DNA from: an uncultured Chloroflexia bacterium
Lineage (GTDB): Bacteria > Chloroflexota > Limnocylindria > Limnocylindrales > CSP1-4
NCBI GenBank assembly: GCA_963790915.1
Contig: CAWBQS010000003.1
Location: 856,304 to 920,303, forward strand
Reading direction: 5' to 3'
Length of the DNA stretch: 64,000 nt
Shown here: piece after piece, positions 1-64,000 of the stretch
How positions within the stretch are numbered: the stretch's first letter is position 1
How the letters are laid out: each line of letters begins with the position of its first letter
Made by a program: the position numbers and the translations under genes
Notes under the pieces: generated by a model
Told to the model about the DNA's origin: nothing
Database searches by the model: none
What the model saw: only the letters and a program-made list of their open reading frames with translations

Positions 1-1215
1 TGGGCGTCGTCACGAACCCCACGCCGAGGCCGACGACCGCGAGCGAGGCCAGCAGACTGCTTGAGCCCCCGCCGATCCCGAACTCGGAGAGCAGGAGCAG
101 CCCGAGCGTGATCAGCAGCATGCCGGCCGTCGTCGGAGTGCGGCTGCCGAGGCGGTCGGTGAGTCTGCCGGAGAGCGGCGCGACGACGAGGATCAGGCCG
201 GTCATCGGCAGGAACGCCGCGCCTGTCTCGAGCGGCGAGTAGCCGCGGGCGGTCTGCAGATAGAGCGAGACGAAGAACAGCACGCTGCACATCACCGCCG
301 TCGAGAGGAGCATCACCGCGTTCGCGCCGGAGACCTCCTTCGACCCGAAGCGCTTCAGGTCGACGAGCGGCGGGGCGCGTCAGCTCGAGGCGGACGAATG
401 CGACGAGCGCCGCAGCGCCGCCCACGAGGCCGCCGAGCACGACCGCTGAGTCCCAGCCCGAGCGACCGACCTCGGTCAGTGCGAAGCCGAGCGCGAACAC
501 CGCCACAGTGGCCGCGGCGAGGCCGGGCAGGTCAGCGCCTCCCGCTGTCCGCCGCTGAGGCACTGTGGGGAGCGCGACGCGGGCGGCCAGCAGGCTCACG
601 GCTGCGAGCGGTACGTTGAGCAGGAAGACCCAGGCCCATCCCAGGCGCTCGGTCACGAGGGCTCCCACCAGCGGACCGAGCGCGAGCGCCGCCGCCCCGG
701 CGCCGGACCAGATCCCGAGCGCGAGGCCGCGCCCGCCAGAGCGGAAGGTCGCGGCGACGATCGCCAGCGACGCCGGAATGACCAGGGCGCCCGCGGCGCC
801 CTGAAGCGTCCGGCCGACGAGCAGCACCCCGGCGCTCTGGGCCAGACCCGAGACGAGCGAGGCGGCAGTGAAGAGCGCCAGACCCAGCAGCAGGACGCGA
901 CGCCCGCCAAGCAGATCCGTGAGACGGCCACCGGCGAGCAGAAGGACCGCCAAGGCGAGTGTGTAGGCATTGACGACCCACTCGAGGCCCGAGAGGTCGA
1001 GCCCGAGGTCACGGCCCAGCGATGGCAGTGCCACCGCGATCGCCGTGTCGCCGAGCGTCAGCAGGAACGAGGCGAGCGACAGCCCGGCGAGCGTCCACCA
1101 ACGCCGCGCCGACGGCGGTTTCGGCGCGCCCGCGGGAACAGCCCCCGGCGACGCCGCGCCGTGAGCGACCGGGCTCCGGCTCACGCTCGTCGTGTGCGTG
1201 GGCTGCGGCCGGCAT
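1..1215 (-). CDS. DHA2/EmrB-QacA-type MFS transporter, frameshifted, runs off window start
   Basis: Minus-strand frames read RRWWTLAGLSLASFLLTLGD..., LEWVVNAYTLALAVLLLAGGRLTDLLGGRR (MFS motif A) and WAWVFLLNVP; split across frames; start uncertain. Confidence 0.75.
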
Positions 1216-1282
1216 CGGCTGGTACGCAGTTGCCGGCGTCAGCCGTCATGCGGCCGGCCGGCCCTGTGAGGTCTCGCACGAC

Positions 1283-2627
1283 CTACACGAACGCCCGCGG
1301 GTCCAAGGTCGAGAAACCCCGGCTGACCTCCCAGTGAAGGTGAGTGCCGGTCACGTTCCCGGTGGCCCCCATGTAGCCGATCACCGTGCCCTGCCTGACG
1401 AACTGTCCAGCACGGACCGGGTAGCGGGGGAGCATATGCCCGTAGACCGTCTCCAGGCCACCAGCGTGCCCCATGACCACGACGAAGGCGCCGTCGGTGC
1501 GATAGCCGATGAAGGCAACCACACCATCCGCTGCGGCACGGATGGGCGTCCCGGTCGCGTTGGCGATGTCGATGCCGTCGTGGAAGCCCGGGCACGACCC
1601 CCGCGGTGGCTCGAGGGAGAACCCGGTACAGCCATAGCCCTGCGTCACGACCCCACGTCGTGGGCCAGATCATGGGACCACCGCCTCCCCCTCCGGCGCG
1701 ACGCGAGGCGGTCGCCTGCGCCTGGCGCACGAGACCCGCGATGCGACGCTGGAGGGCTGCCTTGGCGGCCACCTGCTCGGCCACGAGCCGTTTGGCGTCC
1801 CCCTCGTTCTTCACGAGCTGACGGTAACGGGCCTTCTGGGCCTGCTGGATCCTCTTGGTCTTCTTCTCCAGCTTCACGAGCTGGGCACGCGCGGCCCCGA
1901 GCTCGGCCCGGCGGGCCTCGATCTGCTGCTGCGTCTCGATCGTGTCGCGGCGCAGCTTGTCGGTGCGCAGGCGTGTGGCGGCTGTGAGCAGTCGGAGCGT
2001 GTCGAGGGCCTGCTGGTCGTCCGCGATCTCCGCGACGAGGGCCGCGTCCTGGTCGCCATAGGCGAGATAGGCGGAGGCCTGACTCAGGACGTCGGAGAAC
2101 GAGTCGGCCGTGAAGACCTGCTCGAGCAGCGTGGTGTTCTCCGTCCGGTAGGCCTCGGCCAGTCGCTGGCCGAGTGCCTGGCGGCGCGCCTTCAGGTCGT
2201 CCTCGCCACTCGCGAGCTCCTGCTCGAGCAGGCCGAGGGTGTAGTCGGTCTCGCGAAGCTCACCCACGAGGGCGTCGTGGCGAGCCTGGGCACGCTCGAG
2301 TGCTGCCGTGGCGCGCTCGATCTGGGCCTTCACGCGACCAAGGTCGGCGTTGATCGCCCCCAACTGCCGCTCCGTGTCCGCGATCGCGGACTGCGTGCTC
2401 GCCTGGTCCTGGCGCAGGTCGCGCAGCAGCGCCTCGGAGCGTGCGATCGAGACGGCGAGCTCCTGCTGGCGCTCCCGGGCAGCTTCGATCTGATCCGACA
2501 GACCGGCACCGAAGGCTGGCGGTGGCGCCGTCGTCGGGATCGCGAGGAGGACGATCAGGGCAAGGACGAACAGTCGTGGAGGCGTCAGGGCGCGCGGGCG
2601 TGACTGATCACGTGACGACGTCGGCAA
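1283..2627 (-). CDS. Coiled-coil M23 peptidase (EnvC/murein hydrolase activator-like), frameshift near 1650
   Basis: Signal peptide and long coiled coil (ORF 1239..2627); M23 domain HDGID...YGHM...HLHWEV in frame 1283..1648. Confidence 0.85.
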
Positions 2628-2729
2628 GAGTGCACCTCAACAGAAGGTCGACCTTCGACACCCTGGGGGACGCGAAGGTCGAGGTCGCGGGCTTCCGACC
2701 GCATAGGCTGGGCTCGCGTCCTTGGATCG

Positions 2730-2883
2730 ACCTGAGAGGCGGATGGGAATCCCGATCCGGCAGACGGACGGAGAAACGAGTGGAGCGCGTCCGGCAGTGA
2801 TGAAGTCCGCGGGCTCAGAGAACACCGGAGCTTGCCTCGCGCGGTGGAGCTAAGTTCTCATCCGCCTCTCAGGTGGTTCTAAG
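2730..2883. promoter_or_regulatory. Inverted pair of OmpR-type boxes in divergent intergenic region
   Basis: 2730-2749 ACCTGAGAGGCGGATGGGAA and 2855-2874 TTCTCATCCGCCTCTCAGGT are 19/20 reverse complements; CTCAT/CTCAG/CTAAG at 2857/2868/2879. Confidence 0.6.
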
Positions 2884-2971
2884 GCCATAGGCGGACGGTG
2901 TGGATGACACAGCCCGAGGACGCCGTCCACCCACCGAAGCGGGCCCGTGACCCTGTCGTGGGGAAGAAGCT

Positions 2972-4334
2972 ATGGGCAACTGGAAGCTGACCAGGGCACA
3001 GGAACCGCAGGCGCTCACGGAGCCGGTCCTGCGCGAGATGCGCCACGGCCAGGTCGGGGGTCTCACGCGCCGCCAGCTCATCCGCCGCTCCATCGGCGCC
3101 GCCGTGGGCCTCGGGTCCTGGAGGTCTCGGCCGGCACGCTGGGCTTCCTGTGGCCGAACCTGGCGCGCGGTGGTTTCGGCGGCCAGATCAACCTCGGCAC
3201 CATCGAGACCGTCGACCAGAACCCGGAGGTCAAGGGCCTCACGCTGGCGGATGGCGCCCCGGCCTACTTCCCGCAGGCGCGCACCTTCGTGCAGCTCATC
3301 GACCCCAACCTGGGCTTCGCGAACGGCGATTCGCCGGACGGGTCGGGGACCACCACCAACGTGCGCACCATGTGGCAGAAGTGCCCGCACCTGGGCTGCA
3401 AGCCCAACTTCTGTGACATCAACTACTGGTTCGAGTGCCCCTGCCACGGCTCACGCTACGACCGGCTCGGGACCAAGGTGCAGGAGCTGGGCCCGGCCCC
3501 GCGAGGGCTTGACCGCTTTGCCCACGTGGTCCAGAACGGTGAGCTCATCGTGGACACCGGCACGGTCATCCTAGGTCCGCTGCCCGTCGCGCTCGGCCAG
3601 GCGGGTCTCATTCCCGCCAACTCGCCCGGCGGCTGCATACGAGCGACGAGGCCAGGGTCGGCGAGCTCTGGCGCGCTGACCCGGACGACACCGCGCCGAG
3701 GACTCGGCTCTGACGCCCGCCCCGGCGGCGAGCAGCGCGCCGTGGAACGTTTCTCGGCGGGGTCCACGATGCACGCGGTCGGGCTTACGGAGGAGCGCGG
3801 CGCGCAGATCGTGCGCCAGAGTGCCAACGCACGCACGTTCGTCCTCCTGGCCGTCCTGCTCATCGCTGTCTTCATCCCGGCCTATTGGTTCATGGAGAGC
3901 GGCATCCCGGTCCTGGGGATCGTCGGTCGCATGGAACAGGAGGCCCTAGCCCAGGCTGGTGGCGAGCCTCCGGAGCTGGCCGCGGTGACGGAGCCGGGCA
4001 CCTCCGGTGACCCCCGCGTCATCCGCCTGGAGCTGACCGCGGGGCTCCAGATCGTCGATGTCGAGGGCGCGCCGGTGGAGGCCCTGGCCGTGCAGGCCGG
4101 TGAGACCGTCCGCTTCGAGCTGGAGAACAGCGCCGGATTACGCACAACTTCTACATCGGAGAGGTGGGCGAGTTGGTAGCCGACCAGACGAGCGACCTGC
4201 CTGGCGTGCCGGCATGGTCAACGGGTCCGCGGACGCTCGAGTGGGTGGTCCCTCGCGACGCGCGCCTGCAGTTCGCGTGCACCATCCCAGGTCACTACGA
4301 GCCGATGCACGGCGACTTGGCGATCCAGTCGTGA
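2972..4334 (+). CDS. Rieske 2Fe-2S protein (QcrA/PetC-like) running into a membrane anchor and a cupredoxin domain; frameshifts near 3115 and 4140
   Basis: Tat-like TRRQLIRR; CPHLGC and CPCHGSRYD Rieske motifs; downstream HNFYIG...FACTIPGHYEPMHG type-1 copper motif in a shifted frame. Confidence 0.7.
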
Positions 4335-4496
4335 CGTAGGGGCGCAGCGCCGACCGAGCGCACCGCGCTCAGGGCTGACCGTCGGCGGATCCGCGAAGCC
4401 GGGGCGCTGAGGATCGACGGCTCTCGACGCCGGGGGCGCGAGCCCGACCCCGGCTTCTGCCCGCTCCTGACGGCTTCGGGGGCGTACGGCTATCTC

Positions 4497-4727
4497 TCAC
4501 CCGGAAACGCTGGTGCGCTGGTAGTGGGACGCGGCCCCGGGATCGATGACGTGGGCCCGGTGCTCGAAACCCTCGGCCCATCTCGGCGGGTCGTCCCGGA
4601 ACGTGTCGGCGCATACGGCCTCGCAGAAGTGGTACATGGAGCCATCGTGGATGACGTAGATCGCGTCCTCGCGACGGATGGTCATCCCACACACGGGATC
4701 GGTGACCTGATCGTGGATCTCGGACAT
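4497..4727 (-). CDS. YHS domain protein
   Basis: MSEIHDQVTDPVCGM...YHFCEAVCADTF; RBS AAGGAG upstream. Confidence 0.85.
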   Translation of the reverse strand: MSEIHDQVTDPVCGMTIRREDAIYVIHDGSMYHFCEAVCADTFRDDPPRWAEGFEHRAHVIDPGAASHYQRTSVSG

Positions 4728-4790
4728 CTGGCTCTCCTTCTGGGCGGGGTGCCCGCCGGCATCGTAGGCTTCGAAGCGTGACAGCGCCCC

Positions 4791-4817
4791 CTGAGTGCCC
4801 GATGAGCGACGCCTGAG
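4791..4817 (-). promoter_or_regulatory. OmpR/MprA-like tandem boxes
   Basis: CTGAG/ATGAG/CTGAG at 4791/4802/4813 (11-bp period), upstream of the YHS gene. Confidence 0.6.
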
Positions 4818-4872
4818 AAGACCCCGGTTCCACCGCGTGGCCCGACCACGTGGACGGTACGGGCTGGTCCGG

Positions 4873-6085
4873 CTACGCTCGCTCGCCCGCGACGGTGGGG
4901 CTCCGTCGCCATGAGAATTCACGCCGATCCGCTCGCAGCCGCAGGAGCACCTGCCGAACGACCATGTACGCTGCGGATGCCGCCACGAAGACGCCCCCTT
5001 CGAAACCCACGGCGTGCCCCAGGACCAGCGTCGCAGCAGCCACCCCGATGGCCAGGCCAGCCCCCGACTCCAGCAGTTGTGTCGGGACACGCCGGGCGCC
5101 GATGCGTCGATCCGACGACCAGATCCCCCAGCGGGAGCACGTCATGCGGCCGGCACAGCAGCCCGTCAGTAAGCAGCCGATGCGCCCGATGGCGACGGCG
5201 AGGAACAGGCCAGGCGCGGCGGCGTCGAGGAACACGCCGATGGGCTGTCCGGACACGACCAGTCCGACCAGCGCGACTCCGGACGCGACGACGAAGAAGC
5301 CGTCCACGGCCCAGCCTCCGAGGAGTGCCCTCCGCCACGGACCCGGCTGGAGGAACGCGTACCAGAGCTTGGCTCCCAGCAGCCCCGACGCGGCCGCGAT
5401 GATCGCGACCGTCAGCGCCGGCCCGACCGGGATGCTCTCGTGCGCAAGGATCAGCACCAGGGTGGCAACGGCCACGGACGCCGCGAGGAGGCCCAGCGCA
5501 GCCCAGCTCCCGCGCATGACCCCGGGCCTCCGCGCGAGGGGTGCCAGCATCGCCCAGCGGGTCGCCAGCGGTGTAGCTGGCCCGTCGGACAGCGCCCAGC
5601 GGCGCCACGACCACGACGCCCGGGCGATCGGGTCCGCCTCGCGTCTCGAGGGGCCTCGGCCGGCTCGAGGCCGGAGGAGCTCACCACGGACTTCCCACTC
5701 GCCAGCCCGTAGGCCACTGACCGTGGTGGTGATCGACACGGGCCCGCTGCCGGGCAGGACGCCATCGATCCGATCTTGGTGTTCGAACCTGTCCTGACGT
5801 TCAGGGGTTCCGTCGGTGCCGATCCGCTGACCGGTCAACCGAACGATCGGCTGAGTACGGCTCACCCTCGACGCCAGGATCGAACCAATGGCTGACGACG
5901 AGCGCCTCGGGCTCGCTGGACTCGGCGGACGCGGTCCCGTCGCCTGCCGGACGATGGGCGACAGCCACCTGCCCAGCACTCGTCGTCGGCCCCGACCGTG
6001 CCGCTCGTCGCGACGCGCCGGGAGTGGGTCTCGTCGAGTGTCTCGCGGCCGCTGCGGCCTTTCTGCGTGCGGCCCGGTTGTCCAT
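4873..6085 (-). CDS. Prolipoprotein diacylglyceryl transferase (Lgt)-like protein with N-terminal extension, frameshift near 5850
   Basis: GLLGAKLWY, FLDAAAPGLFLAVAIGRIGCLLTGCCAGR, PTQLLES; N-terminal part in ORF 5801..6148. Confidence 0.75.
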
Positions 6086-6266
6086 CAACCCTGGCCGTTC
6101 CGTTCGAGTCGCGGCGCGCGGTACGCCATCGCTCTGTGAGCCGGGCATAGGAATCCATGAGCGAACGTCACGCCCCGGCGGTCCCGCGTTCGCGGTGACA
6201 CGCGCATCCGCCAGCGCGGCGGAGCGGTCGCGGCTGGCTTATGGGGAGGAAGGGCGGCGGTGGGCA

Positions 6267-6938
6267 TCAGCGGGGCGGGGCCGCATCCTCGGACCTCGGA
6301 AGCCCGCCGCGGCCGAGATGAGGGACGAGGCGTGGTGTGGCCGCCGCGTACTCCTCGTACTCCGCACCGAAGGTCGCCCGCACCTCGCGCTCCTCGGAGG
6401 CTGCCAGCCGCCCGTAGGCGAACACCAGGATCGGGAACATCAGCAGGGTCAGGAGCGTCGGCCACTGCACCAGGAAGCCCGCCATGATGAGCAGGAACCC
6501 GAGGTACTGCGGGTGGCGGACCCGGCGATACGGGCCAGACGTGGCGAGCTGGTGCTCGCGCTGCGCCCTCCAGAGGACCGGCCATGCCTTCGCAAGGAGG
6601 ATGAACCCAGCTCCCATGATGACGTAGCTGGCAAGGTGGAACGGGCTCACGTGTGGGTCACCCTGCCAGCCGATCAGGTCGTTCAAGAGGTGGCCGCCGG
6701 CGTGGGTAGGGACCAGCGCCGGGAAACTGGAGCCGAGCCAGCCCGACAGGGCATAGATGGTGAGGGGGATGCCATACATCTCGGTGAAGAGGGCCACGAT
6801 GAACGCCGAGTACGCGCCCATCGCCCTCCAGTCACGCCTCGTGCGAGGGTGGAAGAAGCTCGCGGCGAAGGCGATGAAGATGATCGAGTTGATCACCACG
6901 AGGAGCCAGAGGCCTCCACCGAAATCGTCACCGCCCAT
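6267..6938 (-). CDS. Isoprenylcysteine carboxyl methyltransferase (ICMT/PEMT) family membrane protein
   Basis: ALFTEMYGIPLTIY and LATSGPYRRVRHPQYLG...EE motifs. Confidence 0.85.
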   Translation of the reverse strand: MGGDDFGGGLWLLVVINSIIFIAFAASFFHPRTRRDWRAMGAYSAFIVALFTEMYGIPLTIYALSGWLGSSFPALVPTHAGGHLLNDLIGWQGDPHVSPFHLASYVIMGAGFILLAKAWPVLWRAQREHQLATSGPYRRVRHPQYLGFLLIMAGFLVQWPTLLTLLMFPILVFAYGRLAASEEREVRATFGAEYEEYAAATPRLVPHLGRGGLPRSEDAAPPR

Positions 6939-7188
6939 CGTTCGCCACCTCCCCGACGGCCTCAGACTCAGGCTGGCCGGGGCGATATCCGGCCCGCTCG
7001 ATGGCGCGCGCGAGCGCCCAAGGGTCCACCTCTGCAGGGTCGTAGTCGACATACGCCGTCTCGGTGGCCGGGTTGACGTACGCGCGCAGCACCCCGTTCA
7101 CGCCGATCAGCTCGCGCTCGACCATGCGACCTGACGTCCCACAGCCGAGGTCGAGAATCGGTATCCGAAGACCGCGTATCACTTCCAC
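6928..7188 (-). CDS. HMA-fold protein with degenerate metal motif
   Basis: LDLGCGTSGRMVERELIGVNGVLRAYVNPATETAYVDYDP...AIERAGY. Confidence 0.7.
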   Translation of the reverse strand: MEVIRGLRIPILDLGCGTSGRMVERELIGVNGVLRAYVNPATETAYVDYDPAEVDPWALARAIERAGYRPGQPESEAVGEVANDGR

Positions 7189-7210
7189 GAGAGCAGCATC
7201 GACCAGCCGC

Positions 7211-7237
7211 CTGAGTGCAAGGTGAGTCGCACCTGAG
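7211..7237 (-). promoter_or_regulatory. OmpR/MprA-like tandem boxes
   Basis: CTGAG/GTGAG/CTGAG at 7211/7222/7233. Confidence 0.6.
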
Positions 7238-7349
7238 AACCTCATGCGGGCGCCGGCGATGGCAGCGGGGCGGCCGCCGAACGCGCGATCAGGTTGCGCC
7301 GCTACCCCTCGCGCTGGACCAGCCTTTGTCCACGTCCGCCTGGGGAACA

Positions 7350-7388
7350 GCTGAAACCCCCAGTGCGGGGTCACCGGGGGTCTCAGCC
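7350..7388 (-). terminator. Probable intrinsic terminator hairpin
   Basis: GCTGAAACCCCCAGTG...CACCGGGGGTCTCAGC imperfect inverted repeat downstream of the small ORF. Confidence 0.4.
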
Positions 7389-7456
7389 GGCCGAGGGTGT
7401 CCACCGCTCGGACCGTCAGGGCATCGGTCTGGACTCTCGCCGTGCCTTCACGGCGA

Positions 7457-7645
7457 TCAGGTGAGCATCCCCAGGATCACGTCCAGGGTCAGGGATGTCC
7501 GGCGCTCGACCAGACGGGCGACGCGGCGCGGGCGGCCGCCGGTCCGCGATAGCTTCCGACGGTCGAGCCCTGGCCAGAGGAGCAGGGCACGCCGGCGCAC
7601 ATCAACGCCGCTGGGGTCGACGGGCGCGAATGGATCGGTACGCAT
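7457..7645 (-). CDS. Small basic hypothetical protein (62 aa)
   Basis: Strong RBS AAGGAGG before ATG; MRTDPFAPV...LLWPGLDRRKLSR...ILGMLT. Confidence 0.6.
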   Translation of the reverse strand: MRTDPFAPVDPSGVDVRRRALLLWPGLDRRKLSRTGGRPRRVARLVERRTSLTLDVILGMLT

Positions 7646-7729
7646 CGGATCGTCCTCCTTCGGGCCGCGTACCAGACCGAGGTTTGATGGCCCAGTACGT
7701 TCGGTGCGACAGGAGGATCGACCCAGCTG

Positions 7730-7756
7730 ATGAGCGCAGGCTGAGGGCACGGTAAG
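7730..7756 (-). promoter_or_regulatory. OmpR/MprA-like tandem boxes
   Basis: ATGAG/CTGAG/GTAAG at 7730/7741/7752. Confidence 0.55.
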
Positions 7757-7785
7757 AACTCCGGTCGGCGCTTCCTGCGCCCACC

Positions 7786-9193
7786 TCACGAGCGCCGGGG
7801 CAGCTCGACCGTGGCGACCGTGCCACCGCCCTCGTGATCGGTCAGGGAGATGCGGCCTCCATGCGCTTCGACGATCCAGTGCGCGATGGCCAGCCCGAGC
7901 CCGGTCCCAGACGGGCGCAACTGCTGCGCTCGGCCTCCCCGATACAGGCGCTCGAAGAGCCGCTCTCGGTCCTGTTCGTCGATTCCGATGCCCGTGTCTT
8001 CCACTCGGACGATCGCGCTCAGATCGCGGACCACGAGACTGGCGATCACACTCGCCGCCCGCCGGCGTGTAGCGAGCGGCGTTGTCGAGCAGGATCCCGA
8101 GCAGCTCGCTCAGACGATCTCGGTCACCGTCCACGCGCGCCGGCTCGACGGCGCCCAAGGACATGCGCACATGCGACGTCGCTTGATGCTGCCGGCGGAC
8201 GGAGTCGACGAGCAGCGCATCGAGGTCCACGGGCTCGAACCGCAGGCGCGCCCCCGATTCCGCGCGTGCCAGGGACAGCAGGTCCGCGATGAGCCGAGCC
8301 ATTCGCTCGGCCTCATCGCGGGCATCGGCGAGGATCTCGCGGCGTTCGGCCTCCGGCAGGTCCGGTCGTCCGAGGAGGTCGAGGTTGGCACGGACGGTCG
8401 TGAGTGGGGTGCGTAACTGGTGGGACGCGTCGCCCAGGAAGCGCCGCAGGGTCAGATGGTTCTGCTCGAGCACTGCGAGCATCTCGTTGAACGCGACCGT
8501 CAGCTCGCCCACCTCGTCGCGCCGGGCGCCCGTGTCCACCCGTGCCGCGAAATCTCCGGACAGCGAGATGGCGCGGGCGATCTCGGTCACATGAGCTACG
8601 GGTGCGAGCGCCCCCCTGGCGAGGACGAGCCCGATGACCAATGCCGCGCCGGCCACGACCACGCCCCCACCAAGGAGCGCGACACCGACGGTCTCGAGGA
8701 GGTCGTGCATCGGTGTGGTCGATGCGGCCCACGCGACGTACCCAGCGAGCTCTCCGTCAGGCAGCAGCACGGGTTCGACGGTCAAGCGGAGCATGTCCCC
8801 GGAGACCGTACTGTCCCGGATGGCCTTGGCATGCTCGGCCGCCTGGTTCAGATCGCTCGTCGTGATGGGCAGGGCAGGGGAACCGGGTAGCGCCGAATCG
8901 GCCAGGAGGCGGCCGTCCCCGTCGAGGACGAGGACCCGGCCGCCGGTCGAGGCGAACAGGTCGATCAGTGCATCAGGTGCTGACAGCACACCCTGGTCAT
9001 CGACCTCATGGGCAAGGACGCCGGCCGCGTGCTCCGCGTCGGCGCGCAGGCCGGCATCGAAGGAGCGCATCAGCTCGGAACCGAGGATGAGGTAGACCTC
9101 GCCTCCGAACACCATCAGGGCGACCGCCAGCAGACCCGTGTAGATGAGCGCCAGGCGCGCCCGTAACGAGGGCTCCTGAACGAGGAGTCTCAC
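7786..9193 (-). CDS. HAMP sensor histidine kinase (MprB-like), frameshift near 8050
   Basis: [12 protein letters not shown]-box, LLDNAARY N-box; DTGIGI and GTGLGLAI in ORF 7786..8049. Confidence 0.9.
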
Positions 9194-9870
9194 TCCTTGA
9201 GGACATAGCCGGCGCCGCGGACCGTATGGATGAGCCGCGCCCCTCCGTCCGCCTCCGTCTTGGTCCGCAGGTACCGGATGTAGACCTCGAGGATGTTGGA
9301 CTCACCCTCGAAGTCATACGCCCAGACATGCTCCATGATCATGTCGCGCGTGAGCACCTTGCGTGGATGACGCATGAGCAGGACCAGCAGGTTGTACTCG
9401 GTCGTGGTCAACTCGAACGTCCGGCCCGCCCGCGCCCCCTCGCGCGCGTCCACATCGAGCTCGAGGTCCGCGAACCGAAGGACCTCGCCCGATGGGGTCG
9501 AGCGCCGGCGCAGCAGGGCGTGGACCCGTGCCAGGAGTTCCTCCAAGCTGAAGGGCTTGACGAGGTAGTCGTCCGCGCCGGTCTCCAGCCCCATCACGCG
9601 GTCGCTCACCTCATCGCGAGCCGTGAGCATCAGGATGGCCGTTTCGTCGCCCGCCTCCCGCAGTCGCCGCGTGACCTCCAGGCCGTCGATGCCCGGGAGC
9701 ATGACGTCGAGGACGACGAGCTCGGGCAGATGCTCTCTCGCCTTGGCCAACCCTTCCTCGCCGCTGGCCGCCTCGACGACACGATAGCCCTCGTACGACA
9801 GGCCGCGACGCACGACCGCGCGGATCTTGGCGTCGTCGTCCACCACCAGGATGCGGGTGGCCTCGCTCAT
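9190..9870 (-). CDS. OmpR-family response regulator (MprA-like)
   Basis: [46 protein letters not shown]. Confidence 0.93.
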
Positions 9871-9898
9871 CTCGTTCGAGCCTCCGTCCGATCGCCCC

Positions 9899-10975
9899 TC
9901 ACATCCCAGGCATGCCGCTCGACATCGGGGCCATCGTAGGCTGCGGGCCACTGTCCGTCGACACCGGGGTCGGGGCTGGGGACCCGGCCGGCCGCACATT
10001 GACGGCGACGATCAGCCCGCCGGGCTCCTGGCCAGCGTTCGAGGCGTGGTGGAGGTCGTGGCAGTGCAGCAACCAGGTCCCTGGGTTGTCCGCGCGGAAG
10101 ACCACGTCGTAGGTCTCGCCCTGCAGGATGGGCAGGGTGTTGAGGCGCTGCGGCTGGGCGAGGGTCTCCCCGTCCTTGGCGAAGACGGCCATGTCCATGC
10201 CATGGAGGTGCATCGGGTGGATGGTCTGGCTGGGGTTGATGAAGCGCAGACGGACGAGGTCGCCCTCCTCGACGTCGATGGCTTGTGTCGACGGGTACGA
10301 TTTGCCGTTGATGGTGAAGTAGTCGTAGTCCATGCTCATCGAGCCAGTGGCGTCCATCCCATCGGTCCCGACCATCCAGCCCTGCAACGCCAGCACGTAC
10401 TCCTCGTCCGCCGCGATCGGATCCGGGCCCTGTGGGTCGATGATGAGCGGCGCATAGAGACCCCTGTCGATCTGTTCCCGGCTGCGATCGCCATGCGCGT
10501 GGTACATGAACGTACCCGCGTGCGGGGCCACGAATTGGTAGGTGTAGGTCTGTCCGGGCTCGATGGGTGCCTGGGTGACGCCCGCGACGCCGTCCTGCTC
10601 ATTCGGGATGTGCAGCCCATGCCAATGGATCGACGTCGACTCGTCCGACTGGTTGTCGACGACGACCTCGACGGTGTCGCCTTCGGTCACGCGGATCGTG
10701 GGGCCAGGGACGGTGCCGTTGAAGGTGATGGCATCACTGGTGACGCCCGGCAGCAGCTCCCAAGATGTCTGCTGGACCGTCAGCTCGAAGCGCCTCGACT
10801 CGCCTGTCGGGGCGATCGGCCGTTCCACCAGGAGGGCCTCGAGCGCCGCCCGGTCGGTGGTCGGCTGCGCAGCCGTGGGTGAGCCCGCCGCTACGATGCC
10901 CCCCGTGGCGGCGAATGTGCTGAGGGCCAGACTCGCGATGATGGTCGCAGAAGGACGTGGGATCGATCGCTGCAT
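9899..10975 (-). CDS. Two-domain multicopper oxidase, secreted
   Basis: HWHG, MYHAH, HPMHLHG and HCHDLHH copper motifs; N-terminal signal. Confidence 0.92.
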
Positions 10976-11023
10976 TGGAGACCCTCTGATGCGATGGGAC
11001 GAGCATGAAGATGCCGCTCTAAC

Positions 11024-11061
11024 CTGAGCGTCAGATGAGTGTTGTCTGAGTCTTGGCTGAG
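11024..11061 (-). promoter_or_regulatory. Four tandem OmpR/MprA-like boxes
   Basis: CTGAG/ATGAG/CTGAG/CTGAG at 11024/11035/11046/11057, upstream of the oxidase-regulator-kinase operon. Confidence 0.7.
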
Positions 11062-11538
11062 ACACAAGGGACACATCAGGAGGTCGTCGCGTGGCGGCCT
11101 TGGCTGCTGCGACCAGCCGATGCCCGGCGTCGGCCGTCGCCCCGCATCGGGAAGGGGCTATGCTCACGTCGTCGAGGTCCGGCGGCCGCCGGGTCAGAGC
11201 CCGGTCGCCGCGCTTCGGGACTTCCGGGTGGGGCACCTGCTTGACTGTGGCCGGGCAGATGGTCCCGCCGATCGCAGGACTGACACCAAGGGGACGATGT
11301 CCGATGGAAGCGACAGCCGGTGATCTATCTCTCTCCGGAACGGCTGTCGAGAGCCAGGCGGGGATCGTCAAGGGCTCTCGCCAGGCAAGCCAGCCACCAT
11401 GGCTTCTCAGGACGCGGCCGCGAGGGGGCCGTCGAGGATGGCGCGAAGGACTACCCGTCCCGGACCGCTTGCCGGCTACGTGGCTGGGGTACCCACGGGC
11501 GCGCACATGACGTGGTCTTCCGCAGCACGTGATCGCAC

Positions 11539-12219
11539 GTGACCCGGGTCCTTGTCGTCGACGACGAACCACCCATCATCGAGCTCGTGCGCGGTTACCT
11601 GGAGCGCGAGGGCTGGGAGGTCGCGAGCGCGGCGGACGGCCCGGCCGCGCTGGCCGCAGCCCGAGCCACGCGGCCGGATGTGGTCATCCTCGACGTCATG
11701 CTCCCGGGTCTCGACGGTCTCGAGGTCTGCCGGCAGCTGCGGACATTCTCCGATGCCTACGTGCTCATGCTGACCGCGCGCGGCGAGGAGGTCGACCGCG
11801 TGGTGGGCCTGACCATCGGCGCCGACGACTACCTGGTGAAGCCGTTCTCGCCGCGAGAGCTCGTGGCGCGCATCAAGGCCCTGCTCCGACGCCCGCGCGT
11901 CCCGGCGACGAACGCTGCTGCGGCGCCGGAGTCCGGCCTCGAGGTCGACGAGCCGCGTCGTCTCGTCCGCGTGGACGGCACGCCCGTGGATCTCACAGCC
12001 CTGGAGTTCGATCTGCTCGCCCTTCTCGCGCGCGACCCGGGCATCGTCATGCGGCGTTCGACGCTCCTCGAGCATCTGTGGGGGTCCGAATTCGTCGCGG
12101 ACGACCATCTCGTGGACGTCCACGTCGCGAACCTTCGTCGCAAGCTCGGTGACGACCCCGCGAACCCGCGCTTCATCGAGACCGTGCGCGGCGTCGGCTA
12201 CCGGCTGCGCGAGGAATGA
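11539..12219 (+). CDS. OmpR-family response regulator
   Basis: [37 protein letters not shown]. Confidence 0.93.
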   Translation: MTRVLVVDDEPPIIELVRGYLEREGWEVASAADGPAALAAARATRPDVVILDVMLPGLDGLEVCRQLRTFSDAYVLMLTARGEEVDRVVGLTIGADDYLVKPFSPRELVARIKALLRRPRVPATNAAAAPESGLEVDEPRRLVRVDGTPVDLTALEFDLLALLARDPGIVMRRSTLLEHLWGSEFVADDHLVDVHVANLRRKLGDDPANPRFIETVRGVGYRLREE

Positions 12220-13316
12220 CGGTGCGCCTGCCTCGCTCCATCCGGGCACGCCTGCTGCTCTCGTTCCTCATCGTCATCACCGCCACCCTGGGGACCGTGG
12301 GGGCGGCCGTGCTGCTCGTGGGACCGGGCTACTTCGCGGAGGCCATGGGCCACCTGCCCGGAGACCCCATGGGCCAGGCGATGGATCAGGCCACGCGGGC
12401 CGCCTTCGCTGACGCCATGCGCCAGGCGCTCCTGGGAGCCACGCTCATCGCCGTGGTGACCGCGACGGTCGTCAGCTTTGCCGTCGCGGCGCGCATCGCG
12501 GACCCCATCAGCTCGCTCTCCGCTGCGGCGCGACGCATCGCGGGTGGCCACTATGCCGAGCGTGTCAGCGTCGATGCGACCGATGAGATCGGGGAGCTGG
12601 CCACGTCGTTCAATGAGATGGCCGGATCCCTCGAGACCACCGAGCGCCGTCGGCTCCAGCTCGTGGGGGATGTGGCCCATGAGCTGCGCACGCCGCTCGC
12701 GACCCTCGATGGCTACCTCGAGGGCCTCGAGGACGCCGTCGTCCCGGCGAACGACGAGACCTGGCGGCTGCTACGCACGGAAACGGCCCGACTGACCAGG
12801 CTCGTGGATGACCTGGCCGATCTGTGGCGGGCCGAGGCTCGGGAGGTCCGGCTGCACCTGGGACCGATCGAGACCGTGGCCCTTTGTCGAGAGGTTGTCG
12901 ACCGCTTCACGCCGCTCGCCGCGCCGCGATCTGTACGGCTGGAAGTGGACATCGCGTCCACCCCACGGATCCTGGCCGACCGGGATCGCCTCGCCCAGAT
13001 CCTGTCGAACTACCTGAGCAACGCCATCCGCCATGCGCCCGAGGGATCGGCGGTCAGGCTCGGGGCCCAGGCGGATGAGGGCTGGGTCCGGCTCTCCGTG
13101 AGCGACCAGGGACCCGGCCTAGCGCCTGATCAGCTCGAGGCGGTCTTCGAGCGCTTCTACCGCGTGGATCCGTCCCGCTCGCGGGCACTGGGCGGCTCCG
13201 GCATCGGGCTGGCCATCGCGCGGGCGCTCGCCGAAGCGATGGGCGGACGGGCCTGGGCGGAGAGTGACGGCTTGGGCCACGGGGCGACGTTCTGCGTGGA
13301 GCTGCCCGCCGCCTGA
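12216..13316 (+). CDS. Sensor histidine kinase (CopS/BaeS-like) with Met/His-rich extracellular loop
   Basis: AMGHLPGDPMGQAM loop; DVAHELRTPL; YLSNAIRH; GGSGIGLAI. Confidence 0.92.
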   Translation: MTVRLPRSIRARLLLSFLIVITATLGTVGAAVLLVGPGYFAEAMGHLPGDPMGQAMDQATRAAFADAMRQALLGATLIAVVTATVVSFAVAARIADPISSLSAAARRIAGGHYAERVSVDATDEIGELATSFNEMAGSLETTERRRLQLVGDVAHELRTPLATLDGYLEGLEDAVVPANDETWRLLRTETARLTRLVDDLADLWRAEAREVRLHLGPIETVALCREVVDRFTPLAAPRSVRLEVDIASTPRILADRDRLAQILSNYLSNAIRHAPEGSAVRLGAQADEGWVRLSVSDQGPGLAPDQLEAVFERFYRVDPSRSRALGGSGIGLAIARALAEAMGGRAWAESDGLGHGATFCVELPAA

Positions 13317-13319
13317 CGC

Positions 13320-13358
13320 CTTGACCCAATCTTGAGGAAGCCTCGGGCTCTCCTTCAT
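13320..13358 (+). promoter_or_regulatory. Candidate CopR-like direct repeats
   Basis: CTTGA at 13320 and 13331, CTTCA at 13353 (multiples of 11 bp). Confidence 0.45.
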
Positions 13359-13435
13359 GGACTCCACGATGGTGCTCGGCGGATGCTGGCATCGCCGGCC
13401 TGAACCGGCGGAGAACGCACCGCGAGGGTGTACGG

Positions 13436-13699
13436 ATGATGACGGGCTGGACCATGGGGATCGAGGGTTGGCTCTGGATGGGCGCCTGGATGCTGGTGCT
13501 CGTCATCGTCGTCGCCCTGCTGGTGTGGACGCCACGCCGTCATGCCAGCGAGGAAGCGCCGCTCGACATCCTGCGCAGCCGCCTTGCGCGTGGCGAGATC
13601 AGCACAGACGAGTACGAGCGGGCCAAGGACCTGCTCGAGGAGAGCACCAAGGGGACCAACCCGATGCGTCCCACCAGCGACAGGAAGGCGAACCGATGA
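13436..13699 (+). CDS. SHOCT domain membrane protein
   Basis: TM helix then PLDILRSRLARGEISTDEYE. Confidence 0.85.
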   Translation: MMTGWTMGIEGWLWMGAWMLVLVIVVALLVWTPRRHASEEAPLDILRSRLARGEISTDEYERAKDLLEESTKGTNPMRPTSDRKANR

Positions 13700-14215
13700 C
13701 CACGCCCAGGAGCCAGCCATCCCTCACGCCCGAGCCCGCTCCCCCTGGTGAGGGCCACTCCCCGAAGGCGCTCAACATCGCGTCGCGACGAGCGTCGGAA
13801 CGGAACCTCCGGCGCATCCGCGTCGCGGCGTTCGGGGCCATCGTCGTAGCCGTGCTGGGGGTCGGTGGCTACCTCGCCTTCGGTGACTTCCTCGAGCGAA
13901 CACCGGCGGCCGCAGGCGCCATCAGCGTGCAGTCCTCGATGGCCGGCTTCTCACCAGCGGAGATCAAGGTGAAGGCGGGCGAGACCGTGACCCTCGACTG
14001 GTGGACCGACGATGCGGCGCCCCATCTCGCGGGCGGCGTCCACACGCTCATCAGTCCGGAGCTCGGGCTGCTACGAGGAGCTGCCCGCCGAGGGTCGCCG
14101 TACCGTGGCCTTCCAGGCGCCCACCACCCCCGGCACATACGACATCTACTGCGACACGTGCTGCGGTGGCAAGGACAGCCCCACGATGCACGGCGCGATC
14201 GTGGTGGAAGCCTGA
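13696..14215 (+). CDS. Membrane-anchored cupredoxin-domain protein, frameshift near 14070
   Basis: GFSPAEIKVKAGETV...VHT then GTYDIYCDTCCGGKDSPTMHG. Confidence 0.8.
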
Positions 14216-14218
14216 CCG

Positions 14219-15092
14219 ATGGCGGAGCCCGCCCCGGCCGTGCCATCGAGGGCCGTCGGTCCCTCGACCCAGAGACTGCTCTTCGGACTGCCACGGCCGG
14301 CCCTCGCCCTCGGCGCGCTGCTCGGCGGCGTGGGCCTGGTCGCGGCGGCGTACGTCGCCATGGTGCCCTTCGACACGGCCGCATTCGGCGGCCTGACGGT
14401 GCCCACGGTCCTCGCATCGGGCGTCGCCGACGGCTTCAACCCCTGTGCCTTCGCCCTCCTCGTGCTCTTTGCCACGTACACCCTGACCATGGTCAACGCG
14501 GTCACGTCGGACGGCACGCCGACGCTCGAGGCGCGGCGCCGGCTGCTCGGGGCAGGATCGCTCTACGTGGGAGCGGTGTGGATCACCTACTTCATCATCG
14601 GCCTCGGGCTGATGAGCTTCCTGGGCTGGCTCGGGCAGGACCACCTCGTCGCCCGCGGGGCTTCGATCATCGCCCTGCTGATGGCCCTCTGGATGCTCAA
14701 GGACGTCTTCCTGCCGGGTGTCGGGCCGTCGATGATGGCGCCGGCGGGAACGCACGGGCGGATGCAGAAGGCGATGGAGAAGGGCGGCCTCGGAGGCATG
14801 TTGCTGGCTGGCGTGCTGGTCGGCATCTGCACGGTGCCCTTGCTCGGGGGCCATCTACCTCCAGATCACGGCGGTGCTGCACGCGTCCGGCGGCGGTCTC
14901 ACCGGCCTGGCCCTGCTGGCCCTCTACAACCTGGCCTTCATCGTGCCGCTCGTGCTGCTCCTGCTCATGGTCAGCGACAAGCGGGTGCTTGGTCGGATGG
15001 GTCGCTGGAACCGTGCCAACTCGCCGTGGGTCAAGGCCGGCCTCGCGCTGGCCGTCATCGCCATGAGTCTCGGCCTGATGGTGACGATGTGA
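14219..15092 (+). CDS. CcdA/DsbD-like cytochrome c biogenesis membrane protein, frameshift near 14850
   Basis: ADGFNPCAF and GICTVP; C-terminus YNLAFIVPL in ORF 14874..15092. Confidence 0.8.
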
Positions 15093-15373
15093 CCGCCGAG
15101 CGTCCTCGGACCGCGATCCGCTTCCCGGTCGAAGGCATGACATGCAGCTCGTGTGTCGGGCACATCACTCGGGCGCTCCGCAGGCTCGACGGCGTGCGCG
15201 GCGTCCGGGTCGACCTGGGCCGCGAGCTCGTCACCGTGGAGCACGCACCTGGCACGGTCACTGAGGCCACCATCGCGGAGGCGATCGAAGCAGCCGGCTA
15301 CCATCCGCGGATCAGCGAAGCCGTGAGCGTCGAACCGCGACCCAGCTTCTTCGAACGTCTCCTCGGCCGGTGA
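15089..15373 (+). CDS. Copper chaperone (HMA domain, CopZ-like)
   Basis: VEGMTCSSCVGHI...AIEAAGY; GTG overlaps the upstream stop. Confidence 0.85.
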   Translation: MTAERPRTAIRFPVEGMTCSSCVGHITRALRRLDGVRGVRVDLGRELVTVEHAPGTVTEATIAEAIEAAGYHPRISEAVSVEPRPSFFERLLGR

Positions 15374-15388
15374 GCCGACCGTCGGCTG

Positions 15389-15421
15389 GCACGCCGTCCC
15401 TCCCCCTTTGGGACGGCGTGC
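15389..15421 (+). terminator. GC-rich hairpin after the chaperone gene
   Basis: GCACGCCGTCCC-loop-GGGACGGCGTGC. Confidence 0.5.
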
Positions 15422-15461
15422 GGCCGGCGGGCACGCCCACAGTCACCCGAAAGGACCGACC

Positions 15462-16103
15462 ATGATCAGCCTTCGAGTCGCAGCCGTCGCCACGGCGAGC
15501 GCCGTCGCCTTGGGTGCTGCCACGATCCTGGGCGGAGGGGTGGCGGCACAGAACCCTGCTGACGCCCCGTCCCCGGCGCCGAGCTCCTCGTCCTGCAGAG
15601 CTCCGTCAGCCGGGCCCGGCATGATGGGGTCGAGCCCTGGATCGTCGATGAGCGCGGGCATGATGGACCAAGGCTCGGGCATGGGCCACGACATGATGGG
15701 TGCCACCGCGACCCCCGGCAGCGTGCCGGCGCCATCGCAGGCGGCCACGAGCTCCGGCGCCGCGGTCCGCATCGACGTCACGCTCACCGACGACTTCCGC
15801 ATCGATCCGTGCAGCATGACCGTGAGCGCCGGCGTGCCGGTCACCTTCGTCGTCACCAATGGTGGGGCTATCGCCCACGAGTTCTTCCTCGGAGATGAGG
15901 GCGCACAGGCGGCACACGCCGAGGAGATGCTGTCCATGAATGGGACGCCGATGCACGACGAGCCCGATGGCATCGCCGTCGCCCCTGGCGAGACGAGGGA
16001 GCTCGCACATACGTTCGCGAGCCCAGGCCAGTATCTGGCCGGCTGCCATGTGCCCGGACACTACGCGGCCGGCATGAAGGCGGTCATCGACGTCACTGGC
16101 TGA
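15462..16103 (+). CDS. Secreted cupredoxin (CopI/plastocyanin-like) with Met-rich linker
   Basis: AHEFFLG...HAEEM...GCHVPGHYAAGMKA. Confidence 0.88.
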   Translation: MISLRVAAVATASAVALGAATILGGGVAAQNPADAPSPAPSSSSCRAPSAGPGMMGSSPGSSMSAGMMDQGSGMGHDMMGATATPGSVPAPSQAATSSGAAVRIDVTLTDDFRIDPCSMTVSAGVPVTFVVTNGGAIAHEFFLGDEGAQAAHAEEMLSMNGTPMHDEPDGIAVAPGETRELAHTFASPGQYLAGCHVPGHYAAGMKAVIDVTG

Positions 16104-16190
16104 CTATCGGCAGACCGTGCAGGTGTGAGACAGCCGCAACCGATGGATGGCGCCGTCCGTTGTGGGGGAGAGAAGGCCCGAGCCGCGAAC

Positions 16191-16688
16191 CTACATGGCG
16201 TCAGCAGGCGGCACGATGAAGACGGATACCGTGGTCGTGCCGTCGCCGTTGTCGTGCAGCCAGGCGACACCGCTGGCGCCCGAGTCGTTCAGCTCGCCGA
16301 GACCGATCGGGAGGTCGCTCGTGCCTATCGTCGTGCCGCCGATGTCACCGCAGGCGATGTAAGTGCCCATATCCTCGGCGCTCGCGTGGACATTGATGGC
16401 GTGCTGGCCCGCCGCGATGTCGGCCAGAGCCAGGGGCACGGTCGTGACACTCGCCTCGACCGGGATGGCCGAGGCCTGGCCGACCGTTTCCGCACCCGCT
16501 GATGCGGTGCCGTCGACGTTCATATCGAAGGACACATCCGACAGGCCGACCACGACATCCCCCGGCTCCGGACAGCTGCCGGCGTGGATGTGGGCGGGAT
16601 GCGGCGACATCTGCGCGGAGACGCCGGCGGCCAGTATGAGCGTGGCACCGAGTGCCAGGCTGGATGCGATGCGGAGTTGCTGGTTCAC
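16191..16688 (-). CDS. Secreted His/Cys protein (possible Cu-SOD/CHRD-like fold)
   Basis: Signal peptide; HPAHIHAGSC...HAINVH...YIACGDI; RBS GGAGGAG. Confidence 0.65.
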   Translation of the reverse strand: MNQQLRIASSLALGATLILAAGVSAQMSPHPAHIHAGSCPEPGDVVVGLSDVSFDMNVDGTASAGAETVGQASAIPVEASVTTVPLALADIAAGQHAINVHASAEDMGTYIACGDIGGTTIGTSDLPIGLGELNDSGASGVAWLHDNGDGTTTVSVFIVPPADAM

Positions 16689-18229
16689 GTGGTTCTCCTC
16701 CGGAGGGGCTGCCGTGGACGGTCTGATCGTGCAGGCGGCCGGCAGGTGGCTCGCCGTTCGGCCCCCCTCGGACCGGATGTGGGCGGGAGTCTGAGGCAAG
16801 GAGCTGGCTGATGCAACCGTCGTTCTCCTCGGAAGACGTCGGCCGGACCGGTTCCTGCCTCGCTCGCAACACCTGACAGCCACGTTGACAGCCACGGCAG
16901 TCGCACTCGGTCCCACAGCGGGGGAGAGGGTGGACGAGGGCCGGAACTGGGGCCAACGTGGGGCGCCTCTGAACGCCGCCATGGACGGCACCTGGACGGC
17001 CATTTGATCCTCGTGTCTTGGGTTCGCGCGGTCACGTCCCTAGAGTTGGTGTAACAGCGGAGTGGCCGACACAGGGAACGGCCACCGCGTCATCCTCGCG
17101 TCGTTGGAAGTAAGGGACCGACGACGAAGGAGAGACCACGATGGCCGAGGACAGGATGAGCCTGCTCGAGACGATCCGCAAGGCCGGGGCCGATGGCGAT
17201 GCCGACTTCCTGCGTGAGGGCGTGAAGGCGCTCGCCGAAGCGGTCATGGAGGCCGAGGTGTCCGCGCTCACCGGGGTGGCCCGGGGGGTGCGCGATCCCG
17301 AGCACCGCAGCACCCACCGCAACGGCTACCGCGAACGCCGCTGGGATACCAGGGTGGGCAGCCTCCCGCTGTCCATCCCCCGGGTCCGTGACGGCAGCTA
17401 CTTCCCCTCGCTGCTCGAGCCCCGCCGGCGCGCTGAGCGGGCGCTGCTCGCGGTCGTGCAGGAGGCCTATGTCCTGGGTGTCTCGACGCGCCGGGTCGAG
17501 GATCTCGTCGAGACCCTCGGCATCAGCGGCATCAGCAAGAGCGAGGTCAGCCGCATCTGTGCCGCGCTCGATGCCGAGGTCGAGGCCTTCAGGGGCCGGT
17601 CGCTCGCCGGCGAGGCCTATCCCTACCTCTGGCTGGATGCGACGTATGTCAAGGTCCGCGAGGGTGGCCGGGTCGTGAACATGGCCGCCCTCGTGGCCAC
17701 CGGTGTCGACCAGGACGGCCAGCGTCGCATCCTCGGCCTGGAGCTGGCGGCGGGCAACGACGAGGGTTCGGCCTGGCCGGCCTTCATCGGTGATCTCGTG
17801 GCTCGCGGCCTGTCGGGGGTCAGACTCGTCATCAGTGATGCCCACCCGGGGCTCGTGGCCGCCGTCCACGCCCAGTTCCTCGGCGCCTCGTGGCAGCGCT
17901 GTCGCGTCCACTTCACCCGCAACGCCCAGGATCTCGTCCCCCGCTCGGCCCGGGGCATGGTGGCCACGGTCATCCGCACCATCTTCGAGCAGCCCGACGA
18001 GGCCGCGGCCCGGGAGCAGCTGCGTCGGGCCGTCGATGGCCTGCGGGCTCGGTTCCCGAAGGTCGCCGAGCTGCTCGTCGAGGCGGAGGCTGACATCCTC
18101 GTCCACTTCACCTTCCCCGAGACCCATCGTCCCCGCATCCGCAGCACGAACCCGCTCGAGCGGCTGAACAAGGAGATCCCGGTGTTTGACTGTGCCAGCC
18201 CAAGGGCCGCGGCGGCGGCTCCTAGGATC

Positions 18230-18410
18230 GGGGACTGCGCCGGGGCCTGACTCGAAGGAGATCTCGACGCCACCTTCGAACTGGTGGTCGTCTTCCGTTT
18301 GAAGTGTCGACCCTGGTGCGGTCACCGAAAACCGTGCTGACCTGATGAGAGCGTCGTTTCGTCTCGACTGGGATGTTGTCGCGCGGTTCCGCTCCGCCAC
18401 ACCAGGACTT
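18230..18410 (+). ncRNA. Bridge RNA of the IS110 (boundaries approximate)
   Basis: Target guides AAGGAGATC (18255-63) and CGTTTGA (18296-302); donor guides ATGAGAGCGTC (18345-55) and ACTGGGA (18367-73); enclosing stems visible. Confidence 0.8.
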
Positions 18411-18424
18411 CGGAGGCGAACATC

Positions 18425-19510
18425 ATGGCGACAGCCAACATCGTCGGTATCGACCCACACCGCGAGACGTTCACCGCGACCGCCCTCGACCCACGTGGCG
18501 GCGAGATCGGACAGGCCCACTTCCCCAACACCCGAGAAGGCCACGGCGCCGCAGTGGCGTGGGCTGCGGGGTTCGGGTCGGTCGAGCGGTGGGGCATCGA
18601 GGGCACGGGTGGGCTCGGCCGACCACTCGCCGAGTATCTCGTGGGGGCCGGGTGCGACGTGCGCGATGTCCCCCCGCACAAGACGTCGCTCCGACAGCGC
18701 GGCCGGCACGAGGGCAAGTCCGACCGGCTCGATTCCCACCGGGTCGCGGCAGAGACCCAGACGAACACTCGCTTGGCGCGGGCGTTCAAGTGCGCCGAAC
18801 CAGCACTGCCGAACTCGATCCGTGAGCGCATGGCCCTGTGGCACGGTGCCCGAACGTCCCTGACCAAGATCCGGGTCCAGCTCCTCGGAGAGCTCGATGC
18901 GCTCGTGCACGACCTGCCCGAAGACCTCCGCCGCCAGCTTCCGGCGATGAAGACCGTCAGCGCCCGGGTGAACTCGCTGGGCCGGCTCGACACCGCCGAC
19001 GTCACCGATCCCACGGTGGTACTGCGGCTCCGGCTCATCGAGCACCGCGTGGCGATGCTCCGCGATGTGCTCGAGCAGGACAAGGCCGCGACCGCCGAAC
19101 TCGGCAAGTTGGTCGACGCGACAGGATCGACGCTCACCGAGCTGGTCGGCATCGCGCCACGTGCAGCGGCGGCGATCATCGTCGAGGTCGGCGATATCCG
19201 ACGCTTCAGCGAGGCCGGCTTCGCCCGGTTCAACGGCACCGCACCCATCCCGGCGAGCTCGGGCGAGGGAGGAGGTGGGCCCGTTCGGCATCGCCTCTCG
19301 CGCGGCGGCAATCGACGGCTCAACGCCGCCATCCACCGCATCGCCATGATCCAACTCCGCTTCGAGCCTCGCGCCCGCCGGATCCACGACCAGGCCCGCA
19401 CCAACGGCCACACGGGCCGTGAAGCGATGCGCGTCCTGAAGCGCAACCTCTCGAACGCGATCTACCGGACGATGCTCCGTGACGCTCGACGGGCCGCGGG
19501 CTTGACATGA
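18425..19510 (+). CDS. IS110 recombinase/transposase (DEDD)
   Basis: VGIDPH, WGIEGTG, GKSDRLDS; C-terminal FARFNGTAPIPASSG, RLSRGGNRRLN. Confidence 0.95.
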   Translation: MATANIVGIDPHRETFTATALDPRGGEIGQAHFPNTREGHGAAVAWAAGFGSVERWGIEGTGGLGRPLAEYLVGAGCDVRDVPPHKTSLRQRGRHEGKSDRLDSHRVAAETQTNTRLARAFKCAEPALPNSIRERMALWHGARTSLTKIRVQLLGELDALVHDLPEDLRRQLPAMKTVSARVNSLGRLDTADVTDPTVVLRLRLIEHRVAMLRDVLEQDKAATAELGKLVDATGSTLTELVGIAPRAAAAIIVEVGDIRRFSEAGFARFNGTAPIPASSGEGGGGPVRHRLSRGGNRRLNAAIHRIAMIQLRFEPRARRIHDQARTNGHTGREAMRVLKRNLSNAIYRTMLRDARRAAGLT

Positions 19511-19881
19511 GAGCTTCAAGCGCCGCACCGCGGTGGTGGGCATCTTCCCCACCCGGGCCAGCCTCATCCGCCTGGTGGGCATGGTCCTCACCGAGCAGGA
19601 CGACGAGTGGCAGGACGGGCGCTGCTACTTCCCATCTGAGGCGACGTTTCGACCGCTGGTATTGGTGGTGAGCCGGCTGGGTCGAACCCAATGAGCTGGG
19701 CCTGGGCTCCCAACGGACCCTGGCGTCGCGAGCACTCGACCCGTACCGAGACCCAGAGCTCTGACCCTCTCAGGGGCAGAGTGTCCTCGCCCACCATGTT
19801 AGACATCCGCGTCCGGGATCACTCCAGTTCCCTGATGTCGCATATCGCGTCACTGAAACGCCCGGGTGATTGGCGGTTCCG

Positions 19882-20262
19882 TCACGTGCCTCGCTCGCCC
19901 CGCCGCTCGATGAGGTATCCCGCGAAGTCCAGGACCTCCTTCAGCTCGGCGTCGGTCAGCTTGCTCAGTCGGTCGTCTTCGGAGAACGTGATCGAGAGTT
20001 GCGCCAAGTCCTGAGCGAGCCGCTGCGGCGGGGTGCCCCAGAAGCGCTCGAGCAGGTGGACGAGCGGGATATCCGTGTGGTCGGAGAGGCGGCGTAGGTC
20101 CTCCGGGGTCGGCACGGCGCGTGATGGGCGCGACTCGTCGAGGAACGCGGCGACGTAGCCGGCATCCCGACCCATCGCCAGGCTCAGCTGGCGCATCGAT
20201 AGGCCGGTTCGGTCGAGGACCTCCCTCATCTCGGCGCGGACCTGCTCGACGGTGGGCTGCAC
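19882..20262 (-). CDS. XRE-like HTH regulator (putative island repressor)
   Basis: GLSMRQLSLAMGRDAGYVAAFLDE...PTPEDLRRLS; divergent from the recombinase. Confidence 0.7.
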   Translation of the reverse strand: MQPTVEQVRAEMREVLDRTGLSMRQLSLAMGRDAGYVAAFLDESRPSRAVPTPEDLRRLSDHTDIPLVHLLERFWGTPPQRLAQDLAQLSITFSEDDRLSKLTDAELKEVLDFAGYLIERRGERGT

Positions 20263-20298
20263 GGGCCCATGGTAGCCCCGCGATTCCGCACCGGTCTG

Positions 20299-20326
20299 TA
20301 GTCAAATGCGACATCTGCTGTATAAT
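20299..20326 (+). promoter_or_regulatory. Sigma70-type promoter for the recombinase
   Basis: TAGTCA-16bp-TATAAT; perfect -10 in a very GC-rich context. Confidence 0.55.
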
Positions 20327-20502
20327 AGCCACAGGATGGTAGGCGGTTCGATGTGCGGTTCGACCCGGACGAGCCCCGATGCCACGGGGCGGCGGAGCTG
20401 TCCGACGCGCTGCTCGTCGCCCTCCTCGACCTCGCCCTCTCGGCCGAGCGTCCGACCGAAGACCGAGCTCCGCCGAGTCGGCCGACGAGGAGACCACGCC
20501 GG

Positions 20503-22020
20503 ATGGCTAGTGCCCCGCTCCCCGCCAAGCTCGAGGCGATCAGCGGGCGCACGGTCCGTCGCTACGTGCGCGTCTCCTCTCTCGAGCAGGGCTGGAAGTA
20601 CGGGCCGGACGGCCAGAACCTGACCATCGACGAGGTCATCGCGCGCACCGGCCTCCGCGAGGTCGGCCCACCCTTCGTCGACGAGCAGTCGGCCTGGCGC
20701 CGCTCGGAGGAGCGCCCCGCACTGCAGGCCCTGCTGGCAGCCGCGCGGGAGGGTCGCTACGAGGTCCTCGCCGTCGCCTACTTCAGTCGCTGGAGCCGGG
20801 ACGCCGAGGTCGCGCTGCGCATCCGGCGCGAGTTGCACGCCGCCGGCGTGACGCTCCTCTTCGCCGACGAGGGCTTCCTGTCCTCTGACGAGGACGCCCA
20901 TGAGCGGTACCTCGACGAGGCGGTCGCCGCCGAGAAGTTCAGCCATCGGCTGAGTCGCACGATCAAGCGCACCTATTCGGCCAAGTTCGAGCGCTACGGC
21001 GACCAGGCTGGCTCACCGGGCCTGGGCTTCATGCGTACGCCCCAGCCGGAGGCCAGGCTGGCCATCGACCCGGCGACGATGCCGCGCGTGGTCGCGCTCT
21101 TCGAGCGCTACGCGCAGGGCGACGTCAGCTACCGTGCCCTGGCCCGTGAGACCGGCGTCCGCGAGGGCGCCCTGCGGGCCATCCTCACGAACCCGCTCTA
21201 CAACGGGTGGGCGGTCCGCGACCGCCGGTCGCGCAACGAGCGCCGTGCCGCCGCGCCATGGCGTGCGGACCCACCGGTCACTGACCACCTCTGGGCGCGG
21301 GTCGCCGAGGTCCGGGCACAGCGCGTCAAGACGGCAGGGCGCCAACACCCAAAGCGAGTCCACATGCTTGCCAAGCGCATGTTCTGCACGTGCGGCCGGG
21401 CCGTGAGCGCAGACACGCTCACCAAGCGCGCAGGCCCGTACCGGCGCTATCGGCACGAGGACTGCCAGCGCTGGCCGCAGATGAGCTACAAAGCCGCTGT
21501 CTTCGAGGCGCCCATCGCCGCACAGGTCAGCGGTATCCGACTGACCGCGGACGTGCTTCGCCGCATCCGGAAGCTGGCTGCCGCGCCGGCGATCCCGGAC
21601 CTCTCATCCCGGCGCGATGTCCTCGAGCGCGAGCTGGCGCGGAAGGCGGCCGCGCACGCGTCACGGACGATCACGACCGAGGCCTACCTCGCGGAGCATG
21701 AGCGCATCAGCCGCCTCATCGACGGGTTGGCGGACGCGCCGCCGACCGCCAGCGGGATCGACCCGGACCGAGCCATCGCGCGCTTGGCCGACCTCAAGGA
21801 CGCTTGGGCCAGGGCCGACGAGGGCGCGCGGGCGAAGCTCGTGGGTGCGATCTACCGCCGCATCATCGTCGAGGGCAGCGACTTCGTCGGCGTGGAGCTG
21901 ACGGAGGAGGCCAAGGCCATGGGGCTGGCAGTCGCACTGCCCCAGAGTGTGGCTTTGGCGCGCCCGGCGGGACTCGAACCCACGACCTTCTGCTCCGGAG
22001 GCAGACGCTCTATCCGCTGA
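20503..22020 (+). CDS. Large serine recombinase (integrase)
   Basis: RYVRVSS catalytic motif, YFSRWSRD, ILTNPLYNG recombinase domain, CTCG zinc ribbon, coiled coil; RBS AGGAG (ORF extends upstream to 20353). Confidence 0.92.
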   Translation: MASAPLPAKLEAISGRTVRRYVRVSSLEQGWKYGPDGQNLTIDEVIARTGLREVGPPFVDEQSAWRRSEERPALQALLAAAREGRYEVLAVAYFSRWSRDAEVALRIRRELHAAGVTLLFADEGFLSSDEDAHERYLDEAVAAEKFSHRLSRTIKRTYSAKFERYGDQAGSPGLGFMRTPQPEARLAIDPATMPRVVALFERYAQGDVSYRALARETGVREGALRAILTNPLYNGWAVRDRRSRNERRAAAPWRADPPVTDHLWARVAEVRAQRVKTAGRQHPKRVHMLAKRMFCTCGRAVSADTLTKRAGPYRRYRHEDCQRWPQMSYKAAVFEAPIAAQVSGIRLTADVLRRIRKLAAAPAIPDLSSRRDVLERELARKAAAHASRTITTEAYLAEHERISRLIDGLADAPPTASGIDPDRAIARLADLKDAWARADEGARAKLVGAIYRRIIVEGSDFVGVELTEEAKAMGLAVALPQSVALARPAGLEPTTFCSGGRRSIR

Positions 22021-22031
22021 GCTACGGGCGC
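21956..22031 (-). tRNA. tRNA-Arg(CCG)
   Basis: GCGCCCGTAGCTCAGCGGATAGAGCGTCTGCCTCCGGAGCAGAAGGTCGTGGGTTCGAGTCCCGCCGGGCGCGCCA. Confidence 0.97.
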
Positions 22032-22140
22032 CCTGGTCGGCGCGGCGACGCTGCTGAAGTCTCGCGGTCGGATGCCCGGCCGTCAAATGGCGCCCATCCC
22101 CACGTGGCGCCCGGCCGGCAGGTGGCGCCCGGCAGGGGGG

Positions 22141-22650
22141 TCAGTCGGCCGGTTCGGTGACCACGACGTCCGCGACCATCAGCGGGTGCACGGCACAGAA
22201 ATACTCGAAGGTGCCTGGCGTGTCGTAGGTCCGGCGGTACTCCATGCCGGTGGTCATGACGCCGGAGTTGTACGACGCGTCGCGTGCGGTTACCGTGTGG
22301 ACGGGCCCGTCTTCGTTGACCCAGCGCACGGTCGTGCCAGGCGCCACGGTCAGCGTGGCCGGCATGTAGTCCATAGAGTCGATGGTGACCGTGATCTCGG
22401 CGACGCTCACCGGGCTCACGCCGGGGCTTGCGCTGGCGTTCGGACTGGCGCCTGGATCGGGTGTCGTTCCCAAGGTCGGGCTGGGCGACGGGATCGCCGA
22501 TGGGCTGGCCGTCATGGGCGCCGCATCCAGGGTGCTCATCACCGGCGCAGCCGCGATGACACCGGTCGCGGCCAGCAGGCCCGAGCCGAGCAGGAGGACA
22601 GCAGCGAGAGGGAGGTCTGTCGTCTCATGCGCGGAATTCAAGCACGCCAT
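22141..22650 (-). CDS. Plastocyanin/amicyanin-like cupredoxin
   Basis: WVNEDGPVHTVT...YFCAVHPLM; start uncertain. Confidence 0.85.
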   Translation of the reverse strand: MACLNSAHETTDLPLAAVLLLGSGLLAATGVIAAAPVMSTLDAAPMTASPSAIPSPSPTLGTTPDPGASPNASASPGVSPVSVAEITVTIDSMDYMPATLTVAPGTTVRWVNEDGPVHTVTARDASYNSGVMTTGMEYRRTYDTPGTFEYFCAVHPLMVADVVVTEPAD

Positions 22651-22763
22651 GCGAAAGGGTGTTGGCAGGGAGGATGACGTGGTCGCGCGATCGACCGTCT
22701 TCCGCCGGCGGCGTAAACGCGTCAGCGGGCCTGCGGCCTGCTGCAAGGCGCTAGAGTCTCGCC

Positions 22764-24170
22764 ATGGATCGCCCCGACCCCGCCGCCGTGCGCGTCGAGA
22801 CCGACACGATGGGTGCCATCGACGTGCCGGCAGGCCGCTACTGGGGCGCGCAGACGCAACGCTCCCTGCACCACTTCGCGATCGGCGATCCGCAGGCTGA
22901 GCGCATGCCCATCGAGATTGTGCACGCCATGGGCCTGCTCAAGCGCGCGTGCGCGGAGGTGAACCTGGGGGCTGGGCGCCTGGACGCGGCCGTCGGGCCG
23001 CTCATCGTGCGCGCTGCGGAGGAGGTCGCCAGCGGCTCGCTGGACGAGCACTTCCCGCTCTACATCTGGCAGACGGGCTCCGGCACACAGAGCAACATGA
23101 ACGCGAACGAGGTCATCGGCAACCGAGCCATCGAACTGGCCGGCGGCGTCCTCGGCAGCAAGCACCCAGTGCATCCCAACGACCACGTCAACATGGGCCA
23201 GTCGTCCAACGACACGTATCCGACGGCCATGCACGTGGCCATCGCCTCGCTCATCTCGGCCAGCCTGATGCCGGCCGTCGCCCAGCTGCGGGACAGCCTG
23301 GCCGCCCGGGCGCGCGAGTTCGCCACGATCGTGAAGATCGGACGGACGCACCTCCAGGACGCCGTGCCGCTGACGCTCGGCCAGGAGTTCGGTGGGTACG
23401 TCGCGCAGCTCGATGCCGACCTGGAGCGATTGCACCTGGTCATGCCGGGCCTCATGGAGCTGGCCATCGGCGGCACGGCCGTGGGCACCGGACTGAACGC
23501 CCCGCCCGGCTTCGGGGAGGCGGTCGCGGCACGCCTGGCCGACCTCTCGGGGCTGCCCTTCGTCAGCGCGCCGGACAAGTTCGCGGCGCTGGCGGCCCAT
23601 GACGCCGTGGTCTTCGCCAGCGGCGCCATCGCCACGCTTGCCGTCAGCCTCATGAAGATCGCCAACGACCTGCGCTGGCTGGGAAGCGGCCCGCGCGCGG
23701 GGCTGGGTGAGCTGTCGCTGCCGGAGAACGAGCCGGGCTCGTCGATCATGCCCGGCAAGGTCAACCCGACGCAGGCGGAGGCCATGACGATGGTGGCCGT
23801 CCAGGTCTTCGGCAACCATGCGACGGTCACCTTCGCCGGGTCGCAGGGCAACTTCGAGCTCAATGTCTTCAAGCCGGTCATGGCGGCCAACGTGCTGCGA
23901 TCCACGCGCCTGCTCGCCGATGCGTGCGACAGCTTCCGCGAGTTCGCCGTGGACGGCCTGGTGGCCAACCGCGAGCGCATCGGGGAGCACGTCTCGCGCT
24001 CGCTCATGCTGGTCACCGCCCTCAGCCCCAGGATCGGCTACGACCGCGCCTCCGAGGTGGCCAAGAAGGCGCACCATGAGGGCACCACGCTTCGTGAAGC
24101 GGCCCTGGCACTGGGCTACGTCACGTCCGACGAGTTCGACGACCTGGTGCGCCCGGAACGCATGGTCTGA
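22764..24170 (+). CDS. fumC: Class II fumarate hydratase
   Basis: [25 protein letters not shown] signature. Confidence 0.97.
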
Positions 24171-24203
24171 CGGCCGTGCCCGGCTCGGCGCCGGTGCGCA
24201 GAC

Positions 24204-24429
24204 GGTCTTGCCGCCAGAAGTTAGGCGACCCCGCCGAAGCGGGGTCGCTTGAACTGTCCCGGCTGATCGAGAGCGAACTCCCGATCTTCTGCCACGTCGC
24301 AAGGGCATCTATGACGCCGGCTTCACCGGCTACCCTAACCCAGCCTACCCATGACCTTGCGCCTAGGTCAGTACGTGCTGTAACAGCACGCCCTGAAGGG
24401 TACGGCAGCGCGCCGCCAAACTCAAGACC
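24204..24429 (-). ncRNA. Candidate structured RNA of unknown family
   Basis: Lower-GC intergenic segment enclosed by GGTCTTG/CAAGACC; at least five internal hairpins, two with UUCG loops on the minus strand. Confidence 0.45.
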
Positions 24430-24542
24430 AATGTGCAGGCTGGATGGTTGAAGATTTCGTAACCAATCGCCGGCCGGTGCTACGTTCGGGTCGAGCACGA
24501 ACCAGCCCGGCCGTTGGCCGATCGACCGCTGCCGCATGAGCC

Positions 24543-25260
24543 TCAGCCCGCGGCCCTGACGGCCTCCGCGAGGTCGATGCGCCCCGTGAAGATGGCCTCG
24601 CCCAGGATGACGCCCGCCACGCCGGCGTCACGCAGGCTTCGCAGATCGTCCAGGCTGCCCACACCGCCTGCCACCAGGATCTTCCGCTCCGAGCCCGCCG
24701 GCACGGTCGCCTGCCAGCCGCGTGGCCAGCTCCCTGGCCGTGGTCGCCACCACATGGGAAAGCACGAAGCGGTGCACGCCCGCTCCGGCGAGCTCCCGCA
24801 CAAGCGCCTCCAGGCTCGGGGCGGACCGCCGCTGCCAGGGATAGTCGCGCAGGCTCTCCGGTCGGGCATCGAGACCGACCGCCAGCCAGTCGCCCCCGAT
24901 GCGCAGACAGGCCGCCAGCCGCTCGGCGTCCTCGGCCACCGACCAGAGGGGCAGCACCACCCGCGTCGCTCCGGCGGCGAACGCCAGTTCCACCTGCTCC
25001 GGGCCGTCGATGCCGCCGGCGACCTGCAGGGGACACGCCACGGCGCGAGCCACGGCCGCGATGGCCTCCACGTTGGCCGGCCGGCCCTGTCGCGCGCCGT
25101 CGAGATCGACGAGGTGGATGAGCGGTGCGCCCTGCGCCACCAGCGCCTCGGCGATGGCCGCCGGCCGGTCCGTGGGCGTGCCGGAACCGCTGGAGGCTCC
25201 CGGCCACCAGACGAGCCGCGAGCGACCGGCTCGCAGGTCGAGGCTGGGGATGATCAGCAC
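24543..25260 (-). CDS. HisA-like TIM-barrel protein, frameshift near 24690
   Basis: IIPSLDL, IHLVDLDGA, LQVAGGI, VGLDAR; C-terminus ILVAGGVGSLDDL...GEAIF. Confidence 0.8.
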
Positions 25261-25365
25261 GTCCGGCGCGCCCGATGCACCCGACGCCGCGGCAGTCGCG
25301 TGATGCTGCGCCGCCCGGCGCCTGCCAGGCGACGGACGGACGCCGCCGGCTGCGTCACCGGGATG

Positions 25366-27096
25366 TCACCCCGCTCCAGCCAGGACCCCGGGCAGGGTCG
25401 GCCCGCCACCCTCGCCGGCCAGGAGTCGGCGATGGAACGAGATGGGCAGGCTCCCCGAGTAGAGGAGCGCATCGTGGAAGCGCCGCAGCGAGAAGTCGGG
25501 CCCCAGGCGTGCCTGCTCGTCGGCGCGCAGGCGCAGGAGCAGCACCTTGCCCAGCAGGTACGAGAGGTTGTAGCCCGGCGTCATCGTGTAGCGATGGACC
25601 TCCGCGCGCGCCACCGGTCGTTCGAAGCGGGTGTGCTCGACGAGGAAGTCGATGGCCTCCTCGACGCCGATCTCGCCGCGGTGCAGGCGGATGTCGAGGA
25701 CGATGCGGGCAGCGCGCCAGATGGCATCGGTGGCCACGATGACCCGCCGCGCTGGCGTGTCCTCGAAGCCGGCCTCCAGCATCATCTCCTCGCAGTACAT
25801 GCCCCATCCCTCGTGGAACTCGGGCGCTTCCGACAGCAGCCTGGCCGGCGTCGCTGAGATCAGCGCGGCCGAGAACTGGAGGTGGTGCCCCGGGTAGGCC
25901 TCGTGGACGCTGGTGTTCACGATGGAGGCCCAGTTGTGCTCGAGCATCGCCCGCGGGTCGCCATCCACGGACGGCGTGACGATGTAGACGCCACGGAGCG
26001 GGCGGTCGAAGGCGGCCGGCTCGAAGTACGCTGCGAGAGGCACGAGGCTGCGCATGTGCACGGGCGTGGCTCGGACGTCGATGGCGTCGCCGGGCGGCAG
26101 CGTGACGAGGCCGCGCTCAGCGATGAAGGCCCGGGCCCGCAGCATGGCCTCCCGGTAGCCAACCAGGGCCGCCTCGAAGTCGGCCGGACCGTCCGACTTG
26201 ACGCGGTCGACCGCCTCCATCTCCGACAGCGAGGGGTCGATGGCACGGCCCGCCTCGGCGCGGCGCTCGTGCCAGGCGTCGAGCTGCTGCCAGCCGATGG
26301 CCAGGATGTCATCGGTGGCCAGGCCATCGAAGGCGCGCAGGGTCATGAGTCGATCGAAGGCTTCGCGACCGAGTGCCATGTCGTCGGTGGCTCGCCCCGA
26401 CTGGGACTCGATCCAGGCGGTGTAGTCGAAGATCGCATCGCGCGTCGCGCGCGCCGCCGACTCCAGGCGTCGCAGCCGGGGGCTTCCCGCCGGCCAGATC
26501 TCACGCGCCGTCGTGACGACTTCGTGGACGAGCACCGGCAGGTCGGCGGCGGCCCCGACCTCCAGCTCGTTCCAGAGCCGCACGGGTCGCTCCCCGAGGC
26601 GATCACGGACCTGGCGGAACGCGAGCGGGGCGCCCTCAAGGCGCTGGGTCATGGATTCGAGGCGCTCCTCGAGTGGAGCGAAGTCGCGAGCCAGCAGCAG
26701 GAAGAGGCCATCCCCGATCTCGTCGCTCGCGGAGACGCGTCGCTGCCAGGTGCGCACGACCTCCGCCTCGAAGAGCCGCAGGCGGGCGCTGTGCAGCGAA
26801 ACGTCGCGCTCGAAGCGCGGACGTGCGGACAGCTGCCCCGGGTCGAAGGCCTCCATGGCGCTGATGAAACGACCTTCGGCGGCCATGTCCGCCTCCTTGG
26901 CGGCGCGGCTCAGGTCCGCCAGGCGGCCATCGTGCGCATGGATGCCCAGGTACGTGGCGTAGCCCGGCCACGTCTCCATGATCGCGTCGAAGCGCGACGC
27001 GATGAGCTCGGCGAGGGCGGCATCAGCCGCGCCCGGTGGTTCGTCGCGTCCCAGGGCCGGACCCGCGCCCGCGGCGGGCCGCTGATCGGACATCAT
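25366..27096 (-). CDS. DUF885 family metallopeptidase-like protein
   Basis: HEAYPGHHLQ, FHEGWGMYCE, RAARIVLDIRLH, SYLLG. Confidence 0.92.
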   Translation of the reverse strand: MMSDQRPAAGAGPALGRDEPPGAADAALAELIASRFDAIMETWPGYATYLGIHAHDGRLADLSRAAKEADMAAEGRFISAMEAFDPGQLSARPRFERDVSLHSARLRLFEAEVVRTWQRRVSASDEIGDGLFLLLARDFAPLEERLESMTQRLEGAPLAFRQVRDRLGERPVRLWNELEVGAAADLPVLVHEVVTTAREIWPAGSPRLRRLESAARATRDAIFDYTAWIESQSGRATDDMALGREAFDRLMTLRAFDGLATDDILAIGWQQLDAWHERRAEAGRAIDPSLSEMEAVDRVKSDGPADFEAALVGYREAMLRARAFIAERGLVTLPPGDAIDVRATPVHMRSLVPLAAYFEPAAFDRPLRGVYIVTPSVDGDPRAMLEHNWASIVNTSVHEAYPGHHLQFSAALISATPARLLSEAPEFHEGWGMYCEEMMLEAGFEDTPARRVIVATDAIWRAARIVLDIRLHRGEIGVEEAIDFLVEHTRFERPVARAEVHRYTMTPGYNLSYLLGKVLLLRLRADEQARLGPDFSLRRFHDALLYSGSLPISFHRRLLAGEGGGPTLPGVLAGAG

Positions 27097-27118
27097 CGCC
27101 TCCTTCGGAGCCTGGGTC

Positions 27119-28216
27119 CTATGCGTGCAGCGGCGCCAGTCCGGCGGCCTCGAGGGCCTCACGGGCGGTCACCACGGCACGCTCGATATCGACGGCCTCG
27201 ATGCCGTAGTGCGTCAGGGCGCGGACCTGGCCGTGGTTGAACTCGATGGGCTCCACGCCGCGCAGCCTCCACTCCGCCAGGAAGGCGGCTCGGGCCTGCA
27301 GAGCCGACTGCCCGGCCCGTGGCTGCACGGAGAAGAGGACGTAATTGGTGCGCACACGGGCCGGGTCCAGGCCCGTGATGCCCCGCAGACCCGCCAGGCC
27401 CTCGGCCAAACGTCGAGCGTTGCGGTGATCCTCGGCCAGGCGCTCGACCATGCCCGCCGACCCGTCCTGCAGGGCGACGAGGCCGGCCGCGGCGAGGATG
27501 CCCGCCTGGCGCATGCCGCCGCCGACGAGTTTGCGCGCCCGGCGGGCGCGCCTGATGAAGTCCTCGGAGCCCACGACCAGCGAACCCACGGGGCAGGAAA
27601 GGCCTTTCGACAGGCAGAAGGTGGCGCTGTCCACGTCAGCCAGGAGCTCGCTTGCCGGCGTGCCGAGGGCGACGACGGCATTCCAGAAGCGCGCCCCGTC
27701 GACGTGGACGGGGACGCCGTGTTCGTGAGCCAGGGCCGCCACGTCGCTCATGTAGGCCGCCGGGAGCGGCTGGCCCATGCTCATGGCGTTGGTGTTCTCG
27801 ACCATGACCAGCGCCGTGAAGGCCAAGTGCGGGTCGTCCGATCCGTGGATGGCCTCACGGATGGCGTCGAGCGCCATCCTGCCGTCCGGTCCGGTGGGCA
27901 CCTGCGCGACACTGGCGCCGGTGACGACGGCATGGCCGCCGGCCTCGTCGATGACGACGTGCGACTCCGCGGCCGCCACGATCTCGCCGCCGCGCGCCAC
28001 GTGGGCCATGTGGGAGACGAGGTTGCCCATCGTGCCGCTGGCCACGAAGAGGCCGGCCTCCTTGCCGGTCAGCTCCGCGGCACGTTCCTGCAAGGCGTTG
28101 ACGGTGGGGTCGTCGCCGAAGACGTCGTCGCCGACCTCGGCTTCGGCCATGGCGCGGCGCATCTCCGGCGTGGGCCGGGTGACCGTATCGGATCGAAGGT
28201 CGATGAAGCTGGGCAT
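27119..28216 (-). CDS. ltaE: Low-specificity L-threonine aldolase
   Basis: [27 protein letters not shown]. Confidence 0.9.
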
Positions 28217-28284
28217 GCCGCCGAGCATAGGCGACGCGGCTCGCCGACGTGTCGACTCACTCCCTGCTACTCTGCGTCCCTGCG

Positions 28285-28361
28285 GGACCCGTGGTGTAGC
28301 GGCCCAACATGCCAGCCTGTCACGCTGGAGATCGCCGGTTCGAATCCGGTCGGGTCCGCCA
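28285..28361 (+). tRNA. tRNA-Asp(GTC)
   Basis: GGACCCGTGGTGTAGCGGCCCAACATGCCAGCCTGTCACGCTGGAGATCGCCGGTTCGAATCCGGTCGGGTCCGCCA. Confidence 0.97.
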
Positions 28362-28424
28362 GTCCGCCTTCGCAGCCCCTGGTCCGATCGTCGTGCGGAC
28401 CGGCAGCAGGGAGGCTCCAGTCCG

Positions 28425-30306
28425 GTGAGCGACGCCAGCAACGACACCCGCGCGCGCCTCGCCTCGCGACTCCTCGTCGTGGCCCTGGGCAGCCTCTTCT
28501 TCCTCGGTCTCGGCGGCTTCGTGGTCTCCGTGCTCGATGCCCGCGAACGCTCGGGCACGCCGGCGCCGCCATCGCTGCCTGCCATGACAGATGCCTCGGC
28601 CTCCCCGAGGGGGCGCCCTGTCCGTGGCGCCGGCTGCCACCGCGGTCGCCCTGTCAGCCCCCACGCCGACGCCACCGCCCACGGTCACGCCCGTTCCGCA
28701 GGGCGCGGAGCCGGTCCTGCTGGTGGCCCTCATCGAGCCGCGTCCAGCACCGAACGCCGCCGCTCCCGCCGCCGCCCCGGCCGCCACACCATCGCCCAGC
28801 CCGGCTGGCGCGGGCGGTCCCGCTGGCACGAGCGACCCCGCGGCCGCCACACCCTCGCCGTCCGGGTCGACCTCGCCGGCAGCGTCGGGCTCGGCCGCGC
28901 CGCTCCTCGAGCAGGAGGTCCCGGTCGTGCCCGTGGCCGGCTTCTGGTCGAACAAGGAGGGGCTGGGCCGCCGCGAGCTGCTGCGGGCCCTCGAGAGTGG
29001 GTCCGCGGACGGCTACCGGCACGTCATCGTCGAGCAGCGTCTGGCCGATGCCCTGGTCGCAGCCGGCATCACGATCGGCGACGAGGTACGGCGCGGCGAC
29101 CTCGAGGACGTCGGCCGTGTCATCCGCAAGAAGGGCCTCGGCGTCGTGGCCGCCACGGACCTGGCGCCATCCATGCGCGCGCTCGCCATGGACGGCAAGC
29201 ACCTCGTCGGCAATGACCGTGTCCGCAAGGCCGATGCCTGGCCGCTGCGGGTCAGCATGGCGCTGCCGGAGGGGGAGGGCTGGGACCAGTCGAGCACCTG
29301 GACCCTCGTGGCCGGCGGCGACGCCTTCACCGACCGCGGCGTCTACGACACGGTCGTGCGGCGCGGCAAGGGCATCGACTTCCCCTTTGACGGCGGGACC
29401 GCCCGCGTCACCGGGCACGGCTGCTGTGACCCCGTCTACCACGCCAACGAGGTGCCGCGCTACGAGCTGACCGGCAACAAGGGCGCCGTGCGCAGACTCT
29501 TCTCGGGGGCCGACCTGGCCATCGCCAACCACGAGATGCCGGTCACTGAGGGATGGGGTTTCCACGGCTCCGGCTTCACCTTCTCCGGCAAGCCGGAGCT
29601 GACCGAGATCTTTCGTCGGGCCGGCATCGACTGGATGTCATTGGCCAACAATCACATCAAGGACTACGGCTCGGACGGCATCGCCGACAGTCGGCGCATC
29701 CTGCGCAAGTACGGCATCGCCTTCGGCGGTGCCGGGGAGGACCTCGAGCAGGCTCGCAGGATCAGCTACCTCGAGGCCGGGCCGGTCAGGCTGGCCATCA
29801 TCCCGTGCGTCGGGGTGGCGCCGTCGATCTGGGCGGAAGATGACCTCAGTGGCGCGACACCCTGCCTGGACCGCTACCTGGTGCGGGACATCAAGGAGGC
29901 GCGTCGCAATGCGGACGTCGTCATCGTCTTCCCGCACTGGGGCGTCGAGTACACGCGCCTGCCGCTGCTGTCCAGCCGCAAGCACGCTCTCAAGTGGGTA
30001 CGTGCCGGCGCGGACCTCGTGCTCGGCTCGCACAGCCACGTCGCCGGCGCCATCGAGGAGATCGAGGGCATCCCGGTGCTCTACTCGCTGGGCAACCTCG
30101 TCTTCGACCAGCGCTGGTCCACGAACACCATGGAGTCCATGCTCGTGGAGGCCACCTTCGAGGGCGATCGCCTCGTCGACCTGCACCTGCGGCCGTACAT
30201 CGTCCACGACATGGCCCAGCCCAACCTCCTCGACGAGGGCACGGGTGAGGGCCGGCGCCTGCGGGCCCAGGTCAGGTCCGCCTCGACCGGGCTGCTCGAC
30301 TGGTAG
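28425..30306 (+). CDS. CapA/PgsA-family metallophosphoesterase-fold protein, frameshift near 28620
   Basis: [40 protein letters not shown]; N-terminal TM in a shifted frame. Confidence 0.88.
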
Positions 30307-30339
30307 CCGCCGCCCACGCCGGTCGTCGGACGGCCGACC

Positions 30340-31185
30340 TTATGCCAGGCCCGCCTCGCGGGCCGTGGGCCACAGCGAGAGATCCAGTCCGGGTATCAGG
30401 TCGGGCAGCTGCGCCAGGTCGGGCGCATAGCCGTCCAGCAGGGCACGCCGCAGTGACGGGCCGATCTCGAACGGTGGGCCCGTGGTCGGGTTGACCTCGC
30501 CCCGGAATGCGCTGCTGTCCGGCTCGAACGGGGCCAGGCCCAGGAAGGCGTAGGTACGCGCCAGCTCGCGGGCAGGCGCGGCACGACAGGCCTCGTACTG
30601 GCCGATGAAGACCTGTTCGGCCGGGAATGCCGCCAGCACGCGGCGCAGCTGCGGAGCGTAGAGGCCGCGCTGGAACGCGGCCTGGATGTCGCCCTCGTCG
30701 AGTGGTGCCCGCGAGGTCGCCAGCTGGTGGCGCAGCCCGGAGCGGAGACGCGCAACCGGGTCCCGCAGGAGGATGAGGAGGCGCGCCTGGGGCGCCGCCC
30801 GCGCCAGCAGCCCGGGTGTCCAGAAGTCGATGAGGTAGCCGGGCGTCCACTCCCCGGCCACGCCCCCTTCCGGCCGCGGGAAGTAGCGGTGGTAGCGCGC
30901 GATGTCCGGATCGTCGAGGGGCTCCGCCCAGGCGCGGTCGAAGAAGTGCAGCTCCTTGGGCAGGCCCGCGGCGCGCACGACCGCCGGGTGACGGCCGATG
31001 AGCGCATCCCACCAGGAGGTGCCGGCCTTCTGCGCGCCCAGGCCCACGTACGTGGGCGGACCGGTGCGCCAGCCGGGCGGGCAGGCCGGGGGGTCCGGCG
31101 GGCCGGGCGGGCGCGGGCCACGCCAGCGCTGCCAGGCTCGCGAGCCGCGCGCCAGCAGACGGCGCGTCCGAGCCGGCGCGGTCAC
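30340..31185 (-). CDS. Sulfotransferase family protein
   Basis: GLGAQKAGTSW (PAPS 5'-binding), KELHFFD, LRDPVARLRS. Confidence 0.88.
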   Translation of the reverse strand: MTAPARTRRLLARGSRAWQRWRGPRPPGPPDPPACPPGWRTGPPTYVGLGAQKAGTSWWDALIGRHPAVVRAAGLPKELHFFDRAWAEPLDDPDIARYHRYFPRPEGGVAGEWTPGYLIDFWTPGLLARAAPQARLLILLRDPVARLRSGLRHQLATSRAPLDEGDIQAAFQRGLYAPQLRRVLAAFPAEQVFIGQYEACRAAPARELARTYAFLGLAPFEPDSSAFRGEVNPTTGPPFEIGPSLRRALLDGYAPDLAQLPDLIPGLDLSLWPTAREAGLA

Positions 31186-31970
31186 CGTGGCCGCCGCCAC
31201 AGCGTCATGTCGAGGTCGGGCAGCAGGGCCGCCAGTCGATCGTTCTCCGGCGCGTAGCGTCGCGCCAGCTCCTCGAGCTGCCACGTGCTCAGCGTGGACA
31301 CCGGTCCCGGCGAGGCGTGGAGGCGCCGGTCGGTGTCCAGGTCGGCGGGGACCTCCGACGTGAGCCCGAGGAACTCGAAGGTCCGCGCCAGCTGCGCGGG
31401 GATGTCTGCGGCGCAGCGTTCGACCTGCAGCACCAGTACCTGCTCGCGCGGGAAGGCTCGCCAGAGGCGCACCAGCTGGTCCGCGTAGAGGCCGCGGTTG
31501 AATGCCGCATTGGCCGCGGCACGCGGCGTGGCGCGGCTGGTGGAGCGGTCGTCGTCCGCCGAGCGCTCGCGGTGGAAGCGCTCCACGGGGTCGCGCAGGA
31601 GCACCAGCAGGCGGGCCTCGGGGGCCGCCTGGCGCAGCAGGCCCGGCGTCCAGGGGTGGAGCATGTACTCCGGCGTCCACTCGCCGCTGACCCGGTCGGG
31701 CGGACGCGCGAAGGACGCGTGGTAGCGGTCCACGTCCGTGGCGCCGAGGCCGGCCTGCCAGCGATCGTCGAAGAAGTGCAGCCCGCCGGGCGTGCCGGCT
31801 TGCCTGAAGACCCGAGGGTGCTGCCCGATGAGCGCGTGCCACCAGGACGTGCCCGAGTGGGCGGCGCCGACACCGACATAGTCGGGTGGGCCGGGCCGCA
31901 GGTCCTCCGCCACCGCAACGCTGGCGGTCGCCGGGGCCTCGCTGGGTCTGGAAGGCCGGGCGGACTGCAT
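31182..31970 (-). CDS. Sulfotransferase family protein (degenerate PAPS loop)
   Basis: GVGAAHSGTSW, LHFFD, GEWTPEY, LRDPVER. Confidence 0.82.
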   Translation of the reverse strand: MQSARPSRPSEAPATASVAVAEDLRPGPPDYVGVGAAHSGTSWWHALIGQHPRVFRQAGTPGGLHFFDDRWQAGLGATDVDRYHASFARPPDRVSGEWTPEYMLHPWTPGLLRQAAPEARLLVLLRDPVERFHRERSADDDRSTSRATPRAAANAAFNRGLYADQLVRLWRAFPREQVLVLQVERCAADIPAQLARTFEFLGLTSEVPADLDTDRRLHASPGPVSTLSTWQLEELARRYAPENDRLAALLPDLDMTLWRRPR

Positions 31971-31993
31971 CGGCCAGATGATAGGGGGCCGGC

Positions 31994-32668
31994 TCAGGTG
32001 CGGCGGTCCTCGATCTCCCAGGCGTGGTCGATGGCGTGCCATGCGGCGCGGGCCGCGTAGTAGCGCGCCGGCCAGGGATGCTTCGCGCGGCTTGGGTGCT
32101 CCAGCGGCAGGCCCAGGGCGCGTGCCCGCAGCGCCGCCAGGGCTTCACGGCGCACCGCCGCCACCGCCGCTGCCGGGTCTGCTGGGCCCTCCGCGCTCGC
32201 AGGCGCCGGCCTGGCTGCGCCGAGGGCGACCAGGTAGGCGGCGTCCGCCCCGTTCACGTGATCGACGATGCGCCCCACGTCACGGCCGCCGCCGCGCGGT
32301 CCCAGGCGCAGAGGCACCCCCTCCGCGTCGGCGGCGGCGCGGTCGATGGCCGCCCAGGCCGCCGAGAGGATGGCTGCCAGTCGCTCGGCGTCGTCGATGT
32401 CGAGGGGTTCCAGGTCGGCCGCGCGGATCTGCCCGGGCACGCCGAAGTCAGTGCTCGCGTCTCCCTCGAGCCGCTCGGCGATCTCGAAGGGTGGATCGTC
32501 CGCTGCGCGCAGGAAGGGGATGCCAGCGGCGGCCAGGACCGCGGCGTAGCGGGGCGCATAGGCCGCCAGGGCGTCGAGCGCGGCCTCCTCCGTGCGACCG
32601 GAGCGGCACCAGCCCGGCCATGCCAGCGCCGCCGCGAAGGTGCGGCGGCGTCCGATCTCCAGGGCCAC
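31994..32668 (-). CDS. Conserved hypothetical protein (DinB-like C-terminus)
   Basis: AALAWPGWCRSG, GPRGGGRD, AAWHAIDHAWEIED; start uncertain. Confidence 0.7.
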   Translation of the reverse strand: MALEIGRRRTFAAALAWPGWCRSGRTEEAALDALAAYAPRYAAVLAAAGIPFLRAADDPPFEIAERLEGDASTDFGVPGQIRAADLEPLDIDDAERLAAILSAAWAAIDRAAADAEGVPLRLGPRGGGRDVGRIVDHVNGADAAYLVALGAARPAPASAEGPADPAAAVAAVRREALAALRARALGLPLEHPSRAKHPWPARYYAARAAWHAIDHAWEIEDRRT

Positions 32669-32701
32669 GGCTTCGGTCAGGGCGACCTCCCGGACATGAA
32701 A

Positions 32702-32733
32702 GAACGGCCCGCCCCCGGAGGGGCGGGCCGTTC
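32702..32733. terminator. Intrinsic terminator after Flp pilin
   Basis: GAACGGCCCGCCCC-CGGA-GGGGCGGGCCGTTC, T-rich tail on the minus strand. Confidence 0.7.
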
Positions 32734-32753
32734 GCTTCGGCTCTTGCGAGGCC

Positions 32754-32927
32754 CTACAGGGCGGCGCCGATCTGGGAGAGGATGTCGCTGATGGCGCCAC
32801 CGAGGAAGATCAGGGCGGCGATCGCGGCGATGGCGATGAGCGCGAGGATCAGCGCGTACTCGGCCAGGCCCTGGCCCTCTTCGCTGTCGCGGATCTCGAG
32901 GTACCGGCGAATCATGTTCTCGACCAT
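32754..32927 (-). CDS. Flp family type IVb pilin
   Basis: EEGQGLAEYALILALIAI motif; RBS GGAGG. Confidence 0.92.
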   Translation of the reverse strand: MVENMIRRYLEIRDSEEGQGLAEYALILALIAIAAIAALIFLGGAISDILSQIGAAL

Positions 32928-33259
32928 GTGGATGGTCCTCCGTCTGATTGTGGCGCCCGCATGTGCGGCACGCCGGTGATGGATGAATGCGCTCAGGGTC
33001 CGAGCCGGAGCCCCTTGCACGGCGGATGCTACATCCCCACCGCCGGATGTCTCCCACGGACTCTGGTCGTCTCCGATCGGTGTCCGCGGTGAGGCCGATG
33101 ATGTGCGCACGCTCGGGGCGCCACAATGGCACCTCTGGGGGATGTGGCACGGGACCATCCACCCGCGTGGTCCTGTGCCGTGCGCTGCGCTGCGGGTCGC
33201 TCCGGGTGGCTGGGGAGCGGTCTCTGTGGGCGCCGCGCGGGGCTGTCGCCCGGCCTTGC

Positions 33260-33460
33260 CTAGCCGCCCACGATGGCCCGGTCGACGCCCTCGCCGACGA
33301 GGGTCACGAAGTCCGCGACGGTGTCACCGAAGACGACGAAGGCCACGACCACGAGGATCGTGGCCAGGACCACGATGGCTACGTAGTCGAGGTGCAGGTC
33401 GTCAGGTGCGCCGGCCCTGAGCAGGCGTTCGAGCGAGCTGGCCGGGGGCGGCAGTCCCAT
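33260..33460 (-). CDS. Divergent Flp-pilin-like small membrane protein
   Basis: LDYVAIVVLATILVVVAFVVFGDTV; lacks the canonical GQ..EY. Confidence 0.5.
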   Translation of the reverse strand: MGLPPPASSLERLLRAGAPDDLHLDYVAIVVLATILVVVAFVVFGDTVADFVTLVGEGVDRAIVGG

Positions 33461-33474
33461 GGTCCCCTCGGCGG

Positions 33475-33870
33475 CTACTCGCCGATGACCGACCAGATGA
33501 AGCCCATGAAGATGAAGATGCCGGCGAAGAGGCCGATGAGTGCCGGGACGCCGACCGTGTTGACCTCCAGGCCGAGGTTGGCCAGCAGCGCCATGGCCAG
33601 CACCCAGGCCACGATGAGTGCGCCGAAGAGGTACTTGGCGTTGACGCTGGTGACGGCGGCCACCCAGCGCGAGCGCCGGCGCTCGGGCACGATCAGCACG
33701 ATCATGATGAGGCTGACCAGGAAGGCGCCCAGGACGACGCCGCCGGCAAAGCCGATGAAGCGGCTGGCCTCGAACTCCGTCCGGAAGGCGCCGTAGAGCG
33801 AGACGACGACCACGCCGAGCAGGACGACGGCGAGGACGTAGCCCAAGATGCGCAGTCGGTCCCAGGTCAT
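33475..33870 (-). CDS. Hypothetical four-TM membrane protein
   Basis: Hydrophobic 131-aa ORF with coding-like codon use. Confidence 0.7.
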   Translation of the reverse strand: MTWDRLRILGYVLAVVLLGVVVVSLYGAFRTEFEASRFIGFAGGVVLGAFLVSLIMIVLIVPERRRSRWVAAVTSVNAKYLFGALIVAWVLAMALLANLGLEVNTVGVPALIGLFAGIFIFMGFIWSVIGE

Positions 33871-33949
33871 GGCGCCCGGAGTCTAGCAAACGCCCGCGCG
33901 GCGGGGAACCACCTCAGGCGCGCAGGACCCCGGCGCGTGCGCGCCGGGT

Positions 33950-34010
33950 CCGCGATCCGTGCCGCGACCTCCGTGCCGCGACCTCCGTGCTGCGACCTCC
34001 GTGCCCGCGA
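33950..34010. repeat. 14-bp tandem repeat (about 4 units)
   Basis: CCGTGCCGCGACCT units at 33957, 33971, 33985, 33999. Confidence 0.8.
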
Positions 34011-34102
34011 GGGATGCTCGCTAGGGATGCCCGCCACGCCAGTCCGGGGAGCGGTGATGCAGGACCCGGCTCCGGGAGGGAGACGCCGAGTCCGCCGGAC
34101 TG

Positions 34103-34369
34103 TCAGGGCCCGATGATGTCGCTGACGATGTCCCCGAAGCTGGACCCGATGGGGCTCATCAGGACGCCCAGGAGCTGCTGCCCGAAGAAGGCCAGGGCCC
34201 CGATGACGGCGATGGCGATGAGCGCGAGGATGAGGGCATACTCGGCCAGGCCCTGCCCGGCCTCGGAGGATCCTCCCGCGACGTGATCCTTGACCCATCG
34301 CTGGAGCCGGGACCACATCTGCTGGGCGCCCTCCACCGCCGACCGCGCCATGGTAGTGATGGTATCCAT
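34103..34369 (-). CDS. Flp family type IVb pilin
   Basis: EAGQGLAEYALILALIAIAVI. Confidence 0.9.
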   Translation of the reverse strand: MDTITTMARSAVEGAQQMWSRLQRWVKDHVAGGSSEAGQGLAEYALILALIAIAVIGALAFFGQQLLGVLMSPIGSSFGDIVSDIIGP

Positions 34370-34801
34370 CAGCGTGTCTCCGATGGTGGACGAGCCGTCA
34401 GCGACCCCCTGCCTCCCGGCGTTCTGCACTGGGCCCGGCGGGTGCCGGAAGCCGACGGATCGTCGGAGTCGGCGCCATGGATGATGGAACGGATAGCTGG
34501 GCGCCGCCCACGGGGACTGCCGGCTGGCAGGGTCGGGGCCCGGCTCGACGGTGCCCCGCGATCGTCTTCGGTTCGTCCTCTTGTGAGGATGGTATTCCGC
34601 CCGACCCCCCGTACGGCACCTGGCCACCTGGGGCTCGAACGGCGCCACCATAGCGCCTGCCCACCAGGCTGGGAATGGGACTGATTGCCCAGAGGGGTCG
34701 GTGTGCCGCGGCACCGAATGGCGGCTCCTTCGCGCTGCTGAGAGCGGGGCGCTCGGGCGCCGGGGGTATCATCGCCAGCCAGACAGGGAGTGACCGTGCA
34801 C

Positions 34802-36328
34802 ATGACCGACGCCCAGGACGCCTGGGTCAACCCGCGAGATCCGGCCCTGGCGCTGGGACCCGATGGCCGTCCGGCTCGCAGCCGACGGGCCCCCTTCTAC
34901 GCGGATGTCCCGGACGAGCAGTGGGACGACTGGCGCTGGCAGCTCTCCAACCGCGTCAACGACCTGGAGACCTTCGCCCGCATCCTGCAGCTCAGCGACG
35001 AGGAGCGCGAGGGCCTGGGCGCCCCGGACAAGTTCCGCGTGGACATCACGCCCTACTTCCTCGGCCTCATCGACCCGGCGGACCCAAGCGATCCGATCCG
35101 CCGCCAGGTCCTGCCCCTCGGCCGCGAGCAGCAGGCCTTCACGGCCATGATGGAGGACTCCCTCGCGGAGGACCGCCATTCACCGGTGCCCGGCCTTGTG
35201 CACCGCTACCCGGATCGCGTGCTCATGCTCGTCACCACGCAGTGCGCCTCCTACTGCCGCTACTGCACGCGCTCGCGCATCGTGGGCGACGCCACCCAGA
35301 ACTTCAACAGCCGCGACTTCGAGGCCCAGCTCGACTATCTGCGCCGCACGCCCCAGGTGCGCGATGTGCTGCTCTCCGGGGGTGATCCGCTGACCATCGC
35401 GCCGAAGCTCCTGGAGCGTGTCATCCGGGGCCTGCGAGAGATCCCCCATATCGAGATCGTGCGCATCGGTACGCGCGTGCCGGTCTTCCTGCCGCAGCGC
35501 GTGGACGACGAGCTCTGCGACATGCTCGCCCGGTACCACCCGTTGTGGATGAACCTGCACTTCAACCACCCCAACGAGATCACGCCGGAGGTCTCGCGCG
35601 CGGTCGACCGCCTGACGCGGACCGGCATCCCCATCGGCAACCAGTCGGTGCTCCTGGCCGGCGTCAACGACTGCGTGCACATCCAGCGGGCCCTGGTCCA
35701 CCGACTGGTGGAGAACCGCATCCGGCCCTACTACCTCTACCAGTGCGACCTGGTGGAGGGCTCCGGCCACTTCCGCACCCCGGTGGGCAAGGGCCTCGAG
35801 ATCATCGAGGGCCTGCGCGGCCACACCAGCGGCTACGCGGTGCCCACCTACGTGGTGGATGCGCCGGGCGGTGGCGGCAAGATCCCGGTCATGCCCAACT
35901 ACCTCATCAGCTACTCCGACCACAAGGTCGTGCTGCGCAACTACGAGGGCTACATCACGACCTACGAGGAGCCGCCCGACTACGAGCCCCACCAGCGCGC
36001 GAGCTGCACCTACTGCCGCTCGGAGCGCTCGGAGCCGGGCCAGGGCGGCGTGCACGGCCTGCTGCAGGGCGACGCCATGTGGATCGAACCCTCCGGGTTC
36101 GCGGAGCTCCACGCGCGCGGCAACCACGAGCAACACCGGCTGCAGGCACCCGGCAAGTGGGTGCCCTACGGGGTCGGTGCCATCGAGGGCACGTCCGGCC
36201 TGGCGCTGCCGACCCTGGGCGCCGGTCCCGCTGAAGGCGCGGTCGAGCATCCGGCCTACGGCCCGGGTGAGGAGCCACGCCCGCGGGAGGGTGAGCCCAC
36301 AGCCGCCGCCCACGGGGAGCTGCTGTAG
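34802..36328 (+). CDS. kamA: Lysine 2,3-aminomutase (KamA family radical SAM)
   Basis: HRYPDR, CASYCRYCTR, SGGDPL, DAPGGGGKIP. Confidence 0.9.
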   Translation: MTDAQDAWVNPRDPALALGPDGRPARSRRAPFYADVPDEQWDDWRWQLSNRVNDLETFARILQLSDEEREGLGAPDKFRVDITPYFLGLIDPADPSDPIRRQVLPLGREQQAFTAMMEDSLAEDRHSPVPGLVHRYPDRVLMLVTTQCASYCRYCTRSRIVGDATQNFNSRDFEAQLDYLRRTPQVRDVLLSGGDPLTIAPKLLERVIRGLREIPHIEIVRIGTRVPVFLPQRVDDELCDMLARYHPLWMNLHFNHPNEITPEVSRAVDRLTRTGIPIGNQSVLLAGVNDCVHIQRALVHRLVENRIRPYYLYQCDLVEGSGHFRTPVGKGLEIIEGLRGHTSGYAVPTYVVDAPGGGGKIPVMPNYLISYSDHKVVLRNYEGYITTYEEPPDYEPHQRASCTYCRSERSEPGQGGVHGLLQGDAMWIEPSGFAELHARGNHEQHRLQAPGKWVPYGVGAIEGTSGLALPTLGAGPAEGAVEHPAYGPGEEPRPREGEPTAAAHGELL

Positions 36329-36333
36329 GACCA

Positions 36334-36822
36334 GTGGGCATCCTGCGGCGTCTGCTGGGCGGATCGGGGAGCAGCAGCGGGGCAGGTCCCGCCGAGCCAC
36401 TGCCGGGCGCGGACGATGCCGAATGGCGCGTCGCTCACGAGGCCACCTTCGACGCCTCGGCCGACCGTCAGCGCGTCACGGTCTGGCTGCGTCTCATCGA
36501 TCCGACCTTCGAGCGTGGGCGGGAGCAGCAGCGCGTCTTCGCCCTGGAGGACTCGCTCATGCGGGTCCTGGATGCCTCGGGCGCCGGCGAGCACGATTCC
36601 AACTCGCTCGAGGCCGGCTATCTCGCCATCCGCCTCGTGGGCGATGATGCCGCGGCCATCGTGACCGCCATCCGACCGCTCCTCACCGACGTGCCCGGCG
36701 GCAGCTACCTGGCGGTGCGCAGCGGCCCCGCGGGCAGTGGCGAGGACCGCGTCGAACTGGCCTCCGACACCGCGCAGACCCCGTACGCACCGGAGGAGCG
36801 GCCGCCGATCGACGGGTCATGA
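36334..36822 (+). CDS. Hypothetical protein
   Basis: 162-aa ORF closely following kamA. Confidence 0.65.
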   Translation: MGILRRLLGGSGSSSGAGPAEPLPGADDAEWRVAHEATFDASADRQRVTVWLRLIDPTFERGREQQRVFALEDSLMRVLDASGAGEHDSNSLEAGYLAIRLVGDDAAAIVTAIRPLLTDVPGGSYLAVRSGPAGSGEDRVELASDTAQTPYAPEERPPIDGS

Positions 36823-37110
36823 GCGAACCGGGGGGACACAGCGGCCTGGGCATGGCCGTCGGCGCTGACGGCGCCATCCTGGAGGGGTCGGAGGGGCCGG
36901 GTCTGCCCGGGCTGGCCGCGGACGGGCCTCCCGGCAGATCCCCGGACGCGGCTCCGAGCACGGCCGCGCTGCCGGACGGCATTCCCGTGGCAGGCGGCTC
37001 GCAGCCGGCGACTTCTGAGGGCCTCTGGCGAAACCACGACTTCCGGGTCGTCCTGGTCGGGCAGGGCATCTCCGCGGTCGGTGACGCGGTCACCTACACC
37101 GCCCTGCCTG
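36819..37110 (+). pseudogene. N-terminal fragment of an MFS transporter
   Basis: LWRNHDFRVVLVGQGISAVGDAVTYTALP then abrupt loss of similarity. Confidence 0.6.
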
Positions 37111-37132
37111 GCGGCCGTGTTAGCCTGCCGGC

Positions 37133-37621
37133 GTGTTGCTGCGAGCACCGAGTGGGCTGCCACCGGCCGACCTGGCGCCGCCGGTCGTGGCGATCGCCGG
37201 CGACCCCTTCGCCGAGCTGCGCGTCGTCCACCTGCTGGCGCGCGTCCCGCGCGGATCGCCGGTGCGACTGCGCGACATCGTCGAGCGCCTGGAGGTCGAG
37301 CACATCGACTGGTCCTTCTCGCGGGCCGTCGTCCTGGCCGCCGCGGTGCAGCTGCAGGCCAACTGGCGGGCCGACCTCCGCAGCAACGACGGCCTCATCC
37401 TGCAGGATGGTTCGGCCGGCCCGGAGGTCGATTACTGAGCAACTGCGGCGACTCCGCAGCAACGACGGCCTCATCCTGCAGATGGTTCGGCCGGCCCGGA
37501 GGTGGTCCTCGAGGACACCGGCCGCATGGACGCCTGGCTGGTGCGCCAGGTGGAGCGGCGCCGCGAGGCCTGCCAGGACGCCCTGCGCCGTTTCGCGCTC
37601 GCGGACGGGACCCCTGCCTGA
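37133..37621 (+). CDS. Hypothetical protein interrupted by a ~65-bp internal duplication
   Basis: GDPFAELRVVHLLAR...QLQANW; segment 37360-37428 repeated imperfectly at 37440-37503. Confidence 0.55.
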
Positions 37622-37642
37622 GCGCAAGCCTGAGCGCAAGAC

Positions 37643-38698
37643 TCAGCGGGGCCCCAGCACCTCGTAGATCGCCTCCACGACCTCCAGGCTGGGCGCCAGC
37701 GGCGCCTGCCAGCGGCTGGTGAGGAAGGCACAGGCAAAGCCAGCGTCGGGGTCGATCCAGATGCGGCAGCCGGAGATACCGCCATGGGTGATGGTCCGCG
37801 CCGAGCCGGGCCAGCCCGGCTGGGGCTTGCGCCAGCCGAGGCCCTGGAGGATCTCGTGGACCGAGCCGTCCTCCGCGATGTGCTCCAGGCCTTCAGCCTG
37901 GAGCCGGCCCATCTCGTCGATGGCCGGCTGGCGCAGGACCCGCGGGCCGCTCGTCGGCCCGGGCGCGGGCAGCAGGGCCCGCCCCAGTCGGAGCAGGTCG
38001 GCGAGGCTGCCGAAGAGCCCGCCACCAGGCAGGTGGGAGCGCGCCAGGTAGCGCAGCAGGACGGCCTGCACGATGCGGTTCTCCAGGTAGCCGCCGACGA
38101 CAGGCTCGAGGCGTGCCCGCATGGGTCGCGGGTCGAAGGTCGTGGACGTCATGCCCAGCGGCCCGGTGAGCCGCCGTGCCAGCACATCCGGGAAGGGTCG
38201 ACCGTCGAGGCGGGCCATGGCCTCCGAGAGGAGGACCCAGGGCGCTGACACGTACTCGTAGCGGCTCCCCGGTGGGAATGACGGCCGACTGGCGGCCACG
38301 GACCTCAGCGTCGCCGCATAGCCGGGCTGGCGGCGCTTCAGGCGTTCGACGGGGATGTCCGGCAGGCCGGACGTGTGGGTCAGGATGTGCCAGGCGCTCA
38401 CGCTGCCCGCACCGCCCGGGTCCAGCTCCTCCACGTAGCGCGCCAGAGGGGCGTGCAGATCCAGCCGCTCCTCCTCGACGACCTGCATGACCGTCGTGGC
38501 GACGATCGCCTTGCTGACCGAGGCGAGGAAGAAGACCGTATCGGCGTCAAGGTGGCGACCGGGCCGCGGCACCACGTGACTCACCGTCCGCCCGGCGGCG
38601 TCCACGAGGCCGAAGGCGACACAGGGCAACGTCCCGTCGGCCACGTGGCGTGCGGCCACGTCACGAGCCGGGCCGAGGTCAAGGGCCGCGACGTCCAT
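37643..38698 (-). CDS. Serine hydrolase, beta-lactamase class C-like
   Basis: ASVSK (SxxK), LTHTSG, YEYVS, HGG. Confidence 0.88.
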   Translation of the reverse strand: MDVAALDLGPARDVAARHVADGTLPCVAFGLVDAAGRTVSHVVPRPGRHLDADTVFFLASVSKAIVATTVMQVVEEERLDLHAPLARYVEELDPGGAGSVSAWHILTHTSGLPDIPVERLKRRQPGYAATLRSVAASRPSFPPGSRYEYVSAPWVLLSEAMARLDGRPFPDVLARRLTGPLGMTSTTFDPRPMRARLEPVVGGYLENRIVQAVLLRYLARSHLPGGGLFGSLADLLRLGRALLPAPGPTSGPRVLRQPAIDEMGRLQAEGLEHIAEDGSVHEILQGLGWRKPQPGWPGSARTITHGGISGCRIWIDPDAGFACAFLTSRWQAPLAPSLEVVEAIYEVLGPR

Positions 38699-38834
38699 CT
38701 CTTCGCCGATCGCTCCATCGGCGTCGGCTTTGCCGTCCGTGGGCACCCCGGCGGCGCGGTTCAGCGGCACCGGATCCCAGGCGTGGCGATCGAACGGCCT
38801 GCGACAGCGCTCATGGGGACCGATGATAGGGGTC

Positions 38835-39173
38835 GTGACCCGCGACCAGTACGTACGCCAGGTCCGCCAGCTCCTGGCCGAGGGCGAACGACTCCAGGCG
38901 CGGCCATCGCTGGCGGCGCTGCGCACGTGGATCGCCGTCTCCGACGAGCTCCTTCGCGCGGCCTGGGGAGCCATGGACCGCTACCACCTCTCGTGGCTCA
39001 TGGTCGGGCGTCCCGGTGGTGCGGTGCGTGGCCGCGCCATGACGGCCGATGAAGAGGCCGACTACGTTCGCGAGGTCGCGGCCGCCAAGTCGGCCGCCCT
39101 GCGCATGAGCCTGCGGGCCGTAGAGGAAGATGCCCTGCCCTTCGTGGGGGAGGACGTGACCCTGCGCGACTGA
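38835..39173 (+). CDS. Hypothetical protein
   Basis: TRDQYVRQV...AWGAMDRYHLSWLMVG; coding-like codon use. Confidence 0.65.
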   Translation: MTRDQYVRQVRQLLAEGERLQARPSLAALRTWIAVSDELLRAAWGAMDRYHLSWLMVGRPGGAVRGRAMTADEEADYVREVAAAKSAALRMSLRAVEEDALPFVGEDVTLRD

Positions 39174-39234
39174 GGGCCGCAGGACGGCACGATCGCCCGA
39201 TGCGGCGGTCAGCCGTCTCGTTCGGCCGGCTCGT

Positions 39235-39741
39235 TCAGCGGCCCCGACGTGCCGATGGCCAGGCCACCCAGGCCGCCACGCCCACGGAGAGGACGAGGCC
39301 AAGGACCTCCACGGGCCCGGCTTGCGGCGCCAGCCAGTCGAGGAAGGGCGTGGCAACGATGCGCTCCGCGAGCGTGCGCGACGAGGCCGGCAGTGTCGCC
39401 ATGGCCAGCAGCCAGGAGGCAACGAGGCCCGCCAGCCAGGCCAGCCCGGCGAGTGTCGGCGCCCACCAGCCGGGTGCACCGGCCTGGCGCAGCAGCACGC
39501 CGATGGCCCAAGCGGCCACGGTCATGGCCGCCAGCGCGAAGACGCCCAGCCCCAGGATGCTGTGCAGGGCGACCCAGGCACCCGCCGCCGCGAGGGCGAT
39601 GAGCACCGCATACAGGAACGCGCCCCGGAGGGAAGGCGCGGGTCGTGGCCGTCGATGCTGCGGCTCGGTCTGCCATCCGCGAGCGGTCGTGGTGCCGGAC
39701 GGTCGGCGCTCGCCTGGCTGCTGGGCGGGGGGTTCGGCCAT
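39235..39741 (-). CDS. Hypothetical membrane protein
   Basis: Four hydrophobic segments. Confidence 0.6.
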   Translation of the reverse strand: MAEPPAQQPGERRPSGTTTARGWQTEPQHRRPRPAPSLRGAFLYAVLIALAAAGAWVALHSILGLGVFALAAMTVAAWAIGVLLRQAGAPGWWAPTLAGLAWLAGLVASWLLAMATLPASSRTLAERIVATPFLDWLAPQAGPVEVLGLVLSVGVAAWVAWPSARRGR

Positions 39742-39813
39742 GACGTCACTCTAGCCGGGCAGGGGCCTGGCACACCGTGACGCAGGCTCGGCAGCGGTAG
39801 ACTGGGCGCGTCG

Positions 39814-40317
39814 ATGTCGCACCCTGCCCTCGGACTGCCGCCCTCGGACCCCACCGCCGGGCATCCGGCCGTCGCGGCCCGCCTGCGTGCCGCCGCCGAG
39901 CGCCTGCCGGACCTGGCGCTGCAGGCCGCCCTGCGCCTGGACCCCACGCTGCGCAGGCGCCACGACGACCTCATGCTGCGGCGTTTCCTGCGCGACTACG
40001 AGCGTCATGTGGAGCAGCTGGCGTGCGCCGTGGCCACGGGTGAGGATCGCTTCGTGACGGTCTACGGCGAGATGCTCGTGCCTGCCTATCGCCGCCGCAG
40101 CGTGCGCATGAACGACGTCGTGACCCTGCTGCGCGGTCTCGAGGAGGCGGCCGTGGCTCTCGGGCCGGCCGCCGATGCCGACGCTATCCGGGCGCCCATG
40201 GACGCCTGGGTGGAGCGCGTGCGCCGCCACCGGCGCCTTGCCGGGGACCATGCCGGCAACCCCGTGGCGCGCTTCTTCTGGAAGGCCGCCGGCCTGGGCG
40301 ACGACACGGTCGTCTGA
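39814..40317 (+). CDS. Hypothetical protein, possible globin/phycobiliprotein-like helical fold
   Basis: RRFLRDYERHVEQLACAVATGEDRF pattern. Confidence 0.6.
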   Translation: MSHPALGLPPSDPTAGHPAVAARLRAAAERLPDLALQAALRLDPTLRRRHDDLMLRRFLRDYERHVEQLACAVATGEDRFVTVYGEMLVPAYRRRSVRMNDVVTLLRGLEEAAVALGPAADADAIRAPMDAWVERVRRHRRLAGDHAGNPVARFFWKAAGLGDDTVV

Positions 40318-40643
40318 TGACCATCAAGTGGGTCAAGTCGGACCCGTTGGTGATGAACGGCGAGCCCTTCTGCTATGGCACGCGCCTGACGGTGCGCAAT
40401 CTCCTGGAGATGCGCGCGCAGGGCCGGAGCCCGGCCGACATGCTGGCCGAGCACCCGGAGCTGCGCACGGTCGGCATCGCGGAGGCCTTCCGCTATGCCA
40501 CGCAGCACGCCGACCGCTATGCCACGCTGCTGGGCGCGGATGGCGCCCTGCAGGGCCCGGGCTTCACCGCCGACCAGCTGGCGTTGCTGCCCGCTCACCT
40601 GCGCGTGGTGCCCGGCATGGCCGACGGAGACGCGGCCGCATAG
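40317..40643 (+). CDS. DUF433 domain protein
   Basis: DPLVMNGEPFCYGTRLTVRNLL...EHPEL...AFRYA. Confidence 0.85.
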   Translation: MTIKWVKSDPLVMNGEPFCYGTRLTVRNLLEMRAQGRSPADMLAEHPELRTVGIAEAFRYATQHADRYATLLGADGALQGPGFTADQLALLPAHLRVVPGMADGDAAA

Positions 40644-40720
40644 GGCTGCCACTGCAGGATCCGCTGCGGCTGGTCCGTTCGCAGGGTCTCATGGCCGACC
40701 GTTGTACGATGCGCGCCACG

Positions 40721-41071
40721 ATGTCTGACCCCACGCTCTCCCAGGATGCCCTCGGGCCGACCATCGCCGCTGGCACGCCGGTCTTCGACCCCGTGGCCCG
40801 CGCGCGGGAGCTGGCGGTCCTCGATGCGTTGCGTGCCGTCGTGGACCCGGAGATCGGGATGAACGTCGTCGAATTGGCGCTCATCAGGCAGGTCATCCTC
40901 GGAGACGAGCTGACCGAGATCCGGATGATCCTCACCACGCCCTTCTGTCCCTACGCCGGGTCCATGATCCAGCAGGTGAAGGACGCCGCCGAGGAGGCCG
41001 AGGGCCACGAGGTCAAGGTCACGCTGCTCGCCGAGCGCTGGGATCCGCGGGACGCCGGCCTGACCTGGTGA
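40721..41071 (+). CDS. Metal-sulfur cluster assembly factor (SufT/DUF59)
   Basis: ALRAVVDPEIGMNVVELALI, LTTPFCP. Confidence 0.9.
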   Translation: MSDPTLSQDALGPTIAAGTPVFDPVARARELAVLDALRAVVDPEIGMNVVELALIRQVILGDELTEIRMILTTPFCPYAGSMIQQVKDAAEEAEGHEVKVTLLAERWDPRDAGLTW

Positions 41072-41706
41072 GCGACAGCACGGGGCGCCCGTCGCGCGTC
41101 CGCATCGCCGGCAGCGCGGTCGCCACCGGCAAGGGTGACGACGGCACCACCGGCCTGCTCTTCGGTGGCCGCATCGCCAAGGACGACGCCCGAGCCGAGG
41201 CGTACGGCACCATCGATGAGGCGGTGGCGTGCATCGGTGTCGCCCGGGCCGAGCATCGTGCCCTGGCGGCCGGTGGCCGACTGCCCGACGCCCTGGCCGG
41301 TCTCGGTGAGACGCTGCTGGCGCTGCAGCGGGAGCTCTTCGTGGCTGGGGCGGAGCTGGCCACCAACCCGGACGCCTGGGACCGCCTGCGGGACGGCCAG
41401 ACGCGCGTGGATGAGCCGATGCTGAGCGCCCTCGAGGATCGCCTGCGCGAGGCGGAGGCGCAGGTCGTCATGCCTCGCGAGTTCATCGTCCCCGGCGCTA
41501 CCCGCCTGTCGGCCGCCCTGGAGGTGAGCCGCACCGTGGTTCGCCGCGCTGAGCGCCGCGTCATCGCACTCGACCATGCCCGACTCGTGCCCGGCGCCTG
41601 GCTGATGCCCTACCTCAACCGCCTCGCTGACTTCCTCTGGGTCCTCGCCCGCCTCGCCGAGCAGGCCGAAGGCGACCCCGGAGCCCCGGCTCGACCCGTA
41701 CGCTGA
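41068..41706 (+). CDS. Cob(I)alamin adenosyltransferase, PduO type
   Basis: TGKGDDGTT, AYGTIDE, RTVVRRAER, YLNRLAD. Confidence 0.92.
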   Translation: MSDSTGRPSRVRIAGSAVATGKGDDGTTGLLFGGRIAKDDARAEAYGTIDEAVACIGVARAEHRALAAGGRLPDALAGLGETLLALQRELFVAGAELATNPDAWDRLRDGQTRVDEPMLSALEDRLREAEAQVVMPREFIVPGATRLSAALEVSRTVVRRAERRVIALDHARLVPGAWLMPYLNRLADFLWVLARLAEQAEGDPGAPARPVR

Positions 41707-41785
41707 GCGGCGGCGTCAGCGCGCGACGGCCTCGCAAGCGACGCCGACTGGGCGCGCGACCACGGTGGTCCGGTGCGACCTGCCA

Positions 41786-41908
41786 ATGGCCTGGCGCTCG
41801 GCTGCCCTGGATCGGGGGCCGTTGCTGGCGATCGTGGCCGTGGTCGGCCTCATGTTCATCGGCGGGGCGGTCAGCGAAGTGCTGTCGGATGTCGGCAACA
41901 CCCTGTAG
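41786..41908 (+). pseudogene. Flp-pilin-like C-terminal remnant or small peptide
   Basis: LLAIVAVVGLMFIGGAVSEVLSDVGNTL parallels the C-terminus of pilin 32754..32927; EY motif absent. Confidence 0.45.
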
Positions 41909-42021
41909 TCCGGGCTCCGCCCTGGCGCTCGGGTGCGGCGCGGGCGGGGCCTCTGGACGGCCCCGGCTAGACTATCGGGTACGACGCCCGTCGCTGGGCG
42001 CCCTCGAAAGGACATCGGAAC

Positions 42022-42786
42022 GTGCAGAACAATGACCCCCTGAACCGAGCGCAGGCCCAGGCGGACCAGGTCAGCGCCGGGACCACCACCGCCGGGGCCG
42101 CCGTCCGCGGCCAGGTCGTGGCCGGCACCGCTCCGCGCGAGGGCTTCCTGACCGGCAGCTTCCTGTGGATGTTCGTGGGCGTGCTGCTCTCAGCCGTCTC
42201 GGCCGGCTTCGTCATGACCAACCTGTCCCTGCTCGAGTCGGTGCAGGACCTCTGGATCGTGCTCTTCATCGTGCAGATCGGGCTGGTCCTCGCCCTCAGC
42301 GCGTTCATCACGCGACTCTCGCCCATCGTCGCCCTGGGCCTCTTCTTCGTCTACGCCCTGACCATGGGCCTGACCCTGGGCGTCATCGTGCTCGCCTACG
42401 TCGGCACCATCGGCGTCTCCGGCGTCGTCTCGGCCTTCGCCGGCGCGGCGGGCATCTTCGGCGGCGCTGCCCTCTACGGCGGCATCACCAAGCGCGACCT
42501 CACGAGCCTGGGCGGCATCCTCTTCATGGGGCTGATCGGGCTCCTCGTGGTCATGGTGCTGCAGATCTTCTTCTTCGCTGACAGCACCATGGCCAGCCTG
42601 CTCATCGGCATCGTCGGCGTGGTCATCTTCACGGGCCTCACGGCCTGGGACGTGCAGCGCCTCAAGGACGGCGCCATCCCTGGCATCAACAAGGAGTCGG
42701 CCACCGTCCTGGGCGCGCTGACGCTCTACCTGGACTTCGTCAACATCTTCCTGTTCATGCTGCGGATCTTTGGCAGCAGTCGCTGA
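42022..42786 (+). CDS. Bax inhibitor-1/YccA family membrane protein
   Basis: TKRDLT, TAWDVQRLK, ALTLYLDFVNIF. Confidence 0.92.
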   Translation: MQNNDPLNRAQAQADQVSAGTTTAGAAVRGQVVAGTAPREGFLTGSFLWMFVGVLLSAVSAGFVMTNLSLLESVQDLWIVLFIVQIGLVLALSAFITRLSPIVALGLFFVYALTMGLTLGVIVLAYVGTIGVSGVVSAFAGAAGIFGGAALYGGITKRDLTSLGGILFMGLIGLLVVMVLQIFFFADSTMASLLIGIVGVVIFTGLTAWDVQRLKDGAIPGINKESATVLGALTLYLDFVNIFLFMLRIFGSSR

Positions 42787-42932
42787 CCGCGGTCAGCGGC
42801 TTCGGGATGCACGCATGCTGACGCGGCTGGGCCCCCGCTGGCCGGTGGTCTCCGCACGCGGCCCCGAGTCGTCTGCTCCGCCAGGATGCGTGTACGCTGT
42901 GGCCGACGTTCGGTCCTCATCGAGGTCGTGAT

Positions 42933-43878
42933 ATGACGTGGGACTCGCAGGGTCCGGCGACACCGCAGGATCCGCGCTGGGGCGGTGCCTACCCACCCCC
43001 GACGGCAGACGGTCAGCCTGCCGGCTATCAGCCGTCCGGCTACCCGCCGCCTCCCCCCGGCCCGATGCCGCCGCCCCCACCGGGTGGCTACCCGCCGCCC
43101 CCACCGGGTGGCTACCCGCCGCCCCCACCGGGGCTACCCGCCGCCGGGTCACCCCCCACCCGGCTACATGCCGCCGCCCCCACCGCCCGGCTACGCGCCG
43201 CCAGGCTATGGGCCGCAGGAGCCGGTCTGGCAGCCGCCCCCGGCCTTCCCCCTGGCGCCGGACGCCTACCCGGTCAACGTCTCCTATGACCGACAGGCGC
43301 GCATCAGCCGGTTCTGGGGGATCCTGTGGATCGGCCAGATCGTCCGCGGCGTTCTGCTCATCCCGCACGTCCTGCTGCTCCTTCTCGTCGGCATCTGGGC
43401 GGCCTTCCTGTCGATCTTCACCTGGATCCCGGTGCTCCTGCTGGGTCGCTTCCCGGGCTGGGGCTATCGCTGGATCGGTGGCCTGCTGGGTTGGTCGATC
43501 AGGGTGCAGGCGTATCTCGGCCTGCTGACTCCCACCTACCCACCCTTCTCCCTGTCCGGGGAAGGCCACCCCGTGACCGTGCGCTTCGACGAGGGCGTGC
43601 GCATCAACCGACTCTGGGGCATCCCCTTCATCGGCATCCTGGTGCGCACGATCATCCTCATCCCGCACTACATCGTGCTCTGGTTCCTGGGCGTCCTGGC
43701 TGCGGTGCTGGCTGTCTTCGCCTGGGTGCCGGTGCTCCTCATCGGTCGCCAGGCCGACGTCGTGTACACCATCGTGGGTGGTTACACCCGGTGGACGCTG
43801 CGCGTCTCCGCCTACCAGATGCTGATGGTCGACCGCTACCCGCCCTTCTCGCTGGGAGAGGACGACCCGCGGCTATGA
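42933..43878 (+). CDS. DUF4389 membrane protein with Pro-rich N-terminus, frameshift near 43130
   Basis: Two ..LIPH.. / RV.AY...YPPFSL repeats; PPPPGGY repeats. Confidence 0.85.
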
Positions 43879-44399
43879 GCGATCCACTGCCCTCCGCTGA
43901 CGATGGCGCAGCGGACGGCGCCCTGCCGGCCGCGGCCCCAGGCGATGAGCTCGAGGGTGCCGTCGAGGCCGCTGAGGCGACCCTCGCCCGCAAGCCGGAG
44001 ATCGACTACCTGCTCGTCGCCGATCGCGCAGAGGTGGTCAATGGCAAGCTGTATCTGATGGGCGGCAGCTGGGACCGCATCTCCCCGCCGGCCTTCCCGC
44101 ACCGCATGATCCTGGGCATCGCCCTGGGTGTCCGCATCCCCTTCGCCCACACCGATGACCAGCACACGGTCGCGGTGGAGCTCATGCAGGATGAGCAGCG
44201 CCTGGTCGGCTTCGAGGCTCGCCTGACGACCGGCCGACCACCCGGCATGGCCGGCATGGACATGCTGGTGCCGATGGCCTTCAACATCCCGTTGGCCATC
44301 CCCGCCGAAGGCCAGGTCGTGCTCCGTGCCGGGGTCGACGGCCGCCCGCCGCGCCGTCACGAGATCCGTGTCATGCAGCGCCAGCAGCGCCAGGGCTGA
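43875..44399 (+). CDS. Conserved hypothetical protein (DUF6941-like)
   Basis: YLLVADRAEVVNGKLYLMGGSWD. Confidence 0.7.
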   Translation: MSDPLPSADDGAADGALPAAAPGDELEGAVEAAEATLARKPEIDYLLVADRAEVVNGKLYLMGGSWDRISPPAFPHRMILGIALGVRIPFAHTDDQHTVAVELMQDEQRLVGFEARLTTGRPPGMAGMDMLVPMAFNIPLAIPAEGQVVLRAGVDGRPPRRHEIRVMQRQQRQG

Positions 44400-44472
44400 T
44401 CCGAACGCGTCAGGGCGGATCCAGCCGGATACCGTGCGGCGGTCGCCTCCGTCTCCGTGACGGGACCCCGCG

Positions 44473-44528
44473 TTGACGCTTCAGGCGAGGCGGAGGTAGA
44501 CTCAATCCTGACGAAACGAGTCGGGATT
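44473..44528 (+). promoter_or_regulatory. Promoter with IscR/Rrf2-type operator
   Basis: TTGACG-18bp-TAGACT followed by palindrome AATCCTGAC-N7-GTCGGGATT (44504-44528). Confidence 0.7.
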
Positions 44529-44587
44529 GCCGCCCAGCGCCGCTCCGCCCGACGCCCCGGCAGGACCGGCACCCAGGAGACCGTTCG

Positions 44588-45194
44588 TGCGCACCACCGT
44601 CCCGACCTCGGGAGCCCTTCACTTCTCGACGCGTAGCGAGTACGGCGTGCGCCTCATGGTGGAGCTGGCGCGCCACGTCGGCAGCGGCCCGGTCAGCCTG
44701 ACGGAGATGGCCGAGCACGAGGAGCTGCCGCGACCATACCTGGAGCAACTCGTCAGCAGCCTGCGGGAGGCCGGCCTGGTGACCAGCACGCGCGGCGCGC
44801 GCGGCGGGTACGAGCTGGCGCGGGACCCCGCGCACATCCACATGAACGACGTCGTCACGGCGCTGGAGGGGCCCATCGCGCCCATGCTCTGCGCCAGCAC
44901 GGACGGCCATGCCCATGACCGCTGCGCGCGCGTCGGCACCTGCACCGTCGAGCGCCTCTGGCGGCGCGTGCGCGATGCCGTGGTGGAGGCCCTGGGATCC
45001 ATGACCCTCGCGGAGCTCGTCGATCCCGGCAGCAGCCACCCCGTCCACCTTGCCCAGCCGGGTGACACGGTCCCGCCCGCGACCGACGGCACCGACCCGC
45101 CGGCACGTGACGGCCGAGCTGCCCAGCACGACACGGTCCTCGTGACCGTCCGACCCCGACCCCAGCGTCCCGCCAAGGAGCCCGTCCCGCAGCC

Positions 45195-45198
<4 letters not shown>
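44588..45198 (+). CDS. Rrf2 family Fe-S regulator (IscR-like)
   Basis: FSTRSEYGVR, YLEQL, STRGARGGY, three Cys (LC...RC...TC); start uncertain. Confidence 0.9.
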
Positions 45199-46112
<914 letters not shown>

Positions 46113-46175
46113 GCCGGGCGTCGGCCACGGCTGGCTGCCACGACTCCCGGCACGCGCCATGTTGACGGCACCGTC

Positions 46176-47435
46176 ATGAGCGACATCCCGGCCCTTGACC
46201 CGGAGGTCGTCCGCCGCGATTTCCCCATCTTCGAGCGTGACTTCGGCGGGCGGCGCCTGGCCTACCTGGACAGCGCCGCCACGGCCCTCAAGCCGCGCGC
46301 CGTCATCGAGGCCATGGACGGCTACCACGCCCGCTACAGCGCCAACGTCCACCGCGGCATCTACACGATCGGCGAGGAGGCCACGGCCGCCTACGAGTCT
46401 GCCCGCGGGAAGGTCGCCGCCTTCATCAACGCCCCGGACAGCCGCGAGATCGTCTTCGTGCGCAACGCCACGGAGGCCATCAACCTCGTGGCCTACGCCT
46501 GGGGGCGCCGGAACATCGGCCGTGCGGACACGATCGTCCTCACGGAGCTGGAGCACCACGCCAACCTCGTGCCCTGGCAGCTGCTGGCCCAGGAGCGGGA
46601 TGCGGACCTGGAGTTCGTGCCCTTCGACGCCCAGGGCCATCTCGTCATGGAGACCTGGGAGGTGCTGCTGCGGACGCGGCCGCGCCTGGTGGCCTTCACC
46701 CACAAGTCGAATGCCCTGGGCACGCTGCTGCCGGTCAGGGAGATGGTGCGCCAGGCTCACGAGGCCGGGGCGCTGGTGCTCGTGGACGGCGCGCAGGCCG
46801 TTCCCCACATGGCCGTCGACGTGCAGGACCTGGGGGTGGACTTCTACGTCTTCTCAGGCCACAAGGTCCTGGGTCCCACCGGCTCCGGCGCCCTCTGGGC
46901 GCGCCGGGAGATCCTGGAGGCGATGCCGCCCTTCCTGTCGGGTGGCGAGATGATCTCGGCGGTGCACCTGCGGCACACGACCTTCAACGAGATCCCCCAC
47001 AAGTTCGAGGCGGGCACGCCGGACGTTGCGGCTGCCATCGGCCTGGGCGCCGCCATCGACTACCTGACGGCCATCGGCATGGACCGCGTGGCCGCCCACG
47101 AGACGGCCCTCACCGCGTATGCCCTGGAGATCCTGCCGGCGCAGGTGCCCGGCATCACCATCCACGGCCCGCTCAGCGCAGAGGAACGGGCGGGCATCGT
47201 CACCTTCACGATCCCCGAGGCGCACCCCCACGACATCGCCACGCTGCTGGACCGCGAGGCGGTGGCCATCCGGGCCGGTCATCACTGCACCCAGCCGCTG
47301 CACGAGCGGCTCGGCCTGGCCGCCACCGGGCGCGCCTCCTTCAACGTCTACAGCAGCCGTGATGACATCGACCGCCTGGCCGCGGGCCTGCGCGGGGTCC
47401 AGCGCATCTTCGGTCCGCCGGTCAGGCCGGCCTGA
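46176..47435 (+). CDS. sufS: Cysteine desulfurase SufS
   Basis: YLDSAAT, SGHK, FEAGTP, RAGHHC. Confidence 0.95.
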   Translation: MSDIPALDPEVVRRDFPIFERDFGGRRLAYLDSAATALKPRAVIEAMDGYHARYSANVHRGIYTIGEEATAAYESARGKVAAFINAPDSREIVFVRNATEAINLVAYAWGRRNIGRADTIVLTELEHHANLVPWQLLAQERDADLEFVPFDAQGHLVMETWEVLLRTRPRLVAFTHKSNALGTLLPVREMVRQAHEAGALVLVDGAQAVPHMAVDVQDLGVDFYVFSGHKVLGPTGSGALWARREILEAMPPFLSGGEMISAVHLRHTTFNEIPHKFEAGTPDVAAAIGLGAAIDYLTAIGMDRVAAHETALTAYALEILPAQVPGITIHGPLSAEERAGIVTFTIPEAHPHDIATLLDREAVAIRAGHHCTQPLHERLGLAATGRASFNVYSSRDDIDRLAAGLRGVQRIFGPPVRPA

Positions 47436-47474
47436 CCACCCATCCCCCACGCATCGAGTACCCTGCACACCGCC

Positions 47475-47876
47475 ATGGATGACCTGTACCGCGACGAGAT
47501 CCTCGAGCACTACCGCCAGCCCCACAACTTCGGCACGCTGGCGTCGCCCGACGCCACGCACGAAGGCAACAATCCGCTCTGCGGTGACCGCATCACGATG
47601 ATGCTGGCCTTCGGCGAGGGCGGCACCGTCCGCGAGGTGGCCTTCAGCGGGCGCGGCTGCGCCATCAGCCAGGCGTCCGCATCGCTGCTCACCGACCAGA
47701 TCAAGGGCCGCCCCATCAGTGAGGCCGAAGCGCTCACGAACCAGGATGTCCTGGACCTGCTGGGCATCGAGATCAGCCCGGCACGCCTGAAGTGCGCGCT
47801 GCTGTCCCTGGACACCCTGCATCACGCCCTCGCGGAGACCCACCGCGGCGACCACACCGAGGGTCCGGTCGGGTGA
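47475..47876 (+). CDS. sufU: SufU sulfur-transfer protein
   Basis: NPLCGD, GCAISQAS, RLKCALL. Confidence 0.93.
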   Translation: MDDLYRDEILEHYRQPHNFGTLASPDATHEGNNPLCGDRITMMLAFGEGGTVREVAFSGRGCAISQASASLLTDQIKGRPISEAEALTNQDVLDLLGIEISPARLKCALLSLDTLHHALAETHRGDHTEGPVG

Positions 47877-49051
47877 CCGCCGCCTCCTACCGGGACCTCC
47901 TGCGCGAGGCGCGCGCCAGCGTGCCGGAGGTGAGCCCCGGCCAGGCGGCCGCGGCGCTCGCCGCGGGCTCGCTGCTCGTGGATGTCCGCGAGGCAAGCGA
48001 GTGGGAGCAGGGCCACGTCGATGGTGCGCGGCACGTCTCGCGCTCGTACATCGAGCAGGAGATCGAGGCCCTGGCGCCCGACCGCTCCGCGCCCCTCATC
48101 CTCTACTGCGCGGGTGGCGTGCGATCCCTGTTCGCGGCGCAGGTGCTGCAGCGCATGGGCTACCAGGACGTGGCCTCCATGGGCGGCGGTTTCCAGGCCT
48201 GGAAGTCGGAGGGCCGACCCTTCACGCAGCCCATCGTCCTGAGCAGCGAACAGAAGCAGCGCTACTCGCGCCACCTGCTCATCCCGGAGGTCGGAGCGGC
48301 GGGCCAGGCCAGGCTGCTCGCCTCGCGCGCGCTCTTCATCGGCGCCGGCGGGCTGGGATCGCCGGCCATGCTCTACCTTGCGGCGGCCGGCGTGGGCACC
48401 ATCGGCATCGTCGACTTCGACGTCGTGGACATGTCCAACCTGCAGCGCCAGGTCATCCACCGCACCGACCGCGTGGGCATGCCCAAGACGGAATCGGCGA
48501 CGCGGACGATCTCGGAGCTCAACCCGGATGTGCGAGTCGTCGCGCACGCGGAGATGCTGGGCCCGGACAACGTGGACCGGCTCATCGCTGGCTATGACAT
48601 CGTCTTCGACGGCACGGACACCTTCGAGACGCGCTACACGCTCAACGACGCCGCGGTGCGTGCCGGCATCCCCGTCGTGCACGCCTCCGTCTTCCGCTTC
48701 GAGGGCCAGCTGACGGTCCTGGCCCCGCCCGCGGGGCCCTGCTACCGCTGCCTGTACCCCACCGCGCCGCCGCCGGAGCTGGCGCCGGGCTGCTCGGTGG
48801 CCGGCGTCCTCGGCGTGGTGCCCGGCGTCATGGGCCTGCTGCAGGCGACGGAGGGCCTCAAGGTGCTGCTCGGCATCGGTGACGCGCTGGTGGGTCGACT
48901 GCTCATCTACGACGCCCTGGACGGCGCCTTCAGCGAGCTCCAGCTGCGCCGCGACCCGCACTGTCCGGCCTGTGGCGATGGCCGCGCGCCGGTGGTCGAC
49001 ATGGCCAGTGACGGCGTCTTCACCCTGCCCTTGACCAGCGCCCCGAGGTGA
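47873..49051 (+). CDS. moeB: Rhodanese-MoeB/ThiF E1-like adenylyltransferase (MoeZ-like)
   Basis: N-terminal rhodanese YCAGGVRS; RYSRH, GAGGLGS, SNLQRQ, CYRC, CPAC. Confidence 0.92.
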   Translation: MTAASYRDLLREARASVPEVSPGQAAAALAAGSLLVDVREASEWEQGHVDGARHVSRSYIEQEIEALAPDRSAPLILYCAGGVRSLFAAQVLQRMGYQDVASMGGGFQAWKSEGRPFTQPIVLSSEQKQRYSRHLLIPEVGAAGQARLLASRALFIGAGGLGSPAMLYLAAAGVGTIGIVDFDVVDMSNLQRQVIHRTDRVGMPKTESATRTISELNPDVRVVAHAEMLGPDNVDRLIAGYDIVFDGTDTFETRYTLNDAAVRAGIPVVHASVFRFEGQLTVLAPPAGPCYRCLYPTAPPPELAPGCSVAGVLGVVPGVMGLLQATEGLKVLLGIGDALVGRLLIYDALDGAFSELQLRRDPHCPACGDGRAPVVDMASDGVFTLPLTSAPR

Positions 49052-49055
49052 ACGC

Positions 49056-49331
49056 ATGACCGCGGTCCGCATCCCGCCCGTGCTGCGGGCACAGACTGGC
49101 AACCAGAAGCGTGTCGACGTGAGTGGCACCACCGTGGGGGAGGCACTGGCCTCGCTCCTGGAGCAGCACCCGGACCTGCGGGACCAGATCTTCGGGGCGG
49201 ATGGGCTCCTCAACCGTTTCGTCAACGTCTACGTCAACGGTCGCGACATCCGCTACGAGCAGGGGCTGGAGACACCGGTGGGCCTCGAGGACGAGGTCAT
49301 CCTGCTGCCGGCCATGGCCGGAGGTCGCTAG
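49056..49331 (+). CDS. cysO: Ubiquitin-like sulfur carrier (CysO/MoaD family), ends GG-R
   Basis: VRIPPVLR...NVYVNGRDIR...LLPAMAGGR. Confidence 0.85.
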   Translation: MTAVRIPPVLRAQTGNQKRVDVSGTTVGEALASLLEQHPDLRDQIFGADGLLNRFVNVYVNGRDIRYEQGLETPVGLEDEVILLPAMAGGR

Positions 49332-49340
49332 GGTCGGCGG

Positions 49341-50360
49341 GTGACGGCGACCGGCGAGCCGCTCTCCGGGACCGAGACGGACGCCCTGCGTCCGCATGCC
49401 CACGGCGGCGGCGCGCGCCACGGTGGCCGCTACCCGTCGATCGTCGATGCCATCGGCTTCACGCCGCTCGTCGAGGTGCCTGGCGTCTGCCCCAACCCCA
49501 ACGTGCGCCTCTACGTGAAGCTGGAGTCGATGAACCCGACCGGCTCCGTCAAGGACCGCGTCGCCAAGTACCTCATCGAGGATCTCGAGCGCACGGGCCG
49601 CCTGGCCCCGGACTCCATCATCATCGAGCCGACCAGCGGCAACACGGGCATCGGCCTGGCCATGATCGCGCGCCGCAAGGGCTACCGCGTGGCCGTGGTC
49701 GTGCCCGACAACGTGACCATGGAGCGCCGCCAGCTGCTGTCCCTCTTCGGCGCCGAGGTCATCGACTCGCCGGGGCACCTCGGCTCCAATGGCGCCATCG
49801 CCCTGGCCAGGCACCTCGTGGACCGCGATCGCCGCTTCGTCATGCCCTACCAGTACGGGAACCCGGCCAACCCGCGCGCCCACGAGGAGACGACGGCGGA
49901 GGAGATCATCGCCGACTGCCCGGAGGTGGACGCCTTCGTGGCTGGCCTGGGCACGGGTGGCACGCTCATGGGCGTGGGCCGTCGCCTGCGCCGCCACAAC
50001 GGTGCCGTGCGCATCTACGCCGCGGAGCCCATGCCCGGCGAACGCGTGCAGGGTCTGCGTTCCCTGGAGGAGGGCTTCATCCCGGAGATCTTCGACGCTT
50101 CGGTGCTCGACGGCCGACTTCTCGTCAGCAATGCGCAGGCCATCGAGGCGCTCCGCGAGCTGACCGAGAAGGAGGGCATCTTCGGAGGCGTCTCCTGTGG
50201 CGCGGTCATGGTGGCGGCCAAGCAGGTGGCCCGCGAGATGGAACGTGGCACGATCGTGGCCCTGCTCGCCGACGGCGGCTGGAAGTACCTCAGCGAGGAC
50301 CTCTGGACGCGCGACCTGGCTGCCGACGAGGACGCCATCGACAGTCTCAACCTGTGGTGA
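49341..50360 (+). CDS. cysM: PLP-dependent cysteine synthase, CysM-like
   Basis: NPTGSVKDR, EPTSGNTG, GLGTGGT, ADGGWKYLS. Confidence 0.9.
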   Translation: MTATGEPLSGTETDALRPHAHGGGARHGGRYPSIVDAIGFTPLVEVPGVCPNPNVRLYVKLESMNPTGSVKDRVAKYLIEDLERTGRLAPDSIIIEPTSGNTGIGLAMIARRKGYRVAVVVPDNVTMERRQLLSLFGAEVIDSPGHLGSNGAIALARHLVDRDRRFVMPYQYGNPANPRAHEETTAEEIIADCPEVDAFVAGLGTGGTLMGVGRRLRRHNGAVRIYAAEPMPGERVQGLRSLEEGFIPEIFDASVLDGRLLVSNAQAIEALRELTEKEGIFGGVSCGAVMVAAKQVAREMERGTIVALLADGGWKYLSEDLWTRDLAADEDAIDSLNLW

Positions 50361-51000
50361 GCGGCGCCGACCGGGTCCGCTCGACCGCCGAGGAGCCGGC
50401 GGCCCACGGCGGCACGGCTGTCCCCGACATCGCCGCCTGGCAGGAGGCAGCCGACCGTGGTGCTGCGGCGCGCGTGCAGGCTGGCCCCGCGCAGGCTGAC
50501 TCCGCGCAGGCGCACCCTATCCAGGCTGACCCGGCACCGGGCGGCGTCGCAGCGACCGACCGACCCGGCGGGCCGCCCTGGATCCCGCCTCCGCCGCGCT
50601 TCCGGCGGCCATGCGGTCTGCCGTGATCGCCTGGCTCCGCGCCGCGCTTCCCAACGAAGGTTGCGGCCTGCTGGTGGCCGACCGCGTGGCCGGAGATGGC
50701 GGCCTGCCGACGCGCTTCGTCGGCATGGCCAACGCCGCCGCGTCGCCCTATCGGTACCTGATCGACCCGCAGGAGCAGCTGCGGGTGTGGCTCGAGGTCG
50801 ATGACGCCGATGAGGTCGTCTGGGCCATCGTCCACTCCCACGTGGCCTCTCCGGCACGGCCGTCGGCCACGGACGTGGGCCTGGCCGCCTACCCGGAGGC
50901 GCTGTACATCATCTGTTCGATGGCGGCGGAACCGCCGGACCTGCGCGCCTGGACGATCGTGGACGACGCTGTCAACGAGGTCGTCCTGGAGCCCGTCTGA
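50357..51000 (+). CDS. mec: JAMM/M67 metallopeptidase (Mec-like); core 50611..51000, probable frameshifted N-terminal extension
   Basis: NEGCGLL...HSHVASPARPSATD JAMM motif. Confidence 0.87.
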
Positions 51001-51061
51001 CGCGTAGACTCGCGCGCACGTGCGACCGGCCGCACCCGGGCGACGCAAGGGAGTGCCACAC

Positions 51062-51544
51062 ATGAGTCAGCTGCTCGTCATCACCTTCGACCGGCGCGAG
51101 AGCGCCGCACAGGCACGTGACCGTCTCAAGGGCCTCGAGGGCGCCGACGGAGCCCATATCGACGATGTCGCCGTCGTCGAGAAGGACGCCGAAGGCAAGA
51201 TCCACGTCCAGCACGGCTTCGACCGCGCCACCAGCGGCGGCGCTGTCGTGGGCGGCGCCCTGGGCCTCCTGCTTGGGCTCGTCTTCTTCCCCGTGGCTGG
51301 CCTCGCCGCGGGCGCCGTGGTCGGCGGCCTCATCGGCCGCTCGCTGCACCAGAACATCGACAAGAAGCTCGTCGAGGACGTCACGCGGGACCTGACGCCG
51401 GACAGCTCGGCACTCTTCACGCTTGGCAGCGGCAACGCCGCGGCCATCGTCGGCGCGCTCAGCCCCTACAGAGGCAAGGTCTACCAGACGACGCTCGACC
51501 CGGACGCGGAAGCCCAGATCCAGGCCGCGCTCGACAAGGGCTGA
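51062..51544 (+). CDS. DUF1269 family membrane protein
   Basis: LLVITFD, DVAVVEKD, glycine-zipper TM, SSALF, GKVYQTTL. Confidence 0.85.
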   Translation: MSQLLVITFDRRESAAQARDRLKGLEGADGAHIDDVAVVEKDAEGKIHVQHGFDRATSGGAVVGGALGLLLGLVFFPVAGLAAGAVVGGLIGRSLHQNIDKKLVEDVTRDLTPDSSALFTLGSGNAAAIVGALSPYRGKVYQTTLDPDAEAQIQAALDKG

Positions 51545-51559
51545 TCCCCCGCTGGCGGA

Positions 51560-54199
51560 TCAGGCGCCCGGGCTGGGAGCGACCGACTCGGCAGGAGTCG
51601 CCTCGCTCTGGTCGCCGGTCCGCAGCGTCCCATCAGGGAGCGCTTCGCTCAGCACGATGTAGCGCAGCGTCCCGCGGCCGTTGATGCCGGCCTGCACGAG
51701 GAATGCGTCGCGGCCATCCCCTTCGGGATCCACGGCCACGACGTCATCAGCGCTGCCCACCCGTGAAGCCGTGGGTACGGGCAGGACCCGCCACTGCCGC
51801 CCGTCCCCGTGGTTCAGGAGCAGCAGATCGTGGAGCGTGGGGACCTGGTCACGCAGGATGTACAGGTCCAGGTCGCCGTCGGCATCGGCGTCGCCGGCCG
51901 CCACGGCGACGGCCCGCGGCACATCGCGCTCGAAGACCGTGCGGAAGCGGCTATCGCGCTGCAGTGACACCACCAGGCGGCCCTCCGAGAGCTGCACGAG
52001 ATCCAGCCGGCCATCTGCGTCGAGGTCCGCCAGCGCCGCATCCACCTCGCCGATGGAGCGGATGCCCATCTCGCTCGCGATGTCGCGCACGCCCAGGCTG
52101 CCCGGCAGGTTCCGATAGAGCAGCAGGCCCTGGCGCGGGTCGCTGGCCTGATGGTCGAAGTAGACGTACAGGAGGTCCGTGCGGCCGTCACGGTCCACGT
52201 CGCCCGTGTCGGCGGCCCAGGCCGTCAGTCCGCTGCGCAGGCCGGGCACGGGGCGCTCGGCGAAGCTCCCGCCACCGGTGTCCTCATAGACGCGCACCGG
52301 CGAAGGGAGGCCATCCATGCGCTTCGTCTCCTGGCCCAGGAAGAGGTCCTCGTCGCCGTCCTCATCGAGATCCAGAAAGCGGACCAGGCGTCCCCGACCG
52401 AAGGGCTCGAGCGCGCCCCCGGCAACAGGATCCGTGCGGGGTTCCAGACCACCCGGATCCAGCCACAGTTGATTGGACTTCGTCGACGTGCCGCGCGATG
52501 CCCCGAAGCTGCAGTACAGGTCCGGCAGGCCGCTGCCATCGACATCGGCTGCCGCGCAGCCATGCCGGTCACCCGACCCGAAGTCGACCGTCGCCCGCTC
52601 GAAGTGCCCTTCTCGCCAGAGGTACAGCAGTGCCGGGCCGCCATGGCGACCGACGAAGAGGTCGTCGTGGCCGTCGCCGTCGAAGTCCGCCACGACAGCG
52701 CCATAGCTCGTCCCGCCGATCGGCAGGCCAACGGCGCGCGCCTCGTCGCTCAGCGTGATCCGCCCGCGGCGCACTCGCGGGCCTGGCGTCGCCGCCGCGG
52801 AGCTCACGACGGTCGGTGGCGAGGCGGTGGCGTCCGGACCCTCCGGTGGCGGTTCGGCCGAGGGAGATGCGCCAGGCGCGCCAGGGGTGTCCGCCGGCTG
52901 GGGCGGCGGCTCTCCGCTCTCGCCTTCCGTGTCGTCGACCGCGACCCCCAGGCGCGAGGCCGCCCGCCGGGCGTCGCGCACCACCTGCGCAGCCTCGCCC
53001 TCGGAGGCGTCATCGCAGGTGCGGGCCACCATGCCGACGCCGGCACCGCTTCGGCGTCCCACGGTCCAGCCGTCCCGGCTGGGGTCGCCCGCGGTACCGG
53101 TCAGACCACCCTCCCACCAGTCGCCGCCGCTGGCGGTGACGGCCCACTGCTCCCCGCTGAGCGTGGCCACGAAGGGCACGAAGTGTCCGGCCTCGCGGTC
53201 CCAGGCAGCACCCACGGCCGTCACCGCGGTGGGCGTGACGGACACGCCAGTCAGCACGATGGCATCCTGGCGCGTGCCCGGGATACGGACGCGCCGCCAG
53301 GCGTCCCCGTCCCAGTGGAGGACGAGCGGCAGCAGTCGTGAGCCAGCGATGCGATGTCCGACCGCCCAGCCGTCCCGCCGCGAGGTCATGGCGATGTCCG
53401 CGAGGACCGCGCGTCCGACAGCCCCGACCTCCTCCCGTCGCCAGCGCCCCTCCGTCCGCCGGAGGATGTACGGGTGCACGCTCGTGCCCCGCAGCACGGT
53501 CCCGACCGCCCAGACGCCGGCATCCGTGACCGAGATGCCGGCCAGCGTCGCACTCTCACCCCGCTCGAGGGGCAGGTCCTGCGAGACCCAGCGATCGCCG
53601 CGCCAGCGCACGATCCAGGGCAGCTGCTGGCCGGGGCGCTGCTGGCGATAGCCGGCCGCCCACGTTCCCAGGCCGGCTGACGCATCCACGCTGGCGAGCG
53701 TGGCGCCGTCCCCACCCGCATCGAAGGTGCGGACAGCGCTCCAGCCGCCCTCGTCCCAGCGGGCCGTGTAGGCGGCGAGCGTCTGCGTGGTCCGCGCGTA
53801 GCCAACGGCCCACAGCGGAGCGGTGGGCCCGGCGCTGGCGATGTCCATGAAGCCCGAGTCCCGCGTTCCGGGCGCCGGCGCACCGACGGCCTGCCAGGTG
53901 TCGTCCCAGAGGCGACGGGCGGCCGGCTGCTGGATGCCCCAGCGGCCCTGCTCGCCACCGGCCAGCCAGGCGCCACCCTCGGCACGCGTCACGACGGCCT
54001 GCGGCACGAAGCCCTGGCTGAAGGTCAGCGATCGCCAGCCGTCCACGCAGACATCGTCCTGCGCGAGCGCGACCCGGGCCGACGGCAGGACGGGCGAGCC
54101 GAGCAGGAGCGCACAGCTCGCCAGGGCGAGGAACAGTCGCCGCCCGATGCCCCACCCCCGCGGATGCCGTCCACGGGGCGCCGTTCCCACCGTCATCAA
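51560..54199 (-). CDS. Secreted beta-propeller protein with FG-GAP/VCBS repeats
   Basis: Signal peptide; W-D-G-x-x-W repeats; ADFDGDGHDDL, DVDRDGRTDL, DLDADGRLDL repeats. Confidence 0.85.
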   Translation of the reverse strand: MMTVGTAPRGRHPRGWGIGRRLFLALASCALLLGSPVLPSARVALAQDDVCVDGWRSLTFSQGFVPQAVVTRAEGGAWLAGGEQGRWGIQQPAARRLWDDTWQAVGAPAPGTRDSGFMDIASAGPTAPLWAVGYARTTQTLAAYTARWDEGGWSAVRTFDAGGDGATLASVDASAGLGTWAAGYRQQRPGQQLPWIVRWRGDRWVSQDLPLERGESATLAGISVTDAGVWAVGTVLRGTSVHPYILRRTEGRWRREEVGAVGRAVLADIAMTSRRDGWAVGHRIAGSRLLPLVLHWDGDAWRRVRIPGTRQDAIVLTGVSVTPTAVTAVGAAWDREAGHFVPFVATLSGEQWAVTASGGDWWEGGLTGTAGDPSRDGWTVGRRSGAGVGMVARTCDDASEGEAAQVVRDARRAASRLGVAVDDTEGESGEPPPQPADTPGAPGASPSAEPPPEGPDATASPPTVVSSAAATPGPRVRRGRITLSDEARAVGLPIGGTSYGAVVADFDGDGHDDLFVGRHGGPALLYLWREGHFERATVDFGSGDRHGCAAADVDGSGLPDLYCSFGASRGTSTKSNQLWLDPGGLEPRTDPVAGGALEPFGRGRLVRFLDLDEDGDEDLFLGQETKRMDGLPSPVRVYEDTGGGSFAERPVPGLRSGLTAWAADTGDVDRDGRTDLLYVYFDHQASDPRQGLLLYRNLPGSLGVRDIASEMGIRSIGEVDAALADLDADGRLDLVQLSEGRLVVSLQRDSRFRTVFERDVPRAVAVAAGDADADGDLDLYILRDQVPTLHDLLLLNHGDGRQWRVLPVPTASRVGSADDVVAVDPEGDGRDAFLVQAGINGRGTLRYIVLSEALPDGTLRTGDQSEATPAESVAPSPGA

Positions 54200-54217
54200 G
54201 GGCAGTCTACGCTGCCG

Positions 54218-54664
54218 CTACTCCTCGCCGATATCTTCGTTCCAGATATCGGGATGACGGGCGATGAACTCGGCCATGAGGGCCTTGCACGCCGGGGAAT
54301 CGAGGTTGATGACCTCCACGCCTCGCGAGCGCAGGTAGTCCTCGCCGCCCATGAAGGTCGCGTTCTCACCGATGACGACACGCGGGATGCCGTAGAGGAG
54401 GATGGCGCCCGTGCACATGTCGCAGGGCGAGAGCGTCGTGTACATCGTGCTGCGTCGGTAGACCGAGGCGTGCAGGCGGCCGATGTTCTCCAGGCAGTCG
54501 GTCTCACCGTGGCGGATCGCACTGCCCTGCTGCACGCGACGATTGTGTCCGGAGCCCAGCACCGCCCCATCGGCGACGAGGGCCGCGCCGATGGGCACGC
54601 CGCCCTCGGCGAGCCCGGCAGCGGCTTCCTCGATCGCGACGCGCATGAAGGCCTGGTCGTCCAT
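54218..54664 (-). CDS. Cytosine/nucleoside deaminase (fungal FCY1-like)
   Basis: HGETDC and LSPCDMC zinc motifs; WNEDIG. Confidence 0.92.
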   Translation of the reverse strand: MDDQAFMRVAIEEAAAGLAEGGVPIGAALVADGAVLGSGHNRRVQQGSAIRHGETDCLENIGRLHASVYRRSTMYTTLSPCDMCTGAILLYGIPRVVIGENATFMGGEDYLRSRGVEVINLDSPACKALMAEFIARHPDIWNEDIGEE

Positions 54665-54683
54665 GTCCCCTCCTGTGTCTGGC

Positions 54684-55599
54684 TCAGGTGCGACGGTACG
54701 CCTTCAGGTAGGCGCCCGGGTACGGCACGTTGCGGCCGGACAGGGCCAGGGCCGCGATGACGACGATGTAGGGCAGTGCCAGCATCAGCTCGTTGGGCAC
54801 GCCCTCGAAGCCGGGGGTGATGCGCAGGCGCAGGCCGAGTGAGAAGACGGCCGCGAAGACGAGAGCGCCGAGGACCCCGCGGAAGATGCGCCAGCGCCCG
54901 AAGATGACGAGGGCGATGCAGACCCAGCCACGTCCCGCGATGATGTCGAGCGTGAAGGTGCCCAGCATCGAGAGCGTGATGAAGGCGCCGCCCACGGCCA
55001 TCAGGGCGCTGCCGATCATGAGCGCGATGTAGCGGATCCGAAAGACGCTGATGCCGGCCACGTCGGCCGCCTCCGGGTTCTCGCCCACGGCCCGGATGGC
55101 CAGGCCCAGCGGTGTCCGCGCCAGGATCCACCATGCCGCCGGGACCACGAGCAGGAAGGCCGCGTAGGTCAGGCCGTACTGGTTGGCCACGGAGCCCAGC
55201 GGACCCAGGCCGGCGAGGGGATTCCAGAGGGGCATGGGGTCGATGCGCGCCAGCGACGTCGCCGGAGAAGATGAGCCGGTTGACGAACTCCGAGACGCCG
55301 ATGAGGCCGATGGTCAGGCCCAGGCCGCTGACATGCTGGTTGGCGCCCAGGGTGACCGTCAGGAGACCCATGATGGCGCCCGCGATGATGCCTACGACGA
55401 TGGCCGCCGCCAGGCCGACGAGCGGCTCTCCCGTCTGGAAGGCGACCGCGAAGCCGAAGAAGGCCCCCGCGTACATGGTGCCCTCGATGCCGAGGTTGAG
55501 CACCCCCGCGCGCTCCGCGTACGTCTCGCCGACGGTGCCGTAGACGAGCGGGGTGGCGTTGCGGAACGTGGCCGCCAGGATGTCTGCCACGAAGATCAT
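54684..55599 (-). CDS. Nucleoside ABC permease, frameshift near 55250
   Basis: ERAGVLNLGIEG; AVGENPEAA; AGRGW. Confidence 0.88.
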
Positions 55600-56744
55600 G
55601 CCGGCGGTCCCTCCGCGCTGGCGGTGGACTGTGGCTCCGCGGACGGCGGCTCACCCTCGTCCGCGGGGCGCTCGTCCTGCTGGCGGGAGCGATGCCGCCG
55701 CAGGGCCAGCGCGCCGATGACGACGAGCAGGAGCGTGCCTTCCACGACCGCCCCCAGCTGCGAGGGGATCTGCAGGCTGCGCACGGCCGATGAGGCGCCC
55801 ACGGAGAGATCGCCCAGGAGGAGGCCGGCCAGCAGCACGCCGGGCATGGTCAGGCCGCCCAGCATGGCCACCACGATGCCCGTGTAGCCGAAGCCCGGTG
55901 AGATGCCCGCGGTCAGGCGGAACTGGATGCCCGCCACCTCGCTGACGCCCGCCACGCCGGCGATGGCGCCGCTGACCAGGGCCACGCGCAGCAGCGTCCG
56001 TTCCACCTTGATGCCAGCGAAGCGCGAGCCGTGGGGAGACAGCCCCACGGCCCGCAGGCGCAGGCCGGTCGCCGTCCGGCTCAGCACCCACCAGGCCACG
56101 ACGATGACGACGATGGCGACGATGAAGCCGAGGTGCAGTCGCGAGCGGCCCAGGAAGGGCAGGAAGGTGGACAGCCTGGGCAGCTCGGCCGACTCCGCGA
56201 TGCGCGGCGATTCCGGGAAGCCCGTCTCGGGGTCCGTCCATGGCCCATGGAGAAGGCCCTCCACGACGAGGAGAGCCACCGGGTTGAGCAGCAGCGTGGT
56301 GACGACCTCGTCGATGCCGAGACGCACCCGCAGCAGCGCGGGCAGGAGCGCCCAGGCGGCGCCGGCGAGGGCCCCGGCGGCGATCATGAGGGGCAGCACG
56401 ACGAAGGAAGGCCAGCCATGGACGACCTGGCCGATGCCGGCGGCCGCCACGGCCCCCATGAGGAGCTGGCCCTCCACGCCGATGTTCCAGTAGCCCGCTC
56501 GGAAGGCGATGGCCACGGCGGCGCCCGCGAAGAGCAGGGGCGTGGCGACGTTGAGGACCTCCCAGAGCGTGAACTCCCGGGTCAGGGGCGCGACGAAGTA
56601 GGCGAGGTAGGCGTCGAGGGGGTTGGCGCCAGCGGCCACGAACGCGGCACCGGTGACGGCCAGCACGACGATGACGGCGCCAGCCACGATGGCGCCCGTG
56701 CGGCCCACCCGCGCTTCCGCGGCGCGGCGCGCCTCCAGCATCAT
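55596..56744 (-). CDS. Nucleoside ABC permease
   Basis: WNIGVEGQ, EVVTTLLLN, GFGYTGIVVA. Confidence 0.9.
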   Translation of the reverse strand: MMLEARRAAEARVGRTGAIVAGAVIVVLAVTGAAFVAAGANPLDAYLAYFVAPLTREFTLWEVLNVATPLLFAGAAVAIAFRAGYWNIGVEGQLLMGAVAAAGIGQVVHGWPSFVVLPLMIAAGALAGAAWALLPALLRVRLGIDEVVTTLLLNPVALLVVEGLLHGPWTDPETGFPESPRIAESAELPRLSTFLPFLGRSRLHLGFIVAIVVIVVAWWVLSRTATGLRLRAVGLSPHGSRFAGIKVERTLLRVALVSGAIAGVAGVSEVAGIQFRLTAGISPGFGYTGIVVAMLGGLTMPGVLLAGLLLGDLSVGASSAVRSLQIPSQLGAVVEGTLLLVVIGALALRRHRSRQQDERPADEGEPPSAEPQSTASAEGPPA

Positions 56745-58261
56745 GCCGCCACCTGTCCGCGGCCGGCCATGAGCATGCCCAGCCGCTCCGGGTCCGCCTC
56801 CGCGGCGGGCATGCCGCCCACGATGCGACCCTCGTAGAGGACGACGAGGCGGTCGGACAGCGAGAGCAGCTCCTCGAGGTCTTCGGAGAAGAGGAGGATG
56901 GCGGCGCCCTCGCGGCGACGGGCCAGCAGGACCTCGCGGACGTATTCGCTGGCACCCACGTCCAGACCGCGCGTGGGCTGCGAGACGATGATCACGGCCG
57001 GCTGGCGGGAGAGCACCCGCGCCAGCAGCACCTTCTGGATGTTGCCGCCGGACAGCGTGGCCACGCGGTCGCCCGGGGCGGCCTTGATCTGGTACTGGTC
57101 GATGAGCTCGCGGGCGTGCTGCTCCACCATGGCGCGGTCCAGGCGGCCGCCCCGCGTGAAGTCTTCGATGTGCTCAAGGATCAGGTTCAGGGAGACCGGC
57201 AGATCCAGGACGAGGCTGGCATGGCGGTCCTCGGGGATCCGCCCGACGCCCGCGGCCATGATCGTCGCGGGATCCGCGCCGCCCAGCTCCCGACCTTCCA
57301 CGCTGACGGTGCCCGCGGTGACCGGCCGCATGCCCGAGAGCACCTCGGCCAGCTCCGTCTGGCCGTTGCCGGAGACGCCGGCCACGCCCAGGATCTCCCC
57401 GGCTCGCACCTCCAGGGAGACGTCATGCAGGGCCGGCAGCCCGCGGTTGCCGCGCGCAGAGACGCTGCGCACCCGCAGGCGGGCCTCGCCGCCACCCCAG
57501 AACGTCTCCTGCTGGCCGATGCCGAAGGTGGGCCGCCCCACCATCATGCGGGCCAGCTCGCGTTCGTCCGTCGTGCCGGGTGCCGTGCCCACGAGGCGAC
57601 CGCGGCGCATGACGCTGACGCGGTCACTGATGGCCCGCACCTCTCCCAGCTTGTGGCTGATGAAGACGACCGAGAGTCCATCGGCGACCAGGCGCCGAAG
57701 CGTCTCGAAGAGCGCCTCGACCTCGTGGGGCACCAGGACGGCCGTGGGCTCGTCGAGGATGAGGACGCGGCAGTCACGCGATAGGGCCTTGACGATCTCC
57801 ACGCGCTGCTGCTCGCCGACCGAGAGCTGCCGCACGATGGCATCCGGTCGCACGGCGATGCCGAACCGCTCGGAGGCCGCTTCCACCGCGCGCCGCGCCG
57901 CGCCGAGGTCCAGGCGCGCCCCGCGGGCGCGTCCCAGGATGACGTTCTCGGTGACGGTCATGGGTTGCACCAGCGAGAAGTGCTGGGTGACCATGCCCAC
58001 GCCCGCGGCGATGGCATCTCGCGGGGAGGCGATGGCGACCGCCCTGCCGCCCACGGCGATGCTGCCGCTGTCCATGCGTGTCAGCCCGTAGAGGATGCGC
58101 ATCAGCGTCGTCTTGCCGGCGCCATTCTCACCCAGCAGGGCGTGCACCTCGCCGGGTGCCAGCGCCAGGTCCACCCCGTCGTTGGCGACGAGGTCACCGA
58201 AGCGCTTGGTGACGCCACGCAGATCGGCGGCCAGGTCGCCCTGGCCGCCGATGCCGATCAT
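56741..58261 (-). CDS. ABC ATP-binding protein (CUT2 type, two NBDs)
   Basis: GENGAGKTT, LSVGEQQR, LSGGNIQK, QPTRGLD. Confidence 0.93.
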   Translation of the reverse strand: MIGIGGQGDLAADLRGVTKRFGDLVANDGVDLALAPGEVHALLGENGAGKTTLMRILYGLTRMDSGSIAVGGRAVAIASPRDAIAAGVGMVTQHFSLVQPMTVTENVILGRARGARLDLGAARRAVEAASERFGIAVRPDAIVRQLSVGEQQRVEIVKALSRDCRVLILDEPTAVLVPHEVEALFETLRRLVADGLSVVFISHKLGEVRAISDRVSVMRRGRLVGTAPGTTDERELARMMVGRPTFGIGQQETFWGGGEARLRVRSVSARGNRGLPALHDVSLEVRAGEILGVAGVSGNGQTELAEVLSGMRPVTAGTVSVEGRELGGADPATIMAAGVGRIPEDRHASLVLDLPVSLNLILEHIEDFTRGGRLDRAMVEQHARELIDQYQIKAAPGDRVATLSGGNIQKVLLARVLSRQPAVIIVSQPTRGLDVGASEYVREVLLARRREGAAILLFSEDLEELLSLSDRLVVLYEGRIVGGMPAAEADPERLGMLMAGRGQVAA

Positions 58262-58284
58262 GGGAAGTGGTGAAGCCGCTTCGG

Positions 58285-59307
58285 CTATTCCGACGCCGGG
58301 ATGACCGAGCCGGCCGGGGTGCTCTCGTTGATGTCGACGCGGAAGATGCCGGACTCGATCTCCGACTCCCTGGCCGTCACCTGCTCGACGAGCTCTGCTG
58401 GCACCTCGCGAACGAGCTCCGTGGCGATGGGCGCGAGGGCCGCGCCACCCCTGGCGAACATGCTGAAGTCCTTGAGGTCCTGGGCCGTGTAGGTGCCGCC
58501 GACGACCTGGTCGACGACGTACACGGCGGTGGGCTGCATGTCCCAGGTGACGCTGGTGACGACGTTGTCGGGGGCCAGGGACGACTGGTCGCTCATGTTG
58601 CCCACGGCGATGACGTCGTTCTCGTCGGCGGCCTCGATGACACCGAAGCGCTCCGCGTAGAGGACGTCCGCGCCGGCGTCGATCTGGGCCAGGGCGGCCT
58701 CCTTGGCCGCGGCCGGGTCGAACCAGCTGTTGATGAAGCTGACCTTGGCCTCCACCTCGGGGTTGACCGCCACGGCACCGGCGATGAAGGCGTTGGCGAG
58801 ACGGTTGACCTCCGGCACGGGCATGCCACCCACGACGCCGATGACGCCGCTCTCGGTCAGGCCGCCGGCCAGCATGCCGGCCAGGTAGGCGGGCTCGTGG
58901 ATCCAGTTGTCGAAGACCGACAGGTTGGGCTCCGCGGGACCGCCGCCGGAGCCGAAGACGAAGGCGATGTCCGGGTAGTCGGCCGCCACGGCGCGCACCG
59001 CTTCCTCATTGCCGAAGGCATCACCGAAGATGATGTCCGGGACGTCGATCTCGGCGACCTCGCGCAGGGTGCGCTCCATGTCGCCGGACCAGCCCAGGTC
59101 GTCGGCGAACGTGTAGTCGATGCGGCCGGCATCGGCCTCGGCCTGCAGGGCTGCGTGGATGACGCCGTCCCAGGGTTCCTCGATCTGCGTCGCGTAGGCG
59201 CCGAAGACCTTCAGTGGATCATCCTGGGCCACGACCGAGCTCGTGCTCGCGGTCGCGGTGAGTACCAGCGCTGACAACGCTGCACACAGGGGAAGACGCT
59301 TGACCAT
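58285..59307 (-). CDS. BMP family nucleoside-binding protein
   Basis: Signal peptide; AYLAGMLAG, SWFDPAAAKEAA. Confidence 0.9.
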   Translation of the reverse strand: MVKRLPLCAALSALVLTATASTSSVVAQDDPLKVFGAYATQIEEPWDGVIHAALQAEADAGRIDYTFADDLGWSGDMERTLREVAEIDVPDIIFGDAFGNEEAVRAVAADYPDIAFVFGSGGGPAEPNLSVFDNWIHEPAYLAGMLAGGLTESGVIGVVGGMPVPEVNRLANAFIAGAVAVNPEVEAKVSFINSWFDPAAAKEAALAQIDAGADVLYAERFGVIEAADENDVIAVGNMSDQSSLAPDNVVTSVTWDMQPTAVYVVDQVVGGTYTAQDLKDFSMFARGGAALAPIATELVREVPAELVEQVTARESEIESGIFRVDINESTPAGSVIPASE

Positions 59308-59511
59308 CGATCAGGAACCCTCCAGCGCCGGGAGGTAGGCGTACCCGGCGGGCGATGTCCAGACCTCCACTCGCTCGAGTGTTCATCCTAGCGGTCCCGG
59401 GGCCATCGTGGTCAAGTGACCGCGCGGTTCCGATGTGGGAACGGCCCGCGCTCGGCAGCCACGCTCATGGTCGGCGGCGTGTCAGCGGTCATCCGGGCCC
59501 TTGCCCGGCAG

Positions 59512-61212
59512 TCAGCGGCGGCGGGCAGCGGCTGCCGCCAGGAGGGCGGCCTCCGTGGGCGTGGCGCCAAGGCCAAGCCGCGCACCGAGCCTGGCTGCCA
59601 CGGGAGGCTCAAGGTCGGCATCGGCCAGGACGGGCCAGGCCGCCTCGCCGAAGGCCTCCTCCGGCGTGCCGTCCAGGGCGACTCGCCCGCCGTCGAGGAC
59701 GACCACCCGTGCCACCGTCTCCGCCACGAAGCGCAGGTCCTGGCTGATGACGATGACCGTCCGACCCTGCTCAAGGAGAGCGCGCACGATAGCCTGCACG
59801 TGCTGGACGCCGGCCGCGTCCAGGCCGGCGGTGGGCTCGTCGAGGACGACGACCGGCGTGGCCATGGCCAACAGTGAGGCGAGGGCCAGCAGCTTGCGCG
59901 GACCCTCGCCCAGGTCGTAGGGGTGGCGCTCAGCTGCGTCCCCCAGGCCCACGGCTGCCAGGGCGGCCATCACGACAGCCTCGCGACGCCCAGCATCGAA
60001 GCCCAGCTGTCGGGGTCCGAAGGCGACCTCGTCGCGCACCGTCCGGGCGAAGATGCCGCGGTCGGGATCCTGGAAGCCGACGGCCACGCTGCGGGCCAGC
60101 TGCGCGACCCGGACGGCCGCGACGTCTCGCCCGTCCACGAGGACCCGCCCACGGTCCGGCCGCAGCAGGCCCACGAGGTGGCGTGCCAGCGTCGTCTTGC
60201 CGCTGCCGTTGGCGCCGACGATGGCCACACCCTGCCCGCCCGGCAGGGCCAGGTCCAGGCCGTCGAGGACGGGCGGACCGCCCGGGTAGGCGAAGTGCAC
60301 GGCCTCCAGCGCGATGTCGATGGGGGCGGCGGTCGCTGGAGGCAGCGGCAGAGGCGGGGGGGCAGAGGCAACGGCGGCAGGGACGGTGACGGCGGTTCGG
60401 CCACTGGCGAAGCCAGCGTCGGCGCCGGCTCGCGCATCGTGCTCAGCGTGTGCCAGCAGGCGAGCCAGGCGCCGCTCGGCAGGCTCCGCGACGCCCAGCT
60501 CCCAGGTCGCCGGGTCATCCAGCAGCTCCGCGGCCCTGCCCTGCCGGGCGATGCGCCCATCGACGAGCAGGGCCAGCCGGTCCGCTTCGGTGGCGGTCTC
60601 ATCCGCATCGTGGCTGGCCAGCAGCACCGTGGCGCCCCCGGCGGCGGCTCCGGCCACGGCCGTCCGCAGTCGCGCGCGACCGGCGCCATCCAGGTGCGCC
60701 AACGGCTCGTCCAGCACGAGGTGACGTGGCCGCATGGCCAGCAGGCCCGCCAGTGCCACCAGCTGCTGCTGCCCGCCGGAGAGCCGCGCCGGGTCGTGGC
60801 CTGCCAGCTCGCCGATGGCCAGGGCCTCCAGCGCCGCGTGGGCCCGCACCAGCACGTCGTCGTGCGGCAGTCCCAGGTTGGCCGGCCCGAAGGCCACCTC
60901 CTCGAGGACCGTCTCGGCCACCATCGAGAGCTGACCCGCGGGTCGGCCGGTGGCGGTCGCGATCGTTCCGCAGAGCTCGTGCATGGGCATGTCGCGAACG
61001 TCCCGCCCGTCCACCAGGAGGGCGCCGCGGAGGGACCCACTCACCACCCGCGGCGCCAGGCCACCCAGGACCAGGCAGAGCGTCGAGAGCCCGGCAGCGC
61101 CCGCCCCCAGGAGCGTCGTCAGGCTGCCTGATGGCAGCTCCAGCGAGACATCGCGGAGGCTGTCTGCGGGTGCGCCGCGGTAGCGGAAGGTGGCCCCGCG
61201 CAGGGTCAGCAC
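59512..61212 (-). CDS. ECF transporter duplicated ATPase
   Basis: EVAFGP, LSGGQQQ, GANGSGKTT, FQDPD; first Walker A degenerate (GAGAAGLST). Confidence 0.88.
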   Translation of the reverse strand: MLTLRGATFRYRGAPADSLRDVSLELPSGSLTTLLGAGAAGLSTLCLVLGGLAPRVVSGSLRGALLVDGRDVRDMPMHELCGTIATATGRPAGQLSMVAETVLEEVAFGPANLGLPHDDVLVRAHAALEALAIGELAGHDPARLSGGQQQLVALAGLLAMRPRHLVLDEPLAHLDGAGRARLRTAVAGAAAGGATVLLASHDADETATEADRLALLVDGRIARQGRAAELLDDPATWELGVAEPAERRLARLLAHAEHDARAGADAGFASGRTAVTVPAAVASAPPPLPLPPATAAPIDIALEAVHFAYPGGPPVLDGLDLALPGGQGVAIVGANGSGKTTLARHLVGLLRPDRGRVLVDGRDVAAVRVAQLARSVAVGFQDPDRGIFARTVRDEVAFGPRQLGFDAGRREAVVMAALAAVGLGDAAERHPYDLGEGPRKLLALASLLAMATPVVVLDEPTAGLDAAGVQHVQAIVRALLEQGRTVIVISQDLRFVAETVARVVVLDGGRVALDGTPEEAFGEAAWPVLADADLEPPVAARLGARLGLGATPTEAALLAAAAARRR

Positions 61213-61980
61213 GGGGGCGACCAGCCGGCCACGCGGGCCAGCACGAGAAGGACGACCGCGGCAGCCATGAACCAGCGCGCCAGCCGCTGCCAGGGTCCAT
61301 CCAGCGATGGCCGCAGCGCCGTGTGCCGGCCCGGGCGGGTGAAGGCTCGCACCTCCAGGGCAAGCGTGCGAACCTCGGCCTCGGCCACAGCGCCCGCGAC
61401 CGTCGGTCCCACCAGTGCGCCGATGCCGCGCAGTCGAGCCATCAGGCTGCCACCGCTGTCCAGGCCACGCGCCTGCTGCACCTCGGCGACCTCGCGGGCG
61501 CGTTCCGCAAGCCTCGGGACAGCGGAGGCCGCGTTGTGGATGACGAACGCCAGCCGCGCGGGCACGCCATGCGCCGCCAGGCTGGCGACGAGTTCGGCGG
61601 GCCGGGTGGTGAGCGAGAAGAGCGTCACGGCGCCGGCCATGACGACGATGCGCACGCTCATCTCCAGGCCCAGCCGCAGCCCCTCGTCGCTGATGCCGAG
61701 CGGTCCCAGCGTCACGGCCTCGTTGTCGCCGGGTGTGAAGAGGACATTCACGAGCAGGGCTGCGACGGCCAGTGGCAGAGCCAGCAGGATGGTTGTGCGG
61801 AGGAGGCGCGGCAGGATGCCGGCGACGGCGGCTGGCAGGAGGACCGCCGGGATGGCCACCAGCAGCGGCACACAGATGCCGCCGGCCGCCACGACCGTCA
61901 GCAGCGTGGCCGCAGAGAGGCTGAGCCGAGTGAGGGGGTCCAGGCGGTGCCAGGCCGTGGCCGGCTCAGCGGGCAGCGTG
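61206..61980 (-). CDS. ECF transporter T component
   Basis: WHRLDPLTRL, QQARGL, ALEVRAF; start approximate. Confidence 0.85.
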
Positions 61981-63114
61981 GCCGCCCTCCGTGCCCGGTG
62001 CTGGGTCCGTGGGCGCCTCAGCGGCGGCCGCCGCGGCAGCGGTGGCGCCGGCATCGGCAGGTGAGCCGGCGCCTGCAGGGACGGCAGGCTGCGGCAGCAG
62101 TCGATCACCCTGCGGGAAGCGTGCCTTGGTACGCAGCGCCAGCGCGCCCAGGATGACGTAGACGGCGAAGTACGTGATCACCTTGTCGATCGGGTCAGAG
62201 ACGAGGCTCTGGCCCAGGACGGCCTGCTGGAGGTTCGCTCCCGCCTGCCGCAGCGCGGCGATGACGAAGTCGCCGCCGGAGCCGGTCACCCCGCCGAAGA
62301 GGCTGGCGGCGATGGGTGCCGCGACGAGGGCCGCCACAAGGCCCGTGATGACACCGGCGACCACGAGCCAGGCGGCCGCCAGGTCGCGCTGGCGCAGGAG
62401 GAGCCAGGCGAGGCCGATCCCCGTGATGAGCACCAGCCCGATGGCCAGCCAGCCAAGCGCCAGGCCCGCCACGTCGTCGGCCTGGGCCGCGGCGGCGTCG
62501 CCGCCGACCACCTGCCAGGCCCTCAATGCGAGGACGGCCATGAGGGCCACCAGGCCGATGGCCACGGTCGCGGCGACGACCAGGCGGGCTCCGCTGGCGC
62601 CGGGTCGCGGGCGCAGCCAACCCCACTGCGCGAAGGTGCCAGCCAGCAGGCCCACGACCACGGCCACCAGCGCGAACGGGGCGGCGTATGGGCTGTTGAA
62701 CGGCGGCGGCGCCAGGTACGTCCAGACGAGGTTGGCGAGCAGACCCGTGACCGCGCCGGCCAGCGGCCCGGCCAGGGCCGCGACGAGGATGGTGCCCACC
62801 GAATCGAGGTAGATGGGCAGTTTGAGCACACTGCTCACCACGGTGCCGAGCACGATGTCGAGGGCCATGGCCAGCGGCATCAGGGCCAGGGTCCGCGTGT
62901 CGAACTGGCGCCGCAGCGATGCCAACTGGCCCGTCTGGAGGTACTCGATGAGGGCATACGTGGCGATGCCCGCGGGGACCGCCAGGAGCGTCAGCAGCGA
63001 CCACGAGTCGGCGGCCCGCTCGGGATCGATGCGAAGCAGGACGAGGACGCCCAGCAGGCCGACCAGCAGGCCGACCGTCAGGCCTCCGCCCACCCGCACC
63101 CACGTCGCCGCCAT
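61966..63114 (-). CDS. ECF transporter S component, enlarged
   Basis: LKLPIYLDSVGTILVAALAGP, FGGVTGSG, DPIDK. Confidence 0.82.
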   Translation of the reverse strand: MAATWVRVGGGLTVGLLVGLLGVLVLLRIDPERAADSWSLLTLLAVPAGIATYALIEYLQTGQLASLRRQFDTRTLALMPLAMALDIVLGTVVSSVLKLPIYLDSVGTILVAALAGPLAGAVTGLLANLVWTYLAPPPFNSPYAAPFALVAVVVGLLAGTFAQWGWLRPRPGASGARLVVAATVAIGLVALMAVLALRAWQVVGGDAAAAQADDVAGLALGWLAIGLVLITGIGLAWLLLRQRDLAAAWLVVAGVITGLVAALVAAPIAASLFGGVTGSGGDFVIAALRQAGANLQQAVLGQSLVSDPIDKVITYFAVYVILGALALRTKARFPQGDRLLPQPAVPAGAGSPADAGATAAAAAAAEAPTDPAPGTEGGHAAR

Positions 63115-63259
63115 GCGCCTCCCTCGTGCTGCCCCGTGTTCCCTCGCGCCGGACTCGCGGCCCGCTGCCCGCCAGAGTGCCACGTCCGTCGACCCGCCGG
63201 CTTGCTAGCATCGGGCGCGCGACCTGAGCTCCGGCTGGACGCCGGGCCGCGCACGAGAG

Positions 63260-64000
63260 GACTGCCATCACATTCGCCACGACGGCATTCGCCGTCTTCC
63301 TCCTGCTGGTCGCCCTCGTCTACTGGTGCCTGCCGCGGCGGTGGCGGCCGGGGTGGTTGCTGGTCGCCAGCCTGCTCTTCTACGCCTCCTGGGACGTGGG
63401 CTACCTGGGCGGCTTCCTGCTGCTCATCGGCGCCAACTACGGCCTGGCCCTGGCAGCGGCCGGTCGACACGGCCGAGCCGCGACGACCGCGGCGATCGTG
63501 TTGGACCTGGCAGTGCTGGGCGGCTTCAAGCTCATGGACGTGCTCATCGGCAGCAGCGCCTCCCTGCTCTCCTGGCTGACCGGCCAACCCGTGGATTGGG
63601 GCGGCCTGGACATCGTCCTGCCGGTGGCCGTCAGCTTCGTCAGCTTCACGCTCATCGCCTACGTCGTCGATGTCCACCGCGGCCAGCCCGCGGAGCGCGA
63701 CCTGCTGCACTTCGCGGTCTTCGTGGCCTTCTTCCCGCGCCTCCTGGCCGGCCCCATCGTGCGCGCCCAGGAGTTCCTGCCCCAGCTGCGCTTCCGACGC
63801 TCCTTCGGCCTGGCCCTGCTCCACGGGGCCACCCCACTCCTCGTCACCGGCCTGCTCAAGAAGGCGGTGGCCGACCAGCTCTCGCCCATCGTGGGCGACG
63901 GCTTCGCCAACACGGGCAGGTACGGCTCGCTGGCCCTGCTGGCCATCGCCATCGCCTGGACGTTCCAGCTCTACCTCGACTTCGCCGGCTACACGGACAT
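63260..64000 (+). CDS. MBOAT O-acyltransferase (AlgI/DltB-like), partial, frameshifted
   Basis: ASLLFYASW, LPVAVSFVSF, FFPRLLAGPIVR, GLLKKAVADQL, QLYLDFAGYTD. Confidence 0.88.

Follow-up and report, generated by a model that had tools for sequence, protein, structure and literature searches.

The window, i.e. the whole stretch of 64,000 bases that was analysed, carries an IS256 (Mutator-type) transposase gene interrupted by an insertion sequence of the IS110 group (Table 1). The two flanks of the insertion form one IS256/Mutator transposase gene (PF00872, E 7.9e-111), the profile being covered from position 15 to 345 on the left and from 346 to 378 on the right. The gene is split between Ile346 and Lys347, six codons past the predicted catalytic Glu. 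Mutator-like transposases are characterized by a DDE triad, a C(2)H motif after D2 and about 99 to 138 residues from D2 to E (PMC3942029). The host gene exhibits the Transposase_mut domain, the triad, the C(2)H motif and a D2-to-E spacing of 107 residues, within the published range, and can be assigned to the IS256 family; its C254-x-x-H is located 21 residues past D2, versus 11 to 19 in PMC3942029. No convincing pair of terminal inverted repeats of the host IS256 was detected around 17000-19900. The 14-base site reconstituted by joining both flanks, AAGGAGA-TC-AAGCG, encodes K-E-I-K-R.

Table 1. Features of the interrupted IS256 gene and of the inserted element (positions in the window)
Feature	Position	Strand	Remarks
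Host IS256 (Mutator-type) transposase gene, 5' part	17141-18178	+	Residues 1-346; predicted D166, D233, E340
Left target (AAGGAGA) plus core (TC), AAGGAGATC	18170-18178	+	Left junction, codons K-E-I
Junction string TCCCGGT	18177		
IS110-group element	18179-19517	+	1339 bp including the right-hand core copy
Non-coding left end	18179-18424	+	Encodes predicted bridge RNA; 246 nt to ATG at 18425
Target-binding loop, outer stem 5' arm	18237-18251	+	Helix 1, alignment A2, columns 40-54 with 130-143
Left target guide (LTG) AAGGAGAUC	18255-18263	+	DNA AAGGAGATC; 9/9 to left target plus core
Hairpin within target-binding loop	18266-18292	+	GACGCCACC at 18266, GGTGGTCGTC at 18283; single hairpin in 17/17 folded segments
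Right target guide (RTG) CGUUUGA	18296-18302	+	DNA CGTTTGA; complement of TC-AAGCG, 6/7 plus one G-U
Candidate handshake guide AG	18303-18304	+	Complementary to donor positions 6-7 (CT of ...AGCTTC); concept from PMC11208158
Target-binding loop, outer stem 3' arm	18306-18319	+	Covariation
Donor-binding loop, outer stem 5' arm	18329-18341	+	Helix 2, A2, columns 156-168 with 231-242; AACCGTGC at 18330
Left donor guide (LDG) AUGAGAGCGUC	18345-18355	+	DNA ATGAGAGCGTC; 10/11 to right end, mismatch at donor position 7
Right donor guide (RDG) ACUGGGA	18367-18373	+	DNA ACTGGGA; complement of TC-CCGGT, 6/7 plus one G-U
Donor-binding loop, outer stem 3' arm	18378-18389	+	Covariation; GCGCGGTT at 18381
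GGAGG upstream of recombinase gene	18412-18416	+	
Recombinase gene	18425-19510	+	361 aa; PF01548 and PF02371; homologous to IS621
TTGACA, -35-like hexamer	19502-19507	+	10 nt from right end; candidate half of circle-only promoter
Right end (left donor) ATGAGAGCT plus core TC	19507-19517	+	ATGAGAGCTTC
Right target AAGCG (19518-19522) plus IS256 gene 3' part	19518-19694	+	KRRTAVVGIFP...

Judged from its sequence, the inserted element is probably (about 90%) an intact IS621-type insertion sequence belonging to the IS110 group. The TC core proposed in the first-pass annotation is present at both junctions (18177-18178 and 19516-19517), and these TC pairs, together with IS256 copies carrying an empty AAGGAGATCAAACG in a Streptomyces genome (G063), correspond to a scarless empty site with the same core on either side of the insertion. 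The ends of the element, CCGGTGTT... and ...GAGCTTC, are not inverted repeats. Consistently with the IS110-group organisation, defined by a long upstream non-coding region without subterminal inverted repeats (PMC11187229), the non-coding region lies upstream of the gene; the recombinase stop codon falls within the right-end donor sequence and is followed by just 7 nt of right end. Elements of relatives measure 1333-1343 bp, with the exception of one of 1239 bp (L022). The recombinase comprises an N-terminal DEDD RuvC-like domain (PF01548, E 3.5e-15) and a C-terminal Tnp domain with a catalytic Ser (PF02371, E 8.9e-15). It matches the IS621 structure 8wt6 with an E-value of 2.3e-12 in two stretches of 23.6 and 25.6 bits, in which all five catalytic residues are aligned: D10, E59, D100, D103 and S279 with IS621 D11, E60, D102, D105 and S241, respectively, given an offset of 2 in the IS621 chain numbering that was deduced from the chain length of 328 versus 326.

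According to the published rule (Durrant 2024, PMC11208160), the LTG and LDG of a bridge RNA read like the top strand, the RTG and RDG are reverse-complementary, and each of the four takes in the core. The left end follows this two-loop layout for all four guides, in sense and in core inclusion, which bears out the first-pass annotation where it described an IS621-type bridge RNA. All 10 strings on which that annotation relied are present where it had placed them, among them the perfect match to left target plus core, and the complement of core plus right target with its one G-U wobble. The 9-mer AAGGAGATC occurs twice in the window, at the two predicted places, against 0.23 expected, and 2 of 100 shuffles contain at least two copies. 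The 11-mer ATGAGAGCNTC likewise has two occurrences in the window, both predicted, in the LDG and in the right end (expected 0.16; 4 of 100 shuffles).

Folding 54 distinct sequences together with RNAalifold yields two outer stems enclosing internal loops in which the guides lie. Helix 1 has 98.3% of cells paired with compensatory changes in 4 pairs, and Helix 2 has 97.1% paired with compensatory changes in 7 pairs, which supports the closing stem claimed for the second loop. For both stems together, 97.7% of cells are paired and 11 of the 23 pairs show compensatory changes, a level reached in none of 500 shuffles, the tested structure having come from the same alignment A2, whose sequences are mutually related. 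Sliding the stem partners by 1 to 3 columns lowers the paired cells to 31-47%. The hairpin predicted between the target guides reaches -15.5 kcal/mol (z -4.27), equalled by none of 200 shuffles, and each of the 17 folded LTG-RTG segments forms one hairpin while differing in sequence and length. The first-pass annotation had also proposed folding the left end. The two-loop structure with its covarying stems emerges from the comparative analysis, whereas the 246-nt left end folded alone pairs the target guides with each other (z -2.47); the comparative structure is more informative than this single-sequence fold. The U following the RDG could pair with target A7 and is a candidate handshake base; since the handshake bases are invariant among relatives, covariation says nothing on the handshake. 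No Rfam 15 family matches the left end. The sole Rfam match between 17000 and 20500 is a sub-threshold Mu-gpT-DE, outside the element.

One copy of the element is present in its own genome and in each of three other genomes checked (G062 to G064), and a fourth (G065) has one split, frameshifted copy. In the Streptomyces genome G063, five IS256 copies have an intact empty AAGGAGATCAAACG and one copy is occupied; in G062 and G064, three IS256 copies have diverged sites, all unoccupied. Cultured isolates with intact copies of the element include this Streptomyces (L021) and a Microbacterium (L023). Single copies in spite of five empty targets in G063 suggest that activity may be low. In IS621, a promoter is formed at the circle junction (PMC11208160), and TTGACA could be half of such a promoter here, for which no clear -10 consensus was found as partner. 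The 93 right ends of relatives were located via TTGACA itself, so that conservation of the hexamer provides no independent count. Between 17000 and 19800, the integrated state shows neither a sigma-70 consensus promoter nor a terminator. At most 27% of the sampled words were present in any one public sequencing run. One metatranscriptome run contains an identical 153-nt contig inside the recombinase gene and a second one contains, as contigs, diverged pieces including 18290-18341; both libraries may contain DNA, and these contigs indicate neither transcription nor absence of transcription. The circle junction was in no contig of four public runs.

These observations bear on whether the window's copy is a stranded, inactive relic which has the bridge-RNA anatomy and no longer moves. 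Its single copy, with no further perfect 14-mer target in a genome that is 85% complete, the integrated state devoid of promoter consensus and of RNA evidence, and the frameshifts of many relatives (the recombinase frame is broken at 7 of 18 genome loci) all point that way. However, the 361-aa frame of the window's copy is open with its five catalytic residues, and both ends and the four guides are intact and matching. Moreover, IS621 is described as weakly expressed and poorly excised from the chromosome (PMC13626964), so that a low copy number is to be expected of an active element too. On balance, we regard a relic as rather unlikely.

We surveyed 98 related loci, 45 of which, at 61% identity or more, form a close subset. 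Their hosts belong to Chloroflexota and Actinomycetota. The 60 genomes nearest to the window's lineage contain only IS110 genes 35-39% identical, and no close relative was detected among PLSDB plasmids, the best match being 36% identical on a Pseudonocardia plasmid. The tree of relatives is a quick tree in which the long branches of L077, L017 and L040/L043 come from shifted frames. The first-pass annotation had suggested looking at where homologues are inserted and whether guides covary with targets. A junction is visible in 44 of the 45 close relatives, and 40 of these 44 are inserted at the same IS256 codons, N-K-E-I↓K-R-R (the arrow marks the junction). Over the 98 loci, the IS256 motif NKE(I/V)↓KR was identified at both junctions in 25 cases, at one junction in 14 and at the right junction only in one (L051). 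Two further close relatives occupy the equivalent motif in ISL3 transposases and have changed left target guides. L019, L048 and L084 retain the right half-site TC-AARCG (Ile-Lys-Arg) together with its guide and differ in the left guide alone. Finally, L045 and L055 have the guide type or the right end of the window's element, yet their right flank is not IS256.

The guides follow their targets. Over 22 guide classes, the agreement between a guide and its own target averages 10.0 out of the 12 non-core positions, versus 5.74 for other targets, and none of 10,000 permutations reaches the former value. For instance, GAA is found in guide and target alike in L049; L019 has the guide AATTTTATC and the target AACTTGATC, with donor guide and right end both reading ATAAGAGCTTC; and L058/L059 provide a further example. 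The earlier remark that the target wobble falls on the third position of a Lys codon, so that one guide could accept AAA and AAG, fits the relatives: RTGs of the U form face 6 AAG and 4 AAA targets, and those of the C form face AAG in 20 of 20. An actinobacterial subclade (L021, L023, L052, L054) exhibits an A-C mismatch at LTG position 3.

A shared site could also stem from one ancestral IS110 insertion, the IS256::IS110 composite having since spread and diverged as a unit, in trans or vertically, in which case the site would tell nothing of present targeting. An interrupted IS256 is in principle mobilisable in trans, most genomes checked contain one copy, and the identities of elements and flanks are positively correlated over 276 pairs (r 0.57). 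Over the same pairs, however, flanks are less alike than elements (mean identity 0.701 versus 0.797), and in 32 of the 55 pairs whose elements are at least 0.90 alike the flanks fall below 0.80. With IS256 hosts more diverged than the elements they carry, these look like repeated insertions. A single event would moreover have to accommodate guides that follow synonymous differences of the target (GAA in L049, the RTG U form at 4 of 4 AAA targets), close relatives placed with changed guides at the analogous motif of another IS family, and hosts in both Chloroflexota and Actinomycetota. Taken together, this makes the single insertion highly improbable. That the protein rather than the RNA reads the site, the guide-like matches being incidental, hardly deserves credence: target-encoded structure does add specificity in another IS110 element (bioRxiv 10.64898/2026.03.19.712850), but guides covary with targets over 22 classes and with the donor in L019, covarying stems enclose the loops that contain the guides, and the recombinase is homologous to that of IS621, whose RNA guidance was demonstrated by reprogramming (PMC11208160).

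To the anatomy, the guide matches, the two kinds of covariation and the repeated occupancy of diverged IS256 hosts described above, we add by analogy what is carried over from IS621, from which we infer the circular intermediate, the circle-junction promoter, the RNA binding and the chemistry. Through AUGAGAGCGUC and ACUGGGA, the donor loop would base-pair with the joined ends of the element itself. Bound to this RNA, the DEDD/Ser recombinase would bring the circle junction to AAGGAGA-TC-AAGCG and swap strands at the TC core, so that the right-end/left-end junction would be joined to AAGGAGATCAAGCG by the recombinase and the left-end RNA. The element would thereby land inside other insertion sequences, co-oriented with the transposase gene, whose last 58 residues would be cut off.

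The likeness to IS621 extends over several levels (PMC11208160; PMC11208158). The protein combines a RuvC-like DEDD domain and a Tnp domain with a catalytic Ser; the left end, ahead of the gene, codes for the RNA, whose two internal loops show the guides in the same order and strand sense; the target has 7+2+5 bases, the core takes part in all four pairings and a -35-like hexamer lies in the right end. Even the mismatch at donor position 7 falls on a position that is tolerant in IS621 (PMC11208160). The core is TC here, whereas it is CT in IS621, and the protein is only distantly related (E 2.3e-12). IS110 elements often target repetitive elements, and, as far as the available text of these two articles goes, the window's element differs from IS621 in having as its natural target a coding motif inside other insertion sequences.

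The seekRNA elements of the IS1111 group are also of the DEDD type and use a short RNA to pick sites inside mobile elements (PMC11187229; PMC11208160). They differ by their subterminal inverted repeats, by a non-coding region downstream of the gene (PMC11187229) and by targets in non-coding ends or recombination sites, in contrast to the transposase codons targeted here. Membership of the window's element in the IS1111 group was ruled out from its upstream non-coding region and the 7 nt left after the stop codon. In the pairs ISEc11/ISXne4 and ISEc21/ISMch6, relatives about 72% identical have different guides at matching different targets (Siddiquee 2024, PMC11187229). The same redirection is seen when L019, L084 and L058/L059 are compared with the window's element, except that here it takes place between the same functional motif of IS256 and ISL3 transposases. 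In the literature searched, we found no report of an IS110 element aimed at IS256 or ISL3 transposase motifs; such sites may already be listed in the supplementary target tables of Durrant 2024 and of Siddiquee 2024. The mechanism is the known one of IS621, and the natural target is one that we did not find in print.

Natural bridge-RNA programming can here be read from the sequence, with the four guides, both ends and the target in one window, and one cultured Streptomyces genome offers empty plus occupied sites. What such elements choose in nature is shown by this site, which is multi-copy, horizontally travelling and costless to the cell, and is pinned by selection on the catalytic motif of the host transposon. 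The relatives constitute a natural retargeting series, in which guides follow synonymous codons, G-U is tolerated at the third base of a Lys codon, and the change of a single guide accompanies a jump from IS256 to ISL3; this series could help to set rules for designing guides and for the mismatches they tolerate. In genome annotation, many IS256 or ISL3 'pseudogenes' will be encountered that are in fact nested insertions.

The first-pass annotation had called the element an RNA-guided parasite of another IS family. The match of its RNA guides to an IS256 site agrees with this, and the wording is too narrow in that close relatives are also found in ISL3 transposase genes. As a broader reading, which we put forward tentatively and as somewhat more doubtful than not, this bridge-RNA IS110 lineage would consist of specialised hyperparasites of DDE transposons, aimed at the codons just past the catalytic Glu, the signature E-x-x-N-x-x-I↓K/R. 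The host IS could hardly alter that signature, because a change would disable its own transposase. The lineage may rewrite its left target guide to switch between IS256 (Pfam position 345) and ISL3 (positions 220 and 223), and the right half-site TC-AARCG with its guide, retained in L019, L048 and L084, would then be a stepping stone. With the insertion co-oriented and IS110 excision scarless, the promoter of the host IS could transcribe the element. If this reading is true, the element could serve as a reversible off-switch of IS256 and ISL3, and as a hitch-hiker on them.

The two flanks of the IS110-group element belong to one gene, matching the PF00872 profile (Transposase_mut, IS256 family) over positions 15-345 on the left (E 7.9e-111) and 346-378 on the right. 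In the host protein, D166, D233, a C-x-x-H signature and E340 are spaced as described for prokaryotic Mutator-like transposases, with a D2-to-E distance of 107 residues for a published range of 99-138 (PMC3942029). The insertion point lies after I346 and removes the last 58 residues of the transposase; it is located six codons past E340, the catalytic Glu predicted from its position. Beyond the junction, the truncated IS256 frame stays open for 23 codons within the IS110 left end, up to a stop at 18248-18250, which we place just upstream of the bridge-RNA stems, so that translation of the host IS or read-through transcription would enter the IS110 element. Downstream of the interrupted IS256, at a distance of about 0.6 kb, a 555-aa frame carries a serine-recombinase (Resolvase) N-terminal domain (PF00239, E 5.9e-16); a larger integrated element may be present, with the nested IS at its edge.

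Relatives were collected from species-representative genomes (one scan, 18 loci) and from metagenome contigs (one scan with a protein alignment, 80 further loci). Anchors served to find the junctions, and the flank peptides of each locus were written out. Among the resulting 98 loci, 25 had both junctions in an IS256 gene at N-K-E-(I/V)↓K-R and 14 had one visible IS256 junction, the other being cut off with the contig or, in locus L020, deleted. L051 had a right junction only, its left junction could not be placed, 2 loci had no junction and 56 had other flanks. The first-pass annotation had proposed a bridge RNA programmed for the K-E-I-K-R codons of IS256; consistently, the IS256 site is occupied in 40 of the 45 relatives with at least 61% identity (best tblastn segment), a count in which few residues stand behind the calls for L043, L050 and L056 (right side) and L014 and L029 (left side). 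The remaining 5 are L019 and L048 in ISL3 genes, L045 and L055 with a non-IS256 right flank, and L065 without junction. L045 (1339 onward) and L055 (1025 onward) show an IS256-type right end followed by AGTCG or AGTTG and a non-IS256 flank. L045 also has IS256-type guides, and the guide region of L055 is lost at the contig end. These two are possibly off-target insertions, their left flanks being lost at contig ends. L020 (1063-1342) lacks the last IS256 left-half codons and roughly 20 nt at the start of the IS110 left end, reading ...STNP then GTATCCGTTAACCGG...; the deletion spans the left junction and would lock the element in place. In genome records, the hosts are Chloroflexota MAGs, Acidimicrobiales, a Streptomyces and a Microbacterium.

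In ten metagenome contigs (L072-L081), the left flank of an IS110 relative (53% identity) is identical, ...GCTGAAATC↓, and the right flanks have CCGA(T/A) in common and then diverge. This suggests a target that is short and repeated, or a larger repeat with the element at its end. In Table 1 of a Mycolicibacterium hassiacum study, IS110 and IS256 starts lie 842 bp apart at 2,896,931/2,897,773 and 2,920,403/2,921,245, and other such pairs about 1.4 kb apart (PMC10832570); this spacing may reflect nested IS110-in-IS256 in a cultured mycobacterium.

Covariation between guides and targets, the check suggested by the first-pass annotation, was calculated on the 56 loci with guides and both junctions, collapsed to 22 guide classes. 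The guides matched their own target at 10.0 of 12 non-core positions on average, versus 5.74 when set against other classes' targets, and none of 10,000 permutations reached the observed mean. In L049, of the IS256 class, the guide is AAAGAAATC and the site AAGGAAATC, with the Glu codon GAA in both. The right target guide (RTG) is CGCTTGA in 20 loci, all 20 at AAGCG and none at an AAA target, and CGTTTGA in 10 loci, 6 at AAGCG (window included) and 4 at AAACG. The idea that a wobble lets one guide accept both Lys codons fits this distribution, the four AAA loci forming one subclade and not being independent.

Each string to which a guide or end function had been attributed was located by script (see table), as were the stem halves AACCGTGC/GCGCGGTT and GACGCCACC/GGTGGTCGTC, where they had been claimed. 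In the 64-kb window, AAGGAGATC occurs just at its two tabulated places (0.23 expected) and ATGAGAGCNTC just at its two predicted places (0.16 expected). The core TC is present at both junctions. The published bridge-RNA definition has donor guides treating the donor as target guides treat the target, with the core in all four pairings (PMC11208160). The window's guides fit this IS621 definition: the left target guide (LTG) pairs at 9/9 positions and the RTG at 6/7 plus one G-U, and the left donor guide (LDG) matches at 10/11 and the right donor guide (RDG) at 6/7 plus one G-U. The sole LDG mismatch falls on donor position 7, reported to be the mismatch-tolerant position in IS621 (PMC11208160).

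Features of the IS110-group element and its surroundings, in window coordinates
Feature	Position	Strand	Remark
Truncated IS256 frame	17141-18250	+	
Left target + core at junction	18170-18178		AAGGAGATC
LTG inside element	18255-18263		AAGGAGATC
RTG	18296-18302		CGTTTGA
LDG	18345-18355		ATGAGAGCGTC
RDG	18367-18373		ACTGGGA
Bridge-RNA outer stem 1	18237-18251 with 18306-18319	+	A2 structure
Bridge-RNA outer stem 2	18329-18341 with 18378-18389	+	A2 structure
Recombinase ORF	18425-19510		361 residues
Right end	19507-19517		ATGAGAGCTTC
Resolvase-domain frame	20353-22020	+	555 aa

The left-end alignment A2 comprises 54 distinct segments from the window and its relatives. RNAalifold on A2 gave two outer stems leaving all four guide segments in internal loops. 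Standard pairs were found in 97.7% of cells and both-sided changes in 11 of 23 pairs, values reached by 0 of 500 shuffles, for a structure derived from this same alignment of mutually related sequences; sliding the partners by 1-3 columns lowered pairing to 31-47%. A 22-sequence subset alignment gave the same outer stems plus a 4-bp hairpin within the donor loop. The LTG-RTG interval folded as a single hairpin in 17 of 17 sequences, which differ in sequence and length. The AG after the RTG is complementary to donor positions 6-7 and the U after the RDG to target position 7, as the handshake-guide model expects (PMC11208158); since these bases are invariant among relatives, the match is one of consistency and not a test. 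TTGACA lies 10 nt from the right end, the same place as the IS621 junction promoter (PMC11208160), and a search for a partner -10 consensus found none. Right ends of relatives were themselves detected via TTGACA, so the apparent universality of the hexamer is circular.

The recombinase contains both IS110 domains (PF01548 and PF02371, Pfam) and is homologous by sequence comparison to the solved IS621 recombinase 8wt6 (E 2.3e-12). Its D10, E59, D100, D103 and S279 align opposite D11, E60, D102, D105 and S241, named as the composite active site of IS621 (PMC11208158). On the features tested, the element is a member of the IS110 group.

For the 26 both-junction loci (window included), element identity was compared with flank identity, measured over about 110 nt per side with the 14-nt target excluded. 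Over 276 pairs, mean identity was higher for elements (0.797) than for hosts (0.701), and flanks were below 0.80 in 32 of the 55 pairs whose elements were at least 0.90 alike, a pattern that would be expected from movement among diverged IS256 copies. The alternative is descent from one ancestral IS110-in-IS256 composite; the two identities are correlated (r 0.57), so there may be some co-descent.

The Streptomyces genome carrying L021 has one occupied IS256 copy and five further copies with uninterrupted AAGGAGATCAAACG. Three more unoccupied IS256 copies, in two other genomes, have diverged sites that read N-R-E-L-A-R-R or N-R-E-I-K-R-R. Of 5 genomes checked, 3 (G062-G064) have a single copy of the IS110; a frameshift splits the one copy in G065, and of the two copies in G061 one is intact and the other broken. 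The element is also single-copy in the window's own genome (85% complete), where no further perfect 14-mer target was found and the only other IS256-like sequence is a fragment without the target region (G000 C5:204073-204568, residues 96-261, ~61% identical). Contigs of the public DNA run X2 connect 18175 or 18176 to 19516; contigs of X1 and X2 continue from 18178 into AAGCGCC..., and in X20, an RNA-library run, contigs continue into AAACGCC.... Such contigs stem from IS256 relatives present in the samples without an insertion, and these need not belong to the same organism.

Five relatives lie in ISL3 genes. The left flanks of L019 and L059 fall in DDE_Tnp_ISL3 (Pfam) and end at profile position 220 of 240. 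In IS256 and in 3 of the 5 ISL3 cases (L019, L058, L059), the cut lies between the 6th and 7th residue after the Glu of E-x-x-N-x-x-I-K/R, which in ISL3 we take to be catalytic from DDE signatures. The L084 left flank is cut three residues further, at position 223, and that of L048 ends with the contig. In L019, donor guide and right end have the same sequence, ATAAGAGCTTC. In L058/L059 both guides partly track the new site (left 7/9, right 4/7, core included).

Flanks and guides of the ISL3 cases
Locus	Flank peptides	LTG	Target left half	RTG
L019	...GLNNLI↓KRIKRIGFGFRNF	AATTTTATC	AACTTGATC	CGTTTGA unchanged, at AAACG
L058/L059	...ESVNTKI↓RLLTRVAFGF	changed	changed	changed
L084	...IKKI↓KRVGRGFRNF			
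L048	...EV↓KRCGHGFRSF			

A quick tree was built from 63 distinct proteins, out of 67 passing the frame rule from 99 loci. One well-supported clade (SH-aLRT 98) groups 31 IS256-targeting rows with L019, L048 and L045; L058 and L084 fall just outside. The root being arbitrary, we claim no direction of switching between IS256 and ISL3.

By analogy, the mechanism of the element would be that of IS621. Targeting of other mobile elements is known from the sister group, IS1111, whose members choose the ends of Tn21 and integron attC sites (PMC11208160, PMC11187229), and natural redirection between relatives is already published (PMC11187229). Our search of the main texts of papers found no published report of an IS110 lineage whose target is the catalytic-motif codons in transposase genes of IS256 and ISL3.
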